Positions 1-32,000 of a DNA stretch of 32,000 nt are shown here, piece after piece. A program made the translations under genes and the position numbers. The DNA is from Candidatus Saccharimonadota bacterium (GTDB lineage: Bacteria; Patescibacteriota; Microgenomatia; UBA1406; GWC2-37-13). The first letter of the stretch is position 1; the number at the start of each line of letters is the position of its first letter. The stretch spans positions 450,001 to 482,000 of the forward strand of contig CP064967.1 in assembly GCA_016699265.1 (NCBI GenBank), read 5' to 3'. The notes beneath the pieces are model-generated. The model searched no databases. It saw only the letters and a program-made list of their open reading frames with translations, and had not been told where the DNA came from.

Positions 1-245
1 TCAAGTCCAGATTCTTTGTCATGACGCGAACGCTTTGCTTTATAAGTTTCTACACCAATAATCGGTTTAATTCCTGCGTCTTTCGCTTTGATATAAAACT
101 GAAAAGCTCCATACAGCGCGCCATGATCAGTAATTGCTACTGCGGGCATATTATGCAGTTTGGCCTTAGCGATAATCTCGTCCATTCTGGCCATTCCATC
201 AAGTAGTGAGTATTCTGTGTGACAGTGAAGATGGACAAAAGACAT
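1..245 (-). CDS. dnaE: DNA polymerase III alpha subunit, N-terminal PHP domain (partial, continues left of window)
   Basis: Reverse translation from ATG at 243-245 gives MSFVHLHCHTEYSLLDGMARMDEIIAKAKLHNMPAVAITDHGALYGAFQFYIKAKDAGIKPIIGVE, the classic DnaE PHP N-terminus. It is not in the ORF track because it runs off the window. Confidence 0.85.
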   Translation of the reverse strand, partial: MSFVHLHCHTEYSLLDGMARMDEIIAKAKLHNMPAVAITDHGALYGAFQFYIKAKDAGIKPIIGVETYKAKRSRHDKESGL

Positions 246-256
246 ATGTAATTACC

Positions 257-350
257 CTAATTAATCTAATTTCTAATTAACCTAAAGAATTGGGTTATTG
301 TAGATTGTTTTATTGATTAGAGCAATTAGAATAATTAGGAATTAGAAATT
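257..350. repeat. Phased CTAA/TTAG short tandem repeats in the gatB-dnaE spacer
   Basis: CTAATTAAT(257-265) CTAATTT(266-272) CTAATTAAC(273-281) CTAAAGAAT(282-290). ATTAG then recurs at 316, 325, 334 and 341 (spacing 9, 9, 7). The last units overlap the gatB stop codon. Confidence 0.6.
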
Positions 351-1648
351 GCCTCTACTAGTTTATCTTTAATTAGGTTCGCCTCTGCTTGACCCTTCAT
401 CTCCCTCATGACTTGCCCAACTAAAAACATAAGAGATGAAAGTTTCCCCGCCTTATAGTTGGTCACTACGTCACTATTTTCTGCGATCACCTTCTTAATT
501 GCCAGCATTAGAGTAGGCATATCGGTTTTCTTCGTACTTAATAGTTTCGTCGCCTGTGAGATAAACTCTTCGATCGAGACGTTAGTTGCCAGTTTGCTAT
601 TAATTACTAAGTTGGCAATTTTCTGAGGTTCAAGGTCGCTTAACTCAACGACTTTTTCAAAGTACTTAACTAACTCGAAGTCTTTCGTTAAGATCCTAGC
701 ATCTATTTCCTTAATTTTTAGTTCCTTAACATAACGATCTATTTTTGCGGTTGGCAACTCCGGTAATGCAATAGAGTCAATGAACTTCTGCTCAAAAACA
801 AATGGAGGAATGTCCGGTTCTGGAAAATATCGATAGTCATGAGCCTCCTCTTTCGATCTTTGACTCACGGTTTTCATTGTCTTTTCGTCATAACCTCTAG
901 TTTCCTGCTCAGGCGTTTTGCTTTGATCCAAAATTTCAGCCTGCCGAGTCAATTCATAGTCAATAGCCTTTTTGACAAAGTTGAAAGAATTAATATTCTT
1001 AACCTCAACTTTATAGTTTGGTAGTTCTCTAACATCCGACTTCTGATCACCGACAACTCGCAGCGATATATTTGGTTCCATCCTCATTGAACCTTTCTCC
1101 ATATCCGCATCGGAAACCTCAAGATAACGGATTATCGTATGAAGCTCCTGTAAAAATTCTTTAACCTCATCCGAGTTGGTAAAGTCTGGTTCGGTCACAA
1201 TCTCGACAAGTGGCACACCTGATCGGTTGAAATCAACTAGCGAGTCCTCTCCGACATGGAGTAACTTTCCGGTATCCTCTTCCATGTGAACTCTGGTAAT
1301 ACCAAATGTTTTTTCGCCGACTTTCAAAGAGCCATTTATAGCTACTGGTTCGTCATACTGACTTATTTGATAGCCTTTTGGAAGATCTGGATATGAGTAG
1401 TGCTTCCGATCAAACTTGGTACTCACATTAATCGTGCAGTTTAGCGCTTTACCGATTTTAATGCACCAGTCGAGGGCAACTCTGTTTGGTGCGGGAAGAG
1501 CGCCTGGAAGACCTAGGCACACAGGGCAGGTGTTACTGTTCGGCTCTTTTCCAAAGTACTCCGCAGAGCACTGACAGAACATTTTGGACTTTGTACTCAG
1601 TTCGACATGTATTTCCAGGCCGATGACCGGTGAGTATGATTGCGTCAT
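335..1648 (-). CDS. gatB: Asp-tRNA(Asn)/Glu-tRNA(Gln) amidotransferase subunit B
   Basis: 437 aa ORF. N-terminus YSPVIGLEIHVELSTKSKMFC...CPVCLGLPGALP and overall layout are typical GatB. It lies downstream of gatC and gatA on the same strand. Confidence 0.95.
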   Translation of the reverse strand: MTQSYSPVIGLEIHVELSTKSKMFCQCSAEYFGKEPNSNTCPVCLGLPGALPAPNRVALDWCIKIGKALNCTINVSTKFDRKHYSYPDLPKGYQISQYDEPVAINGSLKVGEKTFGITRVHMEEDTGKLLHVGEDSLVDFNRSGVPLVEIVTEPDFTNSDEVKEFLQELHTIIRYLEVSDADMEKGSMRMEPNISLRVVGDQKSDVRELPNYKVEVKNINSFNFVKKAIDYELTRQAEILDQSKTPEQETRGYDEKTMKTVSQRSKEEAHDYRYFPEPDIPPFVFEQKFIDSIALPELPTAKIDRYVKELKIKEIDARILTKDFELVKYFEKVVELSDLEPQKIANLVINSKLATNVSIEEFISQATKLLSTKKTDMPTLMLAIKKVIAENSDVVTNYKAGKLSSLMFLVGQVMREMKGQAEANLIKDKLVEAISNS

Positions 1649-1697
1649 AATTAATTTATATTTTTTAGTTATTTATTTTTATTCAATTTGTAATTGA

Positions 1698-1732
1698 TTA
1701 AGAACTTGAAACTAAGAACTAAGAATTACTCA
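1698..1732. repeat. Heptad repeat TTAAGAA CTTGAAA CTAAGAA CTAAGAA TTACTCA
   Basis: Read directly. CTAAGAA is the reverse complement of the TTCTTAG register of the 9536-9570 repeat. It sits between the gatA stop and the gatB start. Confidence 0.55.
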
Positions 1733-3107
1733 TACCTTTTCAGTAATGCTTCTCGAACGCCCATAAAGTTTGTTTCCTGTTCTAGTTGGTATGCAATAGA
1801 TAATATCTTTTCCTCTTGTAATCTACCTGCCATAAATTGGAGTCCGATAGGGAGATTTTGGGAATCAAGGCCCATTGGGACATTAATTGCTGGGATTCCT
1901 GCTGCAGCGGCCGGTTCATTCAAAACATCCATTACCTCTCCAAAGAACGGGTACTTCTCGAACTCACCTTTTTGATGGCGGTAAGGGGAGTTGTCGGAGC
2001 TATTATCAGGTCAACTGTTTGGAAAGCAGACTCAAAGTCTTGAATTATAAGTTGTCTCACCTTCTCAGCCTTTTTATAAAATGCGTCGTAGTAACCATGG
2101 GAAAGACTGTAAGTTCCCAACATTATTCTTCTTTTTGCTTCCTCTCCAAAAAATGTTCTGTCTTTTCCATAACGAACTCCGTCGTATCTATTAAGATTGG
2201 ATGAAACTTCGGATCTTTGCAGGATTGTATAAACGGATATTGAGTACTTGGGAGATATTAAGGTTACGGGAATAATCTCATGCCCTAATTTTTTAAGTAT
2301 CTCGACTGTTTCATCAAACCGTTTCTGAATATCGGGATCAATATTTTCTAAATAGTCTTTACAAACGCCAATTCTCATTTTTTTCGTTTTTCGTATTTCG
2401 TATTTCGAATTTCCTGCGGGCAGAGTAGTGGCATCGTATGGATCTTCGCCCTGAATTATTTCCAATAAATAAGCGGCATCTTCAACGGTTCTAGTTATTG
2501 GCCCGGGGCAGTCCCATGATGAGCCCATGGCAATAACTCCGTAACGCGAGACTCGTCCATAGGTAGGTTTTAAGCCGACTAATCCGCACCAAGCAGCTGG
2601 TTGTCGTATAGACCCTGCGGTCTCCGAACCAATCGCTGCGGGTACTAAATATGCCGCTGTTGCAGCAGCTGATCCACCCGAAGAACCTCCGGCGGCACGT
2701 GATACATCCCATGGGTTATTCGTTGGACCATAGTCTGAAGTTTCGGTTGATGAACCGTGTGCCCAGGCATCCATATTAGTCTTGCCAAAAACCGCAAACT
2801 GCATTCCTAGTAATTTTTCGACAACGGTAGCGTTGTACGGCGGGATGTAGGTATCAAGAACCTTTGAAGAAGCGGTCGTTCGAATCCCTTTAGTGTTGAA
2901 GTTGTCCTTAAAGGCTATGGGGAAACCTTCAGCTCCGTTCTGGGCAAGTCCGGTTCCCTCTTTGGATGGGGGAGTCACGAAGCAGTTAAGAGCTTTGTCA
3001 TACTTCTCCACTCTGTCTGAGAAGAACTTCCATAGCTCAGCATGAGAAATCTGTTTTTTTTCGACCATCCCTTTTAACTCCAAAAGTGACTTACCGATTA
3101 AGTTCAT
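1726..3107 (-). CDS. gatA: Glutamyl-tRNA(Gln) amidotransferase subunit A, interrupted by a 1-nt frameshift
   Basis: The 391 aa ORF (1932-3107) carries the amidase signature GGSSGGSAAA. The 68 aa ORF (1726-1932) is the GatA C-terminus (AGIPAINVPMG...LPIGLQFMAG). The frames join if one A is added to the coding-strand A5 run (plus-strand T5 at 1969-1973), giving ...TAIKKGEFEKYPFFGEVMDVLNEP... Confidence 0.9.
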
Positions 3108-3406
3108 TATTTAAATACTTTAGGCACAACAAATAACCCGTTCTTCTTGCAGTTTGAGTTTGCAGTAGCTTGTTCTTGAGTGAAGAGGCGTTTGTTTTCG
3201 GTTCCATCCTCAAAGAACTTGTTTTCTTGTCCTGTTACATTCGTGATGTTGCTAACTTGGGACGTATCAAGGTCGTTGAGATTTTCTACGTACTTGATCG
3301 TTTCCTCAAACTGCGATCCTATCTTTGTCATCTCAGCTTCAGAGAGTGTGAGATTAGATAGTTTTGCAAGTTTGTCGATTTCTTCCCTTGTGAGAGTTTT
3401 TTTCAT
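3107..3406 (-). CDS. gatC: Asp/Glu-tRNA amidotransferase subunit C
   Basis: 99 aa, LTREEIDKLAKLSNLTLSEAE...ETIKYVENLNDLDT, typical GatC. Its stop overlaps the gatA start. Confidence 0.85.
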   Translation of the reverse strand: MKKTLTREEIDKLAKLSNLTLSEAEMTKIGSQFEETIKYVENLNDLDTSQVSNITNVTGQENKFFEDGTENKRLFTQEQATANSNCKKNGLFVVPKVFK

Positions 3407-3464
3407 ACCAACTCATTATATACGAAGCTTGGAGATCGATCTTAGCAATTTACCTTAAGAAATT

Positions 3465-3818
3465 TTAATCATCACGGGAGAACAGGTGGAACACTCCAGG
3501 TAATCGCGTTTTTCCTATTAGTCGCTTAGTTTTTTCTTCTATTCGTAAACTATGACTCGAATTAGAGAAGTTATTAGCATATGATACGTCTACTACTTCT
3601 GTTTTTAATCCATTAAAGCGTGTGAGAGGGCGAGCTTGTAACTCGAAGTGAACGGAACCCGTATAGAAAGTTTTGGAATGACCTACCTCAACGTAGCGCG
3701 GTTTTCTCAGTGGGAGGCTGTGGTTTATCGTTCCAAGTCTAAGTGATTCTCTACCTCTCATGAAATTATTTCTTTCCGTTCCATCTGTAAATAACTTGAT
3801 GGCCTGGTGTCGCAGCAA
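3465..3818 (-). CDS. Hypothetical protein, possibly the C-terminal part of the 3766-4098 ORF
   Basis: 117 aa ORF with a TTG start. It overlaps the upstream ORF by 53 nt in another frame. No recognisable motif. Confidence 0.4.
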   Translation of the reverse strand: MLRHQAIKLFTDGTERNNFMRGRESLRLGTINHSLPLRKPRYVEVGHSKTFYTGSVHFELQARPLTRFNGLKTEVVDVSYANNFSNSSHSLRIEEKTKRLIGKTRLPGVFHLFSRDD

Positions 3819-4098
3819 ATACTCTTACCTTTTCTGACGATCCCTTTGGAAGGATGTGTTTGGAAGGAGTTTCACTGAATGTTGTCCATGAATCAGCAAT
3901 TTGGGTTGTTGTATCTACCGCTAATTGCGAACCATCTTCTGCCAAATTTGTCACAACCTTTACTCCTAATATTCGTTGTTGTCGAATTCCAAAAAAATGC
4001 TCAGCACCAGTAAAACGTTCTTCTCTTATTCCTTCAGGAACATTCGTCCATTTTGAAAAAGGTACGCCTAGAAATGTCTCTCTTCTTTCAAATGTCAT
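3766..4098 (-). CDS. Hypothetical small protein, M-T-F-E-R-R family
   Basis: 110 aa. N-terminus MTFERRETF...KWTNVP...HFFG...VDTTTQ resembles the 28277-28687 ORF (MTIERRRQI...DWTVP...SFFG...VGTTTH). It has its own TATAAT 6 nt upstream of the ATG. Confidence 0.55.
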   Translation of the reverse strand: MTFERRETFLGVPFSKWTNVPEGIREERFTGAEHFFGIRQQRILGVKVVTNLAEDGSQLAVDTTTQIADSWTTFSETPSKHILPKGSSEKVRVFAATPGHQVIYRWNGKK

Positions 4099-4104
4099 GA
4101 GAGT

Positions 4105-4132
4105 ATTATAGTCTTTGTAGTCGATAAATCAA
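4105..4132 (-). promoter_or_regulatory. Sigma70-like promoter TTGATT-16 nt-TATAAT, -10 ends 6 nt before ATG 4098
   Basis: Minus-strand TATAAT is plus-strand attata at 4105-4110. Minus-strand TTGATT is plus-strand aatcaa at 4127-4132. Confidence 0.5.
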
Positions 4133-4162
4133 GAGTATGGGCCTTTGCACTGCGTAATTAGA

Positions 4163-4504
4163 CTACTTAGTTTCTTCATTTTTTTTTAATACGCTTGTGA
4201 AGACTCTTGTAAGTCCCGGTAGAAGAGTAGGCACCTTTACCTTTTCTTTTTTCATATCGCCCAGCGCAAAAGTGGCTACCTCTTTTGGTCTATGGGAAAA
4301 GTTTCCATGGTACGATCTTACTATTGTTAAAGTTGGGTGACCATCACAACTAGTAGGCGTTTTGTCAAAACGTGCCTCGACAAAACTATTGTTCGCGCTT
4401 CCACTCCTGAGTCTAGTGACATCTCCATCGCCAATTACAGTTGATCTTCTAACTGGTACGCCAAAAAACCTTGTGGCAACTTTAGCTCCGATAACTTCCT
4501 TCAT
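4163..4504 (-). CDS. Hypothetical small protein (FFG motif)
   Basis: 113 aa ORF. It has TAAAAT (4511-4516) 6 nt upstream of the ATG. The RFFGVPVRRSTVIG segment weakly resembles HFFGIRQQRILG of the next ORF. Confidence 0.5.
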   Translation of the reverse strand: MKEVIGAKVATRFFGVPVRRSTVIGDGDVTRLRSGSANNSFVEARFDKTPTSCDGHPTLTIVRSYHGNFSHRPKEVATFALGDMKKEKVKVPTLLPGLTRVFTSVLKKNEETK

Positions 4505-4548
4505 CTGATAATTTTAACATGAGCTAACTATTTACATTGTCACAATGG

Positions 4549-7136
4549 TTATTGAGTTTGTTCTGATCCTTGACCCATCGGATTATCTTTGAAAATCTGA
4601 GCAATCGTCTCATCAGGAATATCGGTTGAGTTCCCAAGAATATTTTGTCCTATGTCGTTTGCATCGATAACTATTACGCCACCATTAAAAAGTTTCTCTG
4701 CAGATAGTGCAAGATTGTCATGAAGATACTCGGCAATAACTTCGGTAACTTTTTGGGATTTTCTGGACCCAATTTAGCTGAAACGTTTGATGGATAGAGC
4801 GAGTACTCAGTAGGACCGTCTATCGATCTCGCTGATTCACCAGCTACTTTGTAGAAAATACCTTTTAATCCGAACGGCTTAGTAATTGCTGAGAGAAGTG
4901 AGGCTATAAATATCTTCGGCAGGCCAACCTCTTGAATAGCTAATTGCATAGTCCAAGGACTTCCTAGACCAATGCCATATGGGGTACGGGTTACATATTT
5001 TGACAGTAGCTTTGCCCATAGTCCAGTCTTGATGTCCCAGATAAAATAGGAGCGCCCCTGTGAAATTGCTATAATTTTTTCAGAAACAACCACGAACCAC
5101 TTTGACCTTGTACCGTAGATCTTAGAACTTAGAACATAGTCTGATATCTTCCGCACATAGTCGTCGCCCTTCTGAAATACCTCAGTCTTAATTAAATTTC
5201 TGGCATACGTCTTTTCGCCCACCTTTATTTCAGCTGGCTTTTCTAATGTCGTTGACTTTATGGACTTTATAGACTGCATGGACTGGTCAAGATTGGGAAA
5301 AAACTCCCTCAGCCACAACTCCACATTGAGAACTCTCCAGAACAGGAGCGTGTCCGTGGTTTTCCCTTCTATAAACTTTTGAAATCCCTTCAGCACCTGA
5401 GCTTGGTTGAAATATGTTCTGGTTGCAAAAGACGGAGACAGGAAAACAGAGTATATTTTATTCTTCATTCTCATGAACCACTCTTCCTCTGGGGTCGTGA
5501 AGCCAATTTTATTTCTTCGTTTGTGTATAAGAGGAGGCAGCAAATCCTTAACGCTGTCTCTTAGTATCTTCTTGTTCCAACCTGACTTTATGATAGCCTC
5601 ATCGGGTAAACTAAAAATTAACTTAATAAGATTAATATCTAGAAAAGGTACTCGTCCTTCGATGGAAAACCTCATACTATTTTTGTCCTCATAACGGAGG
5701 AGTGATGGCAGACTGTTGTAAAATACGTCTTGGATAAGACGAAATTTCAAGTTATCTTTCACGACACGGAAACCATTCCCCGAGTATTTGTTAAAGAACT
5801 TCTTATTAAAGATTGAGTCTGGCCTAAATCTTCCAAATGGAAGTTTAAGCTTTAACAAAGAGAACTTTAAGACTACATCCAAAGAACTGAACATCTCCTT
5901 AAAAAGCGTCCAATTCTTCTTTTCCTTACGTAGTTGTTTTAAGAAAATAAAATAATAAGGTAAGTAACCTGCCATCATCTCATCAGCTCCTTGGCCGTCC
6001 AATAATACCTTCACATGCTTACTCGCCTCTCTCATCACAGCAAACTGAGCATATGGACCGGTGCTAATTGTCGGCTCTTCTTGGGTACGTATAAAATCTT
6101 CAATCTCTGAAAAAAAATCCTCAGGTAAGGGATGAACTTTAAAACTTTTTATTTGCCCACCTGCCTCTTTTAAAATATTGATAAGTTCGTCGATGTAATG
6201 TTCTTCGTCATTTGCTGACTTTGGGAAGACCGCAGAAAAGGTGTTCTGTACGGCGCCAACTGACTTTGCTTCATCGGTTCTATTTTTTTGGAGTTTATTC
6301 ACAACACTCACAACCGTTGATGAGTCGAGGCCTCCCGATAAACAGGTTCCGACAGGTACATCTGAAATAAGTCTTAATTTAATAGCCTCCTCAAGCGCTA
6401 ATTTAAATTCCCCCACCTGTTCTTTCTTTAGGTTGGATACATTTGACTTTAGACTTAATTCCTTAAGATCTTCTTCGAGATTTGAAAAATATCCATTTTT
6501 AAGATTTGTTCCTCTTAGACTGAGGTACTGACCCGGCATCAGACGGTAAATATTCTCAAAGAAAGTCTCAGGAGTGTCATCATGTACGCGATACTTTAAA
6601 TATCGATAAATCACCTTATCGTTCGGTCTTGTTTTTACAAGTCTAGAGTTAAGAAGAGGCTTAATCTCGGAAGCAAAGATTAAACTTTTATTGGGTAAAA
6701 TTGAGAAGTAAAGAGGTTTGATGCCAAAGTGATCTCGAGCTAGAATAAGCCTCTCTTTCTCTTTATCGAATAAAGCAACGGCAAACATTCCATTAAATCT
6801 ATCAAAACAGCTATCTCCCCACTCTTCATAGGCGTGAACAATTACCTCGGAATCTGATAGTGTTTTGAAGCGATGTCCGTTGCCCTCGAGCTCCTTTCTT
6901 AGTTGTTTATAGTTGTATATTTCTCCGTTATAAACAGTTACGATATTCTTATCTTCATTATAAATAGGCTGGTCGCCGGTCTTTAGGTCGATAATTGCAA
7001 GTCTTCTATTTAATAGAGATACTTTTTCATTTGAAAAGATCCCTTCACCGTCCGGACCTCGATGTGAAAGATCTTTAGAAAATTGCTTAATAAGTTTTTT
7101 GTTTTCAAAACCGTAGAAACCTGCTATGCCACACAT
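4549..7136 (-). CDS. Asparagine synthetase (glutamine-hydrolysing) fused to a C-terminal CofE-like (F420-0:gamma-glutamyl ligase family) domain, with a 1-nt frameshift near the 3' end
   Basis: N-terminal MCGIAG nucleophile, DSEVIVH, and PP-loop SGGLDSS. From about residue 640, VVVSEKIIAISQGR... is CofE-like. The ORF-track frame ends at 4674. After the coding-strand A5 run (plus-strand T5 at 4750-4754) the -1 frame reads VTEVIAEYLHDNLALSAEKLFNGGVIVIDANDIGQNILG...DNPMGQGSEQTQ* and stops at 4549-4551. Confidence 0.85.
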
Positions 7137-7215
7137 ATTAGATTTAGAACTTACAACTTAGAACTTTTACCATGTAGCTACTATTGTACTCAAGCTCTAC
7201 GCTCTATGCTACAAG
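7137..7215. repeat. Heptad-phased repeats: ATTAGAT TTAGAAC TTACAAC TTAGAAC ... CTCTACG CTCTATG CTACAAG
   Basis: Read directly in the htpX-asnB spacer. TTAGAAC occurs at 7144-7150 and 7158-7164. The CTCTAYG pair is at 7195-7208. Confidence 0.5.
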
Positions 7216-7226
7216 TTTTATGCAGG

Positions 7227-8123
7227 TCACATCTCTCGAAGTATTCTTACTCGATCCTCAACTGGAGGATGAGTACTAAAAAGTGAGGCAAATTTGGAAA
7301 CTCCACCCTTCTTCTTGAAGGGATTAGTAATGAAAAGATGGGCGTTGGCACCAGAAGCTGTTTTTAATGGTATCGGACTACTACTAATCTTTATGAGGGC
7401 ATTGGCAAGAGCATCTGGATTACGAGTGATCAGAGCGCCGGTTGCGTCTGCAAGGTACTCTCTTTTTCGAGATACAGCTAGTTGAATTAAAGTGGCAACG
7501 ATCGGTGCAACAATTATGGTAAGCAGAAACATCGCTAACTGTACCGGACCAAGTGATCTGTCATTGTCATCGCTTCTAATTCCAAACCAAAAGAAACTTC
7601 TCTGCAACCAGTCGGTAACCAATACTAAGGTCCCAACAAGAACTGAAACAATCGATGAAAAAAGAATGTCGTAGTTCTTTACGTGACCGAGTTCGTGCGC
7701 AATAACAGCCTCAAGTTCGGATCGACTCAAGACCTTCAAGATTCCAGTTGTTGCTGCGACTACTGCATGCTTGGGATCTCGGCCTGTAGCAAATGCGTTC
7801 ATGGCTTCGGACTGGATTACGTACAGTCTCGGTGTAGGAAGACCGGCAGCTATCGAAACATTTTCTGCGACGGTGTACAGATCGAAATAATCCTTTTTTA
7901 AAGCTGGTTTTGCACCAGTTGTCATTAAGACGAGTTTATCTGAATAGAAGTAGCTTCCAAATCCGGAGAAGACTGAAAACAGTAAACCAAAAACCAAATA
8001 TTGGTTTGAGCTTCCCATAGATTTTCCGAGAATATAGAAAACAAAGACAAAGAAAACCATAAAAAAAGCAACAAGAACGAAGCTCTTTACTTTATTGTTA
8101 AGAATCTGAGAATAAATAGTCAT
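7227..8123 (-). CDS. htpX: Zinc metalloprotease HtpX (M48 family)
   Basis: 298 aa with N-terminal TM helices, an HELGHVKNYD zinc motif and a C-terminal FSTHPPVEDRV. Confidence 0.9.
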   Translation of the reverse strand: MTIYSQILNNKVKSFVLVAFFMVFFVFVFYILGKSMGSSNQYLVFGLLFSVFSGFGSYFYSDKLVLMTTGAKPALKKDYFDLYTVAENVSIAAGLPTPRLYVIQSEAMNAFATGRDPKHAVVAATTGILKVLSRSELEAVIAHELGHVKNYDILFSSIVSVLVGTLVLVTDWLQRSFFWFGIRSDDNDRSLGPVQLAMFLLTIIVAPIVATLIQLAVSRKREYLADATGALITRNPDALANALIKISSSPIPLKTASGANAHLFITNPFKKKGGVSKFASLFSTHPPVEDRVRILREM

Positions 8124-8137
8124 ACAAGTAAAACGTA

Positions 8138-8182
8138 CTAATTAATCTAAGTACTCTAATTAATCTAATTATTCTCAGTTAA
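8138..8182. repeat. 9-mer tandem repeat CTAATTAAT CTAAGTACT CTAATTAAT CTAATTATT CTCAGTTAA
   Basis: Read directly, immediately upstream of htpX on the minus strand. CTAATTAAT also occurs at 257-265, upstream of dnaE. Confidence 0.65.
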
Positions 8183-8236
8183 TACCCATACTCAAATACC
8201 ACACAATACATGTCATATTGTGGTTTGTTTAGAGCA

Positions 8237-8264
8237 CTTAGAAATTAGCAATTAGAAATTAGGC
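8237..8264. repeat. Heptad repeat CTTAGAA ATTAGCA ATTAGAA ATTAGGC
   Basis: Read directly. It overlaps the lemA stop codon (8259-8261). Confidence 0.65.
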
Positions 8265-8813
8265 AAAGTTAACCTTCACGCTCTTTCTTTCCTCGGCCGT
8301 AGCCTGAAAAAACTCAACCTCCTTAAAACTAAAGATGTTAGCAATTACATTCGTTGGGAACGTCTTAACCTTCGTGTTTAGATCAAGTGCGTTGCTGTTA
8401 TAAAACTGTCGTGAGTATGCTACCTTGTCTTCAGTGTCTTCGAGCTGTCTCTGGAGATCCTTAAAGTTCTCACTTGCTTGTAATTGTGGATAAGCTTCTG
8501 CTACCGCAAATACCGATTTCAGAGCAGAGGTAAGCATGTTGTCTGCCTGAGCTTTATCTGCAAGGCTGTCAGCTTTGACTAAAGCAGATCGGGCCTTCGT
8601 TACATTCTCAAATACGGATTTTTCATGTTTGGCATATCCTTTGACTGTTTCAACAAGATTTGGAATGAGGTCTGCTCTTCTTTTAAGTTGAACATCTATT
8701 CCCGATAGTGCTTCCTTGAGTCGCGCAACTAAAACTACAAAAGAGTTATAGCTCCCAATTACGTAAACTGCGAGTAAAACAATAGCTCCTACTATTATGT
8801 ACGTTGTATTCAT
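8259..8813 (-). CDS. lemA: LemA family membrane protein
   Basis: 184 aa with one N-terminal TM. YNSFVVL...[26 protein letters not shown]...[11 protein letters not shown] is the LemA signature. AGGTGA lies 6 nt upstream of the ATG. Confidence 0.9.
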
Positions 8814-8852
8814 GTGTTATCACCTGCCTTCATAGAATCATTATAGATTCTC

Positions 8853-8880
8853 TTGACAGGATTTGCAAATATGCTATAGT
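8853..8880 (+). promoter_or_regulatory. Sigma70-like promoter TTGACA-16 nt-TATAGT, 8 nt before ATG 8889
   Basis: TTGACA at 8853-8858 and TATAGT at 8875-8880. Confidence 0.6.
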
Positions 8881-8888
8881 TTGCCGAT

Positions 8889-9530
8889 ATGTCACAAGCT
8901 AAGCAGAAATCAAAGCCAACTAGCGGTCCAAAGACCCTTCCAAAATACAATCTAACACAACTTCTTAACAGAGTTAATGATCGGTTTCCCAATTTCTTAC
9001 TCGGGCTTACGGTCTTTGTTCTAGCTATTCTTGTCGGATCTCTCTTCTTTCAAAACCAAGAACTATCAACGCTTAAAATTCCGCAGTCAATAACTAAGCT
9101 TTTGGAGGTAAGACGAATGAGGTAGAACAAACGACACCTAAATCCTATACAGTTAAAAGGTGACACTCTTTGGAGCATTGCCGAAGAAGCGTACGGATCG
9201 GGCTATAATGCATTTGACCTAGCCAAGCTAAATAATATTCAGAATGCAGATGAGCTCAACGAAGGAGCCGTTATTTCACTTCCAGCTCTAGAGTCAAAGA
9301 ATCCAACTCGCGGCGAGATCGCAGGAGGAGGTTACACAACAGTTCAAGAAACCACGCAGGTAGATAAAACTAAATCATCTAGCTATAAAATCGTAACAGG
9401 GGACTCACTTTGGTCAATTTCTATGAAGGTCTACGGCAATCCTTACCGATGGACCGAACTATGGAGAGCTAACCCAACTATTGAGAATCCTGACTTAATC
9501 TATGCAGGAAACACGCTAAATATAAAGTAA
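8889..9530 (+). CDS. Membrane-anchored protein with two LysM domains, reading frame disrupted between 9100 and 9158
   Basis: ORF 8889-9125 encodes a TM N-terminus. From 9159 the same frame encodes GDTLWSIAEEAYGSGYNAFDLAKLNNIQ... and YKIVTGDSLWSISMKVYGNPYRWTELWRANP...AGNTLNIK* (stop at 9528-9530). The linker ...FGGKTNEVEQTTPKSYTVK is only readable in another frame between the T4 run (9100-9103) and the A4 run (9155-9158). Confidence 0.75.
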
Positions 9531-9535
9531 TGACA

Positions 9536-9570
9536 TTAGTTCTTAGTTCTTAGTTCTTAGTTCTTAGTTC
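9536..9570. repeat. Perfect tandem heptamer (TTAGTTC)x5
   Basis: Five exact copies read directly. It lies between the convergent LysM and polX genes, and the polX stop codon (9557-9559) is inside it. Confidence 0.95.
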
Positions 9571-10585
9571 TAATTATCGCTCGTTCTACCTCATCTCCTC
9601 CGGTACGTTCTTCAGGTTCGATATATCTGAGACCAAGAAAGTTATAAAGCTTCTCCTCGGTGTCGAAAGTCTTAATCGGTTCGTTTAGATTACGCATGTT
9701 TTTAAGACCATACTCGTTTAGGGAATATCCTTTTCCTAGCGCATACTCTCTTAACTTGATATTATGTGCCTTACTTCCTGTAAAGTACTGCAGGAGGGCG
9801 CCGTACGCAGTTCTTGGGTGTACTCTGAGGTCTATTCTCAGCTTGGGAGGAAGAATGATTGATGCTTTAGAGTCTCCAGCGTTATCTACGGAAATTTTTT
9901 TAGGGTAGGAAACGAAATGTTTCACAATTTCCATCGCATCTTTTTCCTGCGCAACAACTGCTATGTCAATATCTCCTATCGTTTGTGCTTTGCGCCGTAA
10001 GGATCCTAATATGTCCACCTGCTCAACTCCTTTGAAGCGCTGAAGATACTTCACTAGATCATCTGCGACTGTTTTGGCATAGTCATAAGGAATCCTATCT
10101 GGCGATTTATCCGCTGCTTCAAACTGCTTCAATGATTCGGTAAGTACCTTCTCTGACTGTGCACCGAAGCCTGGTAGTTCGGATATTTTATGCTTTTCAC
10201 AGAGATATTTTAGCTTTTTAATAACTGTATTAGTATCCATTAAATTAAACGCATTGACGAGCTTAAACGCCTTTATAGGGCCTACTTTAGGTACTCTGGT
10301 GAGGATAAATACCGTTTCGGGAACCTTACTCAACTGACGATCAATGAATTCTGAACTCCCTTTCTCAAAGAGCTCAATGATGTGACCCCTAATTGTCTCC
10401 CCGAGCCCCTCTACTGAGCTCAACTCTCCCCTCTTCCAGATCTCAAATAGCTCTTTGTCGAGGAGTTCGATCGCATCAGCTGCATTCTCATAGGCAGCTG
10501 TTCTAAACAACTCTTTTTTCTCAATTTTATAGACGACAACCACTTTCCTGAGCAGTTCCACTATTTCCTTGTTACTCTTTTGCAT
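9557..10585 (-). CDS. polX: DNA polymerase beta-like family X polymerase (no PHP domain)
   Basis: HhH motifs (GLGETIRGHI, GFGAQSEKV) and a nucleotidyltransferase core GSLRRKAQTIGDIDIAV. The start is set at MQKSNKEIV (ATG 10583-10585) because the longer track ORF runs into tRNA-Gly. Confidence 0.8.
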   Translation of the reverse strand: MQKSNKEIVELLRKVVVVYKIEKKELFRTAAYENAADAIELLDKELFEIWKRGELSSVEGLGETIRGHIIELFEKGSSEFIDRQLSKVPETVFILTRVPKVGPIKAFKLVNAFNLMDTNTVIKKLKYLCEKHKISELPGFGAQSEKVLTESLKQFEAADKSPDRIPYDYAKTVADDLVKYLQRFKGVEQVDILGSLRRKAQTIGDIDIAVVAQEKDAMEIVKHFVSYPKKISVDNAGDSKASIILPPKLRIDLRVHPRTAYGALLQYFTGSKAHNIKLREYALGKGYSLNEYGLKNMRNLNEPIKTFDTEEKLYNFLGLRYIEPEERTGGDEVERAIIRTKN

Positions 10586-10616
10586 ATTCGATAGAAGTAT
10601 ATACGAAAAAGTAGCC

Positions 10617-10625
10617 TGATATAAT
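10617..10625 (+). promoter_or_regulatory. Extended -10 element TGATATAAT upstream of tRNA-Gly
   Basis: TATAAT at 10620-10625 is preceded by TGA. The mature tRNA 5' end lies 11 nt downstream. Confidence 0.45.
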
Positions 10626-10635
10626 GAACCTTTAT

Positions 10636-10706
10636 GCGAGGTTAGTATAGTGGTAATACGCCTGCTTCCCAAGCAGGAGCCACGAGTCCGATTCTCGTAC
10701 CTCGCT
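10636..10706 (+). tRNA. tRNA-Gly (anticodon CCC)
   Basis: Manual cloverleaf. Acceptor GCGAGGT/ACCTCGC, D stem GTAT/ATAC, anticodon stem CCTGC/GCAGG with loop TTCCCAA, T stem ACGAG/CTCGT, discriminator T. No encoded CCA. Confidence 0.9.
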
Positions 10707-10765
10707 CATCGGTTCCCGCTTTGCCATCTGAAGCCTTGGCGAAAGATGGTATCCCGCTCAGTTTG

Positions 10766-11632
10766 TCAAAGTAAATCGGAGCGAGGTACCTTACCAATAC
10801 CTACTAAGTTTAGGTATGGCCTGAGATCCGGTCGAATTTTTTGCTCACTCTCGGGACGAGGAAGTCTTGTAGGCGCATTAATTGCTTTTTCAATTCGTAC
10901 CGGAAATCCAAAGAATCCTCTTACTCGAAATGGATTCGATGTGTTGGGTTTATTTGATAAAGGAGGAAGTTTTACATCAATACCCGATCCGATAAGTTGT
11001 TTAAAATATTCATGTGAGACTTCAGCAAGCCTATAAGGTACCTGAAATAACATGACTCCTCCCAAAGCGGTAATCTGCCACATATTCTGCAACATTAAAT
11101 AGTATAGAATTGGATCTGAAGGAATATAATCAGGATTCAGACCTCCTTCTGGACGAGATATCACAACATCAAATCCTGTAGAGGCTATTTCAACCTGCTT
11201 ACCTCTGATTTGAGTCCAACATTCCACAGATGCAATGTTTCCATTAATGGTATGAATCACTCCCGGACCAAGTTTTTGATCCCATTTGGGATCGTGAGGA
11301 AAACCTAAAGATACTGCAACTCCTTTGTCATATCCAAGTGAAGCTGCTTCACCAACTACAGACTCTGTTGCCATTAAGTCGATTATGCTTGTGTAGCCTT
11401 TTTTTTTCGCACGTTCATGTAAAAATACCCCTAACATTGCAGAGTTATTTACAGATTGAAATGTTCTACCATACTCAGAGATCGAACTGCCATGAATTCC
11501 CCAACCCGCTCTTCTCCCTTTAGAAGGGGCGGACCATTTTTCCCTCGTTGCTTGAATTCTCATATCAGGGAGCTCTGCTGGACTTAGATGACGTGTGAGA
11601 CTTCGATTTGAAAAATATCTTTCTCCGCTCAT
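10766..11632 (-). CDS. Uncharacterised protein, paralogue 1 of a tandem family (Rossmann/methyltransferase-fold-like)
   Basis: 288 aa. It shares WGIHGSSISEYGRTF, IIDLMATE, GVAVSLGF, FDVVISRPEGG and MLFQVP with the two ORFs upstream. Confidence 0.7.
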   Translation of the reverse strand: MSGERYFSNRSLTRHLSPAELPDMRIQATREKWSAPSKGRRAGWGIHGSSISEYGRTFQSVNNSAMLGVFLHERAKKKGYTSIIDLMATESVVGEAASLGYDKGVAVSLGFPHDPKWDQKLGPGVIHTINGNIASVECWTQIRGKQVEIASTGFDVVISRPEGGLNPDYIPSDPILYYLMLQNMWQITALGGVMLFQVPYRLAEVSHEYFKQLIGSGIDVKLPPLSNKPNTSNPFRVRGFFGFPVRIEKAINAPTRLPRPESEQKIRPDLRPYLNLVGIGKVPRSDLL

Positions 11633-11847
11633 AATTTTAGTTAAAAAGTGAAATATTAATTTTACTATTATTTAATTTCTTAAGATCATTTTTGAATCGC
11701 ACTGCTATATATAAACCAGACCGAAATCCAACGTTCACTTTTAGACGAAAAACCTCGAGCACATTTTTGTTATCTAGGAGAGTTGATTTCCCCAAAAATA
11801 GTTGTGTTTGTGGATTCCTATCTGACCGGTGTACTTTTAACATATGT

Positions 11848-12603
11848 TTATTTCATTCCCAACATGAGAGGAGATGGTAATACGGATGGGGATTCTTTTC
11901 TCTTACTAAGAACAACGGCATGGGTCATAAAACCATTTACAGACTCTGACCAATCGATGCTAAAACCTTTTTGTTTAAGCTTAGAAAAATACTTTTCAGC
12001 CTCAAAATATTGACATTGAGGAATTTGAAATAAGAATACTCCATCGTCATAACTGAGCAACCTCCAAGACTCTTAAAGCATGAAAAAGAGAGTTGAGGTT
12101 GTCAGTCTAGAATCCAGTATCCCTCCTTCGGGACGACAAATTATGATGTCAAAATATTCAAATCCTTTACTTTCCGCTACTTTTCGAATTTTTGACCATG
12201 TTTTCTTTATTGTTAAATCACCATTTAAATTACTACAAAACTCTCGATAAGGGCCACTATTTTTTCTAGGTCTGTATCCTAGAGATACTGCAAGACCAAA
12301 ATTGATGCCATAGTCACGCACAGATTGTAAAACAGCTGCGTCGCTTGCCATTAGGTCTAATATTGTGGTTTTATTAGGTCTCGAGGCAATTATAGATAAA
12401 AGATTGTCAAGGTTTTCTGGTGCTAAAATTGAATTGAATGTTGTCCCATAATCTTCTAGTGATGAATGACGTATTGTCCAATTATTAAAATCATCTATCC
12501 CATCTTCTCTCTCACGTTTTCCAATAAACTTATTATGCTTCCTCACGTGAGTCAAGATACGAGGATCAAGAAACTGCGGTTTGGTAGGTCTTTCGGCTTT
12601 CAT
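11848..12603 (-). pseudogene. Paralogue 2 of the tandem family, with a single in-frame TAA at 12073-12075
   Basis: ORFs 12073-12603 and 11848-12060 are in the same frame. The read-through sequence ...IICRPEGG...STLFFML*ESWRLLSYDDGVFLFQIP... aligns with the paralogues. Confidence 0.6.
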
Positions 12604-13385
12604 AATTTATGCAATGAAATACCTAACATTTTTGGGGTAGGGAGAAGTTTTGGTGCTTCTGGATTTCTTTGTAAATGTACAGACACTCCGTATATGTTCT
12701 GAAAACTCGATCCGATTGCAACCGTTATACCAGAAGTTGCGTTTAGTTTTTCTAAGTAGTCTACTCCTATGCCAAAAGTCATATGTGGTATCTGAAATAA
12801 CAATTGCCCGTTTTGAGGACTTAAAATCCTCCATGCTCGTTGAAGTAGCTCAAAATGCATTGCGACTGAATTAGTAAAGTGGTGCAAGCCTCGGAGGGGC
12901 CTTGACAGAATCACATCAAAAGTTGGCACTGCATTTGCACGCATATGTTCATCTATTGTTTGCCAAGTTGATTGTTCGACAATATCTCCGTTAACAATCT
13001 CTATAACCGAAGCTTCTGCAGGAGGAAGACTGCCCAACCCAAATCCCAGCGAGACCGCAAGCCCGTACTTAAACCCAAGATCGGTAGCCTCTCGTACAGC
13101 CGTTTCCGCCGCGGCAATATCAAGAATACTTGCATTTGGATTATTTTCTACCGAAGCCTTCAAATGAAGACTTAGTGAAGTCTTTAATACGTCGCTAAAT
13201 GTGTCGCTATAATCATTAAGACCGCTATCATGCGTGGCCCATGTACCTCGCCACAAACGACCTGGTTGAGACCATTTCTCCTTTATACCAATTTCCCTAT
13301 TTCTCTGACGATCATCGGCAAATGGTATACCTCTAGATAGCATCTCTCCCACTCGTTTACCTGCACCAAAATATGCTTCGATCAT
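12600..13385 (-). CDS. Paralogue 3 of the tandem family
   Basis: 261 aa with WATHDSGLNDYSDTF, ILDIAAAE, GLAVSLGF, FDVILSRPLRG, LLFQIP and a C-terminal LPTPKMLG. Its stop overlaps the start of paralogue 2 (ATGA). Confidence 0.7.
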   Translation of the reverse strand: MIEAYFGAGKRVGEMLSRGIPFADDRQRNREIGIKEKWSQPGRLWRGTWATHDSGLNDYSDTFSDVLKTSLSLHLKASVENNPNASILDIAAAETAVREATDLGFKYGLAVSLGFGLGSLPPAEASVIEIVNGDIVEQSTWQTIDEHMRANAVPTFDVILSRPLRGLHHFTNSVAMHFELLQRAWRILSPQNGQLLFQIPHMTFGIGVDYLEKLNATSGITVAIGSSFQNIYGVSVHLQRNPEAPKLLPTPKMLGISLHKL

Positions 13386-13549
13386 GCTCCATTATATCAA
13401 ATATGTCGCACTATAGGCTTGATTTAATTTTTGGACACCATATATTTCATTCATTTTTATCGAACGATATACCTTAGTTTTAAATCGAGTATAATATCTA
13501 CATTGTGCTTTCAGTAGGCAGTAATCAATAGTCAGATTTAAATTAATAA

Positions 13550-13584
13550 CTGACACCTGACATCTGAAAACTGATAACTAAGAG
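13550..13584. repeat. Heptad repeat CTGACAC CTGACAT CTGAAAA CTGATAA CTAAGAG
   Basis: Read directly, ending 4 nt before tRNA-Thr. Confidence 0.6.
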
Positions 13585-13588
13585 CAAT

Positions 13589-13659
13589 GCCCTTTTAGTT
13601 CAGTGGCAGAACAGCGGTATCGTAAACCGTTAACGTCAGTTCGATTCTGACAAAGGGCT
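13589..13659 (+). tRNA. tRNA-Thr (anticodon CGT)
   Basis: Manual cloverleaf. Acceptor GCCCTTT/AAAGGGC, D stem GTTC/GAAC, anticodon stem GCGGT/ACCGT with loop ATCGTAA, T stem GTCAG/CTGAC with loop TTCGATT. No encoded CCA. Confidence 0.9.
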
Positions 13660-13660
13660 C

Positions 13661-14371
13661 ATGACAAGACTAGATAGAATCAAATCAAAGAGATCTAAAC
13701 AGCAAACCATTGTTTTGGTTGTTATTGGGGTGGTTGCGGGATGGTTTGTTCTTACGTCTGGTTTCTCGTTTCTTATTAATAGCTCTGTCTATGTAGGAAA
13801 CCTGTTTGGTGGAGGGAAGAGTGAGTACGACTTCGGAACAGCTCCTAAGTTCTACAGTGTTCAGTTTGATGAAATTCCAGCCGCGACAAACAGCGCAGGA
13901 CTCACGGTCTCTGGAGTGGCTGACAATTTGGATGAAATAAAATTCTACCTTAATGGAAAACTTACTAAAAAAATTAGGGTTGATTCTGATGGTAAGTTTT
14001 CCACCATTCTTAGTAATTACGATCAAGGAAATAATAGTCTGTATGCAATTGGAGCAAACAATAAAACCAGTGAAACAAAAAAAACAGATACTGTTTCGTT
14101 TTTATATATAACTACTAAACCAATAATCGAAATCTCGGAACCAACCGATGGATCTAAAACTCCACGTGACGAGATTAAGGTTTCCGGAAAAACTAATTCG
14201 GGCGAGGATGTGACCGTTAGAATTCAGGGACTTTTATCTACGGTTGACTCAAATGGAAATTTTCAGTCCTTCGTACGGCTAAAGGAGGGAGAAAATAAGA
14301 TAAAGATTACGGTTAATGACACAGCTGGTAATTCCGAAGAAAAAGAAATCACCGTTTCTTACGAGAAGTAA
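13661..14371 (+). CDS. Membrane-anchored protein with two Ig-like/beta-sandwich repeats
   Basis: 236 aa. One N-terminal TM, then two repeats of the pattern VSG...V...NG...D..G.F......G.N......D.AGN. Confidence 0.6.
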   Translation: MTRLDRIKSKRSKQQTIVLVVIGVVAGWFVLTSGFSFLINSSVYVGNLFGGGKSEYDFGTAPKFYSVQFDEIPAATNSAGLTVSGVADNLDEIKFYLNGKLTKKIRVDSDGKFSTILSNYDQGNNSLYAIGANNKTSETKKTDTVSFLYITTKPIIEISEPTDGSKTPRDEIKVSGKTNSGEDVTVRIQGLLSTVDSNGNFQSFVRLKEGENKIKITVNDTAGNSEEKEITVSYEK

Positions 14372-15470
14372 GTCCTATAAGTATCGGCCAAAGGAACAGT
14401 ACGAAGGGATGAAGAATAATATTATCAAACAGTGAATAAACCGAGATAAATACTCCTGATACCAAAGCGAAATCGCTCATTCTTCCAGTCAACCAAAACC
14501 AGTACAAAAATGCTCCCAATCCGACTACGCCACTTGTGACAGCAACGATGAGATATGACGAGTGAAACGATGCTCCTGCATGACTTAGGCCACGATTTAG
14601 CACAGAATCACTTGGCTTAAAGTATCTGATGCGGTTATAGCCGATCCCAATAAACTGATTTTTTAGGAAAAGTTTGAGTCCTGTTTGGTAGTCAGTAAGG
14701 CGCGACTCTACAGTAGACGTTCTGAGCAATTTCACTCCCTCACCAAACGGTTTAGGGGCCAGAACTATAAATCCAATCAATACACTTACAGCAAAGCCCA
14801 AAAGCTTTAGGTTTTTTTTGATAATCAGAGTCTGCACAACTACAGCGCTCGCAATCGAGACGAGGTATCCTCGAGAGTAGGTAAAAAGTCCCAAGATGAG
14901 GTATGCAGAGGGATAGATAAAGTTCTTAACCAACGAACTGAATAAATTTTTTCTAATCACCAAATATATCAGTATGAGTCCGTACACCGCACCGGCAACA
15001 GAGGTGTCGAAAAATTGACCGAATACTCTACTTTGATGTGGATCCCAACCAAGGTACTGTAGATTTCGTAGATTACCATAAAGAAAGTACTGAATCATCC
15101 CGAAGAATCCGAGTAAAAAAATAGATATCTGAACTAACTTTTTGGAAATAAAACCATTTTTAACACAATCTGTGATTATGTCAAAACCCAACAAGTATCC
15201 CACCAATCTAACCAAGTAGAGAAAACTGACAAAATTAGGAAAGGCTTGGACCCTAGCTATTCCAAGAAGAAATGTGACAAGTAGTATTCCTACTAGCGTT
15301 GTAGTTTCCTTTCTTAGTCTATAAATATACCGCTTGATAAAAAGCTGGTAAGCCACCCACGCAAAATACGGAATTTCGTATAGATAAAGATTTATTTCTT
15401 GTTGGTTGAATGAAAGTCGCCCTACCTGACCAAGCAAAAAACAAATAACTGACAGACTCAACAATATCAT
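14349..15470 (-). CDS. O-antigen ligase/polymerase-like (Wzy_C domain) polytopic membrane protein
   Basis: 373 aa with about 10 TM segments. LFTYSRGYLVSIASAV, a periplasmic-type loop ESRLTDYQTGLKLFLKNQFIGIGYNR, and HAGASFHSSYLIVAVTSGVVG. Confidence 0.75.
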   Translation of the reverse strand: MILLSLSVICFLLGQVGRLSFNQQEINLYLYEIPYFAWVAYQLFIKRYIYRLRKETTTLVGILLVTFLLGIARVQAFPNFVSFLYLVRLVGYLLGFDIITDCVKNGFISKKLVQISIFLLGFFGMIQYFLYGNLRNLQYLGWDPHQSRVFGQFFDTSVAGAVYGLILIYLVIRKNLFSSLVKNFIYPSAYLILGLFTYSRGYLVSIASAVVVQTLIIKKNLKLLGFAVSVLIGFIVLAPKPFGEGVKLLRTSTVESRLTDYQTGLKLFLKNQFIGIGYNRIRYFKPSDSVLNRGLSHAGASFHSSYLIVAVTSGVVGLGAFLYWFWLTGRMSDFALVSGVFISVYSLFDNIILHPFVLFLWPILIGLTSRKKR

Positions 15471-15585
15471 AGGACTTCGCCTGTAAAATTAATGCCGCAA
15501 GCAAGCTTCGACCTATTTCCTACAAACTCTTTTTTCTGTAGGGTACTCCTCGTACCTATGGACATATTCTGGTCGCGTAGTAGAG

Positions 15586-16320
15586 TCATAGATTTAAAAG
15601 CTTAGCCCTCACAAGAAACGAGTGGAAGCTCATCATAAATGAGTACACGAACCCTGCAGCACCGTCTAATATTCCTCCTCTCACAAAATAGGTATAGATA
15701 AATTTTCCAAAAGGATAGACGATCATCTTTATTAGCGAAAATCGAATATTATTAATTTTCAACTCCTTTGCTCTCAGCGTAGAGTACTCGTTAATAGAAT
15801 TGAGAAAATCAGAGATAGTTGGATGCGGATAGTGATTTACAACGCCTTTTAAGATTCCGGTAGGCTCGTTCGTAATGAACTGTTCATGAACAGTTCCTTT
15901 CCATGTACCTGAGTTTTTTTTCAAAAGCCTTATAAATCCAATCGAACGTGCCTTTGCTGTTTCTCCATATTTTATTTCTTTACTCCAGAAATAGTCGTGA
16001 CGTTTTATGTAGTACGCGGTTTTGGCATGGTCGTCGGAGATCGTCTTTGAGATTTCTTCGGCTAACTCTTTGGTGACGATTTCATCGCTGTCAAGAAATA
16101 GAAGCCATGCTCCAGAGGCAAGTGTTGAACCGAAGTTTCGTTGTTGTGAAAAATCACCGGCTAGTTCATGTTTAACGAGTGTAACCTTTTTTGCTGTTTG
16201 TACTTTCAATGTAGCAGATGGGTCCACAACCAAAATGACTTCATCTGCAAACTGCACAGAATCGATAGCTTTTTGTGTTGATTCTTCTCCTTTTGAAAGA
16301 ACGATTGCTGAAAGTTTCAT
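15586..16320 (-). CDS. Glycosyltransferase family 2
   Basis: 244 aa. LSAIVLSKGEE...ADEVILVVD and FLDSDE (DXD) motifs. It is a paralogue of 20301-21056. Confidence 0.85.
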   Translation of the reverse strand: MKLSAIVLSKGEESTQKAIDSVQFADEVILVVDPSATLKVQTAKKVTLVKHELAGDFSQQRNFGSTLASGAWLLFLDSDEIVTKELAEEISKTISDDHAKTAYYIKRHDYFWSKEIKYGETAKARSIGFIRLLKKNSGTWKGTVHEQFITNEPTGILKGVVNHYPHPTISDFLNSINEYSTLRAKELKINNIRFSLIKMIVYPFGKFIYTYFVRGGILDGAAGFVYSFMMSFHSFLVRAKLLNL

Positions 16321-16326
16321 ATCTAA

Positions 16327-16332
16327 AGTATA
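16327..16332 (-). promoter_or_regulatory. -10 element TATACT, 6 nt upstream of ATG 16320
   Basis: Plus-strand agtata at 16327-16332, in the 33-nt gap after the upstream GT4 gene. Confidence 0.4.
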
Positions 16333-16353
16333 CCCAAATTGCTTGCCATTTAC

Positions 16354-17388
16354 TTATTTCAGGACAGAGACGTAAAATGATTTGATCCTTCGACCAAAAG
16401 CTGCCGAGTCGTATACGTTCTCTGCGCGTTTCCGAGCAACATTACCAAGCCGTAGTCTTTTTGAAGATGAGGCTACGAGATTAGTTAATTCTTTCTTGAG
16501 CGCTCTCGTACTACCTTCTGGCACTAGTATTCCTACCGATCCTAGGATTTCTGGGATGGATCCAGAGGAATATGCAACGATGGGTAATCCTGATGCCATT
16601 GCCTCTACTAAACTCATCCCGTACTGTTCCTCCCATGTTTTTGTCGTCTTGGATGGGATGACAAAAATATCAGCCAGTCGATACACCTCAGGCATTCGAT
16701 CATACTGTACATTTCCTGCAACCAACAACTCAACATCTCCCTCTTCGATTAATTGATTAATCGAAGTTCTCAAATCTGAAAGTCCTTTCTCAACTACATC
16801 GCGTCCCGTAAAAAGTATTCGTAGTTTTCCACTTTTCGATCTAGAATTTACTTTAGGAGTTGGTTTAAATTTGTTGAGGTCTACCCCAAGAGGGATAACT
16901 GTAATTTTATTTGGATTTACTCCCTCGGCTTTTAAGCACTTCTTTGCGCGGTTTGTATAACAGATAAAATGATCGATATACTTCATGCTGAAATACTTAA
17001 TTCGTTTTTTAGCTTCAACCGATTCGTTATTAAATGGAATTGTGTCCCAGCTGGTTGCAATTAACTTCTTGATCTTTCCCTGCTTTCTTAACATCGCAAG
17101 TTGATAGGTGTAGTAATAATGTGGGTCGGCCGTATGTACAATATCGAAGCCTTTAACCGCCTTCTCGAGACCAAATAGATAGTGCTTGTCACCGATAGTT
17201 CTGTTTGCGATCCAACTCGGAAATCCGAAATCAGTAAGAGATAGGAGCTTATCAACCGGAAATGAAAATTCTGAATGAATAGGCTTTTTCGATGCTATGC
17301 CGGTAACCTGTACTGTATTTGATAGCTCTGAATAATTCTGTCCTTCAAAATTATTAAGATATGCTCCCCTTACCAAGGCGACTTTCAT
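16354..17388 (-). CDS. Glycosyltransferase family 4 (GT-B)
   Basis: EQYGMSLVEAMASGLPIV (EX7E motif). The start is set at MKVALVRG (17388), directly after the upstream stop. Confidence 0.85.
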   Translation of the reverse strand: MKVALVRGAYLNNFEGQNYSELSNTVQVTGIASKKPIHSEFSFPVDKLLSLTDFGFPSWIANRTIGDKHYLFGLEKAVKGFDIVHTADPHYYYTYQLAMLRKQGKIKKLIATSWDTIPFNNESVEAKKRIKYFSMKYIDHFICYTNRAKKCLKAEGVNPNKITVIPLGVDLNKFKPTPKVNSRSKSGKLRILFTGRDVVEKGLSDLRTSINQLIEEGDVELLVAGNVQYDRMPEVYRLADIFVIPSKTTKTWEEQYGMSLVEAMASGLPIVAYSSGSIPEILGSVGILVPEGSTRALKKELTNLVASSSKRLRLGNVARKRAENVYDSAAFGRRIKSFYVSVLK

Positions 17389-17390
17389 GG

Positions 17391-18389
17391 TTAATAAAAG
17401 CTTGATAGTCTTGTAACATACTTGTCCCAACGGAATATGTCTAATACTTTATCTCGATTACCAATCTTCTTTGCTGTTGACGCATTTTTCATGTTATCTA
17501 CAAAATCTTCGATCTTATCGGCAATATTTACAAAACTCTTAAACTCAGGAATGATCGCGGAGGTTTTGCCAATGACCTTGCAGTTCTGTGATAGCGCTTC
17601 AAGCACAGGAAGGTTATAGCTTTCGTATAAAGAAGCTGTGAGATACGCAGTGGAGTTTCGATATAATTCTCGAAGCTTTGCACGATCTGCCCTTACCGAT
17701 CGAATCCTTAACTTTGGATCGACATATCTCTCATGATTTCCTACAAGAATGAGCTCGAAGTCTTCATATGCCTTTTGCTCTTTAAAAATAGTAAATGCCT
17801 GAACAAGATACTCAATGTTCTTTACCGGGTGATCCATTCCCACAAACAGGAAGTATGGCCTACTAGACGTAGTCATCTTTTCTAACTCAATCATGTCAAA
17901 CGGCACTCCAAACGGAAGAACTACTGAAGTCTGGAAGCCAAACTGTTCGCTTAGTTCATGCTGAACTTTTATTGATGAAACGATGATGTTGCTTGCTCGT
18001 GACGTTGCGAACAACACCTGATCTTTTAGCGCCTCATACGAATCGGGGTATAGTTCTTTGTGATAATGAAATGAAAGACCATGCATGAATGAAACAATTT
18101 TCGCCTTACTGAACCAAGGAATGGCCTGGCTCAGGCCTAAGTAGATATTTTTTGAATGCATCATCTCTTCGATGCTTACCCGAACCGACATCCATGCAAA
18201 CGAAGGTCGAAGTACTTTAAACTTTAGGTTATCAAACACTGGAAGATGAGAAGTTTTCTTATACAAATATCCCGTATATAAATTGCTCTGATCGAATCGT
18301 CCGAGGGCTTCCAGTATGTTATGCGTTACAACATAAGTGCCAAATTTATGTGCCCCACAGAGAGCTCCTGCATCAACCGATATTTTCAT
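17391..18389 (-). CDS. Glycosyltransferase family 1/4 (GT-B)
   Basis: 332 aa. FLFVGMDHPVKN...ESYNLPVLEALSQNCKVIG. Confidence 0.8.
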   Translation of the reverse strand: MKISVDAGALCGAHKFGTYVVTHNILEALGRFDQSNLYTGYLYKKTSHLPVFDNLKFKVLRPSFAWMSVRVSIEEMMHSKNIYLGLSQAIPWFSKAKIVSFMHGLSFHYHKELYPDSYEALKDQVLFATSRASNIIVSSIKVQHELSEQFGFQTSVVLPFGVPFDMIELEKMTTSSRPYFLFVGMDHPVKNIEYLVQAFTIFKEQKAYEDFELILVGNHERYVDPKLRIRSVRADRAKLRELYRNSTAYLTASLYESYNLPVLEALSQNCKVIGKTSAIIPEFKSFVNIADKIEDFVDNMKNASTAKKIGNRDKVLDIFRWDKYVTRLSSFY

Positions 18390-20304
18390 AAGCTTTTATG
18401 ACGAGCGGAATCGTAATAGCTGTGTTCAACATTTCACACAGTACAGTAATTATCGCACTTGCATGATATGAAAACAAAGGAACAAAAATAACATTTCCAA
18501 CTATGTTGACGAAAATCTGGAAAAGAAAAATTGCTACTACCCACTTTACCTTCTTAAGAAGATAGAGTACGTTCATGCAAACTGCCGATACCAACAGAAA
18601 TGGGAGTGCGAAGATTACTACTCTGAAGGCCCAGATTCCCTGTACAAATTCCTTACCTAAGGCAAAAGGGAGAATAATAGGAGCGCTGAACCAAGAAAAA
18701 ATGGCGATGCCCATACCTAAAATGAACAAGAGCGTTGAGTCTCGTATAATCTTTTTTTTAACTGCCGGTCTGTCTTCTTCAAGGTGTTGTTTGTATATTG
18801 GAGTTGCGGCAATGGTATAGCTTGACCCAACGAAAATAAGTGCCTCGAAAAATTTATAACCTGAAGCATATACGCCAACCTCATGTACTCCCTTAAAATA
18901 CTGAAGAATGAGAAGATCAACTTTGAAGTATAGCCCTGCAAAAAAACTGAGAAGAATATACATATATGATTTCCTTGTGATATTTTTTAGGTAGCTCATC
19001 TTAGGTATTCCTATCTTCAGACGCATCATCTGTTTTGTTTTAAGCCAGAGATATAGTCCATAGAGACCAAACAGTATCCCCTCTGCTAGGAAGAGAGAGC
19101 GCATTCCAAATCGGCCAACCATCAGACCTATTAGAACAGCGATAAGGAATGTGTTGAAGAACAGTGAGTACAATGAGGCAAGATATGTTCGCGCAATTAG
19201 CGTGGTATATATGAGGAAACTTCCCGAAACTGCATTTGCGAGGACAACCGGAGTGCTAAGTGCTGTAAGGAGTAATAGTTCTGGTTGTCTAAATACACCG
19301 TAGGTGTAGATCAGCGTAACTATTGCAATGAAGATGCTTAGTACCAGCCGAACTGAAAATAATTTTGAGAACTCAGTGGTACTACCTTTTTTGAGATGAA
19401 AGATTTCATAGTTGGTTGTCCCCATATCTGCCAGTGGCATGAATAGTCCAATTTGTGCCCATACTAAGTTGTAGAGACCAAACTGATTGGCGGTGAAAAA
19501 TCGTACTAAGAAAAGAAATAAGATGAAGTTAAGAATCTTTATTGCAAGTGACGAGAAGTTAAGTGTCATAAAATTGTATACAAACGGCCTTCTCTTAAGT
19601 TGATGAAAGATAAGGGGATAGTGCTCATAAAGCGTCTTTGGTAAGCGAATCAATTCGTATAGCCAATTCCTCAGTTCTGCGTTTTTTATAAAAAACCGTA
19701 TCCAACTTGCCATTAACTGCCCATCTTTATCGACATTCGCTTTTGACATCTCGAGATGTTCATAGATAACCGAGCTAACTACTCCAACCCTGAGTCCAGC
19801 ATTTATCGCTCGTTGAGAATAGTCAACATCTTCATAATACATATGGTATTGCTCGGACCAGAAACCAAGCTTTTTAAATGTCTTTCTTGTGAAAAGCATT
19901 AAAGACCCTGATACGAAATCAGTTTTTGAAAAATTTCCCTTTTTATCACGAGACAATCCTGCAGTTAATCTGTTCCGATCAATCTCACCGCCATAAAATA
20001 TATCTCCATCTTGTTTGAAAGCATATCCCCAAAGATCAAAATGTTTCACTGCTTGGGATATTAATTTCTTACTCAGCCTAACATTCACCAAATCAGGATT
20101 TGCCACAATGTAGAGGTCGGGATTATCAAGTTTTGCTAAATTAAGCCCTTTGTTTACACCGTGCGAATAGCCTTCGGTACCCTTCCTGTTTACTACAATA
20201 TGCGTAGAAAGTTTCCCTAATCGTTTTTTAGCAATAAGGCGAGCGAGTTTTTGCGCTAGTTTACTGGACTCAGGTATCGCAACAATAATCAACGCAATTT
20301 TCAT
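18373..20304 (-). CDS. Fusion protein: N-terminal GT2-like glycosyltransferase plus C-terminal Wzx/MOP-type polysaccharide flippase
   Basis: 643 aa. Residues 1 to about 200 are GT2-like (YYEDVDYSQRA), followed by about 12 predicted TM helices typical of oligosaccharide flippases. Confidence 0.75.
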   Translation of the reverse strand: MKIALIIVAIPESSKLAQKLARLIAKKRLGKLSTHIVVNRKGTEGYSHGVNKGLNLAKLDNPDLYIVANPDLVNVRLSKKLISQAVKHFDLWGYAFKQDGDIFYGGEIDRNRLTAGLSRDKKGNFSKTDFVSGSLMLFTRKTFKKLGFWSEQYHMYYEDVDYSQRAINAGLRVGVVSSVIYEHLEMSKANVDKDGQLMASWIRFFIKNAELRNWLYELIRLPKTLYEHYPLIFHQLKRRPFVYNFMTLNFSSLAIKILNFILFLFLVRFFTANQFGLYNLVWAQIGLFMPLADMGTTNYEIFHLKKGSTTEFSKLFSVRLVLSIFIAIVTLIYTYGVFRQPELLLLTALSTPVVLANAVSGSFLIYTTLIARTYLASLYSLFFNTFLIAVLIGLMVGRFGMRSLFLAEGILFGLYGLYLWLKTKQMMRLKIGIPKMSYLKNITRKSYMYILLSFFAGLYFKVDLLILQYFKGVHEVGVYASGYKFFEALIFVGSSYTIAATPIYKQHLEEDRPAVKKKIIRDSTLLFILGMGIAIFSWFSAPIILPFALGKEFVQGIWAFRVVIFALPFLLVSAVCMNVLYLLKKVKWVVAIFLFQIFVNIVGNVIFVPLFSYHASAIITVLCEMLNTAITIPLVIKAYENIG

Positions 20305-21056
20305 TTCTTCAGGTTCTTAATTGCTAAGGACGAGTAAGTTAGAAACTCCATATAGGCAAAACCGAGATCTAGCGGTAACCTAAAAAATCCATCTTTATAA
20401 CCTTTATCCTGAATTAATCTTGCCCAAAACATATGTACAGGGTAAAAAGTCACCTTCTTAAATGAGGATTGCTCTCCTTTCTTATACCTCTCAGTTGCTT
20501 CGTTAAGTGCATACGTGGTGAATTTTCCATACATCTGATGTAGCGTCCGATACGAGTAGTGCATTATAGGCGAACCAAGATTTACGAAGTGTTTTGAGTT
20601 TAAAACAAGCGACTCATGTACCGACACGTTTTTTATGTTAACTTTACGACGTTTCGCAAGTCGTAGCATACGATAATTTTCACCGCCATAGCGCAGTCGT
20701 CTACCAAGGAAATGATTCCGGAATGGAATGATGTAACCATCTGCAAGAATCTTTCGTCTTTTTAGACTTTTAATGGTACGAATTAATGAAGGAGAAACAA
20801 TTTCATCCGAGTCAAGTGCCAGAACCAGATCTCCTGTGGCTCGAGACAAGGCTTTCGATTTATTTTTTCCGAGGTGATTTAATCGAGTTGCGATGGGATT
20901 TATATTGAAAGATTTGAGAATCGATAAAGTGCGGTCGGTCGAACCCGCATCCACCACAACTATCTCATCGGCAATGTCTTTGACACTTTTTATGGACTGA
21001 AAAAGGAGCTCGTCCGCATTGCGCGTCACCATGATAACGCTTAATCTATGTTTCAC
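20301..21056 (-). CDS. Glycosyltransferase family 2
   Basis: 251 aa. LSVIMVTRNADE...EIVVVDAGSTD and ALDSDE. Confidence 0.85.
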   Translation of the reverse strand: MKHRLSVIMVTRNADELLFQSIKSVKDIADEIVVVDAGSTDRTLSILKSFNINPIATRLNHLGKNKSKALSRATGDLVLALDSDEIVSPSLIRTIKSLKRRKILADGYIIPFRNHFLGRRLRYGGENYRMLRLAKRRKVNIKNVSVHESLVLNSKHFVNLGSPIMHYSYRTLHQMYGKFTTYALNEATERYKKGEQSSFKKVTFYPVHMFWARLIQDKGYKDGFFRLPLDLGFAYMEFLTYSSLAIKNLKK

Positions 21057-21910
21057 TTTTTTTGTGCAATTGCTAGAAGTAATCCACCATTATACAACCT
21101 CCATAACAGAGGTCTAAGAATGAGATATCCAATAAATAGAGCAGGTATCGTTAATATTTTTAGCAGTTTTCGAAAATATATATTTTGTATCCATTTATAG
21201 TTGCCTTGTAGACTAAGCCAGAAATCATTTCTATTTTCAAAGGATTCTAGGTACACCAAACGGAAACCTGAAATGTCAAAGATTTTCTTCAGTGATTGCC
21301 TTGAGAAATGAAAGTAGTGATCCTCTAGCATCCACCAAGGCCAGTTATTTGAGAGGAGTCGCATAGTGCTTTGATAGTTTGGTAGGAGTACTACAACATA
21401 CCCCTTTTCCTTCAAGAGAATTCGAGTCTTCTGTAGAACCTCCAAAGGATCTTTAAAGTGTTCAAGCACATCCAAGAAAGTAATTGCTGAGTACGTACCT
21501 CTTCTTCCCCTAAAGTTCATGAACTGTTTCTTTACCCAAGTAACTCGCTTATTCCCTTCCAGGAAAAATGGTTTCAAGTGTGGCTCTATCATCGTAACCT
21601 TCAGATGTTTCTCACGGGAAATAAGATCTGAAAAAAGACCGAAACCACCTCCAACGTCGAGAATATTTCCTTCGCTCACAAACATACTCATTCTCTCTAT
21701 TACTCGTTCAAACTTTTCTACATAATTATCAATATTTTTACGCACTGCAACAGGTGAGTAAAACCGCGAAGTACCATAAAGTATCTTTTTCGTGGTTATT
21801 AGTTTAGAGCTGATTCCGAGCTGACAACGAGGACATTCATAGATTAAAGTCTTCTTTACCCACGCCAGGTGTATCAAATCAGAACGTTTACAAAGTATGC
21901 ATTGATTCAT
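21053..21910 (-). CDS. Class I SAM-dependent methyltransferase with an N-terminal CxxC...CxxC zinc ribbon
   Basis: MNQCILCKRS...CPRCQL, then motif I ILDVGGGFG. The start is set at ATG 21908-21910. The longer track ORF would overlap the divergent gene. Confidence 0.8.
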   Translation of the reverse strand: MNQCILCKRSDLIHLAWVKKTLIYECPRCQLGISSKLITTKKILYGTSRFYSPVAVRKNIDNYVEKFERVIERMSMFVSEGNILDVGGGFGLFSDLISREKHLKVTMIEPHLKPFFLEGNKRVTWVKKQFMNFRGRRGTYSAITFLDVLEHFKDPLEVLQKTRILLKEKGYVVVLLPNYQSTMRLLSNNWPWWMLEDHYFHFSRQSLKKIFDISGFRLVYLESFENRNDFWLSLQGNYKWIQNIYFRKLLKILTIPALFIGYLILRPLLWRLYNGGLLLAIAQKK

Positions 21911-21995
21911 AAATATGTTGCTAATATAACCCGATATTAAATTTTTGTAGATTATAGTCAATGGACTCAACCTGAGCAACCGATAAACTTTCGGA

Positions 21996-22910
21996 ATGAA
22001 AATTACACGATGTCCGATTTGCCAAAGTGTCACAACGAGAAACTATGCAAAGAGAGATAACTATTCATATCGTCACTGCATAAAATGTAATCATGTATTC
22101 CTTTTTCCGATACCCTCTTCATCATCGCTTCTAGATCTGTACTCGGGAGATTATGAGTTTCGAGTAAATGCTACCGCAAGAAATAGATTCGAAAAACAAG
22201 CCGATACCATCCTGAAGAATATGAGGCGGCTCAACCCTCAAGGTAAGACTCTCCTTGATGTGGGAGCAGGTTATGGCACCTTCGTGGAGATGGGACTCAG
22301 AAATCAACTGAAGGCGGTTGGGATAGAACCTGCGCGTAATCTATATCGGCAAGCAAAAACTAGGCTGGGAGATAAGATAATTCACACAGATCTAAATGAA
22401 TTTGTAAAAAGGAATAATAAACTCTTTGATTTCATTTCATTAATACATGTGGTTGAACATGTGGAAAATCCGGCCATTACTCTTTCCACTTTATATCAGT
22501 TACTCAAGCTAAATGGTGTCCTCTATGTCGAAACTCCTAATATCGATAGCTTCCTCTCCGATGCAGAAAAATCCAACTACACATTTCTCACTCCACCAGA
22601 TCATCTTAATTTGTTTTCTTCTAGATCTTTCAAAACATTACTTAATTCCTTAGACCTACCTTTGAAAGCAAGTTATTCCACCTACAGTTATCCTGAGCAT
22701 TTCGTAGGTATTTTGAGATCATCGAAATCAAAGCTGTTTCACAACCATGTTTCAACCATTGGAAGCACTCAGAAAACAAATACGAAGAATAACGATACGG
22801 TCTCCGATCTTCCATTTTTTGATAGGGTAGTGGCCCCAGCACTTACTCCCCTCTTGAACATTGGAAATAGGGGAAGCATACTTCAGATATATATTCAAAA
22901 AATGAATTGA
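21996..22910 (+). CDS. Class I SAM-dependent methyltransferase with an N-terminal zinc ribbon
   Basis: CPICQS...CIKCNH, then LLDVGAGYGTF and FDFISLIHVVEHV. Confidence 0.85.
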   Translation: MKITRCPICQSVTTRNYAKRDNYSYRHCIKCNHVFLFPIPSSSSLLDLYSGDYEFRVNATARNRFEKQADTILKNMRRLNPQGKTLLDVGAGYGTFVEMGLRNQLKAVGIEPARNLYRQAKTRLGDKIIHTDLNEFVKRNNKLFDFISLIHVVEHVENPAITLSTLYQLLKLNGVLYVETPNIDSFLSDAEKSNYTFLTPPDHLNLFSSRSFKTLLNSLDLPLKASYSTYSYPEHFVGILRSSKSKLFHNHVSTIGSTQKTNTKNNDTVSDLPFFDRVVAPALTPLLNIGNRGSILQIYIQKMN

Positions 22911-22934
22911 AGTCGAGGCATCGGTTGCTATAAT
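22907..22934 (+). promoter_or_regulatory. Sigma70-like promoter TTGAAG-16 nt-TATAAT, 6 nt before ATG 22941
   Basis: TTGAAG at 22907-22912 and TATAAT at 22929-22934. Confidence 0.55.
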
Positions 22935-22940
22935 GATGAA

Positions 22941-23474
22941 ATGCTAAACTTTCTGTTAATTTTGTGGCTTCTCTTTTTTCCGTTATCTGCAATTGCACAA
23001 GAAACCACTCCCGCCGACTCCCTTACGCCAACTGTTACTGACTCCATCACCCCAACTCCAACTCTAACACCAACTTCTGAACCTACCGCAACTCCTGTAC
23101 CAACAAGCACGACAGAACCATCAAGCCCAACAAGTACACCAGTACCCGCAGTAATATCTAAACAAGTGACCTTGCCTACGAAAAAACAATCAGCAACCAC
23201 TCAACAGTCGGGTGGATTTGGTAGTGATGGTCTTGTTGAGGATAAGGATACTCCAAACCAAGGAGGTCTCTCAAACGGACAAACCTTAGGAAGCGCAACT
23301 TTGGATGTAAATAACGCAGGTGATAAAGATCTACTTGGAACTCTTATTTTTCTAACGGCAGCTGCCGTACTCGTCGTTTGGACAACATACGCAGTTCTGG
23401 TTCAGAAAGGAATCATTAAGACAGAGAAGAAACCGAAGAATCTTGGTGGAATTACTCCCCGACCACTTGATTAG
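22941..23474 (+). CDS. Secreted Thr/Pro/Ser-rich (mucin-like) protein with a C-terminal TM anchor
   Basis: 177 aa. Signal-like N-terminus ...SAIAQE, about 60 aa of TP/SP repeats, and a C-terminal LIFLTAAAVLVVWTTYAVLV. Confidence 0.7.
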   Translation: MLNFLLILWLLFFPLSAIAQETTPADSLTPTVTDSITPTPTLTPTSEPTATPVPTSTTEPSSPTSTPVPAVISKQVTLPTKKQSATTQQSGGFGSDGLVEDKDTPNQGGLSNGQTLGSATLDVNNAGDKDLLGTLIFLTAAAVLVVWTTYAVLVQKGIIKTEKKPKNLGGITPRPLD

Positions 23475-24468
23475 GTGAAGGCTCAACGATCTTCATAATT
23501 GCACGAGCAAGTTTTTCTGGATTATGACGAATGAGACTTCGTTTTAGGGCATCACTCTTCGATTGAGTGCTCTGTTCGGATCCTAAAAAGTCCTCCCGAA
23601 TAACCTTGAGATTTTCACTGTCCTCGAGATCGTTCTTCACCGGAAACTCATGCTGCTCTTCATAGAGCTTGAGAACTTCTGCGGGAAGGAGCCCATCGTT
23701 CACGATTACATAATCTATGGGAGCATGTAGTAAATACTTCTCAAGAACCCGTAAATGGTCCTGTGCTGAGAAACCGTAGGTCTGACCGTACTTGGTCATT
23801 AAGTTCAGCGTATAGATCTTTTTAGCTGAGGAGTTTTTGATCGCTTCTGCAATCCCTTGTACGAGAACGTTCGGGAGAATACTTGTATATAAATCTCCTG
23901 GCCCTATGAGAATATAGTCAGCTTCCTTTATTGCTTGTAGTGCGTCAGGATTAGCTACTCCGTTCGGTTCTAAATATAATTTATTAATTTTGAGTGTCCC
24001 GTCATGCTTCGGCTCATCAATGAAATGCTCCTCATTGAGAATGAGTCCATTCTCGTATTCAGCAAAGAGATGTGTATTCGTATAGGTCACCGGAACCACG
24101 GTTCCATTAATTCGTAAGATCTGCCCTGTTTTGGCAATTGCATCTTTTTGAGATCCTAGGATGTCAGAAAGAGCTGCCATAAAGAGATTTCAAAGGTCAT
24201 TCCAGAAATTCCTTCTCCCTTTTCAAAACGATACATGAAGAGTTTGCGCATCAGTTCCGATTCTCCGTCTTCTGCTGCGAGCGCAACAAGACAGGAACGA
24301 ATATCCGAAGTTGGCAGCAATCCAAACTCATCTCTGATACGCTTATTGCTCCCTCCCGAATCACTCATCGAAACGATCGCAGTGAGATGTACTGGATATC
24401 GTGTAAGTCCTTTGAGAATTACAAACTTCCGGTCCCTCCTCCTAAAACAACAATGTTTTCTTTTTCAT
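23452..24468 (-). CDS. yvcK: YvcK/GlmR (CofD-like, UPF0052) family protein, three 1-nt deletions in homopolymers
   Basis: Restored reading is MKKKNIVVLGGGTGSFVILKGLTRYPVHLTAIVSMSDSGGSNKRIRDEFGLLPTSDIRSCLVALA...RFEKGEGISGMTF.NLFMAALSDILGS... The shifts fall at plus-strand T4 (24456-24459), A3 (24423-24425) and T3 (24188-24190). Confidence 0.85.
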
Positions 24469-24470
24469 CT

Positions 24471-26261
24471 CTATTTTACCGTAACTGATTTTGCTAAGTT
24501 CCTTGGTTTATCTGGATCCTTCAAGCCTTTTTGCGAGAGCAGTGTAGTAAGCGAGTAGTTGCGAAACAACAATCTCTAAAATTAAGGTCGAGTCGCCTGC
24601 ATCATCGACATTAAAGTAAAAGTCAAAAAACCGGATGAGGTTTTGGGCTCAAACCGATGATATAGCCACCACGTGCGCTTACTTCCTGAGCATTTGAGAT
24701 GATCTCATCATAGGTTTCATCAAGGGGCAGAACAAAGACCGGCGTCCCCTTTCTCCACGAGGGCGATTACACCGTGTTTCAGCTCGCCACCAGCGAATCC
24801 CTCAGCATGAAGGTAGCTAGTTTCTTTTAACTTCAGGGCGAACTCCAGAGCTGCAGGGTAAGACAAACCTCTTCCGAGAACATACATATGCTCTTTTTTT
24901 GATAGATTCTTTGCGAGTTTCTTTATCTTCGATATGTATGCAGGTAACAATAACTTCTTAATACCCAGAGCTGTTTTCTCAAGAGATCTTCTTCCCTCCT
25001 CTGCTTTACCGGCAAGCGTAGATGCGGTGTAAAGGAGAACAGAGATCATCGCAGTGAATGCCTTGGTCGATATTACCGCTTTCTCGGGACCCGCTCCAAG
25101 CAATAAACGAAAGTCGGTGATACGGTAGAGGGTTGACCCAAGTACATTGGTGACCACTGCAGTCTGAGCTCCTCGTTTTTTAGCATGTTGGACAGGTTGC
25201 ACAACATCGATCGTCTCACCGCTTTGAGTTATTGGAACGATGAGTGAGTCCTTTGTGAGATAGTCCTCTAAATATCCGAATTCCGACCCAATTGCATTAT
25301 TTACATGGCTTTTTGCAATTCGAGAAAAGAGATATGTTCCTGCTAGCGCAGCGTATGAAGCTGTGCCACATCCAATGAAGAAGGTTCCTTTGGCTTTCTT
25401 GATTTTGCTTGCTAGAGCCGCTACCTGTTTTCCGTACATTGTCGCGATATTGAGGATTACTTGGGGTTGCTCATGAATCTCTTTAATGAGAAAGTGGGGA
25501 TATTTACCTAAGGATGCCGACTCTACCTTCCATGTAATCTTCTGAAACTCAAATTTTTTCTTTTTTCCGGAAGGTAACTCAATAACATGCATTTCCGATT
25601 CAGAAAGAATTGCCATTTCATTATCATCAAGAAAGTACAGATCTCTAGTATATTTGAAGATACCAACTGCATCGGAAGCGACATAGAATTCTTTTTTACC
25701 CTGCCTACCGGCAGACAGACTCTTTCCGATTACAAGTGGTGAGCCATTCTTTACGCATACGATCTCCTTCGAAAGAGTGTACATAACCACGATCGCATTC
25801 AGTCCTTTGAGTTGATTGAAGGCATTCCGTACTGAGGTCGCAAATCCCTGCCCATTCCTGAGTTCAAAATCGATAAGGTGAGGAATGACCTCAGAATCTG
25901 TATCAGAAACAAAATCATAACCATGCTTTATGAGATTCTTTTTAATCTCAATGAAGTTTTCGATGATTCCGTTATGAACCACAGCTATCGTTCTTGCTTT
26001 ATTGGTGTGGGGATGCGCATTTGCTACAGTTACTCCGCCATGAGTTGCCCAACGGGTATGGCCAATTCCAAGTGAGCTTGCTGAAAGGGATATGGTTGCG
26101 TCTCCGATCTTTCCAATGTGCTTTTCCGAAGTTATTTTCTTATCATGTTTAATGCTTATCCCCCAGGAGTCGTAGCCTCTATACTCGAGCGTCTTGAGTC
26201 CATCAAGAATCATCTGGGCTGTGTTTTGCTCGTGACCAACGTAGCCAAAAATTCCGCACAT
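24471..26261 (-). CDS. glmS: Glutamine--fructose-6-phosphate aminotransferase, three 1-nt insertions near the 3' end
   Basis: MCGIFGYVG N-terminus plus two SIS domains. The track ORF stops at 24720. Removing one base at each of C4 (24746-24749), A6 (24625-24630) and T5 (24528-24532) gives ...EKGTPVFVLPLDETYDEIISNAQEVSARGGYIIGLS...LLAYYTALAKGLKDPDKPRNLAKSVTVK* with the stop at 24471-24473. Confidence 0.9.
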
Positions 26262-26278
26262 ATAGGTATCAATTGTAC

Positions 26279-26788
26279 TTAATTATTGTGGGAATCACGC
26301 ACGAGAATAATCTTGTTGAGGTCGTCAGGTTGAGAGGTCTGTTTGAATCCCAGTTTCTCATGAAGTTGTATTGAGGTAATATTATCGGCAGAGACCTTTG
26401 CCCATACATACTGCGATTCAAAACGATCGAATAACTGAGTATAAAACCAAACACCAAGTCCTTTACCTCGTGCAGTACTGTAGAGTCTAATTGCGCAAGT
26501 CTTTGTAAATTTCTTTTCGCTCTCTGAATCGAGTTTGAGGATAAAATCTGCCGGAATAGATTTTGTCTGAAGCCATGCAATCCCGAGAAGCTCCTCATGA
26601 ATATCCGTGAGAACAATATATTCAGGATTCAACTGAAGCCAATTTTTTGTTGATTTCTGTGTACTAAATCGCTTACGATCTGAGGTCCATTTTGCAAGAA
26701 CAGGATCTGTGTTCGAGTATCGAATCAGAGTGTCGATTTGAGAGTCGTTCAGTGTGTCCGTAATTAAATAGTCTTCTATATTCTCCAC
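26279..26788 (-). CDS. GNAT-family N-acetyltransferase (GTG start)
   Basis: 169 aa. RLYSTARGKGLGVWFY (Q/RxxGxG/A-type acetyl-CoA loop), then SIQLHEKLGF. Confidence 0.7.
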   Translation of the reverse strand: MENIEDYLITDTLNDSQIDTLIRYSNTDPVLAKWTSDRKRFSTQKSTKNWLQLNPEYIVLTDIHEELLGIAWLQTKSIPADFILKLDSESEKKFTKTCAIRLYSTARGKGLGVWFYTQLFDRFESQYVWAKVSADNITSIQLHEKLGFKQTSQPDDLNKIILVRDSHNN

Positions 26789-26827
26789 ACCATATTGTAC
26801 TAAATGGAGGTTCGTAGATATGCAATT

Positions 26828-27550
26828 CTACCTAGTAACTTGGTTTGTCATCTCCTTAGCGATTGCTTTAGCCTCACTAATCATTAAAAGAATTCCGTTA
26901 GCTGAGGATGTATTTCGACTCTCAAGATCTTGTAAAGGTAACTCACTATTAAGATGTACATTACCCATATCGGAAATAATGAACTCAAGATTTCCATCTG
27001 CATGATAGATGGCAGATAATACATCGTGAGCATTAAACTCAATCCCGTGCTTGGCAGCAGTAATTGCAATTACTGAGAGTCTGGCTTTCAAATCCTGTAA
27101 TCTTTCTGGGTTTTCGATATCGTACTCCGCAAGTGATTTCACCGTGGACGAGTTATTACGAAAAACGTTACCGATAACAAATCTCTTTGTCTGATTAGAT
27201 GTAATGAGGACATCATTCCAATCTTTCGTCAAGTCTGTCATGAGAATTCCAGAGTACCTTTCTCCTTCCTTGACAAGGCGGAAAGTGCTCGGAACCGGAA
27301 GACCTGCCTTTTTAAGTTGTACGTAAGATTTAAGTGCGTGCGCCGCTCTACCTTCACTGTGATATTCCTTAAACGCTAGTCCTCCAACAGATCGTTCTCT
27401 AATTGATGCTCGGACGTGTCCAACCTGCCCCTCTTCTCCTCTGCCGAGTGAGTCTGGTCTGTCATGTTGAAACTCTAATCGACTTGGTTTGGCGACCGTA
27501 ATACTTTTTTTTATATCGGCTTTAATAAGCACAACATTTCTATGTTCCAT
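26828..27550 (-). CDS. Atypical protein-kinase-like fold protein
   Basis: Glycine loop LGRGEEGQVGHV, Lys in LAFKEY, HxD-like NAHDVL, and a DFG-like ISDMGNV. The start is set at MEHRN (27550), with TATACT 5 nt upstream. Confidence 0.55.
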   Translation of the reverse strand: MEHRNVVLIKADIKKSITVAKPSRLEFQHDRPDSLGRGEEGQVGHVRASIRERSVGGLAFKEYHSEGRAAHALKSYVQLKKAGLPVPSTFRLVKEGERYSGILMTDLTKDWNDVLITSNQTKRFVIGNVFRNNSSTVKSLAEYDIENPERLQDLKARLSVIAITAAKHGIEFNAHDVLSAIYHADGNLEFIISDMGNVHLNSELPLQDLESRNTSSANGILLMISEAKAIAKEMTNQVTR

Positions 27551-27602
27551 AAGAAAGTATAGCAATTAGATCGTCTATTGGGTTCTTTACTAGGTGATTA
27601 CA

Positions 27603-28169
27603 TCATGCAACTATTACCCCTGCCATATTATCAATCAGTTCTTCTACCTTGCGTGGATCAGTAATAAAGACGTGTTTATATGGTAATTCTTCGGTTTCAC
27701 TAGCATCATTTTGATCTCTGGGACCTAACTCAATTACCGTTATAAGACCTTTAAGAGTGCTTAAATCAGATGAAAGTCCTTTAACCAAACCGTTTCTGAC
27801 TATTTCACGGTCAGAGGGTGAAACGATAAGAACAATACCAAGAAGTCCTTCCAAGTCTTGCAAACCAAGCCTTCCACTTTCTTTTCCTCTTTTATGAAAT
27901 GTGTGAGTTATAAAGTCGTCAACTACCGATTTCGGAGAACTATCAACTAGAACTCCAACTTGCTTAGTATATAAATCAGAGTGGGGGTACAAAACGGCAA
28001 AGTCAATAGGTCGTTGACCATCACCCTCATTCAATAGTGCGAAGGTCTCAGCGATTAGTGGATTCTTTACCTTAGGCACTACGAGCCCAACATGCACTGG
28101 GTGACTGATGAGAAATATTCTCTCTGCATCACCAGGAAAGTACGTTCTACCTACTTCTTTTTGTCCCAT
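27603..28169 (-). CDS. Hypothetical protein
   Basis: 188 aa ORF with no motif recognised. Its promoter is at 28243-28271. Confidence 0.55.
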   Translation of the reverse strand: MGQKEVGRTYFPGDAERIFLISHPVHVGLVVPKVKNPLIAETFALLNEGDGQRPIDFAVLYPHSDLYTKQVGVLVDSSPKSVVDDFITHTFHKRGKESGRLGLQDLEGLLGIVLIVSPSDREIVRNGLVKGLSSDLSTLKGLITVIELGPRDQNDASETEELPYKHVFITDPRKVEELIDNMAGVIVA

Positions 28170-28242
28170 AAATATGCTTCTTGAAATTACTCCTATCTGC
28201 TTACCTAAAATGGTAAAAAGTGAAGGTTTAAGAAGTACTTAT

Positions 28243-28271
28243 AGTATACCAGAAAATAGGCTCTAAATCAA
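28243..28271 (-). promoter_or_regulatory. Promoter TTGATT-17 nt-TATACT containing the conserved 12-mer TTAGAGCCTATT
   Basis: Plus-strand agtata at 28243-28248, aatcaa at 28266-28271, and aataggctctaa at 28255-28266. Confidence 0.5.
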
Positions 28272-28276
28272 TACAG

Positions 28277-28687
28277 TTATTTGCTAGGTTTATAACGAAA
28301 TACTGTCTGTAATCGACGATTTGTAGGAAAAGCTATACCGTTAATTTTATGCCCTGCAATCACTCCACTCAAGTCAACAACTTGCCTAGGTTTTAACCCT
28401 TCAGTACTTAGATCTTCCATAGTATCTAGGAATGCAACAGTAGGAGTGAGTGTCTCGGTTTTTTTGATACCAAGTGATTCTGGGTCTAGAACAACAACTT
28501 CATAAAAATGGGTAGTTGTTCCTACATCTATCGTTTCACCAAAAAAACTGGCTACAGCTGGACTTTCCTCTCGGAAAGCAAGTACTTTTCCCTCCTCAAT
28601 TTTTCGTTTTGTAAATGGTATGGGAACCGTCCAGTCGCGCTCGATACCCGAATGGACCCTAATTTGACGTCTCCGTTCAATTGTCAT
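28277..28687 (-). CDS. Hypothetical small protein, M-T-I-E-R-R family
   Basis: 136 aa. The 5' end TAAGCTATGACAATTGAACGG is near-identical to that of the 28777-28980 ORF. Confidence 0.6.
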   Translation of the reverse strand: MTIERRRQIRVHSGIERDWTVPIPFTKRKIEEGKVLAFREESPAVASFFGETIDVGTTTHFYEVVVLDPESLGIKKTETLTPTVAFLDTMEDLSTEGLKPRQVVDLSGVIAGHKINGIAFPTNRRLQTVFRYKPSK

Positions 28688-28694
28688 AGCTTAT

Positions 28695-28700
28695 AGTATA
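28695..28700 (-). promoter_or_regulatory. -10 element TATACT, 7 nt upstream of ATG 28687
   Basis: Plus-strand agtata at 28695-28700. Confidence 0.45.
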
Positions 28701-28776
28701 ACATACTACATCTAGAATTTCTATATAAGAATATTTCTGAAAAGTTCGTAACGAGATTTCGATTTTTAGTTCAACA

Positions 28777-28980
28777 TTACTTATTTCTCGTAAGATTTGG
28801 GTACTTCGCAATAGCGCGATGGGGAGATATAATTTCCACTGCTCCGTTATGATCAACTCGTATAATTTTCCCGCTTATTACAGCTACTGTGCTGCTACTA
28901 AGTAGCACGGAATGTGGATCTGCTGAGTCCGGGAAAGTGATAGTTATGGGTTTTGCTATTGGGGACCGTTCTATACTCAT
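28777..28980 (-). CDS. Hypothetical small protein, M-S-I-E-R family (short paralogue)
   Basis: 67 aa. N-terminus MSIER and tail VAVISGKII...YPNLTRNK, compared with GVIAGHKI...RYKPSK in the 136 aa ORF. Confidence 0.5.
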   Translation of the reverse strand: MSIERSPIAKPITITFPDSADPHSVLLSSSTVAVISGKIIRVDHNGAVEIISPHRAIAKYPNLTRNK

Positions 28981-28986
28981 AGCTTA

Positions 28987-29015
28987 ATTATACCTTATAA
29001 TAGGCTCTAAACTAT
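28987..29015 (-). promoter_or_regulatory. Promoter ATAGTT-17 nt-TATAAT with the same 12-mer TTAGAGCCTATT, 6 nt before ATG 28980
   Basis: Plus-strand attata at 28987-28992 and aataggctctaa at 28999-29010. The 12-mer sits at the same 6-nt distance from the -10 as at 28243-28266. Confidence 0.5.
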
Positions 29016-29078
29016 ACACATATTTGTTTAGAAATCTTATTCAATGACAATTGTTAAAATATTATCTACACTAAAGTT

Positions 29079-29540
29079 ATGATAGTTATGAGGAAAGCTT
29101 CACAAAAAGCAGGTTTTACTCTTGTAGAGTTATTGGTGGCAATAGGCATCTTTGGAGTATTAGTTGCGATTACGATAGTTGCTATAAATCCAGGAAGACA
29201 GTTCTCCCGTGCAAATAACACCAAAAGGCAAAGTGACGTTACTGCTCTTCTCGATGCGCTCGGACAATACTCTGCCGAAAATTCGGGAAGACTTCCCGCC
29301 ACAATAACTACAACGAACAAGACAGTAAGCAATACAGGAGCCGATATCTGCGGTCTGTTGGTACCAAATTACCTATCTGCCCTTCCTGTAGATCCAGGTA
29401 CAAATAACGGAACAGCTATTTCTAGTTGTGCCGGCGCTTACACCACAAACTATGAGGTCGCTCTTGATGCGAGTGGCCGCCTCATGGTAACTGCCCCCGC
29501 AACAGAGCTTGGAGGTGCGGTTATTACAGCAACTAGATAG
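29079..29540 (+). CDS. Type IV pilin / pseudopilin-like protein with a prepilin N-terminal cleavage-methylation motif
   Basis: KAGFTLVELLVAIGIFGVLVAI (G|FTLxE motif), followed by a Ser/Thr/Gly-rich globular part with two Cys. Confidence 0.85.
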   Translation: MIVMRKASQKAGFTLVELLVAIGIFGVLVAITIVAINPGRQFSRANNTKRQSDVTALLDALGQYSAENSGRLPATITTTNKTVSNTGADICGLLVPNYLSALPVDPGTNNGTAISSCAGAYTTNYEVALDASGRLMVTAPATELGGAVITATR

Positions 29541-29844
29541 TGAGTGATGTCGCCTATATGCTTTGAACGATGTGAGCCTAGGGATTCCAGAATGGAACAC
29601 TTGGCAGGATTATTTTAACAGGATTGCTCACGCCTTTACTCATTACCAAAACTCAGCTATTTAGCTCCAGTCGAGTGTATAACGTTAGAACCTTTTTAGC
29701 TCAAATTTAAGACTCTATTTCAATAAAGAAGACATTCTACTAACTCAAGAATAGTATGAAAAGAAGTAGATACGACGAAAAATTCTAATGAACATACATC
29801 TTCTGTTTTTCATTGTTAAGAAGACCTAAATCCTAGGTCTGTAG

Positions 29845-29850
29845 TATAAT
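29845..29850 (+). promoter_or_regulatory. -10 element TATAAT, 6 nt upstream of the YcaO ATG
   Basis: TATAAT at 29845-29850 and ATG at 29857. It is preceded by the palindrome AGACCTA-5 nt-TAGGTCT (29822-29840). Confidence 0.5.
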
Positions 29851-29856
29851 AAAGCC

Positions 29857-31179
29857 ATGTTCAATACTCTAAATGAGAAAGACGAACCGAGAGTCCTAGC
29901 AACCTTAGACAATATTTCAAAGATTTATCCAAAGCTGTCCTTTATAAAAGAGCTGCATAAAATTAAGCAATACTCCGACGAACCAAAATATTTCCAATAT
30001 GTGGTTAGAATGGAAGACGATCTCAAAAACACAGATGGCCACACGTCAAATGAAAAAAAAGCTGGTGGAGGATCTTTTTTATCGGAGCAACTGGCACTAT
30101 TGAAATGCTTAGGGGAAGCAATTGAAAGATTCTCATGCTCAACTTATAAAAACACGGACCTTGTAACTTCGTCTGCAGAGAAATTAGAAGGTAGTATCGA
30201 CGTCACTAAAATCGTCGGCTTAACAGAAAGACAAAAAAAACAAAATAAAATGTTTAACGTCACTCCAAAGTCTGTTTTACGTTGGAAACAGGGTTACTCA
30301 CTTGGTACTGGCAAAAAAGCCTATATCCCCGCCCAACTTATCTACCATAATTATAAATTTGACTCTCAGGAAAATATGTTTTATTTACCAATCAGTACAG
30401 GAGCTGCTGGTGGAGGAAGCTTGACCGCGGCTTTAACGAGAGGAATATTTGAGATAGTAGAAAGAGATTCATTTGTTATTGCGTATTTAAATAAGATACG
30501 CTTCCCAAAAGTAAGTCTAGACTCAGTAAAAGATGAATACGTCCAATTCCTACTTGAGATGTTAAAACGATATAGGCTTGCAATTCATGTTATAGATATT
30601 ACTAACGACTTAAAGATACCCTGCTTTCTGTCAATAATAGTCAATAAGACAGGTATTGGTCCTGCTGTATCTACTGGTCTTAAGTGCCATCTTGACCCAA
30701 TCGAGGCGATAACAGGTTCTATAGAGGAAGCATTTAATGTTCGTACCTGGACTCGACAAAATTACGAGGACAATCCTAAGAAAGAAAAGAAAAACATGAG
30801 TGGAAATATAAGTAACACTGATCAGAGAGGGGTTTATTGGTACCAAAAAGAAATGATACATAAATTGGATTTTTGGCTAGACCAAAATGAAAAAACCTAT
30901 AACTTAAGCCATGTTAAGTTATCACAACAAAAAATTCTCAGCACCACTGTGCAATCCCTTTTTAAGAAAGGATATGAAATATACTACGCTGATGTAACGC
31001 TACCACTATTAAAGAGGGTCGGTTATAAAATTGTTAAGGTAGTAATTCCTGGATTACAACCTTTCTACATGAACGAGATTTTGCCATATTTAGGAGGCGA
31101 AAGATTAACAGAAGTACCTAAAAAACTACCTTATCAATTTTCACGCACTTTAAATAAGGTGCCACATCCTTTTCTATGA
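29857..31179 (+). CDS. YcaO-domain protein (cyclodehydratase-type)
   Basis: 440 aa. LKCLGEAIERFS, PISTGAAGGGS, GIFEIVERDSF, and a proline-containing C-terminus KVPHPFL. Confidence 0.85.
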   Translation: MFNTLNEKDEPRVLATLDNISKIYPKLSFIKELHKIKQYSDEPKYFQYVVRMEDDLKNTDGHTSNEKKAGGGSFLSEQLALLKCLGEAIERFSCSTYKNTDLVTSSAEKLEGSIDVTKIVGLTERQKKQNKMFNVTPKSVLRWKQGYSLGTGKKAYIPAQLIYHNYKFDSQENMFYLPISTGAAGGGSLTAALTRGIFEIVERDSFVIAYLNKIRFPKVSLDSVKDEYVQFLLEMLKRYRLAIHVIDITNDLKIPCFLSIIVNKTGIGPAVSTGLKCHLDPIEAITGSIEEAFNVRTWTRQNYEDNPKKEKKNMSGNISNTDQRGVYWYQKEMIHKLDFWLDQNEKTYNLSHVKLSQQKILSTTVQSLFKKGYEIYYADVTLPLLKRVGYKIVKVVIPGLQPFYMNEILPYLGGERLTEVPKKLPYQFSRTLNKVPHPFL

Positions 31180-31955
31180 AAATCAATAACGAATTAAAAA
31201 AGAAATTTAATTTACTGCCATATTCTGAATCGCAACAGTACCATCATGCAACAAAACTTACAAAATTTATAGAAAAAAAAGGTTCTATAAATAATGGTCC
31301 CAAAGAGTGGTTTCATATTTTCTATAAAGGCTATCCAAAATTCGAAAAAATCGTATTACCGAAAAAAATCAATTTGGATAACGTAAAACTCCTACATGCT
31401 TTAAGCAAAAGAAAGACACTGAGAGAATACTCAGGAAAAGAGTTAAATTTTTCAAAACTAGGTACATTGCTTTACTATTCAGCAGGATTAAGAAATAAAA
31501 ATCGTAAGGCTGGGAATAGATTCTACCCTTCTGCTGGAGCAAGGTATCCTCTTGAGACATACATAGTAAGTTTTAATACTAAAGGGCTTAAACAGGGAAT
31601 TTATCACTACCACCTAAGAAGTGGCAAATTAGAGTTTCTTTGGACAAAGAAACATTTTAAGGAAGTGCTTATGAAAAACTTCAACCAAGATTGGATATCG
31701 AACGCAGGAGCATTGATCGTTATTTCAGCAGTTTTTTGGAGGAATGAAATGAAGTATCGAGACAGAGGCTATAGACATACTTTAACAGAATTAGGAGCTT
31801 TAACACAAAACATATATCTTCTTTCAGCGGTTCTAAAATTAGGCTGCGCTTCAATTGGAGGTTTCATTGACGATAAATTAAACTCATTATTGGATTTAGA
31901 TGGTGAAGATGAGTCCGTATTAGGAGTCATAGCGGTCGGTGAGATTGACAAATAG
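31176..31955 (+). CDS. SagB-type dehydrogenase (nitroreductase superfamily)
   Basis: 259 aa. TLREYSGKELNFSKLGTLLYYSAG...NRFYPSAGARYPLETYIV...YRHTLTELGALTQN. It overlaps the YcaO stop by 4 nt. Confidence 0.85.
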   Translation: MKINNELKKKFNLLPYSESQQYHHATKLTKFIEKKGSINNGPKEWFHIFYKGYPKFEKIVLPKKINLDNVKLLHALSKRKTLREYSGKELNFSKLGTLLYYSAGLRNKNRKAGNRFYPSAGARYPLETYIVSFNTKGLKQGIYHYHLRSGKLEFLWTKKHFKEVLMKNFNQDWISNAGALIVISAVFWRNEMKYRDRGYRHTLTELGALTQNIYLLSAVLKLGCASIGGFIDDKLNSLLDLDGEDESVLGVIAVGEIDK

Positions 31956-32000
31956 TTTTTTCTGATATATATTTACGGTCGTAAGGGTTAGGGGGTGATT

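Follow-up and report, generated by a model that had tools for sequence, protein, structure and literature searches.

In class I methyltransferases, the acidic residue that follows strand β2 contacts the ribose hydroxyls and represents the most conserved contact to S-adenosylmethionine (SAM), and the residue after β3 contacts the adenine N6. Some active enzymes accept a residue other than glycine at the first position of the motif I loop, for example alanine in GNMT and cysteine in the NOL1/NOP2/Sun family. Methyltransferase domains are also contained in viral RNA-polymerase/L proteins. The described systems with which the locus studied here was compared include the FtsJ/RlmE/RrmJ RNA 2'-O-ribose methyltransferases (PF01728; structures 3dou and 1eiz); mad2, the predicted N6-methyltransferase of the MADS defence system (bioRxiv 10.1101/2023.03.30.534895); and simple-sequence-repeat contingency loci, which are phase-variable genes found, for example, in Neisseria, Campylobacter and Bordetella (PMC1891110, PMC2831843).

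The locus is an array of three tandem genes, c1, c2 and c3, located in a 32-kb stretch of DNA, the whole of which is referred to below as the window. The genome is that of a Microgenomates bacterium with a label of Ca. Roizmanbacteria or Woesebacteria. The most likely role of the array proteins is that of accessory enzymes, or of proteins binding a ligand, with a methyltransferase cleft of non-canonical type. At E ≤ 1e-3, the family comprises 916 representatives (50%-identity clusters); a cut-off of 1e-10 leaves 419. Wherever the sources give a name, it is 'hypothetical protein' from Ca. Roizmanbacteria, Woesebacteria, Curtissbacteria or Microgenomates group, and all these names fall within Microgenomates, a branch of the Candidate Phyla Radiation (CPR). 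None of the Pfam, NCBIfam, PADLOC or PHROG models reaches its curated threshold for this family, in agreement with the preliminary description, which could not assign it to anything characterised. The conservation statistics given below refer to alignment columns over 128 family members.

The three paralogues and their coding status

The preliminary description placed three family members between the genes for tRNA-Gly and tRNA-Thr. These genes, all on the minus strand, and one spacer do make up the entire content of the gap (Table 1). One flank encodes PolX, LysM, LemA and M48 proteins; the other encodes a Big-domain protein, Wzy and glycosyltransferases. The open reading frame in the spacer is probably non-coding. 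No signal of the family HMM was found in the spacer (best E = 3.8). Among 15 near-identical contigs, no stretch is more polymorphic than this spacer, with 13 variable columns in ~160 bp.

Table 1. Features of the array and of its borders (positions in the window).
Feature	Position	Strand	Detected by	Remarks
tRNA-Gly(CCC)	10636..10707	+	ARAGORN; Rfam RF00005, 64.3 bits	one border of the variable slot
c1, D-type, 288 aa	10766..11632	-	ORF; family HMM E = 4e-65	intact here
A9 homopolymer within c1 (T9 on + strand)	11399..11407	-		codons K75-K77 and first base of G78
Spacer c2/c1, 215 bp	11633..11847	.		contains 68-aa ORF 11637-11843 (minus), called as a gene by some pipelines
c2, B-type, 251 codons	11848..12603	-	translation; family HMM matches both halves, E = 9e-35 and 1e-14	pseudogene here
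In-frame TAA (CAA to TAA), codon 177 of c2	12073..12075	-		truncates c2 after β4 and αD
c3, A-type, 261 aa	12600..13385	-	ORF; family HMM E = 1e-65	
tRNA-Thr(CGT)	13589..13660	+	ARAGORN; Rfam, 64.2 bits	other border of the variable slot

The tandem paralogy is real. Pairwise identities among the three proteins are 27-31%, and the BLASTP E-values are far beyond chance (2e-33 for c3/c2, 5e-30 for c3/c1 and 5e-25 for c2/c1). All of the shared motifs listed in the preliminary description are present, with small deviations in c1 and c2: the W-x2-H motif has R instead of H in c2, and (L/F)LFQ(I/V)P reads MLFQVP in c1. The motif LP(T/S)PxMLG, reported for two of the three, occurs in c3 and c2. In c1, moreover, 10-12 residues are inserted past the β5-αE region, and the protein is extended at its C-terminus. 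These proteins of ~250 aa are single-domain and, from the appearance of their sequences, with no N-terminal hydrophobic segment, likely cytoplasmic. The stop codon of c3 overlaps the start codon of c2 (ATGA) and, therefore, translational coupling of these two genes is suggested. Orthologues of c1 in related genomes (L007_4, L008_5 and L009_4) share 48-53% identity with it; those of c2 (L007_2 and L008_3) share 41%.

All copies are under purifying selection. The most constrained one is c3, which is intact in every contig examined and has a within-species dN/dS of 0.05; the corresponding values are 0.27-0.30 for c2 and ~0.46 for c1, the latter being based on few sites. Orthologues from L007 and L008 gave dN/dS values of 0.09-0.23, compared with 0.05 for PolX.

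The region assigned to c2 had been described as one open reading frame. It indeed encodes a family member, but the frame is interrupted by the TAA at codon 177, which leaves a 176-aa ORF (12073-12603) and a TTG-started remnant of 70 aa (11848-12060). In 14 of 14 near-identical metagenome/MAG contigs, this codon is CAA (Gln) and c2 is intact with 251 aa; at position 12075, the window has T where each of these contigs has C. The 176-aa product (QQR64388.1) is found in GenBank on one genome contig of 928,688 bp only. Accordingly, c2 is either a pseudogene confined to this strain or, possibly, an artefact of that one assembly.

The coding region of c1 contains one of the only two runs of ≥9 nt in the window. 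The window shares A9 with six other contigs (L001-L006). Eight independent assemblies (L099-L106) have A8 instead, and the resulting frameshift gives products of 82 and 202 aa. Among the cluster members listed, the 82-aa product is present on 27 contigs and the intact 288-aa form on ~49. The tract is thus frameshift-prone and polymorphic in the population. The A8 allele was found on both major haplotypes, a distribution that fits recurrent slippage and recombination alike. Some strains carry a further lesion of c1, a 31-bp insertion. Single copies of the array are therefore knocked out in some strains by the c2 nonsense codon, by the change from A9 to A8 in c1, or by this insertion.

Predicted fold, conserved residues and possible function

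The AlphaFold2 model of c3 (pLDDT 81, pTM 0.83) comprises strands 86-89, 107-112, 127-132, 158-160, 193-199, 220-224 and 234-240 with helices between them. This corresponds to the β-α-β order typical of class I methyltransferases, including, in the model, a seven-strand core with the β6-β7 hairpin. The structural search proposed in the preliminary description was performed with Foldseek and returned 89 PDB matches at E ≤ 1e-3. The best 50 all have the class I SAM-methyltransferase fold and nearly all are methyltransferases; the top match is the FtsJ-like 3dou (E = 1e-8, TM 0.60). A search of BFVD gave 159 matches, and the named ones among the best 50 are, with few exceptions, methyltransferases (FtsJ-like or of other types) or viral RNA-polymerase/L proteins. 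A second model, obtained for the distant member P0035 (pLDDT 75), had 571 PDB matches at E ≤ 1e-3, of which the best 50 are all enzymes of the class I SAM-methyltransferase fold, with no preference for FtsJ. The predicted fold of the family is therefore that of class I (Rossmann-like) methyltransferases. Links to methyltransferase families at the sequence level are weak (E = 0.04 to 3dou in HMMER; hhalign probabilities of 2-5%).

The order of the shared motifs had been likened to that of the class I motifs. Both models support this, as does an hhalign alignment in which the family motifs line up with those of a canonical Methyltransf_23 protein encoded in the window. The register was also seen in HMMER against 3dou and in hhalign against E. 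coli RlmE. Scaffold motifs are kept, namely 'VLD' ending β1, 'FDxIxS' in β4 and 'LLSPxxGxLLxQxP' in αD and β5; F156-D157 and L188-S-P-x-x-G193-x-L-L are in register with the same protein. The invariant residues of the family include D89, M91, a small residue at 92, S112-L113, G133-D/N134, R162-P163-x-G-G and Q198-x-P200. In the c3 model, all of them map to the C-terminal ends of β1-β5, i.e. to the canonical cofactor/substrate cleft. Together with M91, R162, Q198 and P200, the residues W49, Y59, F63, W141 and W185 and a C-terminal K-x-P-x-S/A-P-x-x-L-P form an invariant set of the family's own.

The glycine-rich SAM loop was noted earlier as missing, and all three glycine positions are indeed occupied by other residues in the window subfamily; the loops of the three window proteins read DIAAAET, DLMASDA and DLMATES. 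Over the family as a whole, D89 is present in 124/128 members, the first glycine position of motif I is Met in 111/128 and the other two are variable, so that M-(A/G/S)-x-(G/T/S) stands in place of GxGxG. The window subfamily (SLG[F/Y/M]) lacks the acid after β2. The rest of the family, 90 of the 128 members (~70%), does have one, at position 114 or 115; in most cases it belongs to a D-x-R and lies one residue further on (+1) than in canonical enzymes. The loss of the loop glycines and that of D-x-R after β2 go together in the window subfamily, whose β1 loop carries an acidic residue instead ('DLMA[ST][ED]'). The post-β3 position, which corresponds to the adenine-N6 contact, is well kept (G133 in 117/128 and D/N134 in 125/128). 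The motif IV region consists of [S/E/C]161, R162 (115/128), [P/A/G]163 and a variable residue 164. Family-wide catalytic residues of a known methyltransferase type were not found in the 128 members, K-D-K-E and (D/N/S)PP(Y/F) both being absent.

Our tentative reading, which we hold at somewhat less than an even chance, is that the array encodes accessory, non-housekeeping transferases. Their conserved cleft would still bind an adenosyl-type cofactor, most likely SAM, by means of the non-canonical loop. The paralogues would be set apart by their variable surfaces, namely the β2-β3 loop, αC and the stretch between β5 and β6, and might, therefore, act on different macromolecular targets, such as RNA, DNA or protein. 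The repertoire would be adjusted through gene loss, gene exchange and frameshift.

Several observations count against this mechanism. The motif I glycine positions are filled by larger residues and the β2 acid is absent in the window subfamily; a catalytic residue of known type, strong sequence links to methyltransferases and a gene neighbour hinting at a substrate are all missing. With respect to RNA as a target, the isoelectric points of the family are mixed (median 6.9), whereas RNA-binding enzymes such as RlmE (pI 9.4) would lead one to expect basic values throughout.

The same residues could be explained by pseudoenzymes, an alternative that we regard as possible but rather unlikely. Here, the methyltransferase fold would serve as a scaffold that has lost cofactor binding and catalysis, at least in the window subfamily. 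The proteins would function in binding or as adaptors, with partners such as RNA, a small molecule or a protein, and would use the cleft and the C-terminal proline-containing tail as interaction surfaces. The family-wide absence of the glycine loop, the additional absence of D-x-R in the window subfamily, the Arg in place of the catalytic Asp of FtsJ, the hydrophobic residue in place of its K164 and the dispensability of individual copies are consistent with this explanation. However, the most conserved positions still lie at the canonical cleft, D/N134 being conserved in 98% of members; the dN/dS of c3 points to strong purifying selection; and active methyltransferases with a first loop residue other than glycine exist (GNMT and NOL1/NOP2/Sun).

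Different chemistry on the same fold appears quite improbable. A nucleotide-like or a carboxylate/phosphate ligand would be held by Arg162 and used for something other than methyl transfer, such as aminopropyl or carboxy-SAM-type transfers or nucleotide-dependent reactions. The invariant R162-P-x-G-G after β4, together with M91, W141 and W185 around the cleft, occurs in no known methyltransferase signature, and spermidine synthases, which are non-methyl transferases of the same fold, are among the structural matches of both c3 and P0035. These synthases score no better than ordinary methyltransferases, though, and specific similarity to enzymes of this kind was not detected; the idea is purely inferential.

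The slot in related genomes

The tRNA-Gly(CCC) gene borders the array also in L001, L002, L007, L008, L009, L012 and L019. The preliminary description had asked whether relatives have the two tRNA genes adjacent without the triplet, and they do: in seven related contigs with the same flanks, 'Wzy, Big, tRNA-Thr ... tRNA-Gly, PolX', the gap is reduced to 29-140 bp (L020, L022, L025, L028, L037, L047 and L087). Other relatives have 0.6-5.2 kb of unrelated genes in this position. In the clade of the window, the gap carries 3-5 collinear paralogues. They fall into the orthogroups A, A', B, C and D, whose order is constant, and each genome has 3, 4 or 5 of these. This collinearity was observed in at least six diverged genomes. 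The order is kept although orthologues are just 37-53% identical, which points to vertical inheritance of long standing. One cassette was exchanged between lineages. Slot content, copy number and on/off state thus vary among close relatives. Restriction or defence partner genes were absent from the array, and a conserved gene neighbour suggestive of a substrate was not found.

This variability agrees with the proposed accessory transferases. It is very unlikely that the array encodes ordinary housekeeping rRNA or tRNA 2'-O-methyltransferases (RlmE, TlyA, Trm7-like) that look odd merely through CPR divergence. By fold and by profile, the top PDB match of c3 is FtsJ-like; FtsJ-like methyltransferases and viral L proteins are among the top BFVD matches; and 3/128 members match the Pfam FtsJ model below threshold (best E 0.0015; 18.9 bits against a cut-off of 24.1). 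Nevertheless, the K-D-K-E tetrad is not conserved and the model of P0035 shows no preference for FtsJ. L020, with a PolX identity of ~70%, has the slot without the array, the copy number across relatives ranges from 0 to 5, and knock-outs occur in the population. Divergence alone does not explain the missing matches, because the canonical methyltransferase of the same window is readily detected by Pfam.

The locus had also been considered accessory or island DNA; the accessory nature of this variable slot stands, but a recently integrated mobile island or prophage remnant targeting tRNA genes is highly improbable in spite of the two tRNA genes, the variable content and the short gap in seven contigs, given the absence of integrase or recombinase genes in the gap and flanks (window ORFs and flank annotation), of tRNA-derived direct repeats (the sole repeats detected were the paralogue motifs themselves) and of anything similar among phages (50,697 records), plasmids (72,556) and IMG/VR, the host-like GC content (0.36-0.41 in the array versus ~0.40 in the window) and the old, conserved orthogroup order.

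Comparison with described systems

With the class I methyltransferase superfamily (Pfam clan CL0063: Methyltransf_11/23/25), the family shares the predicted fold, the order of secondary-structure elements, the scaffold motifs and the D/N after β3. It differs in lacking GxGxG, in a β2 acid that is shifted by +1 or absent, and in the possession of its own invariant set.

FtsJ/RlmE/RrmJ enzymes provide the best single structure and profile match of c3. In an hhalign alignment with E. coli RlmE, whose sequence was verified against 1eiz, the family's 'DLMASE' corresponds to 'DLGAAPGG', 'NGDI...TW..I' to 'QGDF...V...L' and, in a weak alignment, 'FDVILSRPEGG' to 'VQVVMSDMAPNMSG'. In the same weak alignment, however, the invariant R162 takes the place of RlmE D124, and K164 aligns with position 197 (T/L/F/I/V); K38 and E199 have no conserved counterpart. 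The window proteins did not match the FtsJ Pfam model at E ≤ 10, and TIGR00438 scored 12 bits against a cut-off of 300.

Weak matches to mad2 (PADLOC PDLC04134) were obtained for 8/128 members (best E = 1e-6), and the best-scoring one, P0128, matches the segment of the mad2 model from motif IV to β5. The 'FDxIxS-R-P-x-G' of the family resembles 'FDxIxx-(N/D/S)-P-P-(Y/F)', the motif of N6-adenine and N4-cytosine amino-methyltransferases. The defining (D/N/S)PP(Y/F) is lacking, though, and is replaced by S/C/E-R-P/A/G-x. None of the window proteins matched the mad2 model.

A broader reading, which we consider doubtful, combines a repurposed fold with a contingency-locus array in one lineage. The cofactor loop and the catalytic residues would have given way to M91, R162-P-x-G-G, W141, W185 and the Pro-rich tail, conferring an activity or ligand new to this fold. 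The repertoire of the collinear cassettes would change through frameshifts in homopolymers, through nonsense mutations, and through the loss of cassettes or their exchange between strains. If true, this would be, to our knowledge, the first switchable gene array in an ultra-small CPR symbiont; a literature search revealed no paper tying phase variation to Patescibacteria. Such an array would presumably serve the interaction with hosts or phages. Compared with known contingency loci, the A9 tract of c1 is short, orthologues of c1 in other genomes do not have a tract there, and runs of 7-8 nt elsewhere in the arrays are few. On the other hand, c1 shares with these loci an in-frame tract whose change by one base between near-identical strains turns the frame off; this off allele was seen on two haplotypes, as recombination could also explain.

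Coding status and surroundings of the gene array

The three minus-strand genes c1, c2 and c3 are real genes and paralogues of one another: they share 27–31% identity, and the pairwise BLASTP E-values (2e-33, 5e-30 and 5e-25) leave their paralogy in no doubt. The preliminary description had placed three tandem paralogous ORFs between tRNA-Gly and tRNA-Thr; this arrangement was confirmed, and every shared motif listed there was found in c1, c2 and c3. Only c3 and c1 are open, however, while c2 is interrupted at codon 177 by a TAA that divides it into an ORF of 176 aa and a remnant of 70 aa. The same codon is CAA in all 14 near-identical contigs from other samples. Contigs L001-L005 of this set are 98.6-98.9% identical to the window over the array, and L006 is similar. 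In GenBank, the 176-aa product (QQR64388.1, IPH70_02705) occurs in one 928,688-bp contig only. Read-through under an alternative genetic code was rejected because the orthologous codon is CAA in other strains and TAA also ends c2 itself. The c3 stop and the c2 start overlap in an ATGA.

Features of the array, its surroundings and comparable loci
Feature	Contig	Position	Strand	Remark
PolX, longest ORF	window	9557-10672	minus	begins at TTG
tRNA-Gly(CCC)	window	10636-10707	+	ARAGORN, Rfam
c1 (D-type)	window	10766-11632	minus	288 aa
Site of insertion in c1	window	~11056		31 bp in L006
A9 tract in c1	window	11399-11407		A8 in L099-L106
Inverted repeat, imperfect	window	11635-11652 / 11734-11751		18 nt
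Spacer ORF	window	11637-11843	minus	68 aa
c2 (B-type)	window	11848-12603	minus	251 codons
Stop codon of c2	window	11848-11850	minus	TAA
Premature stop in c2	window	12073-12075	minus	TAA
c3 (A-type)	window	12600-13385	minus	261 aa
tRNA-Thr(CGT)	window	13589-13660	+	ARAGORN, Rfam
Methyltransf_23 protein	window	21996-22910		canonical
ORF upstream of YcaO	window	29079-29540		153 aa
YcaO, nitroreductase-family gene	window	29857-31955	+	440 aa, 259 aa
31-bp insertion in c1	L006	10324-10364
Gene 2, B-type	L007	8747-9488
Gene 2, A'-type	L009	7912-8678
Empty slot	L020	560-740
Tandem family members	L107	3-2098

Polymorphism at the locus is highest in the spacer between c2 and c1, which also contains the inverted repeat. 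The ORF called there by several pipelines is probably not a gene. A decayed fourth paralogue within these 215 bp was rejected, as the spacer is without family signal. A scan for sigma-70 promoters and terminators yielded sites no more numerous than in shuffled sequence. The longest ORF of PolX, the family X DNA polymerase that adjoins the inter-tRNA slot in all relatives examined, overlaps tRNA-Gly; gene callers and relatives begin PolX at an internal Met (342 aa), so this overlap is an artefact of ORF listing. Elsewhere in the window, a YcaO cyclodehydratase gene adjoins a nitroreductase-family gene, possibly SagB-like, with a further ORF upstream. Such a pair in a CPR genome suggests a RiPP-type cluster of the azoline or thioamide kind.

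Synteny, copy number and population variation

A metagenome scan for PolX relatives yielded 80 loci with 37-100% PolX identity, among which the family HMM detected the same-species locus only. According to ARAGORN, 22 loci have both tRNA-Thr(CGT) and tRNA-Gly(CCC) upstream of PolX, and the flanking genes for a Big-domain protein and Wzy are conserved. The slot between these tRNAs measures 29-140 bp in seven loci (L020, L022, L025, L028, L037, L047 and L087), that is, relatives with adjacent tRNAs and no triplet do exist. It spans 0.6-0.9 kb in L024, L044, L046, L066 and L076, and 2.3-5.2 kb in L027, L038, L055, L064, L072 and L079. The larger slots contain unrelated genes, including those for large predicted secreted proteins, a canonical methyltransferase with zinc-ribbon proteins, and further ORFs. 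In Microgenomates, the slot seems to be a general hotspot for genes specific to single lineages.

The nearest empty site is that of L020, whose PolX and Big proteins are 70% and 76% identical to those of the window. Its gene order is Big, tRNA-Thr, 38 bp, tRNA-Gly, PolX. Going by identity of the Big protein, the window and L014 are closer to L020 than to the L007 group; going by PolX, the L020, window/L014 and L007 groups are about equidistant. The empty site may therefore be the state of an outgroup or may have arisen by secondary loss. In either case, the slot is a variable one, and relatives at this taxonomic depth can do without the array.

In six further genomes, arrays occupy this very site between the same flanks, with Wzy, the Big-domain protein and tRNA-Thr at one end and tRNA-Gly, PolX, LysM, LemA, M48 and AsnB at the other. 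The arrays comprise five copies in L008 and L014, four in L007 and L009, and three in L012 and in the same-species contigs L001-L006 and L019. Five orthogroups of constant order, A, A', B, C and D, emerged from a neighbour-joining tree and a matrix of identities: A, B (pseudogene), D in the window; A, B, C, D in L007; A, A', B, C, D in L008; A, A', C, D in L009; and A plus two C/D-type copies in L012. Orthologues in the window and the other arrays share 37-53% identity, whereas paralogues share about 25-33% if one is of the A/A'/B and the other of the C/D group, and up to about 39% if both are of the same group. Since orthologues are closer than paralogues, the duplications are older than these lineages.

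The L008 and L009 contigs (CAZHVF010000010.1 and CAYOIN010000011.1) are titled 'uncultured Gammaproteobacteria bacterium'. They share gene order with the window and their PolX proteins are 71-72% identical to its own; as window proteins are elsewhere named Roizmanbacteria, Woesebacteria or Microgenomates, this label looks wrong.

L007 and L009 have flanks of about 99% identity, yet gene 2 is of B-type in the former and A'-type in the latter, and gene 1 has a mosaic 3' half. The B cassettes of L007 and L008 differ by a dS of only 0.04 as compared to 0.5-0.8 in neighbouring genes, which argues for recent cassette exchange. Taken together, the gene-2 swap, the mosaic gene 1 and the low dS of B indicate exchange by recombination. 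The array is inherited vertically with cassette turnover. The dN/dS values of all orthogroups are 0.09-0.23 versus 0.05 for PolX.

Tandem expansion is not limited to the clade of the window: in contig L107, from a separate lineage, a GIY-YIG gene comes after a tandem run of at least three family members. The remaining members occur singly or as dispersed pairs in unrelated surroundings, and some of them adjoin toxin-antitoxin genes. The downstream proteins of 453 aa (L010) and 466 aa (L017) proved unrelated, so a conserved neighbour of single-copy members was rejected. The search for pointers to a substrate revealed no conserved neighbour, fusion or pI bias.

Among 15 near-identical sequences, about 2.7% of columns are variable in the array versus about 0.7% in PolX. 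Three independent inactivating lesions occur in the array within this near-identical population. The TAA in c2 is specific to the window, while a 31-bp insertion splits c1 of L006 into ORFs of 187 and 97 aa. The third lesion, a shortening of the c1 tract by one base from A9 to A8 on the coding strand, shifts the frame and yields products of 82 and 202 aa; the eight assemblies that have it (L099-L106) are independent and come from ENA, Logan, NCBI and JGI. Of the contigs listed for the cluster members, 27 have the 82-aa product and about 49 an intact 288-aa form. The A8 off allele occurs on both major haplotypes, which fits either recurrent slippage or recombination; A8/A9 may represent phase variation in a CPR bacterium or a recombining strain polymorphism. 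Individual array copies are dispensable, with c3 intact everywhere (dN/dS 0.05).

Family size, annotation and fold

In an exhaustive profile search, 916 representatives of 50%-identity clusters scored E <= 1e-3, and 419 scored E <= 1e-10; most of those listed have a length of 215-300 aa, a few reaching 378 aa. Family size was taken from this search. A word-indexed search with c3 yielded 8 clusters only, the 128-sequence profile applied to the 8000 most word-similar candidates 7 clusters, and a Curtissbacteria-member query its own cluster only. Exact-sequence names for c1, c2, c3, PolX, LemA and M48 were Candidatus Roizmanbacteria, Ca. Woesebacteria and Microgenomates group bacterium, which places the window in the Microgenomates group of Patescibacteria/CPR. 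A distant member, KKR61327.1, is from Ca. Curtissbacteria. All named family members are from CPR bacteria, most of the 916 representatives being without taxonomy, and the name given by the source is 'hypothetical protein' in every case.

The earlier statement that the family could not be assigned to anything characterised agrees with the database searches. Pfam gave no match to c1, c2 or c3 at E <= 10, and for the 128 aligned members five sub-threshold methyltransferase matches (three to FtsJ, one each to Methyltransf_31 and Methyltransf_23). NCBIfam and PHROGs returned nothing meaningful, and a literature search found no paper describing the family. PADLOC produced weak mad2 matches in 8 of the 128 members and in none of the window proteins; as the partner genes are also absent, a link to MADS defence was rejected. 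The canonical Methyltransf_23 protein of the same window was readily detected (E = 4e-24). The missing matches are thus specific to this family and do not reflect general CPR divergence.

The AlphaFold2 model of c3, built from a 10-sequence alignment (pLDDT 81, pTM 0.83), has the element order β1-αA-β2-β3-αC-β4-αD-β5-αE-β6-β7. Foldseek found 89 PDB matches at E <= 1e-3, the best 50 of which all have the class I SAM-methyltransferase fold and are nearly all methyltransferases. The top match is FtsJ-like 3dou (E = 1e-8, TM 0.60 on target), followed by COMT, KsgA, TlyA, spermidine synthase and others; matches in BFVD were to FtsJ-like methyltransferases and to L proteins of mononegaviruses, in which a methyltransferase domain is present. 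For the model of the distant member P0035 (pLDDT 75), the best 50 of 571 matches at E <= 1e-3 were all enzymes of this fold, led by DnrK, DOT1L, spermidine synthase, COMT, BCDIN3D and Hen1. As both models match only this fold among the matches listed, the predicted assignment is solid at fold level.

At the sequence level, the link to methyltransferases is a marginal one, but the register is consistent. With the 128-member profile, 3dou was the sole PDB match (E = 0.04), and hhalign gave E = 0.025 with E. coli RlmE (sequence identical to 1eiz) and E = 0.007 with the Methyltransf_23 protein of the window. The motif order had been likened to that of SAM methyltransferases, and the two models and the hhalign register bear this out.

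Cleft residues and interpretation

Column statistics of the 128 members, read against strand positions in the c3 model, placed family-invariant residues at the C-terminal strand ends: D89, M91 and a small residue 92 after β1; S/A/T112 and L113 after β2; G133 and D/N134 after β3; S/C/E161, R162, P/A/G163, x, G, G166 after β4; and Q198, x, P200 after β5. Also invariant are W49, Y59 and F63 of an N-terminal helix, W141, W185 and a C-terminal motif K/R-x-P-x-S/A-P-x-x-L-P. The cleft is conserved, with non-canonical residues. Alignment of 'DLM-a-x-g' on 'DVG-A-G-Y-G' of the canonical protein puts non-Gly residues at all three Gly positions, as expected from the earlier remark that the glycine-rich SAM loop is missing. 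Alignment of 'LAVSL-g-D-x-R' on 'KAVGI-E-P-A-R' places D115 one residue past the canonical ribose-binding acid. The majority type, to which KKR61327.1 belongs, pairs 'DLM[G/S/A]xG' with '[S/T]LxDxR'. The window type pairs 'DLMA[S/T/D][E/D]' with 'SLG[F/Y/M]' and is without both the loop Gly and D-x-R; the new acidic residue in its β1 loop may make up for the lost D115.

Our tentative reading is that the cleft would still bind an adenosyl cofactor and that the proteins would be accessory transferases with paralogue-specific targets. It is also possible, if rather doubtful, that they are pseudoenzymes or binding proteins; the loop is without its glycines, and the cleft is conserved. A different chemistry on the same fold seems unlikely. 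It is quite improbable that they are ordinary housekeeping RNA methyltransferases; FtsJ-like 3dou heads the matches of c3, and the array is dispensable. The preliminary suggestion of accessory or island DNA holds as far as the variable slot is concerned, but cargo of a recent mobile island is hardly credible, since no integrase, att-like repeat or GC shift was found at the array and phage or plasmid origin was rejected for want of relatives on phages, plasmids or in IMG/VR.

CPR/Patescibacteria have tiny genomes in which a large share of genes is without known function. Going by the 928,688-bp contig, the genome in question would be about 0.93 Mb. The family comprises at least 916 clusters at 50% identity and up to five adjacent genes in one lineage, yet is in no domain database; its profile is ready for use in annotation. 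An empty slot in relatives, 0-5 copies, cassette exchange, three knock-outs and the A8/A9 switch are unusual for a cytoplasmic enzyme-like protein and hint at switchable gene repertoires in ultra-small bacteria. Should their targets be RNA, DNA or protein, modified differently from strain to strain, the proteins may bear on CPR-host or CPR-phage dealings. None of this overturns current views; the fold and the defined non-canonical motif set offer a concrete target for biochemistry, namely SAM binding or its absence, within CPR 'dark matter'.

The fold is very well known; the family within it is new and sizeable, and both its cofactor-site signature and its population dynamics are unusual. Specific FtsJ membership was rejected, because the P0035 model has no FtsJ preference and the K-D-K-E tetrad of FtsJ-type enzymes is not conserved: in the alignments, the catalytic Asp, D124, is matched by R162, and K164 by a hydrophobic residue. 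Where amino-methyltransferases have motif IV, (D/N/S)PP(Y/F), the family has S-R-P-x instead.

Follow-up and report, generated by a model that had tools for sequence, protein, structure and literature searches.

The YcaO-SagB-precursor locus of this Microgenomates (CPR) bacterium is very likely a LAP-type RiPP cluster whose substrate is an 81-residue, Cys-rich peptide. On balance, we also favor a fuller interpretation, in which the locus is a linear azole-containing peptide (LAP/TOMM) cluster of CPR type that recognizes its precursor independently of a partner protein. The most likely end product is a thiazole/oxazole-containing natural product made from this peptide.

The predicted azole-forming enzyme pair and its neighborhood

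A first-pass annotation of the window (the whole 32-kb stretch of DNA analyzed) had proposed that a YcaO gene and a SagB-like gene at its downstream end form the azole-forming core of a TOMM cluster, and had suggested profile searches as a check. It had delimited both genes correctly (Table 1); they are translationally coupled through a 4-nt ATGA overlap, and the curated SagD and SagB models were passed by both products. The YcaO protein scored 192 bits against PF02624 and 253.8 bits against TIGR03604 (TOMM_cyclo_SagD, cutoff 219.25), while its partner enzyme scored 140.1 bits against TIGR03605 (antibiot_sagB, cutoff 78.4) and 63.9 bits against PF00881. Among 31 homologs of the YcaO protein, the two ExxER motifs (E87/E90/R91 and E199/E202/R203), of the type that binds ATP/Mg in YcaO enzymes, were invariant and the C-terminal PHPFL was nearly so. 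Its AF2 model (pLDDT 93.2) aligned throughout with YcaO domains from LynD, MusD, M. jannaschii YcaO and McbD. The closest relatives from cultured organisms were the Bacillus heterocycloanthracin/sonorensin enzymes, at 25–29% identity. The traits of thioamide-forming (TfuA-associated or McrA-type) YcaOs were not found: the protein scored 91.3 bits against the methanogen marker-1 equivalog TIGR03266, below the cutoff of 365, and no TfuA occurred among the Pfam-annotated neighbors, where the SagB oxidase is present instead. The JGI annotation names the YcaO protein 'ribosomal protein S12 methylthiotransferase accessory factor'. In the dehydrogenase, K193-Y194 was invariant across 36 homologs; TOMM dehydrogenases depend on such a Lys-Tyr motif. 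The top structural matches of the SagB model were ThcOx, Ava_2154, BmdC and McbC.

Examination of related CPR loci revealed that the YcaO and SagB genes were adjacent in all 30 of them, and in most of about 30 a Cys-rich short ORF lay directly beside the pair. The cluster is a compact, tightly conserved module, around which the flanking genes change completely from locus to locus. Here the upstream neighbor is the pilin-like gene that the first-pass annotation had described, and the other large ORFs of the window proved in Pfam scans to be housekeeping genes only. Among the Pfam-annotated neighbors of the cluster there was neither a transporter nor a recognized immunity gene.

Table 1. Features of the cluster and its surroundings, in window coordinates; values above 32000 are window-equivalent, and an L002 coordinate plus 21175 gives the window coordinate.
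Feature	Position	Strand	Evidence or remark
Pilin-like gene	29079-29540		PF07963 (N_methyl) 28 bits; TIGR02532 26.6 bits, cutoff 16.3
Perfect 7-bp inverted repeat, AGACCTA-N5-TAGGTCT	29822-29840		100% complementary
TATAAT hexamer	29845-29850	+	Read directly from the sequence; 6 nt upstream of the YcaO ATG
YcaO cyclodehydratase (D protein), 440 aa, YcaO domain only	29857-31179	+	PF02624, TIGR03604, structure model
SagB-type FMN-dependent azoline dehydrogenase (B protein), 259 aa	31176-31955	+	TIGR03605, PF00881
Promoter-like site, TTGACA-17-TATATT	31945-31973 (L002 10770-10798)	+	11/12 consensus positions
Shine-Dalgarno sequence of precursor gene, GGGGGTGA	31991-31998	+	ATG 4 nt further, at 32003
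Precursor gene (A), 81 aa, 10 Cys	32003-32248 (L002 10828-11073), outside window	+	Shine-Dalgarno sequence and ORF
APH-like kinase	~32259-33176 (L002 11084-12001)	-, convergent	PF01636 45 bits
168-aa HExxH protein	~33199-33705 (L002 12024-12530)	-, convergent	Beyond window
tRNA-Lys(CTT) gene	After the HExxH protein gene		Beyond window

Precursor peptide and candidate expression signals

From a strong Shine-Dalgarno sequence at the window edge, the first-pass annotation had predicted another gene just past position 32000, and had recommended extending the contig in search of a short ORF rich in Cys, Ser, Thr or Gly. Extension through identical assemblies gained ~10 kb downstream and bore out this prediction: the Shine-Dalgarno sequence is present, and the ATG that follows it opens a plausible precursor directly downstream of the enzyme pair, an ORF with a Cys/Gly/Ser-rich core (MSRSELLLEARPIARPTSRPVTKGIPTSAGSCGGGSCGGGSCGGSCGCDGCCSASSQGCACDSCQIFPAKLKNKGVRVVKK) that is identical in 16 independent assemblies; the contigs themselves recur in many samples. 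Orthologs of the peptide range from 65 to 84 aa and differ by in-frame indels, while retaining the leader sequence [ED][AS]RP, the core sequence GCD[GSA]CCS and a terminal [RKH]K. Many Cys-rich peptides of CPR loci share the leader motif [ED]-A-[RKIL]-P, which takes the form LLEARP in this genome, and the leader type tracks the YcaO subclade among related loci. Cys residues of the core are spaced as CxC, CC and CxxC, together with conserved Asp residues (GCDGCC, CDSC). No curated precursor family in Pfam or NCBIfam was matched, and the heterocycloanthracin/sonorensin model TIGR03601 gave only a weak match that missed the family cutoff (11.7 bits, cutoff 35, E=0.32). Only three database homologs of the precursor were found, because gene callers usually miss it.

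Other locations for a precursor were considered and rejected. The 316-bp spacer upstream of the YcaO gene (29541-29856) contains, with GTG and TTG allowed as starts, only ORFs of 22–33 aa without a Cys-rich core. The first-pass annotation was right that none of the short ORFs there is rich in Cys, Ser or Thr; its sizes of 10, 13 and 23 aa presumably counted ATG starts only. The few ORFs with Cys in the rest of the window are located within real genes or on their opposite strand. Rfam returned no match in the spacer.

Immediately upstream of the YcaO gene, no Shine-Dalgarno sequence separates the TATAAT hexamer from the ATG, and the hexamer is a candidate -10 box of a leaderless or near-leaderless transcript; it was missed by the promoter consensus scan because there is no good -35 hexamer at this position. 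The inverted repeat lies just upstream of this candidate box and may be an operator. A second promoter-like site begins within the final codons of the SagB gene and immediately precedes the precursor gene. It had the best score in the region; since the total number of such sites equaled the shuffle expectation, this consensus match is suggestive only.

Leader recognition and alternative explanations

TOMM clusters contain, 'in most cases', an E1-like or Ocin-ThiF-like partner that carries a RiPP recognition element (PMC7136475). With HMMs derived from bona fide TOMM partners, run against the six-frame translation of the window, we found no E1-like/Ocin-ThiF partner in the 32-kb window and its ~10-kb downstream extension. 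The absence from the window, already remarked in the first-pass annotation, holds across the clade: 30 of 31 CPR-clade loci had no partner within the 3–17 kb inspected per locus, whereas the same E1/C-domain HMMs matched 52 of 56 non-CPR TOMM loci, in which the partner is adjacent or fused. The exception inside the clade, L025, has a ThiF-like gene 212 nt upstream whose product begins with an RRE-like region. Nor did the structure models of the YcaO and SagB proteins contain a recognition domain or spare folded domains. A hidden domain in the YcaO N-terminus (residues 1-75) was rejected, since the AF2 model and plain YcaO domains match from one end to the other. A folded RRE in the part of SagB that lies N-terminal to PF00881 (residues 1-76) was likewise rejected; this part consists of low-confidence coil and short helices without a winged helix, residues 1-55 being modeled as low-confidence coil with no folded domain, and it may instead serve as a flexible docking arm. 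Four minus-strand ORFs upstream (67, 136, 188 and 245 aa) were dismissed as partners, having no Pfam match and no conservation beside the pair elsewhere. Judging from this genomic absence of a nearby partner, the two enzymes would bind the leader and carry out catalysis by themselves. More tentatively, we suggest that a whole CPR clade of SagD-type YcaO/SagB synthetases without an E1-like or RRE partner reads an [ED]-A-[RK]-P leader directly, and that one subclade also has a kinase/phosphatase pair dedicated to acting on its product.

It is conceivable, if unlikely, that the locus encodes a canonical, partner-dependent TOMM synthetase, with an E1-like/Ocin-ThiF protein or a small discrete RRE protein encoded elsewhere and acting in trans. 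The YcaO protein scores as a SagD-family D protein, and the biochemically studied members of this family, to our knowledge, depend strongly on a C or F partner for efficient turnover. The ThiF-like gene of L025 points in the same direction, and the inspected sequence (~42 kb here) is only a part of each genome. However, the contrast between CPR and non-CPR loci described above, and the persistence of a compact module amid completely changing flanks, argue against this alternative. CPR genomes are also small (~1 Mb), and RiPP partner genes are almost always clustered with their enzymes. A second alternative, which we consider distinctly improbable, is that the Cys-rich peptide functions mainly in metal binding or redox chemistry, in the manner of a metallothionein or chalkophore, with most thiols free or few of them cyclized, and is no antibiotic or toxin LAP. 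The Cys spacings and conserved Asp residues of the core are suggestive of such a role, no exporter or immunity gene occurs nearby, and one homologous locus (L019) lies beside cupredoxin/HMA genes. Yet L019 is the sole metal-related neighborhood seen, and Gly/Ser/Cys-rich cores are typical of fully cyclized LAPs such as microcin B17 and the heterocycloanthracins, although the match to TIGR03601 is weak. Furthermore, a dedicated oxidase is present, and aromatic azoles are therefore implied.

The conserved precursors adjoining the pair largely refute the idea that the target of the YcaO protein is a housekeeping or surface protein (a ribosomal protein or the pilin, for instance), with the SagB-like protein acting as an ordinary nitroreductase, and we regard it as very improbable. 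The JGI label could be read in its favor, as could the pilin gene upstream in this genome and the type IV pilus genes that flank the pair in L021 and L022. That label, however, is a generic name transferred to YcaO-family proteins, the curated TOMM-specific models were passed, and the Lys-Tyr pair specific to SagB is invariant. The first-pass annotation had suggested that the substrate might be something other than a bacteriocin; a non-RiPP substrate such as the pilin is not needed, because a dedicated Cys-rich precursor is present here, as in most related loci, and the pilin neighbor is not conserved and is absent from most of them. The pilin was rejected as a substrate on these grounds.

Proposed pathway and comparison with known systems

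In the pathway that we propose for the partner-independent LAP cluster, the 81-aa precursor would be translated from the gene whose ATG lies 3 nt beyond the window edge, with its strong Shine-Dalgarno sequence and, probably, its own promoter. The YcaO enzyme would use ATP to cyclodehydrate Cys, and possibly Ser, residues of the core to thiazolines and oxazolines, and the coupled SagB flavoprotein would oxidize these rings to thiazoles and oxazoles. The leader would be bound directly by the YcaO enzyme or a YcaO-SagB complex without a C or F partner, the likely point of contact being the [ED]-A-[RKIL]-P motif. A convergent APH-like kinase adjoins the cluster in 11 of about 33 loci. These loci all fall in the subclade nearest to this YcaO and have differing outer flanks. 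The companion of the kinase is a histidine phosphatase in the closest-subclade relatives, and the HExxH protein in this genome. Against the class V lanthipeptide kinase LxmK (NF038156) the APH-like neighbor scored 24.7 bits, far below the cutoff of 315, so that only a generic APH fold is supported. PDB sequence searches with the kinase and the 168-aa HExxH protein gave no matches, and PADLOC returned none. The kinase, phosphatase and HExxH protein probably act in tailoring, leader removal or self-protection. By analogy with streptomycin-6-phosphate, the kinase/phosphatase pair could provide self-protection through a phosphorylated prodrug, or it could carry out phospho-tailoring.

If the pair does work without a partner, two enzymes with ~700 residues between them would install many azoles; no smaller self-sufficient multi-site azole synthetase would be known, and peptide engineering would benefit. 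The rule that a SagD-type cyclodehydratase requires a partner with an RRE would then have an exception. CPR bacteria have tiny genomes and are host-dependent, and we know of no CPR natural product that has been characterized. The Cys-rich azole peptide, conserved and apparently strongly expressed, is a candidate for an effector through which an episymbiont interacts with its host or with competitors; if the clade as a whole does read its leaders without a partner, the product could be a weapon or signal that acts on the host.

Several characterized systems resemble the locus in part. Microcin B17 (McbBCD/McbA) likewise has a Gly/Ser/Cys-rich core, and its YcaO (McbD) and SagB-type dehydrogenase (McbC, ~270 aa) are discrete proteins; our YcaO and SagB models match chains C and D of the McbBCD structures 6GOS/6GRI. 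However, identity to McbD and McbC is low (13–22%), and McbBCD needs the E1-like, leader-holding McbB, of which no counterpart was found here. The Bacillus heterocycloanthracin/sonorensin systems, to which the nearest cultured YcaO relatives belong, share repetitive Cys/Gly precursor cores. Their cyclodehydratase is a fused C-D protein with a leader-binding domain (TIGR03882, 142.8 bits in L063), in contrast to the domain-only YcaO here, and their SagB has ~520 aa compared with 259. The best solved-structure matches for both proteins were the cyanobactin enzymes LynD/TruD and ThcOx (Foldseek: LynD E=6e-27, TMq 0.76 for YcaO; ThcOx E=2e-16 for SagB). The locus lacks both the E1-like and RRE domains that are fused in LynD/TruD and the N-terminal RRE-like domains of ThcOx. 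Standalone bottromycin YcaOs act without an E1-like, ThiF-like or TfuA partner (PMC7136475). The bottromycin precursor has a C-terminal follower, and the precursor here has a conserved C-terminal extension ending in [RK]K. Unlike the bottromycin enzymes, the YcaO of this locus falls by sequence in the SagD TOMM family and has a dehydrogenase as its companion; its substrate would be a many-Cys peptide with an N-terminal leader.

The closest precedent is the bioinformatic survey of Sharrar et al. 2020 (mBio, PMC7298704), which described a LAP cluster of YcaO, nitroreductase and peptidase genes in Microgenomates_ANG_785, as well as a further 110 LAP clusters spread over 93 other CPR genomes. With CPR LAP clusters already published, the locus confirms and sharpens that report and is not a new discovery, and the view of the first-pass annotation that a RiPP system would be unusual for CPR cannot be maintained. 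The published clusters and the present one agree in their Microgenomates/CPR host, in the position of YcaO next to a nitroreductase/SagB gene, in a precursor of ~80 aa alongside, and in having no C or F partner listed. The precursor in their figure 4 has 84 aa, and the gene call for one homolog found here (P0122) likewise gives 84 aa. Sharrar et al. (PMC7298704) discuss neither the absence of a partner nor the leader motif nor the link to a kinase/phosphatase. Their example includes a peptidase, whereas the third conserved genes here are the APH-like kinase and the small HExxH protein. A Peptidase_M16-like ORF lies beside the pair only in another subclade, where Pfam annotation of its L021 representative supplied the M16 assignment.

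The YcaO-SagB pair and the precursor gene beside it

The two genes with the ATGA overlap, which the first-pass annotation had read as the core of an azole-forming TOMM cluster, belong to the families named there, and our results support that reading. In a profile search the 440-aa protein matched YcaO (PF02624, 192 bits); it passed the TOMM-specific curated model TIGR03604 (SagD family; 253.8 bits, cutoff 219.25) and, at 91 bits against a cutoff of 365, fell far short of the thioamidation equivalog TIGR03266. The 259-aa protein passed TIGR03605 (SagB family peptide dehydrogenase; 140.1 bits, cutoff 78.4). The YcaO ExxER motifs (E87/E90/R91 and E199/E202/R203) and the SagB pair K193-Y194, which are catalytic in characterised homologues, were invariant among homologues, and the C-terminal PHPFL of YcaO was nearly so. 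The AF2 model of YcaO (pLDDT 93.2) aligned over its full length with the YcaO domains of LynD, MusD, M. jannaschii YcaO and McbD. In the SagB model (pLDDT 84.6), a confident nitroreductase core matched ThcOx, Ava_2154, BmdC and McbC, and residues 1-55 were low-confidence coil and short helices with no winged helix. By these models, neither enzyme hides a recognition domain.

Features of the cluster and its surroundings (window positions unless stated)
Feature	Position	Strand	Remarks
Asparagine-synthase-type protein, 820 aa	4674-7136	-	GATase + Asn_synthase
Four ORFs, 245, 188, 136 and 67 aa	26828-28980	-	between GNAT and pilin genes
Prepilin-type protein	29079-29540		PF07963, TIGR02532
YcaO start region	29822-29857		ATG without Shine-Dalgarno; TATAAT at 29845-29850, 6 nt upstream of ATG
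Perfect 7-bp inverted repeat	29822-29840		AGACCTA-N5-TAGGTCT, upstream of YcaO ATG
YcaO ORF, 440 aa	29857-31179	+	ORF listing and raw sequence
SagB-type ORF, 259 aa	31176-31955	+	ORF listing and raw sequence
Promoter-like TTGACA-17-TATATT	31945-31973		11/12 consensus positions; overlaps sagB end
Shine-Dalgarno GGGGGTGA of precursor gene	31991-31998		
Precursor ORF, 81 aa, MSRSELLLEARPIARPTSRPVTKGIPTSAGSCGGGSCGGGSCGGSCGCDGCCSASSQGCACDSCQIFPAKLKNKGVRVVKK	ATG at window-equivalent 32003		4 nt after Shine-Dalgarno
APH-fold kinase, 305 aa	downstream of precursor	convergent	PF01636, 45 bits
168-aa protein	downstream of precursor	convergent	HELFH motif
tRNA-Lys(CTT)	L002 12653-12726 (window-equivalent ~33828-33901)		just past cluster; L002 is an assembly of the same strain that extends past the window edge
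Defence island in strain variant L007	L007 4575-12696		from tRNA-Lys break; PLD-like, HTH, GajB (342 bits), GajA (369 bits)

All ORFs in the 316-bp spacer upstream of YcaO are short and none is Cys-rich, as described earlier, and the spacer had no Rfam match; the elements at its end could, by their sequence, specify a leaderless transcript with a putative operator. G+C was 35.1% for the two enzyme genes (29857-31955) and 39.7% for the window, a mild deviation that could reflect horizontal acquisition or mere amino-acid composition.

The Shine-Dalgarno sequence noted at the window edge had been taken to announce a candidate precursor or partner gene. Exact-sequence look-ups of both enzymes in NCBI, JGI, ENA and Logan assemblies yielded 17 loci, including GCA_017991865.1 ('Microgenomates group bacterium'), which matched the window at 100% identity wherever the two overlap, and the sequence beyond the SagB stop was identical in all 16 loci that reach so far. 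There, the Shine-Dalgarno sequence is followed by an ATG and the 81-aa ORF, with 10 Cys within a Gly/Ser/Cys-rich core, so the prediction of a precursor at this place was correct. With every element checked found present, the observation as a whole is real. The ORF was called as a gene in some assemblies only, and a protein-database search returned homologues in just three protein clusters, a scarcity that fits such ORFs often going uncalled. Direct inspection of the DNA beside homologous YcaO genes was more productive, revealing ORFs after sagB of 72 aa in L018 (YcaO 62% identical to that of the window), 65 aa in L019 (47%), 72 aa in L102/L103 (47%), 65 aa in L104 (42%) and 107 aa, with two core cassettes, in L020 (9147-9470; 43%). 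Aligned, these orthologues differ in length by whole codons and conserve a leader motif, [ED]-[AS]-R-P, a core motif, G-C-D-[GSA]-C-C-S, and a C-terminal extension with [RKH]K at its end. Both cassettes of the L020 precursor end in DGAL/NGAL-x-x-D-x-KM.

Relatives in the CPR and the partner protein

A YcaO profile scan of 185,579 species genomes yielded 80 loci, the closest of which were almost all from Patescibacteria/CPR (Woese-, Levy-, Roizman-, Gottesman-, Giovannoni-, Wildermuth- and Saccharibacteria). In all 30 loci of the CPR group SagB (~250-260 aa) comes directly after YcaO (~420-460 aa), and in most of them the pair is immediately preceded or followed by a Cys-rich ORF of 58-116 aa. 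A leader motif recurs in many of these peptides (LRDAKP, LTEAIP, LIDALP, or the looser MRDAKA). A second YcaO subclade has another leader, KPxIxxKK..., and thus leader type tracks YcaO subclade in the neighbour-joining tree. One Saccharibacteria contig (L032, 2833-8672) carries two pairs in tandem, and a Wildermuthbacteria pair (L072, 7860-10020) is in fragments and appears pseudogenised.

The first-pass annotation saw no RRE-bearing partner in the window. According to reviews, 'in most cases' a LAP YcaO has a C or F partner, and the bottromycin enzymes alone are named as standalone YcaOs (PMC7136475). A partner of the present pair could conceivably be encoded far off elsewhere in the genome. 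A ThiF/E1-like gene adjoins the pair in three loci of our set (L025, L037, L056); two of these proteins pass TIGR03882, 'TOMM precursor leader peptide-binding protein', and in Bacillus relatives this domain is fused to YcaO (142.8 bits in L063). HMMs built from the ThiF/E1-like and fused Bacillus proteins, run on six-frame translations, had no match in the window or its 10-kb downstream extension and, of 31 CPR-clade loci, matched L025 alone; the same HMMs matched 52 of 56 non-CPR loci, 8 of the 52 having been in the training set. The other large window ORFs were housekeeping only in a Pfam scan (GatCAB, AsnB, M48 peptidase, LemA, Pol X, glycosyltransferases, Wzy, methyltransferases, GlmS and GNAT), and the tree places the CPR clade apart from those TOMM YcaOs that have a partner.

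Proposed pathway, accessory genes and published clusters

The best-supported model has four steps, built on enzyme families, gene order and a precursor seen directly in the DNA; its azole chemistry and mode of recognition are what we infer from them. The precursor would be made from its own promoter and Shine-Dalgarno sequence, its leader would be recognised directly via the [ED]A[RK]P motif, YcaO would cyclodehydrate Cys, and perhaps Ser, with ATP, and SagB would oxidise the azolines to azoles.

The kinase has intact HNDLHND and IDFE motifs, as read from its sequence, and its best curated match, LxmK (24.7 bits, cutoff 315), is a lead and not membership. Such a kinase adjoins the cluster in 11 of ~33 loci, all in the subclade nearest the window gene and with entirely different outer flanks. 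A histidine-phosphatase-superfamily (His_Phos_1) gene lies alongside it in nine of the 11, and an HExxH protein takes its place only in L002 and L018; the 168-aa protein itself had no significant family match. In another subclade, the pair is adjoined by an ORF related to a Peptidase_M16 protein, a name that rests on the family assigned by Pfam to the member in L021. Tailoring phosphorylation, phospho-prodrug immunity and leader removal by the HExxH protein are candidate roles for these accessory proteins.

A Microgenomates LAP cluster with YcaO, nitroreductase, peptidase and an 84-aa precursor has been described (Sharrar et al. 2020, PMC7298704), and the same study counted another 110 LAP clusters across 93 CPR genomes, a nitroreductase lying beside YcaO in 89 of these clusters; the earlier view that such a system would be unusual in CPR is therefore not supported. 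The locus belongs to a known, bioinformatically described kind, and is ordinary as a class. Later metagenome surveys merely list such clusters, and our literature search found no biochemical study and no discussion of a missing partner. Three refinements would be worth testing: that a partner is lacking across the clade, that leaders share a motif, and that a kinase and a phosphatase are associated with the cluster. The locus, a candidate first CPR natural product, poses a concrete, testable question on RRE-independent azole installation.

Neighbouring genes

The upstream neighbour is pilin-like, as first noted. In L021 and L022, type IV pilus genes (T2SSE, T2SSF, prepilin peptidase and several pilins) flank the module, and at most loci they are absent. 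Pilus genes abound in CPR genomes, so this proximity is perhaps coincidence. The 245-, 188- and 136-aa ORFs preceding the pilin had no match in a Pfam scan; the four-ORF run occurs in all assemblies of the strain and is not conserved beside the cluster in other genomes. The 820-aa asparagine-synthase-type protein has ~200 extra C-terminal residues without a Pfam match.

Eight indel events relative to L001/L002 (same strain), most of them a single base long and located at short homopolymers, lie at 24190-24750 and truncate glmS (513 vs 596 aa) and cofD (242 vs 339 aa); they look like errors introduced into this record at the assembly or consensus stage and not real pseudogenes. L007, L011 and L013 are strain variants in which identity to L002 ends 6 nt into the tRNA-Lys 3' end and a lipase-like gene region is replaced by the Gabija-bearing defence island, which also holds a Cas4-like PD-(D/E)XK nuclease and an MmeI-type restriction-modification gene.
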